DNA of 63,054 nt, counting the filler, from Rozella allomycis CSF55 (Eukaryota), in the NCBI GenBank assembly GCA_000442015.1. It is 3 parts of 3 records of this genome, joined end to end, with 100 filler letters (N's around TTAATTAATTAA, not from the genome) between each part and the next. Parts side by side here need not be neighbours in the genome. Positions count along the whole stretch, not along the records: positions 54,402 to 63,054 come from KE561214.1; 2 more parts are not named here. One strand, given 5' to 3'. The notes under the pieces are model-generated. The model had not been told where the DNA came from. It ran no database searches and saw only the letters and a list, made by a program, of their open reading frames with translations. Within the stretch, counting starts at the first letter, position 1; every line of letters starts with the position of its first letter. This document shows, piece after piece, positions 1 to 63,054 of this stretch. Made by a program: the position numbers and the translations under genes.

Positions 1-643
1 ATATTGACCTTAGTGGCACTTGAACTCTAAATACCACAAATGAATTCAATTACATTAGTGTCTTTGTACCCATTAAAAGATGTCAAAATTAAAATTTCCT
101 CTTCTTTCTTGAAATTAAAGATATATAGCATTCCAAAGAATGCCGTCTTGATTGTTTTAACCAGCAGTGATTCATATCTTAACAAGGCGGGTTTCGANTA
201 TCTTAACAAGGCGGGTTTCGAGGATGATGCTATTAAGTCATCTTTAGCATTGAGTAGATCTACTTTGATCATAAAATTGCCCATGTCCACGTTAACAGGA
301 CTGGTTGGTAATAAAAGTTCTAGAGAAATGTCGTATGGCTGATTTGTAGTTAAAATATTGCCGAAATCTAGTGAGTAGAATGGATTGTAAATCCTCTTTG
401 CACTATTATGTTAATTTGTGATAATAATTACTCAAAATTGAAGTATAGCTCGTACTTGTGACTTATTGGTGGAACATACCAATTGTAAAAGAGTATATAG
501 AAGAATGAACTTGATCCCAGCAGTAATGAAAACAGCAACAACAAGATAAAGATTTGAGATGCAAGAGTGAGAATATTAGTTTTTGTGATGTAATCGAATG
601 ATTTTTTACATGAATCATAGACAAAAGAAAAGGAAAATATCAT
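1..643 (-). CDS. Seipin (BSCL2/FLD1 family), 5' part; runs off the window start
   Basis: Spliced translation gives a TM helix ending FYILFYNWYVPPISHKYELYFNFE, a 29-nt intron, then QPYDISLELLLPTSPVNVDMGNFMIKVDLL...SSSKPALLRYESLLVKTIKT, matching the seipin luminal-domain motifs. Confidence 0.85.
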
Positions 644-665
644 TTGCGAAATATCCGAAATGAAT

Positions 666-2587
666 TTATTCTTCCAAGAAAAAGTAGCAACCAGATGCCT
701 TTTGTTCTCTATCTTTAATAGATTCGAATTTGTTGATTCTCGGGCGATAGTTTGTTGGATCACGACGAAATGTAATTTCAAGAGATTTGAGAAATTTGTT
801 CATTCCGGTTAAAAGGGTTTGAGGTTTGTTTGCTCTTGTTTTGACAGAAGGTTGACCATCAAAAACAATAACACGATCTGCAAGATAGGTTGCCATAATG
901 AAATCGTGTTCAACAATGAAAGCAGTTTTTTTCATGTGAAGAATAGATCTGTGGAATGAGAAGAAATGGTTATTTTACCTTTTAATAACTTTGGCGGCAA
1001 TAATACGTTGTTCAGAATCCAAGTAAGCTGACGGTTCATCGATTAAATAAACATCTGCGGGAGTTCCCAAACAAATAACGATAGCTACACGTTGAAGTTC
1101 ACCGCCAGATAAATAAAGAACTTTTTGATCTAAAAGAGGGGCAATGTTTAAAGGTTTTAAAACATCAGTTTCGAATTGAGGATGCATAAACATGACTTTG
1201 ATCTTTCGAATCAAGAGCTCACGGACCGTCCCTTGTAATTAATTGAAAAGATATTAAAGTACCTTCAAATTTTGGATTTATAGTCTGTGGCTTATAAGAA
1301 ACATTTAATTTTGGCAACACAGCACCGTCATCTGGTTGTCCAATTCCAGCAAGCATTTTGATAAAAGTTGTTTTCCCAGTTCCGTTTTCTCCCAACATTA
1401 CCACAATTTCGGAATCTGAAAAAGATCCAGATTCAATTTCAAGTTTAAATGACCCTTGAGTTTTGCTCATATTTGGATAATCATAATTTCTTATTTTATC
1501 ATTTTGAAAAGCTTCTTCTGCTGCTTCGGCCATTTTAAATTGCAACGCTTCTTGTCTAAATCTTAAATTCTCAGTTGGAATATGGCCATCAAGGAAAATA
1601 TTTATCCCTTCCCTGACAGAAAATGGCATAGTCACAACTCCATAAACACTGGGCACTCCATAAAGACAACAAACAAAATCAGATAAATAATCTAAAACAC
1701 TCAAATCGTGCTCAACTACAATAACATATCTATATTTAATTGATAATAAAACTTACGCGTCAGGTCTCAAAAGTGATCTAATAACTCTACCAGCGGCCAA
1801 TCTTTGTTTTATATCCAAGTAAGAAGAAGGCTCGTCAAAGGCATACATATCAGCATTTCTTGATGCTGCGATCGCAATAGCAAATCTTTGCAATTCTCCA
1901 CCAGACAATTGGCCAACTTTTCTATCCAACACATCTTTCAAATCCAATTGTTCAATAAGCTCTTCCATTTTTCCTCTTTCATTGCTTTTCATCAACATAT
2001 CTCGCACATTATTCTCACCAACAGCTTTTGCAATGGATTCCACATATTGTGGCTTAGTCAGGGCCTTAATCTTGTCCTCTACAATCTTTTGAAAGTAAGA
2101 TTGAAGTTCAGATCCTCTAAAATGTTGCAAAACTTCTTGCCAGCTAGGTTCTTCATCATATCTTCCCAGATTCGGCTTCATTTTACCACAAAGTACCTTC
2201 AAGGCAGTACTTTTTCCAATACCGTTGGTTCCAACAAGACCTAGAACTTGGTTAGGTCTGGGCACAGGCAATCTATGCAATTTGAAAGAATTCGCTGAAT
2301 AACGATGAGTTGTGGCCTTTTCCAAATTTGTTGGCAAATTTATAATGTTAATTGCCTCAAAGGGACATTTCTTCACACATATACCACAACCAATACACAG
2401 AGTTTCAGATATAAAGGATATTTTCGATTTGGGAGTAACCTCTATACACTGCTTGCCTTTGTTGCCTCACAAAACATGTCTTACCCATTCTCACTACAGG
2501 ACAAGATCTTTTACACTCTTGCCGACATTTTTGGGGTTTACATCTATCTTCGTTGACAATAGCAATACGTGTAAGCTTGTCTGACAT
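666..2587 (-). CDS. RLI1: ABCE1/RLI1 ribosome-recycling Fe-S ATPase, multi-exon
   Basis: N-terminal [15 protein letters not shown] and [13 protein letters not shown] Fe-S motifs, two Walker A motifs ([18 protein letters not shown]), LSGGELQR signatures, C-terminal [14 protein letters not shown]; ~28-nt introns. Confidence 0.97.
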
Positions 2588-2781
2588 TTCAAGAAAAAAT
2601 CACTAGAACCAGGGTTTAGCCGTTTAGGTGGTATTATATCCAACTTCAGCATTGTCTTTCAAAGATACTTAAAATTTTATTAACAAGAATATAATATATT
2701 TTTATGCTTGAATGTAATTAACTGCAAATAGAAATTATCAAAAAATAATTCACGCAAAGCCACACCACTTCCTGACAAACA

Positions 2782-3575
2782 ATGGTTGCCGTTGAAAATC
2801 AAACAAGAGATATGAACGCTAACATCGGCTCAGGCTTACCTGGACAATCCAAAGTAACTACGTTCCCAGTGACAAATGAATACAACGTTTGCAAAGTCAT
2901 CAATGACACTACTCTAAACACTCTTCTATTCTTCAGAGGATGCAAAGATTGCGAGTACACTATTGATAACTATACGACGAAAATAATGGTTCAAGAATGC
3001 AATAATTTGAAAATACATGTAAAAGGAAAAATTATGACAAGTGTAATTGAAATCTGGAAGTGTGACACAGTTGATATAGACGTAAGTTACAACTTTCTAT
3101 TAAATACTAGATTCATACAAAAACATTGACTCTTCAATTGGATTTGTCTTCAAATATTAATATTGTGTACGACACCAAAGAACATTACCAAGCGTTAATT
3201 TGGGCTGGTTGTGAAAACGTTCAATTGGGTTTCAATGACTACAAAGTGGAGGATGCAGATGATGGTTTATTTAAAACAGGTCTTGTTCAAATGAGAGAGC
3301 TATTTCCTTCAGTCCTTGATGATGTCGACCAATTTATTGTTCGCTTCATCAAAGGAAAATTGAGATTGGAAAGAGTTGTTCGTTTACAAAACGGTTATCC
3401 TACGACAGAAAGAGAAGCACGCGAGTTCGATCAAAGACAAGAGGAGGCTCTTCGCAAATTGGCAGAACAATCTGGAATTAAAATTAAACCAAAGCCGACG
3501 AAAACAGTTGGTAGGAATGATCCTTGTATTTGTGGATCTGTTCGGAAATACAAAAAATGCTGTGGTGCAGTTTAA
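2782..3575 (+). CDS. CAP C-terminal/cofactor-C-like beta-helix protein with C-terminal SEC-C motif
   Basis: Two ORFs joined by a 29-nt intron (3082-3110). Repeating 'FRGCKDCEYTI..IMVQECNNLKI..IEIWKCDTVDI..LQLDLSSNINI' beta-helix pattern; ends VGRNDPCICGSVRKYKKCC. Confidence 0.7.
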
Positions 3576-3579
3576 TAAA

Positions 3580-4011
3580 CTACATTTTTTCTTGTAAAAA
3601 ATCTTTTAAAACTTCCTGAACACTTTTTAGAATGACTCTTACCTTGAGTTCAGTGATTTGATTTTTTCGTATAAATTTGGATATTAAATACACGTAAGAG
3701 ATGACTTTACTCATTGTAACTGATTTCTTTTGTCCATCTGGTAGGTTGTTCATGTTATTCAGACAAGTTTGATATTTTATTATGACAGCAGCAATCATTT
3801 TGTTTTTGTATTTCAATCCGTATAATATAGACTCTAACGAATCTTTTGTCACGGCTTCAACTAGAACTGGTTGGCTTTGAGTGCTGGCAGCGCTAAACGG
3901 TGTGGCGTCGTGGGCTGAAAGGATGTTATTAAATGAGAATATAGGGGTATTATTTTGGGGAAGTAACGAAAAGTTGTCCAGAAATTGGTTTTGCGACAAA
4001 TTACGCTCCAT
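3580..4011 (-). CDS. Hypothetical protein, 143 aa
   Basis: ATG-initiated ORF filling the space between neighbouring genes, with an AACCCTGG motif just upstream; no recognisable domain. Confidence 0.5.
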   Translation of the reverse strand: MERNLSQNQFLDNFSLLPQNNTPIFSFNNILSAHDATPFSAASTQSQPVLVEAVTKDSLESILYGLKYKNKMIAAVIIKYQTCLNNMNNLPDGQKKSVTMSKVISYVYLISKFIRKNQITELKVRVILKSVQEVLKDFLQEKM

Positions 4012-4041
4012 CTTTACCAGGGTTCATCTTTAAAAAAGCGG

Positions 4042-4425
4042 TTACTTAAAAAATTTATCTATTTCTACAATTTTAACACTTTTGTGATTTTCTGAAGCCT
4101 CTTTTGTACACTGTTTGAGTTCCTTTATCAATGGTTTGCATTTATCATAGTAGACTGTGGAATTCATGCAGTTCATAGTTTTATCTGCTATTTCTTTACA
4201 ATCTGAATATATTTTATCGTAATTAGAAACACTTTTAATTTATTTATATGATATATATTACTTTTTTCTAATGCAGTTTCGATAGACGTTTTCGTATTCT
4301 ACACATCTCACTTTGTAAGAGCTGCTATGTGCCATCACACATTTTTTAAATACATTAAACTCTTGTGCACATTTTTCTTCTACTAGAGGCAGCAAGGGAT
4401 CGAATGTGTACCCCAAGGAGGTCAT
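4042..4425 (-). CDS. Four-CX9C mitochondrial intermembrane-space protein (Mix14/CHCHD5-like), 2 exons
   Basis: CAQEFNVFKKC and CVEYENVYRNC, an intron, then CKEIADKTMNC and CKPLIKELKQC: four CX9C motifs. Confidence 0.75.
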
Positions 4426-4452
4426 TAAATTTAGGAAATATGCTAAAATCAT

Positions 4453-5459
4453 TTATTCTTCACTTTTTAAAAGCTCCAACATATTTTCATACACGAAAAA
4501 TGTAACAGCAGAGGATGGTCCACTTTTTATGAGTGCTGGAGTAAGACCTCTAAATAGAGACTTGGGGCCTTCTTGAGTTAATATCTTAAAGAATGATTTT
4601 GACCAGCTGCATGGTATTGAAGGTACTGATTGGATCAACATCGAACGTTGAGGAGTTTGAATCTGTTTATAAAAACGATCATCTAGAGTACCTGCATACG
4701 CTTCCTAATAACATCGAAAGGCATTGTTATTGTTTTAGCAATAATACCTGAGAGCCCTCCAGCAAAAAATGAAGAATTAAATTGCCAGTCTTCGCTAATT
4801 CTGTCCAGAATCTTTCGGATTCCTTCGTACGAGTAAAAGATAATACCCATATAAGGGCCAACTTGAATAATTGTTGGCACCAGACCTTTATAAAATCCGA
4901 CAAGCCCTTCAGATTTAAGAATTGTTCTGACTGCCTCTGAATACGTACGATATATCTAACGTCAAAATCTTTTCCATCTCCAAACCTTTTGATCTCCATT
5001 TCCTTGAACAGCAAATCTTGTTCTCAAAATGTCGAATGGATATGTACACGAAGATGCCACAATTCCTGACAAAGCCCCAGTTAACATTTTATCTATGTTC
5101 AATGGAATTGGATCAGCGAAGTACTGGCCACCTGAATTTATGAAACTTAAAACTTACTGAGTTTTTGAATTTATTCAAATAACTGTAGGTTTGAAACTGA
5201 AAAGCGCTGTAAAATAAATATAAAAATTCCGCACTCAAATTACCCTTCCAGAGGGCCTAAAATGAAAAAGGCCATTTTCATATACTTGTATTCCTTCTTT
5301 GTGGATTATTCTCCTAGCTGTTACGATCACGTTTCTATATTCCGGTGCGCTATTCACCTGCATTCTAATTTTCACGACATCTAGCGGCGCTATGACAAAT
5401 CTTGAGCATAATCCTGCAGTAGCTCCTGCTATCACTTTATCATAATCATGTTTCTTCAT
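4453..5459 (-). CDS. TPC1: Mitochondrial carrier, thiamine pyrophosphate carrier-like (TPC1/SLC25A19), multi-exon
   Basis: Three Px[DE]xx[KR] repeats: AGATAGLCSRFVIAPLDVVKIRMQ, TYPFDILRTRFA, TMPFDVIRKRMQ; ends LFRGLTPALIKSGPSSAVTFFVYE. Confidence 0.8.
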
Positions 5460-5935
5460 TTTTCCTCTCACTTTAAAGTTTACTTTGTCGCTGTGATTGT
5501 CTTTGATTTTGATTCCAAATTTTCAAAACAGAATAGTGATATTTGGCCTTTAAATTCTCCAACTTAACGTTGATGATGCAGGTATAGCTTCTATAATTGG
5601 GAAAACACATGGTTTAAATTTCGTATTGGCTCTATTTTGAGGTGTTTTAATTTGACCTTGAAAGGATGAACGATTATTCCACGACTGTGATGGTTTATGA
5701 TTTCATAACGACAAGGATTAATATTGCGAAAGATTAAGATATTTAATCCCTAAACCTAAATAAGGAGGTTAGAAGTGCTAGATCCTTAGGATGTCATGGT
5801 AGTGCTATGACTCTATTGCTAATATAAATCTTTGCATATCATGTTCCTTTTAAGATTTAATGATCATTTAATTCATGATTAAGAGCTACAAATTATTTTC
5901 GCATTGTAACGAATTTCAATTCGAAATTTAGCAAA

Positions 5936-6450
5936 ATGACCTATGTCAAATTTGCCACAAACGTAGCTACTTTATGCATAGGACTTGATTTTATTTCTAA
6001 TTTTATTAACATTAAGTTTGTATTAATATAAGTCTATAATTTCAGGCCCAAGGCATGTCGATGCTTCCAACAATGGATAGTGGTTTGTATGTTGTAGATA
6101 AGTTTTCGCAAAATTGGAGACAATGGAAAGTCGGAGACATTATTATGTTCGAGTCTCCAATAGAGAGAGGTGCGCTTTTGTGCAAGAGGATAGCAGCTTT
6201 AGTAACATTAACCCTATAATATGAGTAGCCCGGAGATCAGGCTTGTATTAATCCTGAAGGATTGGAAGACACATACTGCGTAGTTCCAAAAGGTTCCATT
6301 TGGGTATTGGGTGATAATTTGGCCTACAGTAGAGATTCCAGGTTATATGGACCAATACCAATAAATTTGATACGAGGCCGTGTAATATACAAAGTAATTT
6401 TTTGCTTCTTTAGGAATTAGCTAAAACCTTGGCCTTGTAGGGTGAAATGA
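5936..6450 (+). CDS. IMP1: Mitochondrial inner-membrane peptidase subunit (IMP1-like, S26), 4 exons; absent from the ORF track
   Basis: Spliced translation: GMSMLPT (catalytic Ser), CKRIAAL (Lys), VPKGSIWVLGDNLAYSRDSRLYGPIPINLIRGRV. Confidence 0.88.
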
Positions 6451-6484
6451 CAATGCTAGAATTAATAAACCAAATTGTAATCAT

Positions 6485-7119
6485 TTATTCATCGTCGTCG
6501 TCATTGATATTGTCAGTGCCGAAATCAAAAATAGATTTTTTAGTGTTAGATTTAAGTAATATTACACTTTCTTTGGTCAGACGCTTTTCCAAAGAATCAG
6601 TTGTAAAATTGTCCTTGTTACCAAACTCCTCAAAACCTATTATTCTAGGAAAAAATAAATTGATTTCTTACTTGTCTACAGAAATACCATCTATGAAGCC
6701 AATGACACAGGGAAGAACTCGAATTTGTAATTTGTCGACTAAAAATGGGCACTTGTCAACCAGAATTCGAACAAACCTTGTTTCAAAATGAGTTCTAGCC
6801 AATTGTTGCAAGTGATGATCCATGATCTGACATCTTTTAAAATCCTTATGGTAGAAATGAACCAAGACTCTCTTGGTTGATGTTGTAATATTTAAAATTT
6901 CCTTGTCATTTGTAGCTTCGAAATATTCACCATGTCCATTTTCTCTCATTCTACTAAGTTCCAAAGATCTATAACACAAAGGAGTTGTATTTACTGTCGT
7001 TTTAGCTCTTCCATCCGTCTTTCACGATAAGAGGCAAGTTCATCATCTTCAGTATTTAAAATTTGATCTATTGAATCTTCACTGCAGTCCGATTCGTCAT
7101 CATAATGGCTTTTTATCAT
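6485..7119 (-). CDS. Phosducin-like thioredoxin-domain protein (TXNDC9/PLP1 family)
   Basis: YREERMEELK, GHGEYFE, VLVHFYHKDFKRCQIMDHHL, PFLVDKLQIRVLP; acidic C-terminus. Confidence 0.9.
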
Positions 7120-7164
7120 TTTGCCCTCAAAGTCTGAATTAAGGAATTTCTTAAAACTCTCTAC

Positions 7165-8313
7165 ATGCAAACTGACACAGGAGCACCAACAACGACGTTA
7201 TGGATGGGTGATATTGACCCTTGGATGGATGAAAATTATATAAGACAAATTTTTGCGCTGATGGGAGAGCCAAAAGTGTCCGCACGTATTATTAGAGATA
7301 GAGCCACTGGTGCTTCGGCAGGATATTGTTTTGTTGATTTCCCGACACATGAAATATGCGCACATATGATGACGCATGTTAACGGACAACCTATGCCCGG
7401 AGGGACCGGAAAAGTGTTCAGGCTAAACTGGGCAACTGGAAGTGGGACCAATGTGAATACTGGCTATTATGGATCAGCGTAAACTATAAAAATGAAATAT
7501 ATGTAGTACTGATTTATCCATTTATGTTGGAGATCTTAGTCCAGATGTTAACGACTACGTATTGATGGTATGAAACCGAGTCCATTTAAAATTAGACATT
7601 TTTCCAGCAAAATTTTAAAAGTGTAAGATCTGCTAAGGTCATGACTGATCCCACTAATGGTGTTTCAAGAGGTAAACTATACCTAATCTACTAACTAGGC
7701 TATGGCTACGTAAGATTCATGGATGAAGATGAATATCAAAGAGCAATAACAGAAATGAATGGTCAAGTTTTATGTGGACTTTGCATAAAAGTTGCTCCAG
7801 CATCTGTAAAAAGACCTCATGCGGCCATGGCACAACAACCTAATTCTTGGGCTAACAATGTGGCTACTATTTTCAACAGCTTGCCCTATGCTTTGCCTTA
7901 TTGGCTTCCCTACGAACCAAACATGGGAGTTCTCCATATGATAGGAGTGCCTGAAAGAGTTAACGAAGAAGATATTCGAAAGTAACTGGCATATTTTTAG
8001 TATAAATAGCTTATTAGGTGGTTATGGAGATATTTGCGATATAAAATTTTCTTACCATCACCATTTCCGTGAAGCGTTTGTTATTTTTGCGACCAGGCTA
8101 GATGTTGAAAGAGTTCTTTACAGAGTTGGCAGGGAAGTTGTTATGGGTGGTATGAATGTTGTAATAAATATGGCACCCCCTAAAATAACAGAGAAAATAG
8201 CCAGGAAAGTCATGGCGAATCCTGATGTGAAAACATCTAATGCAATGTTCGTAGCTGAGCAAGCCTACAAATTAAGGATATTTGATAGACCTATAGTGTT
8301 GCCAACTCATTAA
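7165..8313 (+). CDS. Multi-RRM RNA-binding protein, Nam8/Ngr1/SECp43 family
   Basis: TTLWMGDIDPWMDENYI...AGYCFVDF...FRLNWA; second RRM SIYVGDLSPDV...SRGYGYVRF; several tiny introns. Confidence 0.88.
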
Positions 8314-8333
8314 TGATATTAATAAAATTAAAT

Positions 8334-10632
8334 TTATTGTGAATCATTTTGCTGGAGATTTTGTAAGTACTCCTCAGCTTGTTTCTGAAAATCTATTACG
8401 GCAGAAAGCCACTGTGTGTATTATATATATTAAATTTACCGTGACTATATCTTCCTTTGGTAATGAAGTAGGATCTGGGGTAAAACTGGTTGAAACTGAT
8501 TCTGGTACTTTGACAAGGCAAATGTCGTCAGATGTTGTTTTTCTTTATTAAATGATAGAGATTTATTTACTCGTGCACTTTTCGAACAAAATTTGTAGTT
8601 AAATACGATTCAGATAATTTGTATCGCTTATTTGAAACCTTTTCGGTGTCAATCTCAAAGTCTGAAGTGGCGTTAGAATCTTTCTGTACAGGTTTTACAT
8701 TCTTCAGGGATATTTTTGGCTTCCTAGTTGGTTTCTGGTTTACAAAACCCAGTTTATATTACAATATAATTATCAATATGATTAGGGCACATCCATTTCC
8801 TGTTAGACGCAGGTAAAGCAATTAGTGGTGGGTTTAGGCAGTCCAAATGAAAAGCTAGAGGGCAGAAATCACAAGGAACCATAGCTCCCCACAGTGAACT
8901 TTTATCACAACAATGGCAAAGTAGAATTTTTCCATTTTCAGCTATAAGTAGTTTTTTGTAATCATATTCATTATGAAGAATTCTTCTATCGATTTAGTTA
9001 ATAAGATACCTGGTTTTAGATGGTTTGGCTTCTCGGGTATCGATGTATTGTCCTGAAGATGCATCCATAGACACTATTTTCATTGTAATTTCACATTTAC
9101 CATTTTCAAAGTACTCTCTTATATCTATCGGCAAGATATAATCCTCTGGATTTGTTCGAAGAATTTTCTTCATGAGTGATTGGAACAAACCTTCTCTTAC
9201 TCTTGGTGTATTCTATATGCTATTCACAATTATATAATTACTTTTTTATATCTACAAGGCTTACAATACCACGAACCAAGTGGTACTTTCCGAAACTCTA
9301 ATGGTGGATCGGTGCATTCAAAGTGAAATGAACGAGGACAAGCCTCACAGCAAATAAATGTTCCTGGATCTTTACACGTATTACAAACGTCCCGATTTAA
9401 AATCTTTTCTCCTGCAGATTCACCCTTTTTTGAATTATATATCTTTGCGTGCTGTTTTTGAATTGTTTCCTTGTCAAAATTAAATAATCTAGTAAGCCAA
9501 AACGATAATAGAATACTTTTGATATTCTTCTATTTTAAATGCTGGTAATTCCTCATCTTCCTTCCTTGCTCTGTCTAATTGCACTGACGACCTTCTTTTT
9601 CGAAGCACTCGAGAGGAAAAACTAGATTCTTTTGGACTCACTATACTCTTAGTCTTGGTTTCTTCTTTATCAGGCATCGGCTGTGAGGAGGATTCTTGGT
9701 TCGCTATTGGTTCAGAGACGACGCTAATGTCTAGTATATCTGAAGCGGCTTGAAGAACATCTTTGTCTGGTTCAAAATTTCTAATTGTATTCAAAAGTTC
9801 AGAATATTCTCCTTTTCTCGTCTGAGACAGAGAGTCGTCCAACTGTTCTGATTCCAGTTCTATGGATTCTACATCAGTACCGTAAGATACGGAAGCAATA
9901 ATCTTTGGTTTACTTAAAGAAACAATCAAAGATTTCTCTTTTTGATGTCTAAGTTTAAGAGTGACCATCTTTCTTTTTTTCTTATCGTTAGGTGCATCTG
10001 ATCGTTCAGATTTTAAAGAAACTCGAGAAATATTATCATCTTGGTATTCAAAATTGCTTTTAACGTCTCCAAACATTGCCTTAAAACTAACGTTCTTTTT
10101 CCGCAGCACCATCGAGTCACCATGACTAGAACTTTCAGAGACGTTTCCGTCTGGTATATGCTTTGAATAAAACTTTTCAGGTCGAATATCCGATTCTTTC
10201 ATCATGGAATATGCTATTACAACGAAAAGCAGTCATATTACTATTCTTTGATGATATCGGGAGCGTAACAGTTAAAGATTTACTTTTTACATTATTCAAT
10301 AAACAATCGTGGGAAGCAGACGACTGGGATAACGATATATCGACAGCTCGAACCAATTCTTGCATTTGTTCAAATGAAGAGTTTCCTGAATAAGTTTCCC
10401 AGTCTTTCCTTTGAAGTGTAGTTGAATTTAATTCAAAAAATTCATTTTTAGAATTTAAAGATGAATATTCGTTGTTGAGAACCATGGGCCCTTCCATCGT
10501 TTGCTTTGAATTTGAAAACTCGACGAGGGTGCTCCAAACATCAGTTGAGGATAATTGAGGAGGCGAAAAATCCATATTGTTTGAGTTTTGGTCACTTGCA
10601 GGCTCAGTGGGATACATTTGCGCCTTTGTCAT
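8334..10632 (-). CDS. Double PHD-finger chromatin protein (Rco1/PHF12-like); start approximate
   Basis: PHD1 CNTCKDPGTFICCEACPRSFHFECTDPPL..WYCKPC; linker NPEDYILPIDIREYF; PHD2 CHCC..VPCDFCPLAFHLDCLNPPL..KWMCPNH; long disordered N-terminus. Confidence 0.8.
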
Positions 10633-11002
10633 TGCTTCTGCTAGGAATTCAGACAGGGTTTCATTTGGACAAAACGCAATGCAAAAGGATGAATTTAAAT
10701 TATAAGCTTTATTATTATCACTGCTAATAAAGGATGTTACAATTACAATTAGTCGGTGCGACAGAAGTATTGTACTTGTGAAGAAGAAAACACGTGGTAG
10801 AAGTCCTGCTTTAATTAATAAATAAATTAAGAGACTAAGAGTTAAATTCGTATCTGTGCTAATTATTGTTATGCTTGATGAAACTAACAGATGAATGCAA
10901 TTCCAGACCAGTACCTTCAAAACCACATAGCCAGAAATTTGGTAAAAATAAACACAACTAATCAGCTCTAGACTCAATAGCGCGTATTTAGTTATACATC
11001 CT

Positions 11003-11314
11003 TTATTTAAAATCAGATTCATTTAAATTTTCTTTTTCCAATGCAGCCTTTTCTTTTTGAGCTTTCTTAAATTTATCAGTTAATGATAATGGTTTCATTC
11101 TATTCTCAGAAACGAACACATTTACGATTTCATCCCGTGCATATGGTTGGCTTGAATTTTTTGAGAACATGGTGACATGATCGAATCTGTTGGGCTAGAA
11201 ATTCTTATTATTATTTATTTGAACTATTTACCCAAACATTTTTTGCGGAGGTTGGCGTTTAAGCCGTTGAATTGTGGGGTTAAATGCATTCTTTTCTGAG
11301 CTATTTGGCTCCAT
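11003..11314 (-). CDS. SPO12: Spo12-family small protein, 3 exons; absent from the ORF track
   Basis: After removing 28- and 26-nt introns: MEPNSSEK...MFGISSPTDSIMSPCSQKIQANHMHGMKSMKPLSL...; SPTDxxMSPCSxK is the Spo12 signature. Confidence 0.75.
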
Positions 11315-11457
11315 TATGTTTTGTAAATTTCGCTCTTCGATTTCAAAGGAATTTTTTGAATCAAAAGTAACTAGTAAGCCATATTATTGCGACGATAAAA
11401 TTTATTTGTTACAATACCTTTAATGTTGCCAAAAACAGCAAGAGTGGCTGAGTTTTT

Positions 11458-11597
11458 GACCGCTCCTAACAGGTGGATTAAGTGTGTGAGATGGTGTAGT
11501 CTGTTGAGTGGAGCGCAAATAAATGAAGTACACATATGTGCTATGCAATTTACCAATACATCTCGTTAATGCGATGGTGTATGTATGTGCTACAAAA
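11458..11597 (+). ncRNA. Candidate box H/ACA snoRNA-like RNA
   Basis: Hairpin (CGCTCC/GGAGCG, GGATTA/TAGTCT), ANANNA box (AAATAA 11517-11522), second hairpin (AGTACA/TGTGCT), ACA at 11592-11594; ~140 nt in a non-coding gap. Confidence 0.35.
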
Positions 11598-12102
11598 CAG
11601 TTGTAAATAAAAGTTCTGCTAATAATCATGTGACTTTGTCTTTCCCATTATTTTTAATCCTGATACTGCAACAAATAGAAACCTCATAGTCATGGTGCGT
11701 TCTTTACTTCTTTGGTTGAATTATAGAGTATGCACACAAAAACAGCGTCACGAACTCGAAAGCTGACTTATATTAAAGTTATTTGAAAGCGATCAAGAAA
11801 ACAGAGTAAATCATGGATTATTTAATGACTTCAAAATCTGTAAATAATTAATATGACACACCTAACATGATCCTAGTGAAAAGATGACAAAACTGAATTC
11901 TCTTGTTTCTTGGAATTTTTAGGCCTTAGGGATTAATCATTAAATATTAATGATATGCAAAAGACTGAAAGAAAGCTTAAATAAGGCTCAAATTAAAGGT
12001 AGGTCTCACCCTAAAGTAAGAAATTTTAATTGGTTTTAATATTTTCTTTGCGGATTTCTAGAAGTGCGGTTCAGTTTCAACCAGTGGCGCATTGACGAAG
12101 AA

Positions 12103-13029
12103 ATGTCTACAAAGACGCCAACAAGAGTAGTATTTAGTACATTAAAAAAGTCTCTATAAATAGTCGGAAATATTCCTTTTGATGTGACAGAAGAACAAAT
12201 AGTTGATATATTCAGTCAGGTGGGCCGCGTAGAATCTTTTAGGTAAAATGTTCTAAGACAAATGAGAGATTGATGTTTGATAGAGAAACAGGAAGACCTA
12301 AGGGTTATGGATTCTGCCAATATCCAGACGCGGAAACAGCTTCCAGTGCAGTTAGAAATTTGGCAAACTATGATATCGGAGGGCGTCACTTAAGGGTAGA
12401 CTTTGCAGATAATGATAATACGGTCGTTCCCAATCGTGACAATGTAATTATTGTTACTGAATGAGATAAGGCATCAAATTTATCATCCAATTTCAATGTG
12501 AACGAAAAACCCAGAGATAATTCTGTAAAGGCGACAGATCAAATTACCAATACTGTTGCATCATTTACACCTGCGCAACTACTTGATATTTTAACCCAAA
12601 TGAAAGTACGGGAAATTCGGTTTTTAAATAGACATTGGTTCAAACTCAACCTGACAGGGCTAGGGCATTTCTTAACGATAATCCACAACTTGTATATGCA
12701 TTATTTCAAGCAATGTTGGTCACTAATTTGATTCATCCTTCAATCGTTCAGGTATAATTCCCAGTATATCTATTTTTAGTCAATTCTTCAAGGAGGCAAC
12801 ACAAATTCGTACCCAACGAATGGTGGGTCTTCAAATAATAATGGTAATTTCGTTTAATTTTATTTTTTATTGAACTCGAACAACAAAAGGCACTTTTAAT
12901 GCAGGTCATGAGCATGCCTCAGGACCAAATCGACCAGTTGCCACCTGATCAAAGATCACAGATAATGCAGCTTGTATAATTAACTTTTTTTAATCACTAT
13001 AGAAGTCGCAAATGATGAACCTAGCCTAA
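12103..13029 (+). CDS. CSTF2: CstF-64/Rna15 polyadenylation factor, multi-exon
   Basis: [36 protein letters not shown]; hinge '[21 protein letters not shown]'; C-terminal '[28 protein letters not shown]'. Confidence 0.92.
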
Positions 13030-13090
13030 AGGCAATTTTAATAAACCATGATGAAATTTCTATTTTCGTATAACCTTATTTTTAAGAAAC

Positions 13091-13573
13091 ATGCTCGGTA
13101 TTTTCTCACGGCAACGATCTCTTTATTCGTTTGGCAGATTACTATGTTTACCCTCAATACAAGAAAGAAGATTCAGCATTAAAAAGTCTATGTTCCTATT
13201 TGAAAACGATCATAAATTTTTGGATCGACAGTTGGTTGAAGCAGAACTTAAAAATGTATATTCTAAGTATTCAGACTCTCTTCACGACAGACAAATAATG
13301 CTTTATACATGTAAGATCTGCTGTAGTAGGCATGCTAAATCTGTTTCAAAAACTGGTTATAATTCTGGCGTGGTCTTAATTCGGTGCCCTAAATGTGAAA
13401 ACCTACATCTTATAGCTGATCATCTTAATTGGTTCCAAGAAGGAAAAAACTTGGAAGAAATTTTGCGGAATAAAGGCATTAACGACAAAGTTTCCCATGA
13501 CCACGTATCGGAGTTTCTTGACGACTCGGCTGAGAATGACGCTGAAAAAATATCAAAATTAAAAGAGCAATAA
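13091..13573 (+). CDS. ZIM17: DNL zinc-finger mtHsp70 escort protein (Zim17/Tim15/DNLZ)
   Basis: YTCKIC...GVVLIRCPKCENLHLIADHLNWF, with an Arg/Ser-rich mitochondrial presequence. Confidence 0.9.
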   Translation: MLGIFSRQRSLYSFGRLLCLPSIQERRFSIKKSMFLFENDHKFLDRQLVEAELKNVYSKYSDSLHDRQIMLYTCKICCSRHAKSVSKTGYNSGVVLIRCPKCENLHLIADHLNWFQEGKNLEEILRNKGINDKVSHDHVSEFLDDSAENDAEKISKLKEQ

Positions 13574-13626
13574 ATTACATACATCCAAGCTACAAAATAT
13601 TCTACTTCGTGCACAATATCATTTAT

Positions 13627-14135
13627 TTAAGCAGACATTTCAACGTCCTTTGATTTCTTTGAGCGATCCTTACGATCGAGAAGGTTTTGACGATCTTTGT
13701 CCATCTTTAATTTGGTGATAACAACATTGGATGGGTGAATACCAACTGAAACAGATTGTCCTTTAATATATTAACACATTTAAATTTACCATTTGCTTTT
13801 TCGCGTTGAACACGCTCAATGTGAATGACGAATTTTCTGCGATAGCAAGTTGTGACCTTTCCTTCGACACCTTTGCGAGATCCTCTAACAATAAGGACTT
13901 CATCATCTTTGCGAATTGGCATGCTGCGAACGTTGTATTTTTCACGCAACTCTTTGGAAAGAGGAGCGCTCATAATAACACGGCGAACTGATGATGGAGC
14001 AGTGAAATGTGCTTTGCGTGACTTACGACGAGAAGAGCTAACGTCTAACAGTTAGATTGTTTTTTAAAATATATTTTCAACGAGTTAATAAAAAGAAACA
14101 GCTTAGAACAGCGTTTTACCTGATGAAAATTTCAT
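13627..14135 (-). CDS. RPL26: 60S ribosomal protein L26 (uL24), 3 exons
   Basis: MKFSS, ~72-nt intron, [49 protein letters not shown]...[19 protein letters not shown]. Confidence 0.96.
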
Positions 14136-14401
14136 ATAGCCAGGGTTGAAAAAAAGAAATTCAAATTTACGAAATTTTTTGCCAAGACCCAAAAATATTC
14201 AAACAAGAAACAGTGAACCAAGAAAAGAGAATGCTGATCTGTTAGATACCTTAACAGTGGATTTATCTATAAAATATTTCTTAAGACGTAACATAAAGCT
14301 TTTCATTCCATTTTTTGGACCTAGGTGCTATCAAGTATTTCAAATCGTCAAAAAATCGATAATTAAAAATACCGTGATGGATGCGATTGCGTTCATAAAT
14401 T

Positions 14402-16040
14402 ATGATATTTACAAAATATGCCTATCCTGCATCAGCTGCTCTTTTATGCTCAATTTTAGTTTTTAAATATGACAAAGACGACAGTACAATGCGAACTGTT
14501 CGGCTATGGAAAGAATTCGCGCCAATAATATCGCATTACAGGTTTATCGAATTTAAGCAAAAATGGCTCAACCCAAGTCAAGAAGAGGCTAAAAAAGAAT
14601 GGAATATGCTACATGAGTTATATTCAGACAAGGTTCTTAATGTTCTTCTAGATTTTAGAGGATTTTATATAAAAATTGGCCAGGTAAATGGATATCTATT
14701 GTTTCAAATAGACTATGGCAAACAGAAGAGACGTAATGCCTGACATATATATCGAGAAACTAAGAACATTGGAGGATTCAGTGCCACATGTAATGAGCGC
14801 CAAGGACGCGAAGGATGTCATCGTTTCAAGCTTAGGCCTTTCACAGATTGAAGATGTTTTTCAAGACTTTTCTGAAGACCCTATTGGTTCTGCTTCCATT
14901 GGACAAGTTCATAAGGCTAGATTGACTAAATGCGGCGATATTGTTGCTGTGAAGATCCAAGCACCAGGCGCAGAGGATCTGTTTAGAAACGATATCAGAG
15001 CAGTCAAGGAATTTTGTAGAGTGTTTGCTCCAGAGCAAGTAATTATCTTTGATGAAATAGAAAATCAATTCATGACTGAATTTGATTACAAGATTGAGGC
15101 TGAGAATATGATGACAGTTAAGAAAAACTTGGAGGAATTTAAAAATGAAATACATATACCAAAAGCATATCCTGACCTTTGTTCAAAGCATGTTCTCACT
15201 ATGGAGTACATCAAAGGGCCTAAATTAGTGGATGGCATAAGAAAAATGGGTGAAGAATATGCAAAGATGCAGGGGAAAACTTTTAAAGAGTTAGAAAAAG
15301 AAATTATGGAAAAATACGATAAAGAAGGATTACCTCCTCCTTATTCTGGACCTTCATCAACACAGATTGAAGTTTACAGGAAATTGCTGTATTTAAAGGA
15401 CAGAATCATTAATATTCCAATACATTTTTTAAATTCAACTTTCAGATTTTTGTTTAGATATACAGGTATGAAGATTTTCAACAAAGATATACCACTCTAT
15501 AAAAGTTTCATACCTTTAAACTCTGCGAGAATAATGAGCATACTTTTGCGCACTCATGGTCATCAACTTCTAGTAAATGGGCTATTTAATGCTGACTGTC
15601 ATCCTGGAAACTTCTTGCTCATGGAAGACGGAAGAATCGGGTTTTTAGATTTTGGTCAAATTAAAAGAATCGATGATGAAGATCGAAAGTTGTTATGTGA
15701 GTTGGTTGTTGCACTGAGCGAAAAAAATAAAGTTAAAGTTAAAGAAATAGCCCATAAAACTGGATATAAAAGCAAAGATTTCAACGAAGATGTTATTTTT
15801 CGTATCGCAGTCGTTGCTTTCGACCAGGAAGGCAAATGGGTTACTGAAGGAATGCATGTTCAGAAATTTATGGAGAAAATGTTTCAAATTGATCCATGGG
15901 AAAGAATGAGTAACCTATTTGTGATGCCTGCCAGAACCTCATTACTCTTAAGGGGCATCGGACTAATGCTAAATCACCCTGTATCTGTTTGTGATTCTTG
16001 GAAGGTTATAGCGGCAAAGCAGATAGCAATAAATAAATAA
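14402..16040 (+). CDS. ABC1/UbiB (ADCK) atypical kinase, 2 exons
   Basis: GFYIKIGQ (KxGQ), PIGSASIGQVHKA, VAVKIQ, NADCHPGN, FLDFGQ. Confidence 0.9.
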
Positions 16041-16190
16041 ATAGGATTTTGGGCTTAATCAACTAATTTTATTTAAGAATTTATGCCAGTCTTCTCAGAA
16101 GATAAATATCATGATTTACGTCTGTTTTATCTACGCTCTTTTCAAATTACTATGAGTTACATAAATTGTTTGCAATTTCAGAAAATTGAT

Positions 16191-17115
16191 ATGGACAATC
16201 TATTTGATTTAAGAGGAAAATATTGTCTCGTTACTGGAGGTGCTAGAGGGTAATTGCCATATTATTTAGGTAGAAAAGAATTGGTGCCATGATAACAGAA
16301 GGGTTATTGAATTACAACGCTGAAAAAGTCGTGGTAGCCAGTCGTGACGAGGCCGCACTGCAGAAATTTTCAATTGAAATGAATAATAGATGTAATTATT
16401 CAGAGTTATTTTATATAGTTGGTCAAAATAGATGCGAGTATTTTAAGTGTGATCTTTCAAAGGAATCAGAAATTGATGTATTAGTAGATCATATTACTAA
16501 GAAGTTCGGAGGTACTGAATTCTCAAAGCTGAAATAGTTATTCATGTGTTAATTAATAATTCTGGTATAAATTGGGCCGCGCCATTGGATACATATGATC
16601 AATTAGCATTTGAAAAGGTTTTGAATGTAAATGTGAAAAAAGTATTCTATCTTATACAAAAGTAAGTTTATGTAATATAGTAGAGTCAGATTGCTGCCAT
16701 CAATACGCAAAGGATCATCACAGAATGATCCGGGAAGAATAATTAATATTGGTTCCGTTGACGGTATAGTTAATTTTATTAGACTATAGGCATTCGCGTC
16801 CCTCTCTTTGAAACTTATGCTTACTCTGCGAGCAAAGCAGCACTTCATCAAATGACCAAAGTGTTGGCACATCATTTAGCTTCTAGCAACATTACAGTTA
16901 ATGCAATTGCACCAGGACCATTTGAGAGCAAAATGATGGCTGCAACTTTGAAGCGATACGAAAATGAGATTATCGATAGTGTGCCGCTGAAAAGGATCGG
17001 AAAGCCGGGAGACATTGCCGCTGCGTGTGTATATCTTTGTGGTTTAGGTGGCTCATACGTTACTGGTTCTATATTGCCTGTTGAAGGTGGTTTGCTAATC
17101 AAGGCAGTTCTATAA
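16191..17115 (+). CDS. Short-chain dehydrogenase/reductase, multi-exon
   Basis: LVTGGARGIG (spliced), LINNSG, IINIGS, YSASK (YxxxK), VNAIAPGPF. Confidence 0.9.
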
Positions 17116-17222
17116 TAATGAATTAACGATCATTATAATTATGGGTCAATTCAATAAATATTCTTCTCGTTTTCACCGTGTTCTCACTAACCTATAAATT
17201 GAAATTTACAGACTGTGACGTC

Positions 17223-18413
17223 ATGTTTACATTGATTAAATGTCGGACGTTTTCAACATCAGCGCAAGATCTTACCAAAATGAAATATAGAACCAAGGGC
17301 GTATTATTTCTAAACATGGGAGGTCCGAGTTCTCTTGACAAGGTGGAAGATTTCCTATCACGCCTCTTCAGTGACACAGATCTCATGAAGCTTCCAATGC
17401 AAAAGTATTCATCAAAGTTTATTGCCAAGCGGCGCACTCCAAAGGTGCGGGGTCAATACGCTCAAATTGGAGGGAAATCGCCAATTTATGACTGGACGCT
17501 GAAGCAGACTGAACTAATGAAGCGCGCCTTGCTGCAGGATGGGTTGGACGTCAATACATATATTGGGTTCCGGTATGTGCCGCCATTTGTCGAGGAAGCG
17601 GTAGAGCAAATGCTGCGTGATGGCGTCGAAGAAGGGATCGCTTTTTCGCAGTATCCGCAGTACAGTTGTGCTACTACTGGCTCCAGTTTGAATGAGCTTT
17701 ACAGAGTGCTTAGAAAGCATGATCCGAGCAAGAAGATATCGTGGCGGGTTATTGATCGATGGCCAACACACCATTTGTTGATCAAGGCGTTTGCAAAGCT
17801 TGTGACGGAAAAGATTAGTGAGCTGCCTGAAGAGTGTAGAGATGATGCTGTTATATTGTTTACGGCGCATTCGCTGCCCATCAAGGCTGTGGACCGCGGT
17901 GACCCGTATCCGGCAGAGGTAGCGGCAACGTGTCATTCGATTGTTAAAGAGCTTGGCCATAGTCATCCGTACCGTATTGTTTGGCAATCGAAAGTTGGGC
18001 CGCTGCCGTGGTTGGGACCGCATACTGATGATGCGTTGACTGGGTTAGCGAAAAATGGACATAAAGTTGTAGTTTTGGTGCCGGTGGCATTTACATCGGA
18101 TCATATTGAGACATTGTATGAGTTGGATATTTTGTATAAAGATCTGGCGGACAAGGTATGCGGTGAATGTTTTTGAGACTAGGTGGGGATTGAGCATTTT
18201 AAGCGGGTGGATGCTTTGAATGTTGAGCCGTTGTTTATAGATTGCTTGAAAGATTTGGTGTTGTCTCATTTGAAAGACTTTAAAAAACCTGTTCAATTGA
18301 ATTTGCAATGTCCAAAGTGTACTAATGCTGTGTGTGGGGAAGCAAAGGGGTTTTTTGAAGACCATCACGATGAAATTGTGCGATATGAAGATAAAACTAG
18401 GACAATTGAATAA
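17223..18413 (+). CDS. HEM15: Mitochondrial ferrochelatase, 2 exons
   Basis: LNMGGP, YPQYSCATTGSS, FTAHSLP, WQSKVGPLPWLGP, FTSDHIETLYELD; C-terminal CPKCTNAVC [2Fe-2S] cysteines. Confidence 0.96.
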
Positions 18414-18483
18414 TAAAGAAATAAACACAAAATAAATGTACAATATTTTACGATACAATATTTTCACCGTTTACAATTTATAT

Positions 18484-21400
18484 TTATATTGCATCTTGCT
18501 TTGGTAATAAATCTTTTAATTTTTCAACTTCTCTCTAAAATGAATTGAGAAATAAAGAGATACTTCAAGCATGTAATTTTTGGTACTCAAATCAGCAACT
18601 GTTTGTTGTAATTTAGAGTTTAATTCTGATAGGGATTTGCTATCCAATTTATTAATGTTTGCGCCCAAGAGTGCCATGAGATTATTGCTTGAAGAAGACT
18701 ATTGAATGTATTTAATTTATTTACTTTGGTATTTTGATTTGAAATTTTATCGTTTGAATGAATGAATTGAGCTAGTTGAGCAGAGAATTGGACGATCATT
18801 TTATTTTTAGTGTTTAATTCTGATTGAAGGGAATCTATTTTATCTTGTAATTGTTTTGAAGTTGAATCTTGTAATTGCTTTGATGATGAATCATCTGAGC
18901 TTAGCTAGAGGAATGTGATTTATGAAATTTACTTGTTGGCCAAGAAGTTTGAATTGATTTTCCAGGGCTATTTTTTCTTCTTCGAGGGAAACTATTTTAT
19001 TTTCAAATAATTTAATTTTTTCTTCTACTGATTCTTTATCTGAAATTAATTTTGCATTAAGAGATTCAATTTGATCATTTTTAGACTTTAATTCTTGATT
19101 TAATAAAGTTAGATTATCTGATAGATTTGATTTATTTAAATTGAATTCATTTATTTGATTTAAGAGGTTATTTATTTCAGATTGATGATTTGATTTTATT
19201 TTATCAATTTGTGATTTCAGGGAATCTCTTTCATTGATTAAAGATTCATTTTTCTCTTGAAAGTTTAATATTTTTAGATTTAAATTATCAATTTCATTTT
19301 TTGACTTTTCAGTGTTACGAATGATTTCATTCTTTAGTGACTCAATCTCTTCTTGTTTTACCTTCAATTCTTCTTGTTTCACTTTCAATTCTCTNTGTTT
19401 TACCTTCAATTCTTCTTGTTTCACTTTCAATTCTCTTTCACCTTTCAATTCTTCAATTTCTTCTTTTAATTCACCTAATTTTAATTCAAGTGTTTCTTTC
19501 TCACTTTCCATTAGTTTCAATTGTTCAACGCTTTCAAAGTTTTCACTTTTTAATTTTAAATTCATTTCTTCCAATTCTTGAATTTTAAATTTCAAAGTTT
19601 TAATTTTATTTTCATTCAATTCATTTGATTCATCTTTATTTAATTTGGAATTTTCAGATTCAATTTTCTCAATTTTTTCATTCAAAGTTTTTTCAATAAT
19701 TTCTTTCTCTTTCATTAAAAATTTATTCTTTTCTTTGATTTCTTCAATTTCAGTTTTAATAGCCGCATTAATTTTTGCTTCTTCTTGTAGAGAACTTTCA
19801 ATCTTTGAATAGTCACCTTGAAGCGTAGAATAGTCTTCTTGCATCTTGCAATAGTCTTCTTTCATGTTTAAAAGTTCACCTTCAAGTTTGGAGTAATCCC
19901 CTTCAAGCTTTGAATGTTTGCTTTCCAAATCTTTTAATTGTAAATCTTTATCATTAATGATTTCTTTGATTTCTTCTTCTTTCAAGGCAACAATAACTTT
20001 AATTTCATTTTCCTTTCTATTAATCAAATCATTCATCTCTTTCTCTTTACTGTTAATGACTTCTTTTACACTTTCATTATTTCTTTCAATAATCTCTTTT
20101 AATTCCTTTTCTTTTAACTGGAGAGTCTCATTCAATTCTTTTTCTTTAACATCAACTAATCCCTTCAATTTCATTAATTCCTTTTCTTTTAACTGGAGAG
20201 TCTCATTCAATTCTTTTTCTTTAACATCAACTAATTGCTTCATTTCTATTATCTCTTTGTCTTTCATTGAAACAACTTTTTTCTCTTCAAGTTCATTCTT
20301 CTTAATTTCTGCTTCCAATGATTCTTTTAGACTATTTAATTCTTTCTCTCCAAGTGAAATGGCTTCTTTTAATTCATTTTCTTTGCTTTGAATGACCTCT
20401 TTCAATTCATGCTCTTTCAGTTTCATTGCTTCCTCTTGTGCTTTTAGTTTCAATTCACATTCTTCAATAATATTTAGTTTAATAGATTCAATTTCTTTCT
20501 TCTTTTCATTATTTGCATCTTCAACTTTGTTTTCTTTTTCCAATTGTAGCTGATCAATAATCTTTTCCTTTTCTACTTGAATGTTTTTCAATTGTTCAAT
20601 TTCTTCATTGGCCTCTACCAGCATCTCTTTTAATTCATCAACTGTTTCTTTCAATTTAAACACTTCATCTTTAGAATCATCTTCAATTACATTTTCTTGC
20701 TTTTTCTTTATTTCCTTGTTTAATTCTTCAATTTTGACTTCTTTAATTTTATTTGATTCAGTAAACTCTTCTTCCTTTTTCTTTATCTCTCTTTCCAATT
20801 CTTTCAATTGTGCTTTTAATTGCTCATTTATTGTCTTCAACTCTTCTCTCTCCTTTTTTAATTCTTCTCTCTCACTCTTCAATCCTTTAAATTCTTCTTC
20901 CCTCTTCTTTGATTCTCTTTCCAATTCTTCCAATTTTGTCTGCAGTTCATCTCTCTCGCTCTTAACATTCTCAAACTCTTCCGCCATCTTTGAGTCCATC
21001 ATATTCTCCGCAATAACTTCAGTCCTTCTTTTCATTTCCTCCTTGAACGCCCTAAACTCTTCCTCTCTAATCTCAAGCTCCTCCTTTTGCATCGCAATCT
21101 TCTCTGAAAGCTCCGAAATCAGCAAATTCTTAGTCTCATTAGTCGCTCGACTAGCCAGATCTGAATGCGAAGACTCGATCCTTGCATCCACCTGCTCACC
21201 CTCAATCGCCTCGGAAAACTTGCTTTCTAAATGTATAAGCTTCTCCTCCACAGTCTTCTGCTCTAGCTTGGAATGCTCCAAGGCACTCGCAAGCTCCTTG
21301 TTTCGCTGCTGCAATGAATGCACTAGCTCCTCAAGCTCCGGTAATCCCCGCTGCTTCGAATGCGAATGCATCTGCTGCACCTTGTCTTGCACATGCAGAT

Positions 21401-21739
21401 CAAGGCTTTTGTCGGATTGTATGGATACAGACATCACAGTTGGTCCTAGTAATGGCACACTCTTGGAATTCATTTTCGCACTTGTTAGCTCCTCTGCATT
21501 TACAAAAAATCTAATTGCATACTTTTAAGAGATTCAATCTCACTAGTAAGTTCTGCCTTTTCCTTGACACTCTTTTCCCTTTCTTGTTCGTGCTCTTTTA
21601 TGATACATTAATAAATCATACGCTGTTCCAGAGACTGCAATTTAGTATTTTCCTCTTTATACTTGTTTATCCTGCCCTCCAGGTCCTTTATTTCAAATTC
21701 TAGATCAGCAATTCTTTGCTTGGTAGCACCGCAAATCAT
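18484..21739 (-). CDS. Long K/E-rich coiled-coil protein (~1000 aa); ends approximate
   Basis: 860-aa central ORF of heptad-like K/E/L sequence, with short flanking exons separated by ~27-nt introns; internal repeat (LVDVKEKELNETLQLKEKEL x2). Confidence 0.7.
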
Positions 21740-22104
21740 TCAAAAATCAGCTCCGGAGAATTACAGTTACCAGACAAGAAATGATAAATATATAAAATAT
21801 GGTTTCTTATTTCTTTTGTTGTTTGTTGCCTCTAATATCCAACTAATATTTTTTGTTAAATTTCAGAAATGGTCTATATCATTAAACCAATTGGACTTAC
21901 TAGATATTGAGATTTTTTTATACACACTTACACAGCGCACAAATACACGAAATCAATATTATTCAAGTGATTTATGCAAGTATTCTCAGAATTATTGGCG
22001 CACTCCCCCCAAAATAACAATCTACGAGATTGCTATTACATCTCTTGCAATTTTTGAATTTTCGATTAAGATATTTCTTCATTTTTTATAAACCCCCGTA
22101 AAAA

Positions 22105-22367
22105 ATGATGAGTAAACCGCAGCTCTTGGACTGGATTAAATCATATATTAGAAATGAAGCCATGGAGGCTGCAGTTGAGAGATATTCATGGGATGTGTTG
22201 ATGAACTTTACAGAGGAGAAGTGGGAAAAGTATTTTCAACTTGATGGTGTCGCTTTATATAATAAGCTACATCCAGCGAGTAACAATCAAAGTTTGAGTA
22301 ATAACTAGGTACTGAAAAAGAAGTTATAGTAGATGTTAATTTGGAAGCAAAAGAAGAAGATGAATAC
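22105..22367 (+). CDS. 5' fragment of a protein with a possible SAM-like N-terminal domain, truncated by the gap
   Basis: MSKPQLLDWIKSY..YSWDVLMNFTEEKWEKYFQLDGVALYNKLH resembles a SAM helical pattern; probable 28-nt intron, then sequence runs into Ns. Confidence 0.35.
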
Positions 22368-22467
22368 NNNNNNNNNNNNNNNNNNNNNNNNNNNNNNNNN
22401 NNNNNNNNNNNTTAATTAATTAANNNNNNNNNNNNNNNNNNNNNNNNNNNNNNNNNNNNNNNNNNNN
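22368..22467. other. Artificial contig linker (N44-TTAATTAATTAA-N44)
   Basis: Exactly 100 nt with a spacer giving stops in all six frames; identical structure at 54302-54401. Confidence 0.97.
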
Positions 22468-22791
22468 AGATTTATAAAGCCGTAATGGTGAGCCTCATTA
22501 CGACAATTCGGATAATCTATCCAGCCGTCGATTTACTGGATTATTTTTAAGCAATCTTTTAAGAAGTTAGAAAATTTTATGAATATTATTTAAATAAATC
22601 TTTTTACTGGTTAAAAAAAGAATAGTTTTTGTATTATGGCGTATACTCCCATCCAAATTAGTTGATATTGATATACTGCACTGGATGAAAACTTGAATGA
22701 CCTCTTTGTTCTTCGATCTCTTCATGTCTCACTGATATATTGTTATATTTGTATTCGGACATTTAAATTTAGTGAAACCAACAAAGCCACT

Positions 22792-24735
22792 ATGATTTTA
22801 TTTTTTCCATTTCTTGTATCTGCTTGTCTAGCTATTTCAAAGACGAAATTTATGCTCCTAGAAAAGGATATACAATCTTCAAAAAATTTTATTGGAAAGC
22901 CGTATTATCTAGATGAGAAAATTACAGTGTTAGAAAACAACACTTCCGTCGAAGTAGATAAATTGAACTTTAGAAGGGAAAATTCATTCAAAGTTATTTT
23001 AGACGATGGTGAGATTGCAATACTGGAATTTGCAGCTGAGAGAGCACCTTTAGATATTTCCCACGTGCAAAAGTCGGACTTTGTATACATTACTCCCCGA
23101 AATTTGCTGAAAGAAATATGTGATGGGATCAACAATCATGATAAAGATGAATATTATGCTTATTTGGACTATGTAAGGCCATTCAAGGTGTGCGGAGATG
23201 TACTTCGAAAGAATGATATGTTTCCGAATACAGGGCAAACGACCGCAAAGGCTGGCAACATTTTATTATTTTACAACGAGGTTACTTTTAGTAACCGTGG
23301 TACACTATTTCAATATATCAATTATGACCTTTGGACGCGCTTTTCAATAACAAACAATGACGTGACCTTTCATATACCAAATGTGATGTATTCACATAAG
23401 GATTTAAAGATGCAAGTTTATATAAATGAAGTTAGCCATGGTGAAACTGAAGCTTTGAGCAAAAAGGATATTTTTTCGATGGAAATACCGGAAGGAGTAA
23501 CACACGTCACTTTTAAAGATCCTGGTCACCCTGTAAGTATCTCCAATATGACAATAATTTTAAACAAGTACAAAGATTTAGTCGTGAGCAGTGAAGTCAA
23601 TGATATGATCATACCGAAGCTTCCTGCTCTAGCTGTCTCTATAGAGGGGAAATTCAGTAGTCCTGATAAATATGGGTTATTTGCAAATGACCTTGTAATT
23701 TTGTATCGCGAAGGATCTCAAATGTACTTGGATGACGTAATTGTATGTGAAGGCCTCAAGATATGTATTTTGCCAAATGTAAAGAAAAAGTCTAAATTGA
23801 CAATTAAAAAAGATGATGGAACAATAGAATATGATGTATTTCCTCTGAATGAGAGGTTGTTTGAACGTTTCGAGCGTTATTATGAAATCCGAGATGAAAA
23901 CCTATCAAGAATTTTATTACATCGGCAGTTTTATTTGAGCGGAGCCAAAGAAATTAAATACTTTAAAAAATATGAAATTGTTGAGAACATTATTGAGATA
24001 AATGGACTTTTTTTCGGACAAAACACGATTGAAGTTTCTCTAGTGTCACGTGTCCCTCTTTTAATCCGTCGCTCCTTGTTTTGGACTGTAGATTTTAATG
24101 TTGAAATTGAATGGAAAATAAGAGAATTGCTTGAAGATAAAGGAAATACAACCAGTTTATATCAAGTAGAGTCAAAATGTGAGAATTATTCCAAAGAACT
24201 TTTTGCCACGTGGCATTTAAAGACTTTTAATCCATTAATAGAAGAAATAACGCTTGGAGAGTCTAACGTTTGTGGGTCTGTTCCCTTTAACTTCACAATC
24301 AAGTCTGATCAATTAGAGCACAGAAATGAGATATATTTTACAGCCGGTGATTTCATATCATCGTATTATTTGATTGGTGGTGCGGGTATTAAACAGAATC
24401 TTGGAGAAATCCCTAAAATCGAGCATGACCTTAAAATGGACGACGAAGAGACAGAAAAACCTGTCAAATATTTTGATTTGTGTAAGCGAGAAGTATCTGA
24501 AAGTGAAGATGAAACGGAAAGGGATGAAGATATTGTTGAGAAAAAACTGCCAATGAAAGCACGTCAGGATGCCAATATATATAAGCCAAAACTCGATGGA
24601 GAGTTGGTGCAAGGAGCAAATATTACTACAATGATATTGATTACAATACCGACAATATTAATACTGTTTGCATTAATAATAACTTACCGTGATGAAAAAA
24701 GGATAAAGAGTTTTCTGAAATTTCTAAAAAGATAG
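22792..24735 (+). CDS. Uncharacterised type-I membrane/surface protein
   Basis: Intronless ~647-aa ORF; signal peptide MILFFPFLVSACLA, beta-rich ectodomain, acidic linker, TM helix MILITIPTILILFALIITY, short basic tail. Confidence 0.75.
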   Translation: MILFFPFLVSACLAISKTKFMLLEKDIQSSKNFIGKPYYLDEKITVLENNTSVEVDKLNFRRENSFKVILDDGEIAILEFAAERAPLDISHVQKSDFVYITPRNLLKEICDGINNHDKDEYYAYLDYVRPFKVCGDVLRKNDMFPNTGQTTAKAGNILLFYNEVTFSNRGTLFQYINYDLWTRFSITNNDVTFHIPNVMYSHKDLKMQVYINEVSHGETEALSKKDIFSMEIPEGVTHVTFKDPGHPVSISNMTIILNKYKDLVVSSEVNDMIIPKLPALAVSIEGKFSSPDKYGLFANDLVILYREGSQMYLDDVIVCEGLKICILPNVKKKSKLTIKKDDGTIEYDVFPLNERLFERFERYYEIRDENLSRILLHRQFYLSGAKEIKYFKKYEIVENIIEINGLFFGQNTIEVSLVSRVPLLIRRSLFWTVDFNVEIEWKIRELLEDKGNTTSLYQVESKCENYSKELFATWHLKTFNPLIEEITLGESNVCGSVPFNFTIKSDQLEHRNEIYFTAGDFISSYYLIGGAGIKQNLGEIPKIEHDLKMDDEETEKPVKYFDLCKREVSESEDETERDEDIVEKKLPMKARQDANIYKPKLDGELVQGANITTMILITIPTILILFALIITYRDEKRIKSFLKFLKR

Positions 24736-24796
24736 AATAGAGATATATAGAATCATTCGACTCTTTTAAAATAAATAAACTTTCTTGGCTTTATTA

Positions 24797-27700
24797 TTAG
24801 TTTATTTGAAGTAAATTGGAGACTTTAGTTAATGCAATGTTCCATTTTGTTGATATTTCTGTGGTGATTTTGTTGTTTGTAATTTTGAAAGAGGAATATT
24901 CACAGAAAACGAGATTGATGATATTGTTTTTGTAATCGATCCATTCGCATTTCAAGTTGAAGAATTCAATTGCAGTTTCTTTGTTGAAGGATGGGATGAA
25001 ATCATTGAAGGGAGATTGAAAGTAGACATTGGCTATTCGAGAAGATTTATCGACAAAGAATAAATCTTGTTGAAATAATTGATTTTGATTTTTATCAAAT
25101 TTTGTGATGATTTCAGAAGCAACTAGGAAAACAAAAGAAGATGAATTACTTAGAAAATGAACTTTAATGTCAACAAATCTTTTTAACCAAATTTCGTCTA
25201 TTCTTGAAAGTTGGATGAAATCTCTTTGATAGATTGCTGATTGATTTAAAAGAGATTCAGAAAGTTTCTTTATTTCACAAAAGAACGATTGATTTGCATT
25301 TAGGATTAGAATATCTTTTGAATAAGTGTTTGGATTTAAAAGAAAAAACTAGAAAAAGAATAAACGGATTGATTACTCTGCAACGATACCCTGGTTTTAA
25401 AGATGAAAGAGATTCAGAAACTTTTTTGAAGACAATGAGAGCGAATTTATTTGATGATTTGAATGGAGTGTCACAAACTTCAATGCAAAGATTAGTTGAT
25501 AAATCTGAGTTTGTTTCATTTAAATATTTTAATTCCATTTGATTTAAAGTTAATTTAAGATTAAAGTTGTAGAAAGACAAGGGTAATATTCTTGTAATGA
25601 TAACATCTATGCAAGTGACAATACCACCATTTTTATTTATAGAATTTATGCTTGTTGGGATTATTGATTTATTTAAACCAAGTTTTTCAAACCAAGCAGC
25701 TCTTTTGGTAGAATTTGAAAATAGTTTTAATTTCATTGATGGATTATTGTCTAGAATGTCACAACCTTCTTTTGACAGATATAAAGAATAATAAATATGA
25801 ATTTTATCACCAATTTTTAATTTTTGTGATTTTATTGAATTTATTAAAGGTTGATCTATTGTAGCAGGCATTGAATACCAACCATCACAAACTTCAATTT
25901 CATTTTTATTTAAAAATATATTAGAAATAAAAACAATAAAATGTCTTTGTGGAATATCATCAGTTTCTGCAATCTTTTTTAAAATAGATCTTTTTGAATC
26001 TATAAATTCAATTTTGTATCTATAAACTAATTGTTCAATAACAATCTCTTTATTTAAAACATCAATGCTAAACCCTAACACTGAAATGTAGCTGGCCAAC
26101 TTTAACACTATCAATCTGTAATGATTATTAACCCATTTTTCAGTTGGTTTTCTATTGGGATAAATTAACTTACAAACATCTTCAAACGCTTTTGTTTTAT
26201 TCCATCCATCTGCAAAAACATAATCTTCTGTCAAGAGTGAATCTACCATAAATCTATCTATTCATCTTTTAAAATTTACTTTGTTGCTTTAATTGGTTTT
26301 AAATTTAAATATTTCAAGGGTATTTTACATGTTGATTCTAATCTAAAGTTTATCTTGCAAATTTACTCATTGGAATTGGAAAGTCTGAAATTTCAAAAGA
26401 TTTTTTAGATTTCTTTATTATTACAGGGGATGGGGAACATGCGTTGGGATGAAGCGACTTTTTAGACTTTTTCAATCTAAACATTTTCTTTTCATTAGAA
26501 ATCTTATTCTCATCAAAAATAGATTTTGCCTTTTCAAGTGAATCTCTCGTTATTTCTATCAATTTTCCATTCGCTGATTGAAACTGACTACATGATTCTT
26601 CATTGGTAACATCATTCTTAATAGAATCATCGTTGAATAACTGCTTAGCTTTGTTTAATGATTCTTCTGTCACACTAACTCTCTTGCCACCCCCTGTATT
26701 AAACCCTTGAAATGATGTTTCTTCTTCAAATAACACTTTAGCTTTGTTTAATGATTCTTCTGATACGTTAACCTTTTCCCCATCGGTAGTTTGAAATCCT
26801 TTGTACTCTACTTCCTCATTAAAGAAATCTCTCGCTTTATTAATTGATTCTTCTGATACATTAACCTTCGTGCCACCAGCCGTTTGAAATCCTTCAAAAG
26901 TTTTTTCTTCTTCAAACAACTCTTTGGCTTTGGTCAATGATTCTTCAGATATCTTGACCTTCTTACCACCAGCTGTCTGAAATCCTTGAAAAGCCTTCTC
27001 CTCTTTAAACAACTCTTTAGCTTTGGTCAATGATTCTTCAGATACACTAACCTTCTTTCCGTCAGCTGTCTGAAATCCTTGAAACGCATTCTCCTCTTTA
27101 AACAGCTCTTTAGCTTTGGTCCATGAATCATCTGAGACATTAACCGTTTCACCTCCAATTGTCTGCAACCCTTTAAATTCTACATTCACATTAAAGAACT
27201 CTTTGGCTCTATTTAATGACTCTTCCGATACTTTGACTTTCTTACCGCCCGCTGTTTGAAAGCCAACATATGACTCTTCTTTCGTATCCATAAAGAAATT
27301 GGAATCACTAGAGTTTGATTTAAGAAATATATTTTCATTTGAGTCTGGATTGGTTATTGTTTTAGTCACGCAAGTTGAATTATCATCAGAAAAATATTCT
27401 ATTCCATTCAGTAATGTTATTTCACTAGAATTTCTCTTTAAAGATTGTGTAGCTTGTTTCAATGTCTTCAATCGCACAGTGCTTGTTAGATCTCTTACTT
27501 TTTTATCCATCATCTCATGCAATAAACTCTCCTTATGATCTTTCCCTAGAAAATCGGTTACATTATTATAAAACAATCTATATCTATTCCTTTCTTTCTT
27601 CTCACAAGATCTTATGAGATTTTTTGAAAGGTCATCAAGCTCATCATTATCTGATTCCCCCAGAATATCATTGTATTTTCTCTTTCCTCCTGCATCCAAC

Positions 27701-28059
27701 AAATTTATTAGCCATTCATCCAAATCATCTCCAGAATCATCAACTCTGCTCTCAAACACATTATACAAGTATTCATCACCATTAGATCTATCTGAAGGCA
27801 ATATGACATCATCCTTTCCCCATTTACCATATGAATGATTCATAGAAGTATTGAATTTTCTCTTTGCAACTTTATTTAACCTTTTTGATTTTAAATTCTT
27901 TGTTTTCTCTACGTTTGGTGTTTCCAAACTTTCATTCCAAAGTTCTTGTAAACTCTTATTGTTTATATCTGCTGGAAGTGGCAAAGGCGTTCCATCTATA
28001 TTGGTTCCAAATTTATCTTCTTTGGATCTGTCTTTTTTTGCTTTATTGTACTGTATCAT
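24797..28059 (-). CDS. BRCA2: BRCA2/Brh2 homolog with 8 BRC repeats and OB-fold DNA-binding domain
   Basis: BRC repeats FQTAGGKKVKVSEESLNRAKEFF; helical domain KWVNNHYRLIVLKLAS; OB1 IEVCDGWYSM, NSTKRAAW; OB2 GGIVTCIDVIITRILP. The true start could be further downstream. Confidence 0.93.
26515..27270 (-). repeat. BRC repeat array: 7 tandem 93-nt (31-aa) units plus a spaced 8th
   Basis: 93-nt periodicity of the FQT/FxxA codons seen directly. Confidence 0.92.
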
Positions 28060-28482
28060 CCAGGTGTCAGGTTAGTGTGGCAGAGTTGGCGCGAAAATAA
28101 CCTTCCAGAACTTTAACCGTGTCTCTAAAGTATTTTAAATTTTAAAACCTGGAATTTGAAAGGAATTCCAAAAGTACGATAGGTGGACCCTATTTTGCAC
28201 CATCATATCTTACTACTGTAAAATGTTCCATACTAAATTTAAATATTTATAATTGAAGTAATGATATTTAACTTTATAAATGTATTTTGGCAAATAAAAA
28301 CTAATAAAATCAAATGCCTTTTTCATCACGTGTTTTCTGATTTCCAAATTTCAAAGTCAAAAAATAGTATATTAATTTGAAAGTTTAAAACCCAATTTAA
28401 AGCTTTGCAAATGCCAATACCATATTAGAATAAAAAATGCAAGAGCACATGACGCCACAGAGATCCAACCCCTGTCAAAGAG

Positions 28483-28998
28483 ATGCAGTATCCTTATGAA
28501 TATACCGACTGTCCTACATTAATTTTGATAAGGATAATATCTGAAGTTTTGAATAAAATATGTAATCTGAACAACGCGCTTGGTGGCAGTAGGATAACGA
28601 GATTTCATTCGCGAGCACCGCCTAGTATTAGTATAGGCGACTATTTGGAGCGGATTGTAAAATATGCTAGTTTGGAGACGAGCTGTTTGGTGATGATATT
28701 GGTGTTTATAGATCGGATGTGTGAAAAGAATAGACATTTTAGTGTGAGTAGTTTGACGGTGCATAGATTTCTGATAACAGCGTGTACTGTGGCAGCGAAA
28801 TCTTTGTGTGACAGTTATTGTACGAATACACATTATGCAAAGGTTGGGGGAATAAGTATGCAAGAGCTGAATATGCTAGAGCTGGAGTTTTTGTTTATGA
28901 TAGATTGGGATTTGGGGATAACGAGGGAGGGATTGCAAAAGTATTATATGAATCTGGTGCTGCAGCATCCAGACAATACACTTGTTGAGCGAGTATAG
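28483..28998 (+). CDS. Pho80/Pcl-family cyclin
   Basis: TRFHSRAPPSISIGDYLERI...SSLTVHRFLIT...YCTNTHYAKVGGIS..ELNMLELEFL. Confidence 0.92.
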   Translation: MQYPYEYTDCPTLILIRIISEVLNKICNLNNALGGSRITRFHSRAPPSISIGDYLERIVKYASLETSCLVMILVFIDRMCEKNRHFSVSSLTVHRFLITACTVAAKSLCDSYCTNTHYAKVGGISMQELNMLELEFLFMIDWDLGITREGLQKYYMNLVLQHPDNTLVERV

Positions 28999-29156
28999 TG
29001 AAGGAGAACACAATTTTGGAATAAAATGAATAAAGGAGCATTTTGTATTTAAACGTTGAAATAAATTTAATAATATATTTGAATAATTTAAATATTTGAA
29101 TAATAATATTTGATAATTTCAAATATTTGAATTTAAAAAAAGTTTAAATGAATTTA

Positions 29157-32100
29157 TTACCAAGAGATGGAATTGAATCTATCTATACTTTTTGAAGCCA
29201 CTTGANACCAAGAGATGGAGTTGAATCTATCTATACTTTTTGAAGCCACTTGAACATCTTTAGCGACTCTTTTTCTCATGTAAAAGATTGGACAGTCGGA
29301 AGCAGAACATAAAACTTCTTGGTGTAGAGAACCTTGACATCTTTGACATTGAGTCCAAAGTCTAGCAAATTTGATTTCTAATTCGTTCAAGTTTAACAAA
29401 TGTTTGTTGTAAATTTCAGAAATATTTGCGATACAATTTTTGCATACGGGAACGTTTTCATTTTTTAATGGAGCTTTGCAGCCGAGACAAGTTTGTTTTT
29501 TGACTGTGAATTTGCTCATGATGCTGTTAGTTGAGGTAGCGACTTGAATGACTCTGGTGTGATCACCGGTTAAGAGTTCATTTGGGTTTTTCATTATGGG
29601 TTCAAATATGCGAAGAAGGGGTTTAGCTAGTTGATTGTTCAAGTAGTATTTGGTGTCTATTGGAAGATTGTGTTCTAGAACGTAGATTGGATCTTCTGAT
29701 TTTTCATAAGCAGCGGAACCTTTTGGAGATTGAATGATAACGTAAGCGACTCTGTCACCTAGATTGGGAGCAGAACCAGCATCTCTCTTTTTCATTCTTT
29801 CAGCTAATTCAGCATGGGCTTGTTTGTTTGCATAATCATCACCTTTATTTAAAGAGAGATTAGACAGATACCAGTTTTGCTGAGTGCTTTTGTGATGACT
29901 AGTTGGGAAAGATCAATTTTGTTTTGAAGTAAATCTGAAATAACTTGCTTTGCATAACTAATTAAAGAAGAATGATAGAAATCCTTACTTTTTAGCACCT
30001 TGAACGTTTCTATCAATGAGGATCATTCGTAGACAAGTATCAATAACAACTTGAACTAGTCTACAATTATCTCTTCTAACAGTTTCAATTCCTTTGGTGT
30101 CCATTTTGTCATACTTGTCAGGGTTTGTCCAATATAAACCAGCGTATCTCTTTTTGTTTATTAAAAGATAAGGAAAATAAACTTTTTCAAATTCTAATTT
30201 GATTGGATTGATGAAAGAAGAAGAAACAAATTTAGCAGCTTCATTTCCCAACTCCATTGCATCTTTTAGATTGTCAACACCAAACTTGACCATTACAGAA
30301 TCAGTGTCACCATAAATAACTTTGGCATTAAATTTATAACCATTTTGAATTGTGTATTTCTCTTCAACCAACAATTTAGTCTTTTCAATCATCATTCTAC
30401 CAAACGAAGTAACACTTTGTGATATTTGAATACATGGTAGTTTCCCAATAGTAGCACCAGTGAATCCATAAACAGAATTAGCACTAATTTTTAATGCTAA
30501 TTGTCTTCCATCTAGAACAGCTCTTTTAAATGGATCTTTTTCATTCTTTAAATCATTTTTAGCTCTTTTTCTAGCTGAAATCAATTCTTCTAAAATAATT
30601 GGCAATAACCCTTTTCTCTTTTTATTACTCAAAAATAAATCTATTCTCAAATTCTTTTATTAAAATACCTCCAGATGGAGTTCTAATGTAATCTTCATTA
30701 TTTAATTTATATTTTTCAATTGAATTTAAATTTAACAATGTTGAATAACAAAGATTGTGTGCCATCATTATAGATGGATAAAGTGATGCAAAATCTAACG
30801 TTGCAATTGGCAAATCATAATATCCCTTAATTGGCTCAATAACTGTTGCTCCTTCATACTGTTCTTCTGTCACTTCTACTCTCATTGCTGGTATTATCAA
30901 ATCATGTTCAGCTGCCTTTCTATACAACTGTGACACTACTTTGACTTGTTGTCCCCTAGACAATAAAAAGTTAAACGGAACCCCTTTTAATAGTGATTAT
31001 AAATAGTTACCTATTAAATATAGATTATAAATGGTTACCTATTTTAATAGTCACTACACTCATTACCTATTTATTTCCTTACTACATTCATTACCTGTTA
31101 CTCTCGCCATTTCTATGTAATTGATTAAAGACATTAATTTATCAATCAATCTTTGTGGCAAATACGCATCCTTTCATTTTCTCATTTAATTTTTACTTTT
31201 AAACAATAAACAGCCAATCTTCTTCTAGTCTCTTCATTTCCATTCTGCAAATCTGTAATAATTGAATGCTGAACATCCTCTTTCTGCTCTCCAAGAAAAT
31301 GAGCACAAACTGAATTCAACGTATAACTTCTCAATTTATAATCTCTTTGAATAACCTGAAGCATATCCATATGCAATCTCCCTTCCATGGTCAACGCTTT
31401 ACTCTCTCGCGTTCCATACGCTTTAGATGAAAACGTCGTATCCTTTGCTATCGTTTTACTCTCACTAATCCTCCCCAAATAATTAAACTTTTCCAACTTT
31501 AACGCCTTTGCTCTATCCAACAAATATGGCCAATCAAAATTGCTTATATTATATCCAACTATCACATCCGCATCGATCCTCACAAAAAACTCTTTCCACG
31601 CCATCAACAACTCTTCTTCAGTCTCAAAACTATACACATCAGACCCAACTATATGCGCACAACTCTTCAACGTAAACACATTCCTTATAAACGGCTGTCC
31701 TTGTCCATGCACTGTCACCATATTCGCTATCTGAATCACTGAATCTTCATTCGCATCTGGAAACACCCCCTTCCTCCCTGCACACTCTATATCAAACGAT
31801 AATATCCTCAACGGCGCCAACTTTTGCCACTCTCCTTCAGGCAAATGACTAGTCAAATCTTCATAATACACCTTTAACACCCAAATCAACTTCATTTACT
31901 TCAACTTCTAATTGACACGGCGTGTTTTTATTCTCAATCAAATTATATTTCCCCTTTTGCAATTCAATCCAACTCATCCCTCTAATCTCACAATCAATCA
32001 TAAACCTCATTATAAACCCCAAATTACTCTCAAACGTACTAAAACTCACATTCATAAACTTTCCAAACGACATCCCTCCCTCCAACACCCTCTTCGCTCC

Positions 32101-32656
32101 ATTCACATGCGTCGGCAAACTACACACAATCTTTATATACGGCGACTTTACATCCCCATGGTACCCATATATATTCTCCTTTTTCACAATCTCTGTCCAA
32201 ACTATACTGCCTACTCCAACCCTCTGCTCCAACGACACTTTAAAACTATCCAAATCATTCTCTGAAAACCCATTCGGCGCAGCAACATACAAGTATGGGA
32301 AAAATCCATGCACATGGCAAACTACACTATGCTCCTCACTAGTCACCCCATACAATCTCAACACCGGCGCACTAGTCAGCCCTTCGGCTCTGCTATTTCT
32401 TTGCTTTACAATATCATGCACACCACTCTTGTAATCATCAATCTCTATTTGCTGGAACACCAAATTCATCGTTGCACTGTCCCAGTCTGGAACCTTGGGC
32501 CGTTCCCATCTTTCATGCGCTGGCGTATCTTTTATAATTTCAGTCACTGCCTTTACCTTCAGGATTATACAGCCGCTCCAACTCTTTTTCAAAAGTTGAT
32601 TCACACACCTTTTTACGCGACGAAGCTGGCTCTTCTTCTAAAGAATGTTTTGTCAT
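29157..32656 (-). CDS. POL3: DNA polymerase delta catalytic subunit, multi-exon
   Basis: Exo[36 protein letters not shown], CysA CLGC..CKNC, CysB CQRC..C..DC. Confidence 0.97.
30984..31094 (-). other. POL3 intron composed of four abutting GT..AG mini-intron units (28+28+28+27 nt)
   Basis: Removal restores the conserved [17 protein letters not shown]; three internal TAG|GTAA junctions at 28-nt spacing. Confidence 0.85.
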
Positions 32657-32845
32657 GTGGCTTGGTGGTTACAATCCTGCCTAGTCTTTTCAATAATGGA
32701 TTAAAATGAGAATAGGATTTTTATATTTCTTTAATTTCTTTACTGTCACGGTATTGTGTGTTGAAAATCTTAAATAATTCTTTACAAAATATTGATTCGA
32801 GACTGAGAAAATTCTGACAAAATTGGCGCCAAAAAATATAATACA

Positions 32846-35348
32846 ATGAAGAATCGTTCCTCTTTGAATCCGTATTCAAACAGAAACTCTCCAAAGTAAG
32901 TATATACAAACCATTTTATAGACGAATTCTACCATACCTTCCAGACCCACCATCTAGTAAGTGTATTTTATTGAAACTTTGCTTCAAACTCTTGTTTATA
33001 TAAATTCATTGAGAATATTAATCTAATCTCTAGGTGATACAGGTCATCCATACGTGCTTCGAGAGGCCAATACGCCTAGATCTCCCAAAAGCAGATTGAG
33101 AAACAATGACGAAAAGTCGCTGCGTAAATTTGCATTAACAAATTGCAATTTGAAAAACGAAAGAAAGATTGTGAAATTATCACCGTCGTCTCTGAAACAA
33201 GCTGATGAAAATAATTTGAATCATGCCATGACATCTCCAATAAGAAGAGTTTTATTTGACACGCCAAAGACACCGAAAACAAAGGACTTTTTCAGCAGTC
33301 CGCCGCCAGTCAATAGGAATTTATCAGATATATTTTTGGACGCTAGAAAAGAGGCAGATTTAATTTTTGGAGATTATATTCCGCATAGAGAGAATGAAGG
33401 AGATTTGTTTGAAAAATTTATGAGTTCTGATTTTCATGAACATCCGAGCACGCAAATGCAGCAGATTGGAAGTTGCGATCAGGTTGATAATATATTGTCT
33501 GATAAAGTTGATAATTTATTGTCTGATAAAGTTGATAATTTATTGTCTGATTTACTTTCTGATAATCAAACAGTGAGTGAATCATTACAGACGTCATTTC
33601 AGCCAGAGAATTATGTGCCAGATGATATTTTGCAAAACATTATTGATGCTGCTGTGAATGAGAAACCAACAGCAGTTCAGGAATTGAAGAGTTCATTGGC
33701 ACAAAAGCCAGTTGTTAATAATTACATGATTGATATTTCAACACTTTATGCTATATTGACTGGATTAAAGAACCATTCTACGTCATTTGAAGAGATACTG
33801 GGAAGCTTTGTGAGAAGTGGAATAAATTCTATTGATTTAAACCAGGTTCTTTTGATGCTTAGTAATTGTTCCAATGCCCCTGCACTTGACGTTCCAATTT
33901 ATGATCGTGAAATTCCACAGTTGGATTCTGATGGGGAAACAAAGTCATTATATTTGCAATTTTTAAAGAATTTAAACAAGGATGAATTTGGTATTAATGA
34001 AGAGTCTGATGGAGAATATGCAGACAAGGAAGATTTTGCCATTGAAGAGTTTAGAAATGATAATGCAGTTAAAGTTTCACGTAATTTAATTAAATTTGAA
34101 TAAATTTAGATCAAGAGTTTATTGATTTGATGACGGATCATATGGGACAAGTTGAAGAGCCAGTTGAAATGATACCGTCAGATAATAATTTTCCATTTAC
34201 GTTGGAACAATTGAAAACATTGAGAGAACAAATGCAACAATATTTTCAATTTCTTATTCAAGCATATACAATAGCTGGTTGTATGTCTGGAGGTGAAATA
34301 TTACAAGGGGTTGCATATCAATATTTAATAGAATTGGGTTATTATATAAGAAATTATATGATTGATCCATCAAAAACTATTGAATATGTAAATCCATTGG
34401 GAAAGAAAGAGCCAATTCCAGATCCACTTTCAACTTGTAAATTTCATTGGTTGAATGATCCGATTGAAATGGAATCTTTTTTTATAAAAAACAATTTATT
34501 AAAATCTTTTTGTTTTGTTGAAGGTTATGAATTTGTTAAAGAACTTCCAAGACCTCTTTCTGTACAAAAAACTATTGATGATTTTTCTACTTTGAATTCT
34601 CACATGGTTTGTAGTTTTAAACAAATTATGAATCCTTTGGATAATTCAGTTCCTGAAAGACTAGTCTTCCAATGGAGAAACACTGAAAACGCTAGAAGAA
34701 CTTTTGGTTCAAATCTTTGTCTTCCTGTTGAATTGGAAACTGTTTTAAATGTTTTTCAACCATTCTTTGATTCTTCTTTATACCCTGAATTCAAATTCGG
34801 TATCAATCTTAAATCTTTTTCATCTAGAAACTCCAAATGGAAGATCAATCTTTCTTCCAATTGAAGATGAATTATTGCTACGTGGTCTATCAAGGTTTGG
34901 TTCTTGCGCTGCTGCGATGGAACTCATTTGCAAATATTATCTCCCCCTAAAAACTCCAAAGCAAATTTCAAATCGCTACAAAAATGTCATTCAACGAAGA
35001 AATAGTCAAATGAAAGAAAAGTTTCGTCAAGAAGCCGCCAAAAAGAAAATATTCACGCCAATTACACCTTTAAAGATGCCAGAATTAACTTCTCCTAAAC
35101 CTACCCACAATAGATCAACTAGAGCTACATCCTCTTTTGTTTCAAACACTCCAAGTCAAAATAAAACAATCTTTAATGGAAAAGAAATAAAATGGACTAA
35201 AGAAGAAGATAGAGCTATTTTAAATCACATTCGAATTCATGGAACTTCTAGATTGGATTCTTTAAATATCCAAAAGTCAAACCCTCAAATCTTGGCTCGA
35301 TACGACAAACTAATGCAAATATTCAAATCTCAAAATCAATCACTTTAA
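32846..35348 (+). CDS. GON4L/YY1AP1-like protein with Myb/SANT-like domains, multi-exon
   Basis: EEFRNDNAVKVS, LREQMQQYFQFLIQ, FLPIEDELLLRG..KYYLPLKTPKQISNRYKN and C-terminal KWTKEEDRAIL..QILARYDKLMQIF parallel the GON4L motifs in the same order. Confidence 0.75.
33478..33563 (+). repeat. Coding 24-nt tandem repeat (DKVDNLLS x~3)
   Basis: GATAAAGTTGATAATTTATTGTCT repeated, seen directly. Confidence 0.8.
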
Positions 35349-35638
35349 TAAATTAAAATTTTTGTACTTTTAATAGTTGTTTTTTGCGGGATGAAAGTAT
35401 AAACTATGAAAGGGTCAACTTTGATCTAGCTATATTCGAGATAAAGTAGATTTGAATATTGTTAAAGGTAAAAAAAAGTAATTATTTTTCTCAGATTTGT
35501 AATTAAAATGTTCATAAAAATAAAATCCTTGATTGCGCAATCAACGGATCCGGAATTTCTATAATATTTCCTCCAACACCTTTAACAGGCAATCTAGTCA
35601 AAGATTTAAACTAATTTATTAAATCTTTTGCTCTTAGA

Positions 35639-36346
35639 TTAGCCATGTATATTTTTTCTATGCGTATTCAACGTACTTTTCTGTGTAAATCTTTTTCCAC
35701 ATGAATCACACTTGTAAGGCTTCACACCTCTTAATCTAACTCTAGATCTCTTACCTGTATGTGTCCGCAGATGAACAACCAAATACGCTTTTTTAGCAAA
35801 TCTCTGCTGGCATATCTTTACTGGGCACACAAAAGGCCGCTCAGCATCATCATGGGTTCGTTCGTGCGCATACAGAGACGACTTTCTATAACACACAAAA
35901 TCACACGTCGGAACTTTACATCGGAAACAATCTGAATTGTCATCAATCTCTATCTGGCTCTGCGAATCACATTTCTTTCCAAAAACTGTGTCTGTCAATT
36001 CTACAGGCAAAATGCGGTCTTCCCTCTTCGAATTTTTCGATACAAAATTACAATATTCAAAACTAGACTTGTTTCGCTCGGTTATTGAATGCAAATGACG
36101 TATCGCTTCATCTAACATCGCCCGGAGCTGTATTATATCATTTTTATAGTACGGTGGAAAGTTTTGCAATAATTTTTCTGATCGTTCAACTAGCTTGTCC
36201 ACTTGTAGATGAAAGTGTGCCGTGTCAACTGGAACACGGACATTTAGTGAATAATCAATTGCGTACAACATACCCTTTATAAAATTTTGAATATCTTCTT
36301 TAAAAGTATACAGAAAAGCACGATCAACGTTAACTTGGTCCAGCAT
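35639..36346 (-). CDS. C2H2 zinc-finger transcription factor (3 fingers)
   Basis: CKVPTC..HERTH, ERPFVCPVKIC..HLRTH, YKCDSC..HRKNIH; removing a 27-nt in-frame intron restores the TG-VKPY linker. Confidence 0.88.
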   Translation of the reverse strand: MLDQVNVDRAFLYTFKEDIQNFIKGMLYAIDYSLNVRVPVDTAHFHLQVDKLVERSEKLLQNFPPYYKNDIIQLRAMLDEAIRHLHSITERNKSSFEYCNFVSKNSKREDRILPVELTDTVFGKKCDSQSQIEIDDNSDCFRCKVPTCDFVCYRKSSLYAHERTHDDAERPFVCPVKICQQRFAKKAYLVVHLRTHTGKRSRVRLRGVKPYKCDSCGKRFTQKSTLNTHRKNIHG

Positions 36347-36759
36347 ACGATCGGGGTCTAGACGTGGTCAGATGAAAGTTTAATGAAATTTTTGATACCA
36401 TGTTGACATTATTTTTTCTACCACAAAACCTCTTTATATTCTCAAAATATTTAAATATTATTAACCAAAGCCTTGACAATTGACAACATGTTACACATGT
36501 CACCTGTTGCTAGTTTTGATGGTGGGCAAAAGAAAACATCTTTTCTTTATGAAATTAGAGATATTCTCTAAATCCATAATTCATGTCAACATTGATGAAT
36601 GGACATCATGGCCCCTTTTGGCAAGTCTTTTTGTAAATTTCTGTTTAAGCCATCTATAACTTCCTAGAAAGAAAAATTGACAAAAATAATAATAAAAAGG
36701 GTTATAAATATTATCAGTTATAAATTATGGAAATCTTTATTATTTGTATTGAGCAACTT

Positions 36760-38683
36760 TCATGAGAATAATCTTTTCATGGGTAAAGTGGAGAATGGTA
36801 TTGCTGGCTCCCCATCTTTAAGGGGAGTTTCTGTAATTACAAGATTGTCAGAATTGATTATATTATCTTTTGGTGTACCCAAATTTATGTTTTTCAACGT
36901 CCGCCTTGAAATAGGGGTTTCTTTGACACATGGACTCGCCTTATACATCTAAATACAATAGAATTACTGGTATGTTTCTAAAAGGTGAGAAAGGATAAGA
37001 ATTGGAGGTGATTTCTTCTAATGTTTGAATATCAATCGACTCATTCTTATCCAAGCTGCTTCTAATTGGCTGTAAATCAATAGTCGATGTCCTAAACATC
37101 GCCCTAGATGACGCCTTTCTTTGTTTTAAAACCTTTTTAGGAGTTTCCCGCCGTGTCCATTGCCTAGCTATAGTAGGCTTAACAGGGGACATAAAAAGGG
37201 ATCTCTGGAAACCAAAAATGTCGTAAGCTGGACCTTTTATGTTGTCTGGGAGTAATTCCAAATGTGCAATAAACCAATCAGGGACATGAATAGCAAAATG
37301 AATCGACAATGGCAATGCAAATTCTTTCCTAATCAAGTCAAAATAGCTAGCCGGGTCTTGAGTTTTTAGACGTCGTAGTGTTATTAGGATTTGAATTTGG
37401 AGCTCCTTGTATTTTAATAGTTCTAATTTCATGATAATATTTTGCTTGTTTTTCTGCACGTATTGTATAAAATGATCCCATGCGACATTTGTCATCTCAG
37501 TCGGTTTTTCTAATGTTTCTTTTGCCAAAGATTTAAGATTTGAATAATAATTTTCTAAATCATTATAAGTTGTAAATGTTTTCAATAAAGTCGAATCATT
37601 GTGCTATAATGAGAGGCCTCAAATATTTGTACCTTCCAAGATTTTAGTTCGGTAAATTCATCCTTGGATTTCATTGGGTTCTCATAAAGATCCAATAAAT
37701 ACAATTCTTCAAAGGTTTTTTCTTCCTGCTTTGAGATTTCATTTGATTTTGCATTTGCCCACATTTCTATTTCTTGTAAAATTTGTTTTTCTGATTCTCT
37801 TAACATATTCTTTCAAATATATTACTTTTGTTTCTGATACTTAGCATATGGGTGCTTCAGTTTTTTGAACAAGGTAGCAGTCTCCTGTAATGAATCCCAA
37901 GGGTATAAATTCATAGATTCTACTTGATACTTAAAACTTTTATTATGTATTGCGCTATTTTTATTAGCCAGCCTCCAATAATCAATATCTTTTCCCGGAA
38001 AACATATCAATCTTTCAGCATTTGTAGCGTTTTGACACTCAAACTTAAAGACCATAGGCTTATTAAATCCTGTCTTTTTGCTGTATATAAATTTATTCTC
38101 CAATTCATATTCAGAACCAATGTAATTCTTTTCAAAAGTCAGCGGATGAGAATTATCCAAGGTATCAGGCGGAATATAAAACTTGACGTTTGCTTTTTTA
38201 TCTTTGTAGTTAATAGCTCTATCTGCATTAAATATTTCTTCATCGAGATATGTATAGCATGGACGTAAAATTGAATAATTTGCTTTTATAGACAAAGACT
38301 TCAAATCTGTATATATTAAGTAATACTCCTCTTTTTCAAACTCGTAACTATCTAAATTCATGTGTTTGTACAAGTCGACNATAATTTGCTTTTATAGACA
38401 AAGACTCCAAATCTGTATATATTAAATAATACTCTTCTTTTTCAAACTCGTAACTATCTAAATTCATGTGTTTGTACAAGTCGACATGTAAGTATTTGGT
38501 AATGTCGTCAGGTATCTGAATGTCATTTTCGCAGAATATGACCACTGTAAAGTCGTCGTCTTTAGTGAAATAATAAAAGTGAGTGTAATCTATAATAAAT
38601 TTGAGATGTCCTGGTTGTAACACAGTTTTGTGGATCAAAAGTTTCATGAATGAAATTTCGAGACTAAAGTCTGAATACTTCAA
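36760..38683 (-). CDS. Putative Sld3/Treslin-like replication initiation factor; structure and start uncertain
   Basis: LLKYKELQIQILITL resembles the Sld3/Treslin core motif (xRE.QLQI.L.L); CDK-site-rich tail SPVK, ETPKK, SPFR, VKETP, ITETPLK. Confidence 0.45.
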
Positions 38684-38705
38684 AAGTAAATGTATTGATT
38701 GCAGT

Positions 38706-39596
38706 TCATAAATTTTTGCTTTTATTAAGTATCATTTTTTCACGAGAACTGATAGCTTGAATTGATGACCCTTTATCATTCAAGTTCGTATTGGAAACTG
38801 ATCGTGTCCCACTTTCAAGTTTGTATATACATTTTTTTGAGCCAGAATCCCTGTCATCCAACAAGTCACGCGAAGAAATTGATTTCTTGGCTGTCACATT
38901 GATCTTTTGTTTTGACGATACCATTGGAAGATTTGAGGTTAGATTGTTCACTGAAGAATGCCTTGAAGGTGATTTTTCAGCCGCTGAGAAAATGTTTGTC
39001 ATTGACTTGGAGCTGATGCCCTTTGACTTTGTTGATGGTACGTTCGTATCGTTAAGTGTTTCTTTCGCCAACTGCAAACGCTCATCTAACTTTAACATCG
39101 TCAAGTCAATTTGACTTTTGCTTTTGGAAAGATTTGGATTAGAAGTGTATTTGTAGATGTTTTTGGCGTCTGCGAGCGCGCCCGGATTTGGCAATGAGGT
39201 GCTATTAAATATATTCTTAATTTCTTTTGCAAGAACCTTTTTCAATTCTTTTGTGCGCAATAGTCTATTTTGATCAAAATCTTTTGTGTCTCTTTCCAAT
39301 CTATATTTTTCCAAGACATTTTGACATGCCACTGACAATTGCTTTTTAAGAGCTTCAGTTTTAATATTATTTTGTTCTTCTCTAAAATCTGTGCCGCTAA
39401 ATCTATTCGTTATTCTTCTCACAATAGCCTCGTTGTCAGATTCATCGAATTTACCTAAATCAACAACCTCTTCAATAATATCTTCGATTTCCGTATTATT
39501 CCTTGTTGCTTCCAAAGCCAGTTGATGCTCATATGATCCTTTACCAATTGAATCTTTATCTTTTAATGGTTGGTAGCTTGGTTTAAAATCGGCCAT
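38706..39596 (-). CDS. Hypothetical protein, S/K-rich C-terminus
   Basis: 296-aa ATG-initiated ORF with no recognisable domain. Confidence 0.6.
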   Translation of the reverse strand: MADFKPSYQPLKDKDSIGKGSYEHQLALEATRNNTEIEDIIEEVVDLGKFDESDNEAIVRRITNRFSGTDFREEQNNIKTEALKKQLSVACQNVLEKYRLERDTKDFDQNRLLRTKELKKVLAKEIKNIFNSTSLPNPGALADAKNIYKYTSNPNLSKSKSQIDLTMLKLDERLQLAKETLNDTNVPSTKSKGISSKSMTNIFSAAEKSPSRHSSVNNLTSNLPMVSSKQKINVTAKKSISSRDLLDDRDSGSKKCIYKLESGTRSVSNTNLNDKGSSIQAISSREKMILNKSKNL

Positions 39597-39960
39597 GATT
39601 CAATGAACTAAAAATAGTCATAAAAATCATTATCACAAGTAAAAAATGCCAGAAATATAGATATTTTTGCATGATGGTAATAAAATTAATAACTAATCAA
39701 TATTCAATAATAATATCATCACGTTTTGCTCTGATTATGTAATTGCANTTTAAACTCGGCCATGATTTAAAGAACCAAAAATAGTCATAAAAATCACAAG
39801 CAAAAAATGCCAGAAATAAAGATAATTTTTGCATGATGGTAATAAAATTAATAACTAATCAATAATAATATCATCACGTTTTGCTCTGATTATGTAATTG
39901 CAGGGGTATTGAGTATAAAAAATCGATCAGATCCGTTCTACCCCTGCACTAAAATTTTCA

Positions 39961-41637
39961 ATGTGGATCCCTCTGTCACTAGTTGTCACAAGCATTGTAT
40001 TTGTTTCCAGTGCGTATATTCCCGTGGAATATGGAAGCCATGAAATTGCAAACAACAAGTTCCGACTTTCTGAAAATGTTATGGTGTATACAAACTCTGC
40101 AGATTTAATTAAGCCAGCTCTGAATAACGAGAGTAGAGATGTCTTGGAACAGTTTTTCAATTGTTTTCATCAAATCTATGTGTCCTTTGAGGTACCGGGC
40201 TACAAGGGATTGAGTGCTAGCGATATTGACATGATTTGCTTGAATAATCTTATCTCTGCAAGTGATATTGATTCTGAGGCATTTTATGAATCTTTTAAAC
40301 GTTTGAATCTGTTTATCAAATATGATACTGTCGATCAATTTTTGATAATGCCGGGTGCGATTCGAAACGGCATGATGTCTTGGTTTAGCCTTGATTCATC
40401 AAATTACAATCAATTCTTTAGTATGGATCTACTTTCTATCAAGATTTTTGGTCTTTACATACACTATTCATCAAATTTCGACAGAGTGCTGTCAAACCTT
40501 GAGTTTGCATTCAACAACAATGTGTTTAAAGATTTAAAGGTATTGAATATACACAATAGGGAATCAGAGCAAATTAGTCTCGCCACTGAATTATATGATA
40601 TATTCAACAATGTGGCACTAGTTTCCATAGGCATTGAAAATTTTAGGCTTGATATTTGCAAGCTAGAGGACTTGTTGTCCTACCAATCAAACTTAAAAGG
40701 GCTCAAATTGAAAAAGGTTGATCTAGGAACTAAAGGTATTGCACGCATAGGAAGATTTCTGAAAGACATTGTTGAATTGGATTTGAGTGACAATCGTATA
40801 GATTTTGAAGTTTTTGATGAATTGATCATTCATATGAGATCTGTTAAGTCGTTGAATCTTTCAGGAAATATTTTAGATGAATATTGCCTTGAAACGTTGT
40901 ATCCCTTACTTGTGACCTGTGGAATAGAAAAATTGAATATTTCGAACAACATTTTCAAGTTTACGAGTAGAGAATGGAGTTTAATAGGAAAGATTATATC
41001 TATAAAGAGCCTTAAATCTTTGAGCATCGATGGGAATGTTATTAGGAGGGCTAAAGATATGATGAATATGATTGTTAGACTGAAGTTTTCGAATGTTGAA
41101 TACTTGAGTATGAGCAATGTGCTTGAATGGGCAGCGTTTGATGATAGTTTTGAATTGGATGCACTTTTGAAAATGTTGGTTAGGGAGGGAAAGATGAAGT
41201 ATTTGAATTTGTCTAATAATTTGGTGGGTGCAAGTGGAGGTGTAGCTATTGGGGAGGGTATGAATGAGAATAAAAATGGATTGAAAGTGTTGGAACTTGC
41301 TGGATGTGGATTAACTTTTGACGATGACGATGATGAAGTGGATAACAAATATAAGGGAATTGATAGTATTTTAAGTAACATGAATGGCATGTATTATTTG
41401 AATTTGGATGATAATATGTTGGATGACAAGGGAATTGAAATGGTGATAGAAGGAATGGGTGAATTGAAAAGAGTTTCAATGAAAAGGAACAAATTAAAAG
41501 ATATTAATTTGAGATTAAAGATTAAAGAAGATGCAAGAATAACAATTGACGATGAAAGAGAAGAATTAGAAGAACATAATGATAAAATTTACAACATTGC
41601 CAATGAATATTCTTCTAGTTTAAAATCCAGACTTTAA
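39961..41637 (+). CDS. Secreted RNI-like leucine-rich-repeat protein
   Basis: Signal peptide MWIPLSLVVTSIVFVSSA; LxxLxLxxN repeats (IVELDLSDNRI, VKSLNLSGNIL, MKYLNLSNNLV, LKVLELAGCGL); intronless. Confidence 0.85.
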   Translation: MWIPLSLVVTSIVFVSSAYIPVEYGSHEIANNKFRLSENVMVYTNSADLIKPALNNESRDVLEQFFNCFHQIYVSFEVPGYKGLSASDIDMICLNNLISASDIDSEAFYESFKRLNLFIKYDTVDQFLIMPGAIRNGMMSWFSLDSSNYNQFFSMDLLSIKIFGLYIHYSSNFDRVLSNLEFAFNNNVFKDLKVLNIHNRESEQISLATELYDIFNNVALVSIGIENFRLDICKLEDLLSYQSNLKGLKLKKVDLGTKGIARIGRFLKDIVELDLSDNRIDFEVFDELIIHMRSVKSLNLSGNILDEYCLETLYPLLVTCGIEKLNISNNIFKFTSREWSLIGKIISIKSLKSLSIDGNVIRRAKDMMNMIVRLKFSNVEYLSMSNVLEWAAFDDSFELDALLKMLVREGKMKYLNLSNNLVGASGGVAIGEGMNENKNGLKVLELAGCGLTFDDDDDEVDNKYKGIDSILSNMNGMYYLNLDDNMLDDKGIEMVIEGMGELKRVSMKRNKLKDINLRLKIKEDARITIDDEREELEEHNDKIYNIANEYSSSLKSRL

Positions 41638-41647
41638 AATTCATAAT

Positions 41648-41805
41648 CTCAACATAAACTCTTAATAAATAAACTCAACATAAACTCTTAATAAACTCAA
41701 CATAAACTCTTAATAAACTCAACATAAACTCTTAATAAACTCAACATAAACTCTTAATAAACTCAACATAAACTCTTAATAAACTCAACATAAACTCTTA
41801 ATAAA
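41648..41805. repeat. 22-nt minisatellite x7 (CTCAACATAAACTCTTAATAAA)
   Basis: Six perfect adjacent copies plus one offset by 4 nt, between convergent 3' ends. Confidence 0.95.
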
Positions 41806-41837
41806 TTCCTTTCTCATTCAATCATTAAATTTAAAAT

Positions 41838-43559
41838 TTATTTTTGGAAATCATTGTGTTGAATGACATCATCAATTTTAAGAATCATTTTAACTAATTG
41901 AGTAGCCAAAAGGAATTGTTGTTTCTTTGAGATTAAAGGATCACAAACATGTTGAGATTTCATATCATTTTGACCCTTGAGGTTACAATCAATGCCTAAT
42001 CTGGGGTTATTTTCCAAAGTTTGACGAGATTTAACATCAGCTAAAGCTTCAATTGGAGAAAGACCAGAATTCTCAGCCAAGGATAAAGGAATTGCATCTA
42101 AAGCAGAAGCGAATGCTCTCATTGCGTATTGTTCAATTGTAGAAATGTTGTTGGCAGCGTTTGAGACGGCTAAAGAACAAGAGATTTCAGCAGCCCCACC
42201 GCCATAAACAACTCTATTGTCTCTAATTAGATTTCTAACAGCGCAGAGAGCATCATGTAAACTTCTTTTAGCTTCATCAATAATCTTTTAGAGTTGATGA
42301 AAGAAATTACCATTTTATTTCCACCTCTAACAAAAACAGTTACAGCTCTTGAGTTTGAACATTCTTCAATAACAATCATTCTTTCTTTTGTTGTCCCAAA
42401 TGAAATTTCTTTAACAATTCCAGCTTTGCCTAATTTTTGAACAGAAAGTTCTTCAAATCTTGGAACTATTCTACCATTAGTGGCAATAGCTATCAATTCC
42501 AATTCAGGCCCACCAACCCAACGCACAGCTGGCAATTTATTTTGTAACAATAAATGATTTGCTTCATCATCAAATCCCCATTGACAAATAACAAGATTAG
42601 CCCCTGAATCTTTCACTTGTTTCACCATCTTCTCAAATGTTTCTTTTTCATAGTTTTGTAACTTTTGATATTCTTCAACGCTTGTAATGTCTAATTTATG
42701 TTTAGTTTTTGGCTTGGGTGGTTCAAACGGACAAGTCAAAATAGCAATCTTTGCATCTTTAATCTCTTTAGGCATTTGTGGGTGTGACATGTCTTTATCT
42801 ATAACAACCCCATGCACCAACTTTGTATCTCCCAACTCTCCTCCAACTTTGCCATCAACTTTAATCAACTCAAAATCTACATCCTTTCTCTCCATATCTG
42901 CAACAGCCATTATTGTCTCTACAGCTATCTTGGCAAACAAATCATGACACTTGCTAACTCTTTTATTTACTCATCATTATTTTATTACATTTTAGATCCA
43001 AGCGACGTATACGCCGTTTTATACAACGCTTCACTGTTTTCTTTACTAAATTCTATCACATCAGATATCTCATCCAAATGCTGCACTGCAATCCCACACG
43101 CATGCTCAAATCCATCCGCTATTCTAATTGGATGAATACCCTTGTCCAACAACCCCTCTGCCTGCTCCAATAACGCTCCAGCTAACACTACAACCCCAGT
43201 AGTCCCATCCCCAATTTCATCATCCTGCGATTTGCTCAACTCTACAAGCAACTTGGCAATCTGATGCTCAACCTCCATTTGCTTCAATATCGTCGCCCCA
43301 TCATTCGACACCGTAATATCTCCATCTGGACTCACCATAATCTTATCCAATCCTTTCTCATACAACATTCACACTTACCTTTCGGTCCAAGCGACGTCTT
43401 CAAAATATTCGCCACACTCTTCGCTGCCATAATATGTGACTACTCTTGTCTCGCATTTCTACTTACCTTGATAGCTTCCACCCCCTTCAATCTACTCTTC
43501 TTCTCTTGCTCTCTCAAAATTACAAAAGGACGTCCGTATTCATCATACACCAAACTCAT
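41838..43559 (-). CDS. CCT5: CCT/TRiC chaperonin subunit epsilon, multi-exon
   Basis: [64 protein letters not shown]. Confidence 0.97.
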
Positions 43560-43621
43560 CCTAAAATGCTACAAGGGTCTCCCTTTTGGAAATTCCTAAA
43601 TGTTCCATCTGAAATTTCACT

Positions 43622-44188
43622 ATGCAAGACAACCTCTTAAATATCAGTTTCAAAGATGTTAATTGGATTCAAGTATATGTCCCTCTATTCCCTTTAATAG
43701 ATGTTTGGTCTAGATAGAAATAACGTCCTCGACTATTTCTCCTGCTCCCCCTTTTACGACAGAACTTGCAATAATCAAGTACTCAAAATGCAAACACAAT
43801 ACAATGACCTCGAAACTGAATTGCAACATTTAAAACAAATGAGAGGAATCGAATTTGTGCTTATTCATCATCAAGAACCGGCCCTTTTCATTATACAGAA
43901 ACAAAATCGCTCGTCGCCAACTTCAAGTAATATTTTAATCAGTTAATTATAGCTAAACCTTTGGATATTTATATGGTATACGAGGGAACTATATACCAAT
44001 GTCCCAATGCTCATCTGCTCTTGTCAAACAGAATACTCAGCAGTCTGTATCACTTGAACAAATCTTTTCACCTGCTGAAAGAAATACACGATGATGAAAA
44101 AGAATCTGATAAAACTTTTCTTGAAAGCAATCAATACACTGCTTGTGATCCAGACGCTCTGGCCAAATTTTTGACTCAAAATCCGTAG
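43622..44188 (+). CDS. MED6: Mediator subunit 6, 3 exons
   Basis: [44 protein letters not shown]. Confidence 0.92.
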
Positions 44189-44356
44189 TGGTTGAAAGAA
44201 AAATTTTCATTTCGCGCACGTAAGCATAATCTAATCGGTAATTTTGAATAAATTGGTTAATTTAATGCATGAACCTAGTTCAAAATTGTTGATGCCACTA
44301 TGGCTGCTATGAATTAATGTTTCAAAAGAGTCTCATAGAAAATTTATTTAGAGGTG

Positions 44357-45099
44357 CTAACATGAGCAACTGTTAATACTGTTTGTTCTCAAATTTGAAT
44401 CCAATTTTATGCCCTGAGTAAAATCACCATACCTAATTGTTCACATTACAAAAATACTTACAAATCCACATCCACATCTCTAGTAAGTGCAATTTTCGCT
44501 ATCGATTCAAATGCAGCTTCAACATTCGCTCCATCTTTTGCTGATGTTTCAAAATGCTGAATATTCCCCTTTGATTCACACCAATTCGTAGCTCTCTTCA
44601 AAGTAATCATTCTCTTTGATTCATCAATATCCACTTTATTGCCTAGAACAACAAACGGAAAATTTTCAGGATCTCTTGGACTCGACTGGACCAAAAATTC
44701 ATCGCGCCAAGTTTCCAAATTTTCAAATGATTTTGCATTGTTGACATCATACGTCAGAATACAACAGTCGGCTCCTCTATAAAATGCTACACCCAGACTT
44801 TGGAAACGCTCTTGCCCTGCGGTATCCCATATCTTGATTTCATAGAATTAGATTATGTACTTGCATGGTAATAACCTTGTCGCCCAATACAATTTCTTTT
44901 GTTAAAAAATCTGCTCCAATGGTCGCCTATTTAATAATATAGTTAATGCTACTTTGTATTGAGAGTTGAACTTTTTATTGACGTACTGGTTCATAATAGA
45001 AGTTTTTCCAACCCTCATTTCACTTTCAGTATTAAATTACCCTGAATCACCCAATATTATCACTTTTAAAAGGACTTTTTTCTGTGGTTTTGAGGCCAT
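44357..45099 (-). CDS. YPT7: Rab7/Ypt7 GTPase, 5 exons
   Basis: [60 protein letters not shown]-terminal CSC. Confidence 0.96.
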
Positions 45100-45147
45100 C
45101 GCCAACTTTAATGCTTCGCCACTCGAGAAGGCTCTAAAGTCGAAGTT

Positions 45148-46539
45148 ATGAAAAAGACTGATAAATATGATCTAAAAAGTTTAAGTAGCCGTAGTTTAAA
45201 TGACAAAACTTTGTTTTCATCGTTTGAGTTTTGCCTAAAACGTATAGGTAATGTAATAACGCTTAGGAAACTAGAGTTGTACCAACAAATAAATATAAAA
45301 CACGATTTAGTAGAGAATATTCAAGGCCATCCTTGTTTCAAGATATATTTCCCGCATTCAGATGATGGTGTTGATTGCAATTTCGAATTGTTCATGCTTG
45401 CTATACCTTTTGATCAAGATGATTACAATCCATTGGAAGATGCGATATCGTCAGTTAAAAGAGTTATCAAGGAATATTCTTTAGAAATGTGTATCGCTAA
45501 ATCAGATTCATTAGACGAATTTTACAGCAAGGAAGAATATTTTGAACTCCTCTCTTGTTTTCAGATTTATAACAGATTAATTTACACAAGACTGATGGAT
45601 GGGAGCTTAATTTCTTTGAAGCCTTCAGCTGAAACGATTTCAGATATTTTCGAGCAATCTTATTCCAGAGCAATTGAATACCCAAAAATGTTAAACAATT
45701 ATCAAAGTTTTTCTGACCAAGTGTATGGAGAAGTTAGATCAGAATTTATTCATTATTTGCTAACAAAAATTTCCATTTCCAAAGACGCTAATTTTGTAGA
45801 TTTAGGTTGTGGCATTGGCAATGTTGTTTGTCAAATGGCCGCCATAACAAATTGTAACGCGCATGGAATTGAAATAATGGAAACTCCGTACATTTATAGC
45901 GTTTTGTTATCAAATGAGTTTAAAGCTAGATTAAGAGCTAATGGGCTACAGTACGGCAATATTACCTTGAAGCACGGAAGTTTTGTTGGTAACTCTCTTG
46001 TGTCGTCGTGGATGAAATCAGCAGATGTCATATTTGTGAATAATTTTGTATTTTCAGAGGCAACAAATGAATCTGTCAAGCAACTATTCTTAGATTGCGA
46101 AGATGGAACTATAGTCATATCGTTAAGAAATTTGTCTCATATTAGGGAAGGTAGTGGTAGATCTTCAAAAGCAGCGAGGATGCGGTACACAAATAATGTT
46201 GCCAACATCTTTGAGTGTAAACAAGAATTTTACCCACCTAATAGCGTTTCATGGGCGTCTTCTAGTGGAAAATTTTACATTCATGTTATTGATAGGAACC
46301 ATAAAGGCTTACTTGGAAAACCAGGGAAGGCTACTGTCCATTCAATGAGGCCTGAAGATCAAAGTACAAATATCACGCAAGTAGAGAAGCCTAGTAAAGA
46401 TTCAGAGAGAATAAAAGAAAATTCTATTCGAAAACAGTTAAAGTTGTCCAGAAATTGGAAAGGAATACCCGTCAAAAAATTCTTTCTAAGAAAATACCTT
46501 ATAGACCAATTAAGTTTAATAAATAGAAAAAGTATATAA
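45148..46539 (+). CDS. DOT1: Histone H3K79 methyltransferase
   Basis: YQSFSDQVYGE, FVDLGCGIGNVVCQMA, GIE, ADVIFVNNFVF, SVSW. Confidence 0.92.
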   Translation: MKKTDKYDLKSLSSRSLNDKTLFSSFEFCLKRIGNVITLRKLELYQQINIKHDLVENIQGHPCFKIYFPHSDDGVDCNFELFMLAIPFDQDDYNPLEDAISSVKRVIKEYSLEMCIAKSDSLDEFYSKEEYFELLSCFQIYNRLIYTRLMDGSLISLKPSAETISDIFEQSYSRAIEYPKMLNNYQSFSDQVYGEVRSEFIHYLLTKISISKDANFVDLGCGIGNVVCQMAAITNCNAHGIEIMETPYIYSVLLSNEFKARLRANGLQYGNITLKHGSFVGNSLVSSWMKSADVIFVNNFVFSEATNESVKQLFLDCEDGTIVISLRNLSHIREGSGRSSKAARMRYTNNVANIFECKQEFYPPNSVSWASSSGKFYIHVIDRNHKGLLGKPGKATVHSMRPEDQSTNITQVEKPSKDSERIKENSIRKQLKLSRNWKGIPVKKFFLRKYLIDQLSLINRKSI

Positions 46540-46623
46540 TTAATTAAGCTCAAATTTATAAACCTTAGATTTGGTTTCAATAGTTTTAAAAGTCTCTCTC
46601 GTATAAGCACGCCACATTTTTTA

Positions 46624-48393
46624 ATGTTTAAACGAGCACCAGCGCTTATATCCCAATCCATTTTATCATTTTTAAAGGAATTTGATGATAATTGCACAGA
46701 CTTTAACCTTGAAGAAAAGGAGAGGTTGCTTTGGTCTACCCTGCAAGCCAATGAAGTAGGCAGCACCATGTTTCAGGCTATAGGAATATATTCCCATTTG
46801 CTGAATAATATTTATATTAAAGGTAGGGATTTGATTTAAGTGGAAATAGAATCATCAAACACTTTTGAACGTTTACTTCTCGTGCGCCTAGGAACTTTGT
46901 GTAAAAAATTATAAAAATTTAGAATATAGATTTTAGAATGTATTGTGATTATAAAATGAAGCATGCATTGGTGCAATCAAAGGCTATATTTCAGAGTATT
47001 ATCGAAACAGAAATGAACAAAGACGCTGTATTTCTATACGCCAAGTGTTTAATAGCTCAAGGAAAAGAATTGAGTGCTCTTAATTTGGTGTTGAAATGTG
47101 AACAAGCAGATATAAAAGATTTAGAGATTGATGGTGTATTCCATAAAGTGGTCGTTTCCAAAAAGATGACTGAAGAATTCAAGGAAAGTTTTAAAAAGTT
47201 GGATGAAAAAGAAAAGCCGTTAGGAATTGAATTTTTGTGTTTGATGTATCAAAGATTTAAACTTTTGGATTTTGTGGATTTTTTGTTTGAAGAATCTTTA
47301 AATTTGAATGAAAATGAATACAAAAGTTTGGGAATCTTAATTTTCTTTTTAATTAATGATGGGCATGGATTATCCAAAAAGATTTCATCAAAAGAGGAAA
47401 AATTGGAAAAACTTTTATCTCTTTTAAGAAAATTATCAAAATTAAATCTTTCATCTAATCGAACATCTTTCAATTTAATTTCAAAGCAAGAAATTTTTTT
47501 CATTTGTTCAGATTTTTCAAATACGTTAAAGGAAAAGATAATGCATGAAAAGAAAAGAAAGAATTTTCTGTTTTCTGTCTATTTGAAAGAACAAAAAGAA
47601 AAAATGACAACGCAAACAATTGAAAATGTTCAAAATATCGTTAGTGATAGATTGAAGTTATTTTTAGATTCTCTTGCTGCGGATAAGGTACCTATTTTTC
47701 TTTATTAATTTAAGGGATTTGTAAATTTTGAAAAGAATGATAAAGGTGGTTATGAAATAATGAATCCAAATGAAAAAAAGAAAAAAGCTCAAAAAGTCAT
47801 GAAGCTTTTGGCTCAGCAAAGGCTGTCATCTCAAGTTGATCATTTAGAACAATTGGTTGGCCCTCTTCCAACAAAAGACAAATTAGTTATTTTCAATTCA
47901 GACATTTATTTAAATCATTTTGGTCTTGCTCGATCTTTTATTGAAGATAAAAAATCAATGGTTTACTTGCCCTTGTCTGGTAATGTTACTCTGCTTTCCT
48001 TTACATATAGTTATTCATCATTTAGATCTAAAAAAATCTACAACTCCTGCGGCAAGAAATTCGGTTAAATTTTTGAATTCAACTTTAAAAAACAAAAATC
48101 CTTTTCTTTTGCCTCAAGAAAAAGATCATTTTCACACAGTCACCAAAGATGATCTTTTGGTTTATTTAAATGGGGAAAATTTCGATACAAGTTTTAAAAA
48201 AGATATAATTCATTTATGGAGCAATCTCTTCAGTGTTGACAAGGGTGTTATTAATGCGCTTTGGTATCTCAGAGAAAACAATTGGCTTGATTACGATGAT
48301 TGTGTATTCGTTACAGCAGACGAAATTATTCAGTCTGTAGTGAATGCTGTGGGAATCCAATGCATAACTGCGTCAGAATTTTTTCAAAAATGA
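46624..48393 (+). CDS. SMG5-like NMD factor with degenerate C-terminal PIN domain, multi-exon
   Basis: MKLLAQQRLSSQVDHLE followed by a PIN-like LVIFNSD..YLPLSVIHHLDLKK..AARNSVKFL, paralleling the SMG5 C-terminus. Confidence 0.65.
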
Positions 48394-48445
48394 AAAATAA
48401 ACATTTTTGCACTTTTTATTTGTTTACTTAATCTATTCTAATTAT

Positions 48446-49470
48446 ATGGATTCACTTCAATCCCAGCAAAAGGTTTTCCATTTACTTTGGTTTAAATTAA
48501 GGTTATAAAATTCAGTAGCAAATTTAGAGGCTAATTACTTTTCTCCAAGAATCTTTCTCATTTGGTTGTCTACGAGTAACATGATATGATATTGTTTTTA
48601 AGGGATTTAAACATTTTGAATTATATTTACGCGGTAAAGAAGAATTGCTGCTTCGTGTCTATAATGAAAAGCCAGATAGCTCTACGAGAGCATCTTACAG
48701 TGCAACAGGTGAAGCCACAAAACGATTTCAGTAATCATGAGCAATACTCTGTTTTAGCAATAAACTTTTTCTCTCGCCAAGAACCCAGGAAGTGTAAGTA
48801 TATTCATATGGAACCATTAGAATTGCGAATTCAAATAACATCGACGAAACATTTGTACATTTACCACCTGCTAGTCCATGCGATAATGAAATGGAAAAGG
48901 TAAATCCGTAATTTATCGTTCAAAGAGCACGGATCAAACTGCTTTTCTTATTGCAGGTTATGCAAGATACAAATGTCCATTGGTTTGGCTACGGTCCAAT
49001 CATGAAAGAATTCTCGGAGTTCGTTATAAAAGTGAATTAGATTATCCATTAAGATTGAAAACAACTTCCTCTTGGAAAACATCTGGTATATCATATTTTT
49101 ACAATTTATAGATGTTCATGTATACGACATTGTAGAAGAACTACTTTCTGTTGCAAATAATACACCCGTTAGCAATCCTTTCGCAATAGACCACACTTAT
49201 TTTGATACTCTGTCAATTGAAGAAAGTATCGTTTGTTCTAGTGCACTTCTCAATTTTTTGAATAAACTATTTCAACAAGAAAGACCTTATAAAAATGAAA
49301 GTAACAAGGCTTGCATTTTNAAATGAAAGTAACAATGCTTGCATTTTGATACAGTTTGGAAGGATATGCAAGCATTAATGAAAAGACACTTGAATGAGTA
49401 TCAAGAATTGGTTTCATTCACTGGATCTCAAGATAACATGAACTATGTAACATCAATAAAAGCCTCTTAA
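48446..49470 (+). CDS. Conserved-looking uncharacterised protein, many tiny introns
   Basis: Spliced translation: FLQESFSFGCLRGFKHFELYLRGKEELLLRV..TAFLIAGYARYKCPLVWLRSNH..PLRLKTT..NPFAIDH. Confidence 0.65.
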
Positions 49471-49527
49471 TGCCATATGGCTATTCAGTCTGGTGTCTAA
49501 TTATAGTTTTCTTCCGACTTTTCGTCC

Positions 49528-50835
49528 ATGAACCAGAGTACGAAACATCAGTACCTGTTTCTGAAATGGCTCTACTTCATTTGTTTCATGGCGTTCTGCT
49601 CTGCGCCAAATTACATAACTCTTTACTACGGGACTGTGATGAAACTAAATCCTGACTCTATAGGATACATCAGAGGCATATATCCGTTAATTAGTCTTGC
49701 TTCAGTACCTCTATGGTCTTTTCTTGGAGAAAAGAAATTCGGGGTAAAGTCGGCCTTAATAGCTTCTACTTTTCTTGGGACCGCGAGCTTTATGACACAC
49801 CTCTTAGTACAACCAGATTTCAATACTTTCACTTTTCTCATGATTATAACTATTGCAATGGCGATATTTCAGTCACCTACAGTTACTCTTTTGGATTCAA
49901 TGGTGTTGATCATCCTGGGAAACAAAAAGGACCTATATGGAAAGCAGCGACTATGGGGGTCTCTTAGTTGTGGAATAAGTTCATTTATCACGGGCATTGC
50001 AGTCAATAAGATCTCGCAAAGCTTTATGTTTTGGTTGTTTCTCTTGTGGTCTGCGATCTTTTTACTTTCTTGCCTATTCATACGTTCTCAAGCTGATCCT
50101 AAGGATGATAATGCTGAAAAATCTGTTGATAAAGATGACAAAATTCTAAAGACAAAAAATATTGACTTGGAAAATAATTCGGGCAGCGATGAAGCTTTTT
50201 TGGAGGAGGCAAAGAATCACGATACACGTTTTTCTTTAGGAATTGATGTCATAATGTTCTTTGTTATGATCACATTAGTAGGGATATCATTTTCAGTTAT
50301 TTCAAACTATCTTTTCATTTTCCTGTCAAAAAGGGTGGGAGCAGATACCGCTATTTTAGGAATTAGCACACCTTTCAGTATCGCTCTAGAGGTTCCAACT
50401 TTCTATTTCTCTGAGTATCTTATTAAACGATTTGGCATAGCTAAAATGATTTTCACTACTCATTTGCTTATGATTTTAAGAGTGGTTCTGTATATGTTCA
50501 TGCCAACTTTTGTCCCCAATGCTTACTATATGCTTCCAATTGAATTACTTCATGGTATTTCATATGCCTTGTTATGGTCTGCCGCTGTTGCATTTGTTCA
50601 AAAGAGAGCTCCAAAAGGGTTAGGATCCACATTCCAAGGAGTATTGAGCACCCTATGGAGCAACATGTCCAGTAGCATCGGGGCTGTGTTAGGTGGTATT
50701 ATATATCAAAGGTAAAAATATAGTTTTTACGAAACTAGGATGGGTGACTTTTATTTATGGGGTTTTGTGGGGATTACATTATGTCTTAGCCTGTGTGTTT
50801 TCATAATCAGTATTAAAACGTGCAAACGATGCTAA
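49528..50835 (+). CDS. MFS transporter (MFSD6/MFS_1-like)
   Basis: About 12 hydrophobic helices; YGKQRLWGSLSCG, EVPTFYFS, IELLHGISYALLWSA. Confidence 0.9.
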
Positions 50836-51295
50836 ATTTTAAATAAAATGCCATTATTTATAGACAATTAACTTAAAAATTCAGCAAAATATGTTAACTT
50901 TATTGATCAGAATGTTCTGGTTTTCTCCAACGTCCGTACTGGATCGATTTTGTCTCATTGGATCTTAAACCTCTCTGAGCATTATCGTCGTCGGCAAAAG
51001 AAACTCGATTCATTCTCTGTTTGTTGTCTGTTTCAGGAGATTTGTACGCCTTCTTTTCTTGTTGCCTAGATGATAGGGATTCATTTGGAGGCGATGATCC
51101 GTTTTGATGATTAACGCCCTTTTGTTTTAAAGATTTCATATTTGAAGTTGCCACTGTGACCTTTTTATACAATCNTTTGTCGTTGTGACCTTTTTATACA
51201 ATCCATCCGACATTAGAATTGTGCAATTAGTAGCACCAATGGCTTTACACAACTTNGTAGACAATTAACTTAAAAATCAGCAAAATATGTTAAAT

Positions 51296-52000
51296 TTATT
51301 GATCAGAATGTTCTGGTTTTCTCCAACGCCCGTACTGGATCGATTTTGTCTCATTAGCTCTTAAACTTCTCTGAGCATTATCGTCGTCGGCAAAAGAAAC
51401 TCGATTCATTCTCTGTTTGTTGTCTGTTTCAGGAGATTTGTATGCCTTCTTTTCTTGTTGCCTAGATGATAGGGATTCATTTGGAGGCGATGATCCGTTT
51501 TGATGATTAACGCCCTTTTGTTTTAAAGATTTCATATTTGAAGTTGCCACTGTGACCTTTTTATACAATCCTTCCGACATTAGAATTGTGCAATTAGTAG
51601 CACCAATGGCTTTACACAACTTTATCATTTTTTCTCGCTTTTCAAGATCATTATCAACTTTAATTTCATAGAATTGTAGGTATTGATTTAAAATTTCATC
51701 TCCCATTTTCAGGATGTCGAAAACATCATTAATATATGGCAAGGACTATTTTGGAAAGCAATTCATAATTACCATTGGCGGTTCATTCGGGTTATTATCT
51801 GAACATGGTACAATTTCAAAAGGATAAGATAAACCGTTTTCACGAGTGGAATTCACATGTCTTGCCAAATCTGCTTTCGTGACATATAACCTTTCCAATG
51901 CATCAATCCTGTCAATTATGTAATTAATTTGTTCATAAAAGTCAATTGAAGTATTTGATTTAACATCTTCAGGTTCTGTTTCTTCTTCGCGGTGATTCAT
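51296..52000 (-). CDS. Protein with a Mug135/DUF1773-like domain; 3' end duplicated at 50900-51255 across N joins
   Basis: ARHVNS..YPFEIVP..LPYINDVFDILKM..YLQFYEI..KLCKAIG pattern. Confidence 0.55.
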
Positions 52001-52448
52001 TGGCAAGCAAATTCAAGTTTCAACAAATTGTCGATCCTTATAGTTTGTTAAAAGTATATCATTTTTGATTTACTTTCGATCGATCATTATTAAACTACCA
52101 GTTATTGGAAGGTTTTGTGAAAAATTACCACAAATCCTAAAGTTTCACCCAAGAAAGTACAGGAAAACGAATTTCCAAAGCTATATCTGAATTAGTAAGC
52201 TTTTGTATTCTGATGCTCGAACAATCTTTTGTCATATTTCAATTTCAACTTGAGCCACCAATTACGAATGCCGAACACAAAAAGTGAATCCATAGAAAAT
52301 GGGCATGCAATGGAGACAAATGATCAATACTGTAATTCGAAGTGCGGAAAAAGCGCTTTTCGCTTCGATGGATTAAGTTGNTGATGTTCGAACAATCGTT
52401 TTTGTCATATTTCATAAATGTAATTTCAACTTGAGCCACCAATTACGA

Positions 52449-53402
52449 ATGCTGAACACAAAAAGTGAATCCTTAGAAAATGGGCATGCAATAGACACAA
52501 ATGATTGTAATTCGAAGTGCGGAAAAAGCGCTTTTCGCTTCGATGGATTAAGTTGGCCAAGTAAAATACCATGGTGCACAATAAGCAGGCATTGGAACTG
52601 AAAAAAGGATTTCTGAGACAGAAGAAGAACGTGTCTCACGCATGAAAAGAATGCGTGAAGCTGTAACGACGCTATTGGAATGTATAGGCGAAGATCCCAA
52701 CAGAGATGGTTTGCAAGACACTCCTGAACGCTATGCTAAAGCATTGCTGTTTCTCACGAAAGGTTATGAAGAAAAGATGTCAGGTAAATATTCTAATATG
52801 TATCTCAAAAGGAAGATGTTTTGAATAACGCTATTTTTGAAGAAGACCATGATGAAATGGTGATTGTGAAAGATATAGATGTGTTTTCAATGTGTGAACA
52901 TCATTTAGTTCCATTTTACGGAAAGGTAATGCATCATGTGAATCATGAGTAATTAGGTATCCATTGGGTACATCCCCAACAAAGACGTCATTGGTTTATC
53001 AAAGCTGGCCAGAATATCTGAAATGTATTGTAGGCGATTACAAGTCCAAGANGGTTCCATTTTACGGGAAGGTAATGTATCCTGTGAATCATGAGTAATT
53101 AGGTATCCATTGGGTACATTCCCAACAAAGACGTTATTGGTTTATCGAAGCTGGCCAGAATATCTGAAATGTATTGTAGGCGATTACAAGTCCAAGAAAG
53201 ATTGACAAAGCAAATAGCAAAGGCGATCGACGAAATGTTAAAACCAAAAGGTGTCGCGGTAGTTATGGAGTGTTCTCATATGTGCATGGTGATGAGAGGC
53301 GTACAGAAGCCGGGCTCAAAGACAACTACATCATCAATGCTGGGATGTTTCAGATCTGATTCTAAAACCAGGGAAGAATTTTTATCATTAATTCAGAAAT
53401 AA
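52449..53402 (+). CDS. FOL2: GTP cyclohydrolase I, multi-exon, with an assembly duplication around N 53052
   Basis: [61 protein letters not shown]. Confidence 0.95.
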
Positions 53403-53421
53403 ATTGCTTAATATTTATACC

Positions 53422-54220
53422 TTATACCTCGGAAAAGGTTTTGTAATTCTCCCCAGCATACGACTGGGCTAGCATGGAGCCATCCGTGGTTGGTTGAGAA
53501 AATGCAAGATTGGCTTTATCCAATTTCATTCCTAAGGCGAAAGAAGATCTAAGAAACTACACAAATTAAAATACCTTAGAGCATCTAACATTTTGGTCGC
53601 TACACCTTTTCTTCTATAGGATTTCGATACCCACACTCGTGATATTCCTGCCAGTCCATTCTCAAGTGGGAAAGCAAAAATCGATCCGATTATAAAGTCG
53701 GATTGTATGCATATGTAAACCTATAATACACTTTAGCACTAGTAGATTACCACCATTGAATTAAAACATTGATTGGGTATATCAGCTCCACCAAGGTCCA
53801 TTTGTACAGCGTCCAGAACTTTATTCAGCTATGTATAGTTAATTGACTCTGGTTACAAATTTTCTAGTTGATGTCTTGCACGTTTGCCAACTGTACTTCA
53901 ATATCCTTTTTGTCCCGTCCCGATCAGCATACTCAAGAACTGTAGTTCCTTCCTTTTGAATCAAGGGCTTTTCATTTAAAAGTAATTATATTACCGAACA
54001 TTTAATACTGCTATTCAATTTTTCTTTGTGATACGCTTCATGTGCTTTAATATCTTTGTCGATATGTTTGCTATATAACATTCCGCAGAACTCGCATAAA
54101 ATTGAAATCTTAGACTTCGGATTAGATGAAAACGATAAGAATCGTTGTCTATAAACTTTTTTATCCTTGGGAATTTTGAAATATCTGAAATATATGATTT
54201 ATTGGAAAAAGTACAATCAT
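53422..54220 (-). CDS. ECO1: Eco1/ESCO cohesin acetyltransferase, multi-exon; start approximate; absent from the ORF track
   Basis: Zinc finger CEFCGMLY..DIKAHEAYH; GISRVWVSKSYRRKGVATKMLDALR; AFSQPTTDG. Confidence 0.88.
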
Positions 54221-54301
54221 TTTTAAAAAGGAGTGATATCTTTAAAAGGGATGGCTTTTAGAAAAGCCGAATTAATTAGATTGTTCGCTTATTTAGCACC
54301 A

Positions 54302-54401
54302 NNNNNNNNNNNNNNNNNNNNNNNNNNNNNNNNNNNNNNNNNNNNTTAATTAATTAANNNNNNNNNNNNNNNNNNNNNNNNNNNNNNNNNNNNNNNNNNN
54401 N
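54302..54401. other. Artificial contig linker (N44-TTAATTAATTAA-N44)
   Basis: Same 100-nt structure as 22368-22467. Confidence 0.97.
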
Positions 54402-55029
54402 GTGATTAGTAATAATTTGGTATTGAAGATTAAACTATATGCACATAGGTTATAAGTTAAGTTTATCGTTTTGGTAATCATTTGATGGTAAAGGAAAGCT
54501 TATATTTCAATGTGTATATAAAATGGAACAATTGGCATTACAAATCATGCATCGCGAATTAATTAGTGGTAACAGTGTTTGCGGAATCGGCTTACTTGAT
54601 ACAAGTATTTCAAATGAACAAAATTCATCAGGTAATGTTCGCATACTATATTTATGAAAAAGTGAAACTCACGTTGGAAGTGTGGACGTTAAGCGTTGAC
54701 GGAAAATGTGAGAATGAGATGGTGGAAATTGAATGTATGTTTTATACAGGCAATAATGTCAAAATTGAAAAGTCCTCAACTGGTATCTTTCTATATGGAC
54801 ATTAACCTTAGTATTTTTTACAGGCACGATACGTCCAACACATGTTCAATTAGATTCGTTAACGTATATTGGGCCGTCAGATACGTATTATGTCGGTATG
54901 TGTCCATTATGGATAGTTGCTCATGTATTAATTTTAACTTGTGAAAAACTCCCAAATTCGGAAGTATCAAAAGCCGAAGGACGCTTTAAAGTTTACCGCG
55001 GTTTAGGTCAAGGGGGTAATGAAGAAGTG

Positions 55030-55440
55030 AAAATCGTTATTTACATAATATTAAAGAGTGAAGAAATAAAAATTGATGTAGATCAATTGTTAAATAAAAT
55101 AAAGAAATCAAAAAAACTGGTTTGGGAAAGCATTTTTCAATCTAAAATGGATGCAATTAAGTTACAATCAGATTCCCATTTTTTGAAGACTTTTAACTCA
55201 AAAAGAAAACAAGCCATCTATAACGACAAATCTTTTAATACAAAATTGAATAATGTACTGCAAACATACGTTGGTGACCAATATGAATGTTCCGATATAG
55301 TGGCCTTAAAGTCTTTGAAGGACTGTCAAGCCCAATGTATTCATAGACGAGTATAAACATGATTACCCCATCGGTGGTATTATTGCATTAGAACACGGGG
55401 CTAAGCTAAGAGGAGAATACAAGATTACATTTTCTTTGTA
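55030..55440 (+). pseudogene. Possible disrupted 2OG-Fe(II)/PhyH-like coding fragment
   Basis: VALKSLKDCQAQCIHR then, in another frame, DYPIGGIIALEHGAKL; resembles 'S..GC..Q..HxD..P...I.AL' but is broken by a frameshift or stop. Confidence 0.25.
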
Positions 55441-55596
55441 GCAAAAAGCATGCAAACATAGATACGCAAAGTACATACCCTATATCATTTAAAGATGAAT
55501 AGCAAATTTAAAATCAAGAATAAAACTAAAAAATTGTTCTTTTTAATATATCAACTTTTCTTTATCTAATAATTATATAATGAATGTTATCAATAA

Positions 55597-56590
55597 TTCC
55601 CACCACCTATCTCAACATTCACAATTTTCTTTGGTATTACATTTAATATTTTCAGTTCATAAACCAAATTGGAAATTGAGACGATCATGTGATGGTAAAG
55701 AGCAATGAATCCAAAATCGTTATCTCATATCTAATTTCAAAAACATTCCAAAATCGTTATCTCATATCTAATTTCAAAAACATTCAGGAATTCATTTTAC
55801 TGCTGTCGTGAGCATTTACTATTATCCAGTTACCAGTACCTCCTGCGAATACTTGTTATATTTATAAATGTCTATAAATAGTGTAAGTTTACAAACCAAA
55901 TTTGATATAAAGAGCAATAAACTACTACCACCTATCTCAACAACCATCTTATTCTTTTCTATCTCAATAACTATCTTTAATACTTAACTTGGCATATTCA
56001 ATATTTTCACTTCATACACCAATGTTGAAATGGTCATTTGATTTACTATTATCTAGTACCTCTTGCAAATACTTGTTATATTTTGTGATAAATATAGATT
56101 CTATAAATGCTGTAAATTCATAAACCAAATTTGATATTAAGAGCAACTACTACCACCTATCCCAACAACCATCTTATTCTTTACTTAAAGTAGAGAACAA
56201 TGCATCCAAAACTTCCACCATCTATCTCAATAACTATCTTTAGTACTTAACTTGACACATTCAATAAATGGAGACGATCATGTGGGTAAAGAGTAATGGT
56301 TCCAAAATCGACAACTATATCTTGTAATTCAAAAACATTAAGAAATTCATTTTACCGCTGTGGTGACCTTCATTTACCATTATGCAGTACCTCCTGCGAA
56401 TTCCGAATCTCTTTATCTTGTTGTATTTTGTAATAAATATAGATGTGTATAAATGCTGTGAATTCATGAACCAAATTTGAAATTTCAAAAACACCAATGC
56501 ATCCAAAACTACCACCACCTATCTCAACAACCATCTTTACTTAAGCTAAAAAGCCGTATTTAATACTCTGAACCAAATTTGAAACTTGAT
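55597..56590. repeat. Diverged complex direct-repeat region
   Basis: Recurrent blocks CCACCTATCTCAACA (~55603, 55928, 56153, 56515), AACCAAATTTGA (x5), GAGACGATCATGTG (x2), AGTACCTCYTGCRAAT (x3); perfect ~37-nt tandem duplication at ~55712-55786. Confidence 0.75.
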
Positions 56591-57561
56591 ATACTATTAG
56601 ACTCAAAAGTAAATATAGCAGCGATTAAAACGCAAAGAAAATAAAACAACATTTTATTATTTCAATTAAATTTATTTGTAAATAGACACAAATGNACAGT
56701 ATTCATTTGATGGAGGATCGTCTATTTCTGAATTATTTCATTGTTGGCAGTTTGATTATTTGGGTCCCGTTCCAGTTAGTAAGAATGGAAATCGTTATGT
56801 GTTGAGCTTTGTTGAGGTGTTGTCTGGATATCCTTTTGCAAAAGCTGTGAGTGATACAACAGCTACAACAGCTATAGATTGTTTGAAAGAATTGGTTGCA
56901 TTATTTGGAGTTCCTGGAAAAATTATTTCTGATTGTGATAAGGGATTTACTAGTACATATTTCAGAGAAACTTGTGGGAAAATGGGAATGTTTGTTGAAT
57001 TGATTCCGGCATATCAGCCAGAATGGGTAGGTTATGTGGAAGGTCGGAATAGAACTTGCCGTTACGGAATTACGAAGAGTGTAGCAAATGGAAACTTTGA
57101 TAGATGGGATGAGCATTAATTGAATATTTTACAGGGTTATCGCGCTAGACCGCATAGTAGAACAGGGAAGTCGCCTCACTATTTGTTTTTTGGAGTAGAA
57201 GCGAAATTGCCTATGATTAGTAAAGATGATGAGATACTTGAGGGAAATGAAGTGTTGAGAATTGCAGAAATTTAGAATATTAATGGAATAAGATTTAATT
57301 GTATCAGAGAATCGAAATCGTCCTCTATTGTACCTCAGTTTGAAGTTGGTTCGTTTGTTTTAGTATTAAATTCGAAGATAAGAAAAGGGAATATTTGGGA
57401 TACGAAGAAACCAAGATACGATGGACCATTTAGAGTATTGAAGAAATTAGAGAAGAATGTTTATTCGTTGTTAGATGAATTCGGGAAAGAAAGTGAATTT
57501 CATGTATCGAGATTGATGAAGTTCATTCCACGAAAGAGTGCTTTGTCCTTAGAGGAGATAG

Positions 57562-57717
57562 AGTTAGAGGGTTTAGAAGGTCATGGAAGCTTCAGTAGTC
57601 ATGGAAACCCTACCCTATATAAGANTATCTTTCTGTGTTTTTTAAAGAAATTGAAGATAAACCTCAGTTACCTTATTGTTTGGTTGCTATCATCTTACCT
57701 TTTGTCATATTATAACT
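57562..57717 (+). mobile_element. Putative LTR with AGTTA...TAACT termini (contains an N join, true length unknown)
   Basis: Preceded by purine tract AGAGGAGATAG (57551-57561), contains TATATAAG, and is followed directly by the PBS-like sequence and the gag ATG. Confidence 0.6.
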
Positions 57718-57736
57718 TTCGCGTTATCAGCACGAC
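57718..57736 (+). promoter_or_regulatory. Putative primer-binding site complementary to the tRNA-Ile(IAU) anticodon arm
   Basis: TTCGCGTTATCAGCACGAC is the reverse complement of GUCGUGCU-GAU-AACGCGAA, a typical eukaryotic tRNA-Ile anticodon stem-loop with I34 read as G. Confidence 0.6.
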
Positions 57737-60700
57737 ATAAGANGATAAGATGGAGAATACTGAGAATAATAAGAAGAAGACTATCATGAATGTGGCTGCT
57801 GGAAGCTTATTTGAAGGGTTGCCTCCGAGGTTTGTTGGCGACGGATCGGATATTGATTCAGTGGATTCATGGGTCAGTACGTTTAAGATGGTGATCAGGT
57901 TGAAGGGGATTGATGATGATACTGCTACTCAGTTGTTTGGATGTTGGCTGGTTGGGGAGGCTAAAGCATGGTATTTGAAGCGGTTAGACACAGAGGAGGC
58001 CAAGGCTTGGAAGTTGAACGATTGGTTGGAATGTTTGATTACTCGGTTTGCCATTGTGGATCGCAAGAGGCAGGAATCCTGGGAGGATTTGGTTGCCATG
58101 AAGGTTGATGCTTCGCGACCGTTAGANCTGGTAGGTTGGGAAGGCTAAAGCATGGTACCTTAAGCGATTGGAGACGGAGAAAGCCAAAAGGTGGAAGTTG
58201 AACGATTGGTTGGATTGTTTGATCACGAGGTTTGCTGTTGTCGATCGCAAGAGACAGGAGTCCTGGGAGGATTTGGTTGCCATGAAGGTTGATGCTTCGC
58301 GACCACTGGATCATATGAACAATNTTTGACTCTGATGTTGCTTGGGAATTGCTGAAGTCGACAGATTACGATAATGTGGATTGTATTACTTTGCAGAGAC
58401 GCGCTTTAGATTTGTACAGGTTGAGNGATGTTGCTTGGGCATTGCTGAAGTCGACAGATTACGATAAGGTGGATTGTATTACTTTGCAGAGACGCGCTTT
58501 AGATTTGTACAGGTTGAGACAGAAGAAGGAAGCTTTGGGTATTTCGTTGGGAGGAACGGGGCAGGTGGTAAGACCCCAAGAGTTGGGAACTTCGGGGCAA
58601 GTGGTAAGACCCCAGGAAGCTAGTCCTACAGATCCGGTGCTGTCAGCGAAGATTGAAGATCTTACGAAGCAGTTGAATGATTTGGCTCTCATTGTTACGA
58701 AACCCAAGGTACCGAAGGACATGTCGAAGATTACATGGTATAATTGTCAGGAAAAGGGACATACTGCTGTGAGGTGTCCACAAGGGAAGAAAGAGAAAGA
58801 CGCGCCAGGGAAGACACTTGATGCGATGCTGGCTGTGACTGAAGAGATCGATGTTGTGAACAGTGCTGCTAAGAGGATGCGCGTTTATGATTTGTTGGAT
58901 GCGTATCAGGAAGCACGTCCACCGCTCGTGAAGAGAGGATTGGTGACGCTGAAAAAAGGTCCGGAGAAGAGTCCGGAGAAGAGCGAGGAGAAGAGAGTTG
59001 AGACGAAGAAAGATAAGAAGGGTGGAAGAAAAAATGTTGTGAAGAATAAGCCAGTGAGTTTTGTAGTTGGGAAGATTTGCCACCAAGAGATTCCTTTGTT
59101 TCTTGATGTTGGAGCCACTTATAGCATTGTCAGTGAGAAACTGTTGAAGGCGTTAGGTGTTGGACTTACCANCGTTGATGATTTGTTGGATGCGTATCAG
59201 GAAGCACGTCCACCGCTTGTGAAGAGAGGATTGGTGACGCTGAAGAAGGGTCCTGAGAAGAGTCCTGAGAAGAGTGAGGAGAAGCGAGTTGAGAAGAAGA
59301 GAGATAAGAAGGGTGGAAGAAAAGTTGTTGTGAAGAAGGAGTTGACTGAGCGGTTATTGGATGCTACCGCACCATTGTCGCTTCGTGAGTTATTTCAGGT
59401 GAAACCAGCTGCGATCGATGATATGATCAAGACTTTGAGGGGTTTTAAGAGTAATATTGATCGGAAGAAGAATTCGATTTTATCCGGATTTCAAGAAGGG
59501 TCGATTAACGAGGGGAAGACCAAGCCAGTGAGTTTTGTAGTTGGGAAGATTTGCAACCAAGAGATTCCTTTGTTTCTTGATGTTGGGGCCACATGTAGTA
59601 TTGTCAGTGAGAAACTGTTGAAGGCGTTAGGTGTTGGGTTTACCAAGGAGAATGCTGGAGCCATTAGACCTGTTGACGGGCCACCAGTAGCTGTGTTGGG
59701 TACTGCGACGCTTTTGATTGCGTTCTATGACGATGTGGTGATTCCGGTGAAGTTCAATGTATTAGGAAGATGCACAGTCCCAATACTAATAGGCATCGAT
59801 GTTTGTCAAAGTTTGAAGAGTAAGATCGATTACAAGAAATAGACTTGGACTTTTATTTATGAAGATAAGAATGTGGCTTTGCAGCTCTATGCACGTGACG
59901 TTATGATTCCGGTGAATGAGGTTGTTGACGGGATCGGAGGCTGAAGACGAGGAAGAGAGCTTGGATCGAGATTCAGAANTACTTTTATTTATGAAGATAA
60001 GAATGTGGCTATGCAGCTCTATGCACGTGACGCGATGATTCCGGTCAATGAGGTTGTTGAGTCGGGATCGGAGGCTGAAGACGAGGAAGAGAGCTTGGAT
60101 CGAGATTCAGAAATTTCGGAAGACGATGATGCGAATTTGTGTTTATTTGTGAAGAAGTGTGAATTGACAGATACAGGGTTAATTGTGGAGACGATGGAGG
60201 ATAGTCCCGAGAAACCAGATAGATTTAGCGAGATTGTAGAGAAGATTGAAGGGTTGAATGAGGATCAGAAAAAAGAAGTTGAAAAGTTGTTGAGAGAATA
60301 TGAAGATTTATTTCCTACTAAGCATATAGAGATGCCGGGAATTAAGGGGAGTTTGTACCACCTGGAAGTTGATCCGAGTGCTAGACCCATTAGTTCGAGG
60401 CTTAGACGGTATTCCCAGAAGGAGAAAGAGGTTATTAAGGCGGAGATCTAGTCGATGTTGGAGAACGGAATAATTGCCCCAAGTGATTCTGAGTGGAATT
60501 TTCCGATTGTGTTGGTGCCAAAACCAGATGGATCTCTTAGATTTTGTGTGAATTTTAAATTGTTAAATGCGNGACTTTTATTTATGAAGATAAGAATGTG
60601 GCTTTACAGCTCTATGCACGTGATGCTATGATTCCGGTGAATGAGGTTGTTGAGTCGGGATCGGAGGCTGAAGACGAGGAAAAGAGCTTGGATCGAGATT

Positions 60701-63054
60701 CAGAAATTTCGGAAGACGACGATGCGAATTTGTGTTTATTTGTGAAGAAGTGTGAATTGACAGATGCAGGGTTGATCGGAAGTATAGAAGAAGAGTTGGA
60801 GACGATTGAGAATAGTCCCGAGAGACCAGATAGATTTAGCGAGATTGTAGAGAAGATTGAAGGGTTGAATGAGGATCAGAAGAGAGAAGTTGAAGATTTG
60901 TTGAGAGAATATGAAGATTTATTTCCTACTAAGCATATAGAGATGCCAGGAATTAAGGGGAGTTTGTACCACCTGGAAGTTGATCCGAGTGCTAGACCCA
61001 TTAGTTCGAGGCTTAGACGGTATTCCCAGAAGGAAAAAGAGGTTATTAAGACGGAGATCGAGTCGATGTTGGAAAACGGAATAATTGCCCCAAGTGATTC
61101 TGAGTTGAATTTCCCGATTGTTTTAGTGCCAAAACCAGATGGAACCAGATGGATCTCTTAGATTTTGTGTGAATTTTAAATTGTTGAATGCGATCACAAA
61201 GAAGGATAAATTTCCACTTCCGAGGATAGATGATTGTTTGGATTCTTTAGCGGGAAAATTATTTTATTCTGTATTGGATTGTTTTGCGGGATATTGGCAG
61301 ATGTTTCTAGATGAAGAGTCTCAAGAATATTGTTGTTTTATTTCACCGTTTGGAGTGTATAAATTCTTAAGGTTACCATTTGGTATTACGAATGCGCCAG
61401 CTCATTTTCAGAAGACATTAGAGAGAATTTTCGCTGATTTCTTGTATGATTTTCTGACATTGTATATTGATGATATTAATATCCATTCGAAGACATTTGA
61501 AGAGCATATGGAACATTTGAGGAAGTTTTTCCATCGTTGTAGAGAATTTGGTATTTCATTGAAACTATCTAAGTGTTCTTTCTTTGCTGAGAAATTTCGG
61601 TATTTGGGATTGTTAATTACTAAGGAGGGAATAAGACCAGATCCTAAGAAGGTTGATGTTTTAGTCAAGACACCAAGGCCGAGAAATGTTAAGGAATTGA
61701 GATCTTTTGTTTGTTTGGGTTCGTATTTCAGAAGATTTATTCCACATTTTACTGATGTTGTTGAGCCCTTACAATGTTTGTTAAAAGAGGGTACAGAATA
61801 TATTTGGAATATAGATTGNTTATCTAAATGTTCTTTCTTTGCTGAGAAATTTCGGTATTTGGGGTTGTTAATTACGAAGGATGTAATACGACCAGATCCT
61901 AAGAAGGTTGATGTTTTAGTCAAGACACCAAGGCCGAGAAATGTTAAGGAACTGCGATCTTTTGTTTGTTTGGGTTCGTATTTCAGAAGATTTATTCCAC
62001 ATTTTACTGATGTTGTTGAGCCCTTACAATGTTTGTTAAAAGAGGGTACAGAATATATTTGGAATATAGATTGTGAAAACGCTTTCGAAGAAATAAAGAA
62101 TTTATTGACGACTGCGCCGATTTTGAAACAACCGGATGATGTAGGATCTTTTGTGTTGTCGACTGATGCGTCTGGAGTTTCCCTGGGATCGGTTCTAGAG
62201 CAGATGGACCAAGAGGGAGTATTAAGACCAGTAGGATATTATTCGAGAAGGTTGACATCCGCGGAAAGGAATTATGCGAATTTCGAACGCGAAGGATTGG
62301 CTGTGATTGCTTCGATCAAACATTCAAACATTTTCGATGTTATTTGATTGGAAGACATTTTACTGTTTTTACTGATAATTCCGCGATATCGGCATTGTTT
62401 CGTATGAAGGATCCGAGTGGTAGAGTTATTAGATGGATTAATATGTTGTCGGAATTTGATTGCGAGATTAAGCACAGAGCCGGAAAATTGAATGTTGTTG
62501 CTGATTTCTTATCGCGCCCTACAAAGAACACGGAGTTAGAAGATGTTTTGGTAGGAGAAGAAATAAATGATGAATTTAGTGGGAAGAATTCGTTGGTTGC
62601 TTATAAGAAGTTTTTAGAGGGGGGAGAATGTAGCTCGATGTTGGTTTGTCGAGAAAATTTAGAAGGACTGTTAAGAGATTTGTTTTGATTAAAGGTTTAT
62701 TATATAGAAGATCGAAAGTCCCGTTGAGAGTATTGATGAGCAAAGAGGAATTAGAATCGTTGTTGAGGAGTTTACATGATAATCTGGGTCATTTCTCATT
62801 TCAGACTATTTGGAGTTGGATTAAAGTGAGATTTTGGCGTCCTCATTTATTTGCCGAGGTTAAGCATTTTGTATTTTCTTGTGTGCAATGTCAAAGATTT
62901 TTAATGGTGAAACCGCAGTATTCATTTGATGGAAGATCGTCTATTTCTGGATTATTTCATTGTTGGCAGTTAGATTATTTGGGTCCCTTTCCAGTTAGTG
63001 AAAATGGAAATCGGTATGTGTTGAGCTTTGTTGAGGTGTTGTCTGGATATCCTT

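Follow-up and report, generated by a model that had tools for sequence, protein, structure and literature searches.

The window analysed here, a 63-kb stretch of DNA (63,054 nt, filler included), carries on its minus strand the gene for the catalytic subunit of DNA polymerase delta, whose exons flanking the array described below match the exonuclease (PF03104, E 3.3e-55) and polymerase (PF00136, E 9.5e-34 and 2.7e-85) domains of family B. Its 225-aa exon at 31197-31871 is 99% identical to the Pol delta catalytic subunit of the fungal parasite Rozella allomycis CSF55, and the gene is the one Pol delta gene of this species or of a near-identical strain. The sole other database match is 74% identical, so a second copy is not seen. 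Within the gene, a stop-filled intervening sequence of 111 nt (minus strand, 31094..30984) consists of four abutting mini-intron units of 28, 28, 28 and 27 nt, every one of which reads GTAA...AG. The three TAG|GTAA junctions inside it lie in strict 28-nt phase. The features of the gene referred to below are as follows.

29208..32656, minus strand: DNA polymerase delta catalytic subunit gene (99% identity to the Rozella allomycis CSF55 protein over the 225-aa exon; Pfam)
32529..32556, minus strand: ordinary 28-nt intron of this gene
31872..31899, minus strand: ordinary 28-nt intron of this gene
31171..31196, minus strand: ordinary 26-nt intron of this gene, at the CLK|DAY site
31095..31170, minus strand: upstream exon of 76 nt, encoding 26 residues and ending ...ACAG at the array (tblastn, sequence)
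30984..31094, minus strand: the array of four abutting units (sequence, units, period 28, homologue gap, contigs)
31067..31094, minus strand: unit 1, 28 nt, GTAATGAATGTAGTAAGGAAATAAATAG; intron-internal score 7.1, above 8 of 54 tiny introns
31039..31066, minus strand: unit 2, 28 nt, GTAATGAGTGTAGTGACTATTAAAATAG; score 7.8, above 17 of 54
31011..31038, minus strand: unit 3, 28 nt, GTAACCATTTATAATCTATATTTAATAG; score 10.2, above 52 of 54
30984..31010, minus strand: unit 4, 27 nt, GTAACTATTTATAATCACTATTAAAAG; score 9.4, above 45 of 54
30669..30983, minus strand: downstream exon of 315 nt; its residues 1-100 match PF00136 (DNA_pol_B) profile positions 1-100, E 9.5e-34
30641..30668, minus strand: ordinary 28-nt intron of this gene
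30881..31165, minus strand: the single intron of the public model P0001, 285 nt, which removes the array and 58 conserved codons

The array sequence, its unit sizes and its GTAA and AG ends had been described in an earlier sequence-only reading of the window, and they match the minus strand exactly. Read in frame, the array amounts to 37 codons, stops included. At 30985-31051 Tandem Repeats Finder detects a repeat of period 28 (score 92), and Rfam returned no matches on the whole window. That reading had also likened unit 1 to unit 2, unit 3 to unit 4, and unit 2 to unit 4. Without gaps, units 1 and 2 are identical at 21 of 28 positions and units 3 and 4 at 21 of 27, with 10-13 identities in the remaining pairs, and a gapped alignment of the 3' halves of units 2 and 4 finds ACTATTAAA common to both, which bears out all three resemblances.

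The surrounding 3.7 kb was present in nine DNA runs from six studies and in no RNA run. Single contigs cross the array with no gaps in runs X1 (29397-31439), X2 (30590-31855) and X6 (29207-31239), which come from three studies. The X1 contig has five differing letters in all, two of them within unit 4 (30986 T>G and 30988 T>C on the plus strand). Both variants recur in X6, and they change the 3' end of unit 4 from TTAAAAG to TTGACAG with the AG kept; the X2 and X6 contigs show further differences besides. No altered unit number or copy-number variation was found in these three DNA runs. A metatranscriptome with the same species label (X11) yielded nine short, mismatched pieces at the locus and no joints.

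Explaining the array as an assembly or haplotype artefact would draw on the many single-N joins with near-duplicate flanks that the window contains, for example at 29206 and 53052. However, the nearest N lies more than 1.7 kb from the array, and because single contigs of three runs span it without gaps it is not an assembly artefact. The array, which the sequence-only reading wished to see confirmed in genomic reads, is genuine in DNA, spanned gap-free by contigs from three runs of three studies. Nor does the gene copy resemble a dead pseudogene, as its remaining Pol delta exons are intact. Artefact or pseudogene is the least probable of the alternatives considered here, with a chance close to nil.

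When the 74%-identical homologue is aligned with the window by tblastn, the array appears as a 37-codon gap filled with stops, and the exon 3' of the array starts exactly at position 1 of the PF00136 profile. The whole 111 nt must therefore be removed. This agrees with the earlier claim that all four units have to go, since removing all 111 nt restores the conserved ...RVTG|VPF... join. An intron of the same length but shifted to 31066..30956, proposed by our second gene-finder run with unit 1 as exon, was rejected, as the conserved VPFNFLLS would give way to unrelated residues.

The public gene model takes another course. The deposited protein P0001 reads ...AVYCLKDA|VEVTEEQ...; it maps down to 31197 plus 'DA' and resumes at 30879, and it corresponds to removal of a 285-nt intron (31165..30881) that is GT..AG, has a length divisible by three, and leaves a protein without 58 residues around the array. 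Were that model right, the first ~34 positions of the DNA_pol_B domain would be lost. The deleted stretch, however, is contiguous and present in all 78 informative relatives (see below), the skipped codons are open, the homologue aligns throughout with the exception of the 37-codon array gap, and 285 nt is about ten times the modal intron length. We regard the public model as very improbable here. The exon adjoining the array is absent from every protein more than 83% identical in a large collection, and the array has evidently never been correctly modelled so far. Because gene finders cannot handle it, the public protein of an essential gene lacks 58 conserved residues.

Introns in the window are tiny and narrowly distributed in length. 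In a simple scan, GTA..AG segments that join open frames peaked at 26-29 nt. A length-unbiased dynamic-programming gene finder returned 55 introns of 26-31 nt (26 nt, 10; 27 nt, 13; 28 nt, 14; 29 nt, 12; 30 nt, 2; 31 nt, 4), with 49 of the 55 in the modal class of 26-29 nt. Adding position weight matrices (PWMs) gave 41 introns of 25-32 nt, two shorter and 22 longer ones; the first gene-finder run had chained genes via false long introns. Among the 22 longer predictions, one was the shifted array and eight fell in an N-ridden retroelement, leaving 13. The retroelement itself has RVT_1 and rve matches and a sub-threshold match to an aspartyl protease. Four of the 13 were checked against conserved proteins, and all four resolved into introns of 22-31 nt:

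Predicted 67 nt, in ABCE1: really 31 nt; the next 84 residues align end to end with RLI1 426-509
Predicted 63 nt, in ABCE1: really 28 nt; the reading frame as far as the donor encodes the Fer4_RLI domain (E 1.4e-14)
Predicted 177 nt, in GTP cyclohydrolase I: really 31 nt, together with a duplicated stretch behind an N; the exons meet at residues 97/98 of chain 1fb1_A
Predicted 141 nt, in a short-chain dehydrogenase: introns of 22 nt and 26 nt around a 79-nt exon; adh_short profile positions 78-117, then from 141

Two further long predictions were spurious on their face, one containing an N and the other having a first exon of 2 nt. The remaining seven measure 47-190 nt. With four of the 13 long predictions checked, the window holds no verified intron longer than 32 nt other than the array. 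Two introns of ~72-76 nt named by the sequence-only reading were not confidently identified; closest to them comes a 71-nt GT..AG candidate at 32963-33033, which has CTAAT 11 nt from its end. Since all four of our own checked predictions were artefacts, some annotated 'long introns' of this organism may likewise be so. Published values are similar in size: the accessible part of one report gives two introns of ~30 nt in R. allomycis S23 (PMC6349667), and that of another gives a lowest intron median of 29 bp among single-cell fungal genomes that include R. allomycis, the species behind the figure not being named (PMC8042348).

The 54 predicted tiny introns share GTA (by selection), T or A at -3 and a high A+T content in the interior, and 36 of them have A at +4. 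All four array units start with GTAA and end with TAG or AAG, their A+T content is 0.71-0.82 against a mean of 0.74, and their lengths fall within the 26-31 nt mode of Rozella tiny introns. On an intron-internal PWM, trained on our own intron predictions, which favoured GTA and W at -3, the units score 7.1, 7.8, 10.2 and 9.4 compared with 5.9-12.0 (median 8.5) for the 54 tiny introns; the median for all 537 GTA..AG stretches of 26-31 nt is 5.2. The earlier statement that the units have the size and ends of ordinary introns here is therefore sound, with window introns of ~26-31 nt and unit scores inside the real range. Judged by these sequence features, each unit is a credible candidate intron of the window's tiny class.

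No branch motif was enriched in the 54 tiny introns: TRAY occurred in 26 of 54 (shuffled mean 24.9) and CTRAY in 4 of 54 (3.9). The sequence-only reading had pointed out that the array has no CTAAY near its 3' end, in contrast to longer introns. The absence is correct and the contrast falls away, since only 4 of 54 tiny introns carry CTRAY; with no enrichment over shuffles, the missing motif is uninformative. Folding likewise gave no hairpin that would shorten the 111 nt (MFE -18.1 kcal/mol, z = +0.35, with 132 of 200 shuffles folding as well).

We scanned the window for chains of abutting mini-intron-like units of 24-32 nt with scores of at least 6.5. The Pol delta array was the only such chain in the 63 kb. 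Across 200 windows simulated with a first-order Markov model, two-unit chains arose at 0.185 per window and chains of three or more units did not occur. Chance does not explain the array. Since it stands alone in the window, nothing points to a general phenomenon.

A metagenome scan recovered 80 Pol delta loci with identities of 52-71% and none closer. The array site is contiguous (RVTG|VP or RVCG|VP) in 78 of them, and the other two begin at a contig end. At the neighbouring CLK|DAY site, which holds a 26-nt intron in our gene, 17 of 39 informative loci have a broken reading frame. P0121, the nearest relative seen (83% identical), is a protein outside these 80 loci and its array site is also unbroken; the divergence of its ends into non-homologous residues gives it the look of an unspliced open frame. 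Since the site is intron-free in all 78 informative relatives, the comparison indicates that the array is a lineage-specific gain in the Rozella lineage, in a CAG|G context.

How the units multiplied is less plain. The seven differences between units 1 and 2 all avoid the seven signal positions, which is weak evidence (P = 0.098). Within the unit 1/2 pair and the unit 3/4 pair, the interiors agree at 5-6 of 21 positions, which does not exceed the chance level (0.34 expected), yet each of the three AG|GTA junctions is preserved. Either selection has maintained the signals, or intron units of two kinds went into the array. The intact internal sites could also simply reflect young copies. Tandem intron duplication, the origin suggested by the sequence-only reading, is consistent with the similarity of unit 1 to unit 2 and of unit 3 to unit 4 and with the period of 28; an origin of all four from one unit is not demonstrated, because the pair interiors are at chance identity. 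Searches with up to three mismatches to the 16-nt 5' halves of the units gave no family-like match elsewhere in the 63-kb window. Two weak, unscored likenesses between exon and intron, read by eye, may be recorded: one between the exon end GTAACAG and the GTAAC start of units 3 and 4, and one in which the 28-nt exon stretch 3' of the array also ends in TAG.

We propose that the array is removed in multiple steps, to which we assign a probability of roughly 0.55. The splice signals of this genome carry little information beyond GTA, AG and a narrow length of 26-31 nt. Because the signals are weak and length is the sharpest property of these introns, each 5' site would be expected, with a spliceosome that works by intron definition, to pair with the nearest 3' site ~28 nt off, and the array would be cleared by several ordinary mini-intron reactions. 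Neighbouring units would overlap in their spliceosome footprint, and since adjacent units are too close for joint occupancy, removal would be serial and could follow any order. Whenever the 5' site of one unit is paired with the 3' site of that unit or of a later one, the remainder would again be a chain of whole units, so every route should end in an mRNA that reads ...ACAG|GGGTT.... Partial removal is predicted to yield the junctions ...ACAG|GTAATGAG, ...ACAG|GTAACC and ...ATAG|GGGTT. The chain itself probably grew through local duplication or unequal exchange of intron-sized units.

Several details of the array bear on this scheme. Once the exon end ...ACAG meets the GTAA of a later unit, whichever it is, a donor is formed again, after removal of unit 1 as CAG|GTAATG. 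An out-of-phase choice of 29 nt in units 1-2 leaves a 27-nt GTAA...TAG remainder. If one unit stays in, no matter which, the frame is shifted or meets a stop. As far as its sequence goes, the architecture appears to be fail-safe. An effect of length is described in the available part of a study of Paramecium bursaria, in which splicing is poorer for introns that fall outside the mode of 23-26 nt (PMC12862383), and by analogy this lends support to a length optimum for Rozella splicing. Against this proposal, narrow lengths may reflect deletion bias and not an upper limit of the machinery, and an actively expanding repeat might show copy-number variation, of which the three DNA runs show none.

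The array might instead be spliced as a single ordinary intron of 111 nt, in one reaction from the 5' site of unit 1 to the branch and 3' site of unit 4, and its internal TAG|GTAA junctions would then be unused leftovers of recent duplications. No upper length limit is known for spliceosomes in general, and the pairing of unit 1 with unit 4 scores 8.0 on the intron-internal PWM, inside the real range. Longer candidates are also present in the window (the 71-nt stretch with CTAAT at 32963-33033 and the seven predictions of 47-190 nt), and P. bursaria, with a median of 24 nt, still has introns of up to 100 nt according to the available text (PMC12862383). A reaction that joined the two ends directly would nevertheless have to pass over three 3' sites and three 5' sites that seem competent by sequence and intervene at the preferred spacing, and no stabilising fold brings the ends of the array together. 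Moreover, every internal signal is intact despite chance-level identity of the pair interiors, and the window offers no verified intron longer than 32 nt, the four long predictions that were checked having all dissolved. We consider removal in one reaction less likely than stepwise removal, although it deserves far more weight than the public model or an artefact. A stronger version of stepwise removal, in which the spliceosome has an effective upper limit near ~32 nt, the array requires four obligatory serial reactions and tandem duplication is near-neutral (an 'intron minisatellite'), is put forward tentatively, as less likely than not.

Recursive splicing at zero-length exons is established in Drosophila, where the sites are known as ratchet points. 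It has also been reported for two introns of Schizosaccharomyces pombe, including the 336-nt SPNCRNA.445 intron, described in the accessible text as the first such cases in a yeast (bioRxiv 10.1101/226894). As in our array, a 3' site abuts a 5' site internally and the first removal regenerates a 5' site; the S. pombe cases, as far as that text presents them, place the zero-length-exon principle in fungi with short introns (bioRxiv 10.1101/226894). In these cases, however, the intron is a long one, of kilobases in animals and of 336 nt in S. pombe, and it is divided at a single point or a few. At 111 nt, the array is much longer than the organism's typical intron (mode 26-29 nt) and tiny beside the described recursive cases; it differs from them in being built of minimal-size introns only, with three junctions in 28-nt phase, and is known here from DNA.

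Stwintrons (spliceosomal twin introns) offer a second comparison, being complex intervening sequences of filamentous fungi that, in the descriptions available, are removed by consecutive standard splicing reactions. In those descriptions an outer intron has its donor, branch or acceptor split by an inner one, so that the two are nested and the order is obligatory, whereas in the array all four donors and acceptors are intact and contiguous and the units abut. Intron gain in Cryptococcus CNN00420 was attributed, in the part of the report available, to local duplication, with unequal crossing-over, conversion or slippage proposed (PMC2395259). Such tandem genomic duplication resembles the array in that local DNA duplication multiplies introns. 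There, however, the repeat comprises exon plus intron (or an AGGT exon segment turned into intron), unlike the array, in which the intron alone is repeated with no exon between. Genomes with tiny introns, such as Paramecium (~24-25 nt) and Rozella (median ~29 nt), show in the literature available a sharp length mode, weak signals and GT..AG ends, all of which recur in the array units; the parts of that literature consulted describe no chains of such introns, and the array is a chain. More broadly, no array of stacked, abutting or tandem tiny spliceosomal introns was described in the literature searched, a body that leaves most subscription journals and supplements outside. On its sequence, the array is akin to zero-length-exon recursive splicing and to intron duplication. 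Its chain-like arrangement is genuine, rare and specific to the lineage.

If the units are removed singly, the array would be a natural experiment on how a spliceosome adapted to tiny introns measures length, and the most compact known instance of splicing via zero-length exons, in an essential gene. It would also mean that whole introns can duplicate in tandem without harm to the mRNA, a route of intron gain that needs neither exon sequence nor a mobile element. Should the limit of ~32 nt hold true, a long intervening sequence could persist in such a genome only as a concatenation of complete mini-introns. Any copy number would then be spliced cleanly, and duplication of whole introns would be near-neutral, a hitherto undescribed form of in-place multiplication.

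The array of four abutting mini-intron units (111 nt, 30984-31094, minus strand) is located exactly where the Pfam DNA_pol_B profile starts (position 1; match at 30670-30981, minus strand), placing it at the boundary of the exonuclease and polymerase domain models of the DNA polymerase delta (Pol delta) catalytic subunit. A second in-frame 111-nt GT..AG path is present at 31066-30956 on the same minus strand; the first 28 nt of the exon downstream of the array likewise end in TAG. This path keeps unit 1 as exon, removes units 2-4 along with those 28 nt, and would swap VPFNFLLS for NECSKEIN. Homology rules it out as the main product; it could be a cryptic isoform.

The Pol delta protein model publicly available for R. 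allomycis lacks 58 conserved codons and has, in this part of the gene, a single intron of 285 nt that includes the array.

Features of the Pol delta gene adjoining or spanning the array
30881-31165, minus strand: the public model's 285-nt intron, leaving out codons for YLPQRL...ARVTG and VPFNFLL...IIPAMR
31171-31196, minus strand: intron of the CLK|DAY site, 26 nt long

Ns occur in the window at 29206, 53052 and 22 further positions or runs. The single Ns are unmerged contig joins with near-duplicate sequence on their flanks, and such joins lead gene prediction to call long "introns" that are false. The C-terminus of Pol delta is present on both sides of the N at 29206, and after the N at 53052 a GTP cyclohydrolase exon-intron junction is repeated as a slightly different copy. 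Internal near-duplications and numerous single Ns also mark a retrotransposon-like region (~56700-62350, plus strand; G+C raised, 0.39-0.45), where an RVT_1 match exceeds Pfam's cut-off and integrase-core and aspartyl-protease matches are both sub-threshold.

A short-chain dehydrogenase gene contains a 22-nt intron (16662-16683, plus strand), below the 26-31-nt mode of ordinary introns here; it shortens to 19 nt if an upstream TAG serves as acceptor, and either acceptor preserves the frame.

At the codon boundary of the CLK|DAY intron, 17 of the 39 informative metagenomic Pol delta loci have a reading-frame break. This coincidence suggests that CLK|DAY is an old, widely shared intron position adjoining the young array.

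Follow-up and report, generated by a model that had tools for sequence, protein, structure and literature searches.

The window, that is, the whole stretch of 63,054 nucleotides of Rozella allomycis DNA analysed here, carries on its last contig a retrotransposon, whose features are collected in Table 1. The element is a multi-copy Ty3/gypsy LTR retrotransposon of a non-chromovirus clade. Just upstream of it, positions 55595-56547 hold degenerate, AT-rich repeats of families D13 and D17, each with five copies and a repeat length of 37-41 nt. Farther away, the window contains an MFS_1-like transporter gene at 49507-50715 (Pfam E 8e-68), a 22-nt tandem array at 41646-41832, and a repeat with a 93-nt period at 26627-27266.

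Table 1. Features of the retrotransposon and its junctions, in window coordinates.
Feature	Position	Strand	Basis and remarks
Gypsy integrase, 3′ part	56696..57548	+	Rve core and SH3_Tf2-1-like end; Pfam; stops in this copy
Polypurine tract (PPT)	57551..57561	+	Sequence; immediately 5′ of the LTR
LTR	57562..57717	+	AGTTA...TAACT ends; TATA-like box 57616-57623
Foreign repeat piece mis-joined into the LTR	57626..57665	+	Assembly artefact; joined at N 57625
Primer-binding site (PBS)	57718..57736	+	Complementary to host tRNA-Ile(IAU) nt 26-44; C opposite position 34; gap to LTR = 0
Spacer, PBS to gag start	57737..57749	+	Contains N and 8-nt assembly overlap between two variants
gag-pol, Ty3/gypsy order	57750..63054	+	Capsid-like gag, zinc knuckle, protease, RT, RNase H, integrase zinc finger; composite of copies, with a single N at each join

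Gypsy identity and relatives of the element

The Pfam matches follow the order gag-PR-RT-RH-IN, an order also found in single-ORF relatives, and include an RVT_1-type RT, a gypsy RNase H, and an H2C2/rve integrase. The copia order, PR-IN-RT-RH, is not that of the element, and no copia (RVT_2) or BEL domain is among the Pfam matches. The integrase part matches rve with E 2e-13 and SH3_Tf2-1 with E 5e-6, the latter below the curated cut-off. The gag start, present at a single locus in the assembly, matches the Ty3_capsid region of the single-ORF polyprotein P0005 (E 1e-15; probability 98 with the clade profile). Among solved structures, the best relative of the element’s RT is the Ty3 RT. The Ty3/gypsy domain order read in the first-pass annotation is borne out by Pfam.

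The nearest proteins, found in Smittium, Amoeboaphelidium, and environmental contigs, are 42-48% identical. A quick tree of RNase H-integrase stretches, built from 209 of 262 matches plus the element and made up without named reference lineages or a named errantivirus, places the element in a clade of 17 rows (SH-aLRT 98) with Smittium and environmental relatives. One identical fragment was dropped, as were the rows with fewer than 400 aligned residues, which include the Amoeboaphelidium protein. The element has no chromodomain match, and its position in the tree is apart from the chromodomain rows, such as P0016 and P0019. Some Smittium-type relatives (P0003, P0010, P0012, P0126, and P0261) are annotated without an RT segment, which is probably a gene-model artefact. 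In the relatives’ proteins, no N-terminal extension through the PBS was seen.

DNA of clade relatives was confirmed for none of 81 candidate stretches in viral contigs, for none of 231 candidates in metagenome contigs, and for 9 of 51 candidates in prokaryote genomes, with clade motifs in none of the nine. Nine contigs in prokaryote genome bins (L092-L100) encode gypsy-type polyproteins and are probably eukaryotic contamination.

Contig assembly and the ends of the LTR

The contig is a mosaic of copies, with 10 single Ns after 54402, and represents a collapsed circular permutation of the element, as follows. Its first 139 bases repeat positions 62916-63054 (repeat D14, 95% identical), and the segment 56696-57624 is N-free. 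Contigs from 4 of 15 listed runs were aligned to positions 56700-58120; among the contigs listed, none covers this region from end to end. In three of the four runs (X1, X2, and X6), representing two of three studies, contigs bridge LTR, PBS, and gag, so the continuity across the N at 57743, which had been suggested by a short overlap alone, is upheld. This N marks an 8-nt assembly overlap: eight letters are absent from the X1, X2, and X6 contigs, with none listed for X4. Judging from the two neighbouring placements of this 8-nt gap, the base opposite G26 of the tRNA appears to vary between the two variants.

One correction concerns positions 57626-57665, inside the assembled LTR. This segment matches loci L003 and L004, which have unrelated flanks, and loose contig ends are found at 57624 and 57666; it belongs to another repeat, mis-joined at the N at 57625. 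In that repeat family, the continuation likewise reads TGTAACT. One X6 contig (record 26) covers the end of the integrase, the PPT, and the LTR as far as 57705 while lacking 19 letters, and the true LTR is about 19 nt shorter than the assembled one. Also in run X6, over 57666-58120, the contigs of one subfamily reach a depth of about 1800-2700, versus 7-60 for the others, and differ in sequence upstream of U5; such depth may reflect either a high copy number or amplified circular DNA.

Two lines of evidence bear on the 3′ end of the LTR. At locus L002, the only further LTR junction in the assembly, the LTR runs to TAATT and is followed by sequence reading like a host gene. Among the aligned contigs, record 30 stops at 57717 and records 4, 15, and 31 reach 57688, giving an overlap of 30 nt, as expected if copies branch directly after 57717. 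Together, the host-gene junction and the contig break points support an LTR end at 57717, with the TAACT already suspected to be the terminus, and therefore leave no gap between LTR and PBS. An LTR ending four bases later and an LTR overlapping the PBS by one base were also considered; both conflict with the L002 junction and the break points. At the 5′ end, a second subfamily (L072), about 82% identical, conserves the same PPT and the same AGTTAGAGG LTR start. The layout is that of Ty3/gypsy elements, with a PPT before and a PBS after the LTR, here one collapsed LTR. AGTTA...TAAYT is given as the LTR end motif of the Zam clade in the motif listing of PMC3601003.

A primer-binding site complementary to the anticodon arm of tRNA-Ile

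The 19-nt PBS adjoins the TAACT at 57713-57717, and the gag ATG follows at 57750. In Sprinzl numbering, which is used throughout, it faces nt 26-44 of the host tRNA-Ile(AAU) (linear positions 27-45). All 19 positions pair in an unbroken run, provided that A34 is inosine. The complementarity to the anticodon stem-loop, with C opposite position 34, had been proposed from eukaryotic tRNA-Ile(AAU) sequences, and a mismatching host tRNA-Ile had been set beforehand as the outcome that would speak against it; the alignment with the host tRNA-Ile genes excludes such a mismatch. The pairing could extend to nt 46 through a G.U and a G-C pair, using the last two LTR bases.

When the host’s own genome was searched for the PBS with two mismatches allowed, eight matches were obtained, versus none for a reversed control. 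The wobble position is A in seven of these; the remaining match is the element itself, with C opposite. Six of the seven are complete copies of one and the same tRNA-Ile(AAT) gene sequence, and the seventh is interrupted by an N. The PBS itself occurs once in the assembly. A scan of both strands of the window with at most one mismatch, using 36 distinct host tRNA sequences (from 47 of 66 loci plus the Ile loci; the host set is incomplete, with 63 of 850 candidates scored), gave the PBS/tRNA-Ile pair as the best match at 19 nt, with a runner-up of 15 nt. As background, 150 random 25-mers from the window give tRNA matches of 7-12 nt. A loose 13-nt pattern of the PBS core has 31 genomic matches versus 27 in the control, a count that by itself is not enriched. 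The U5/PBS region folds no better than shuffled sequences (z -1.21). The anticodon-arm PBS in this gypsy element is confirmed as a real feature.

Pattern searches outside the host gave candidates that were rejected. The LTR-PBS junction pattern hit 11 loci in metagenomes, with a retrotransposon match at none. Three of them (L162:1804-1926, L158, and L163) are one insect-like non-coding locus, in which TAACT and an 18-nt tRNA-arm match lie inside a short inverted repeat with no retrotransposon genes nearby, and are ascribed to chance. The viral matches, at seven loci, are tRNA-Ile(GAT) genes in phage tRNA clusters, five of them called by ARAGORN and two recognised from sequence.

A tRNA 3′ end or self-priming is typical of Ty3/gypsy elements without being taxonomically defining. 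The element shows neither of these usual primer types, the tRNA 3′ acceptor end or a self-primer. No TGG is present between the LTR end and the gag ATG; a standard TGG site, which had been named as evidence against the tRNA-Ile reading, is likewise lacking after the LTR in the collapsed copy and the short contigs examined. Within the element, tRNA 3′ ends match over 8 nt at best, deep in pol, self-primer matches do not exceed 5 nt, and no second tRNA-Ile site of at least 9 nt is found.

The same PBS core, with C opposite position 34, is shared by six other host loci (L118, L119, L122, L123, L125, and L131, on contigs C597, C619, C762, C829, C844, and C949). Four of them are tied to copia domains, as follows. 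Downstream of L131 lie copia gag and protease domains. L122 is followed by a weak copia gag match, with a copia pre-integrase domain nearby, and L123 and L125 share the L122 flanks. L118 and L119 are without assignment. The copia-type junctions of the host end in CA or TA. In all six loci, the pairing with tRNA-Ile reaches nt 40 and is broken at nt 41, in keeping with the classic nt 40 cut; the four extra pairs, which bring the gypsy PBS to nt 44, are therefore particular to the gypsy element. At the distal end, pairing stops at nt 27 in two of the six loci and at nt 29 in the other four, versus nt 26 for the gypsy PBS.

Proposed priming by a cut tRNA, its alternatives, and known systems

We propose that minus-strand synthesis is probably primed by a 5′ fragment of the host tRNA-Ile(IAU) ending at A44, at the border of the anticodon stem and the variable loop. 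Geometry places the 3′ end of the putative primer at A44. The tRNA-Ile would anneal to the PBS through its opened anticodon arm. Cleavage between nt 44 and 45, whether by the element’s RNase H or by a nuclease of the host, would give a 3′-OH. RT would then extend the cut tRNA into the LTR. During plus-strand synthesis, the primer would be copied back into the PBS; the C opposite position 34 would arise because RT reads inosine 34 as G at this step. Copying would stall near dimethyl-G26, giving a PBS of 18-19 nt.

The host genome contains a Trm1 gene, and also a gene whose motifs suggest a Tad2-like deaminase. Dimethyl-G26 would be expected to block RT, a point that PMC8062790 supports in general terms only. 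The reading of inosine as G by RT is described in the text of PMC8062790, and according to the relevant part of PMC10275265, most eukaryotic tRNAs with a G26 have it dimethylated. A stop at dimethyl-G26 fits the element and two of the six other host loci; the remaining four end at nt 29.

Compared with the half-tRNA-primed copia elements, the element likewise has a primer site complementary to a tRNA anticodon arm, beside the LTR. Where their primers end at nt 40, what is seen here is pairing that goes on as far as nt 44 and abuts the LTR end. Four extra pairs at nt 41-44 would occur by chance in about 1 of 256 cases, which counts against the primer end at nt 44.

The main rival to this proposal holds that the same tRNA-Ile is cut at nt 40, as in copia, and that the four bases after the LTR form a spacer that aids annealing of the uncut tRNA and is removed when the element integrates. 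The host probably offers such a fragment, since its copia-type sites end at nt 40, and the fragment would still pair well with the PBS (-26.8 kcal/mol for nt 1-40 versus -35.4 for nt 1-44, with inosine modelled as G). Four perfect extra pairs would, however, have to persist without being copied from the primer, and the trim of 4 nt exceeds the 2 nt that are usual at integration. The rival can also draw on the literature: the primer sections of PMC1181622 give nt 40 as the documented half-tRNA start, and a short LTR-PBS gap is called common in gypsy elements in the corresponding part of PMC4139406. On balance, we consider a cut at nt 40 with a trimmed spacer improbable.

Somewhat less probable again is the idea that the PBS is a captured tRNA retro-fragment or an accessory tRNA-binding site, with priming by an intact tRNA 3′ end elsewhere or by self-priming. 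The Ty3 site is bipartite and Tf1 has no need of a tRNA, as portrayed in the pages of PMC5371799 on these elements; in addition, the assembly contains only part of the true LTR, and the host tRNA set is incomplete. Against this, the match sits exactly where a primer site belongs, with zero gap, and the element offers no TGG site, no other tRNA-Ile match of at least 9 nt, and no self-complement beyond 5 nt.

Misassembly, in which a copia LTR and PBS were joined to gypsy genes at Ns, had been named from the start as an outcome against a gypsy assignment, and it has some basis in the mosaic contig with its 10 single Ns, in the one LTR piece that is truly mis-joined, and in the use of tRNA-Ile by host copia elements, but it is now very unlikely and largely refuted. 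On one side, bridging contigs in three of four runs link LTR and PBS to a gag of the gypsy clade; on the other, a contig from one run links the LTR to the integrase end; neither side leads to copia. The integrase, the PPT, and the start of the LTR contain no Ns and recur in the second subfamily, and the copia-type junctions of the host have CA or TA ends and pair no further than nt 40.

Returning to the tRNA-Ile fragment ending at A44, anticodon-arm priming would hold for this element family, and its extension to the whole lineage would be an extrapolation. A bolder and doubtful reading is that a whole gypsy clade of early-diverging fungi uses primers made by cutting tRNAs where the anticodon stem meets the variable loop, independently of copia, with the element’s RNase H cutting the annealed tRNA as that of Tf1 cuts its self-primer. 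If true, priming by an RNase H-cut tRNA would be a third primer route in the Metaviridae.

In the sources available to us, truncated tRNA primers are a copia trait. The plant survey of Neumann et al. (PMC6317226), in its account of primers, finds half-molecule tRNA primers exclusive to copia lineages, with Bianca using tRNA-Ile, and the portion of its supplementary file 3 on dominant types has no half-tRNA for 15 gypsy groups. For fungal copia elements, Kojima (PMC10886601) reports anticodon-loop priming, which serves there as a basis for copia assignment. The relevant section of PMC1181622 assigns the 3′ acceptor stem to Metaviridae and nt 40 to Hemiviruses. As far as the primer passages of PMC6317226, PMC10886601, and PMC1181622 go, truncated primers occur in copia only, ending at nt 40 or within the anticodon stem, and the trait is treated as copia-only and used in classification. 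No report of a gypsy element with a cut-tRNA primer was found in the literature searched, which includes portions of PMC4139406, PMC7175516, PMC3315495, PMC5371799, PMC13148404, and PMC3383448 and represents subscription journals and Repbase thinly. What appears to be new is a gypsy element with an anticodon-arm PBS and an apparent primer end four bases past the known one.

A gypsy case would mean that the trait arose at least twice or crossed between superfamilies. A cut at nt 44 next to copia-type sites ending at nt 40, all on one tRNA of one host, would make it testable whether host or element does the cutting; one host nuclease would not easily yield two ends. There is a practical side as well: PBS finders restricted to tRNA 3′ ends will miss such elements.

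The closest parallels in primer usage are Bianca, a plant Ty1/copia element, and the rust-fungus Copia-18_PHord / Helenus, which, going by the primer descriptions in PMC6317226 and PMC10886601, share the tRNA-Ile, the anticodon-arm site, and the inosine-edited wobble pairing. Those elements are copia-type, whereas the present one is gypsy and its pairing runs to nt 44. With the Hemiviruses, that is, Drosophila copia, yeast Ty5, and Volvox Osser, the element would share the use of an internal 3′ end of a cut tRNA as primer, the cut being deduced in our case (PMC1181622 and PMC5371799, in their accounts of these elements). Unlike it, they belong to the copia superfamily, use half of the initiator tRNA-Met, and start at nt 40, inside the anticodon stem.

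In domain order and families, by contrast, the element resembles Metaviridae, namely Ty3, Tf1/sushi, and the errantiviruses of the Zam clade. Its RT is closest to that of Ty3 among solved structures, and its LTR ends, AGTTA...TAAYT, are like those of the Zam clade. In their primers these elements differ from it: Ty3 uses a tRNA 3′ end, errantiviruses use tRNA-Lys or -Ser, according to the passage of PMC3383448 on them, and Tf1 self-primes. It further departs from the errantiviruses in having no env, as the integrase extends to the PPT, and in pairing with a different primer, the anticodon arm of tRNA-Ile.
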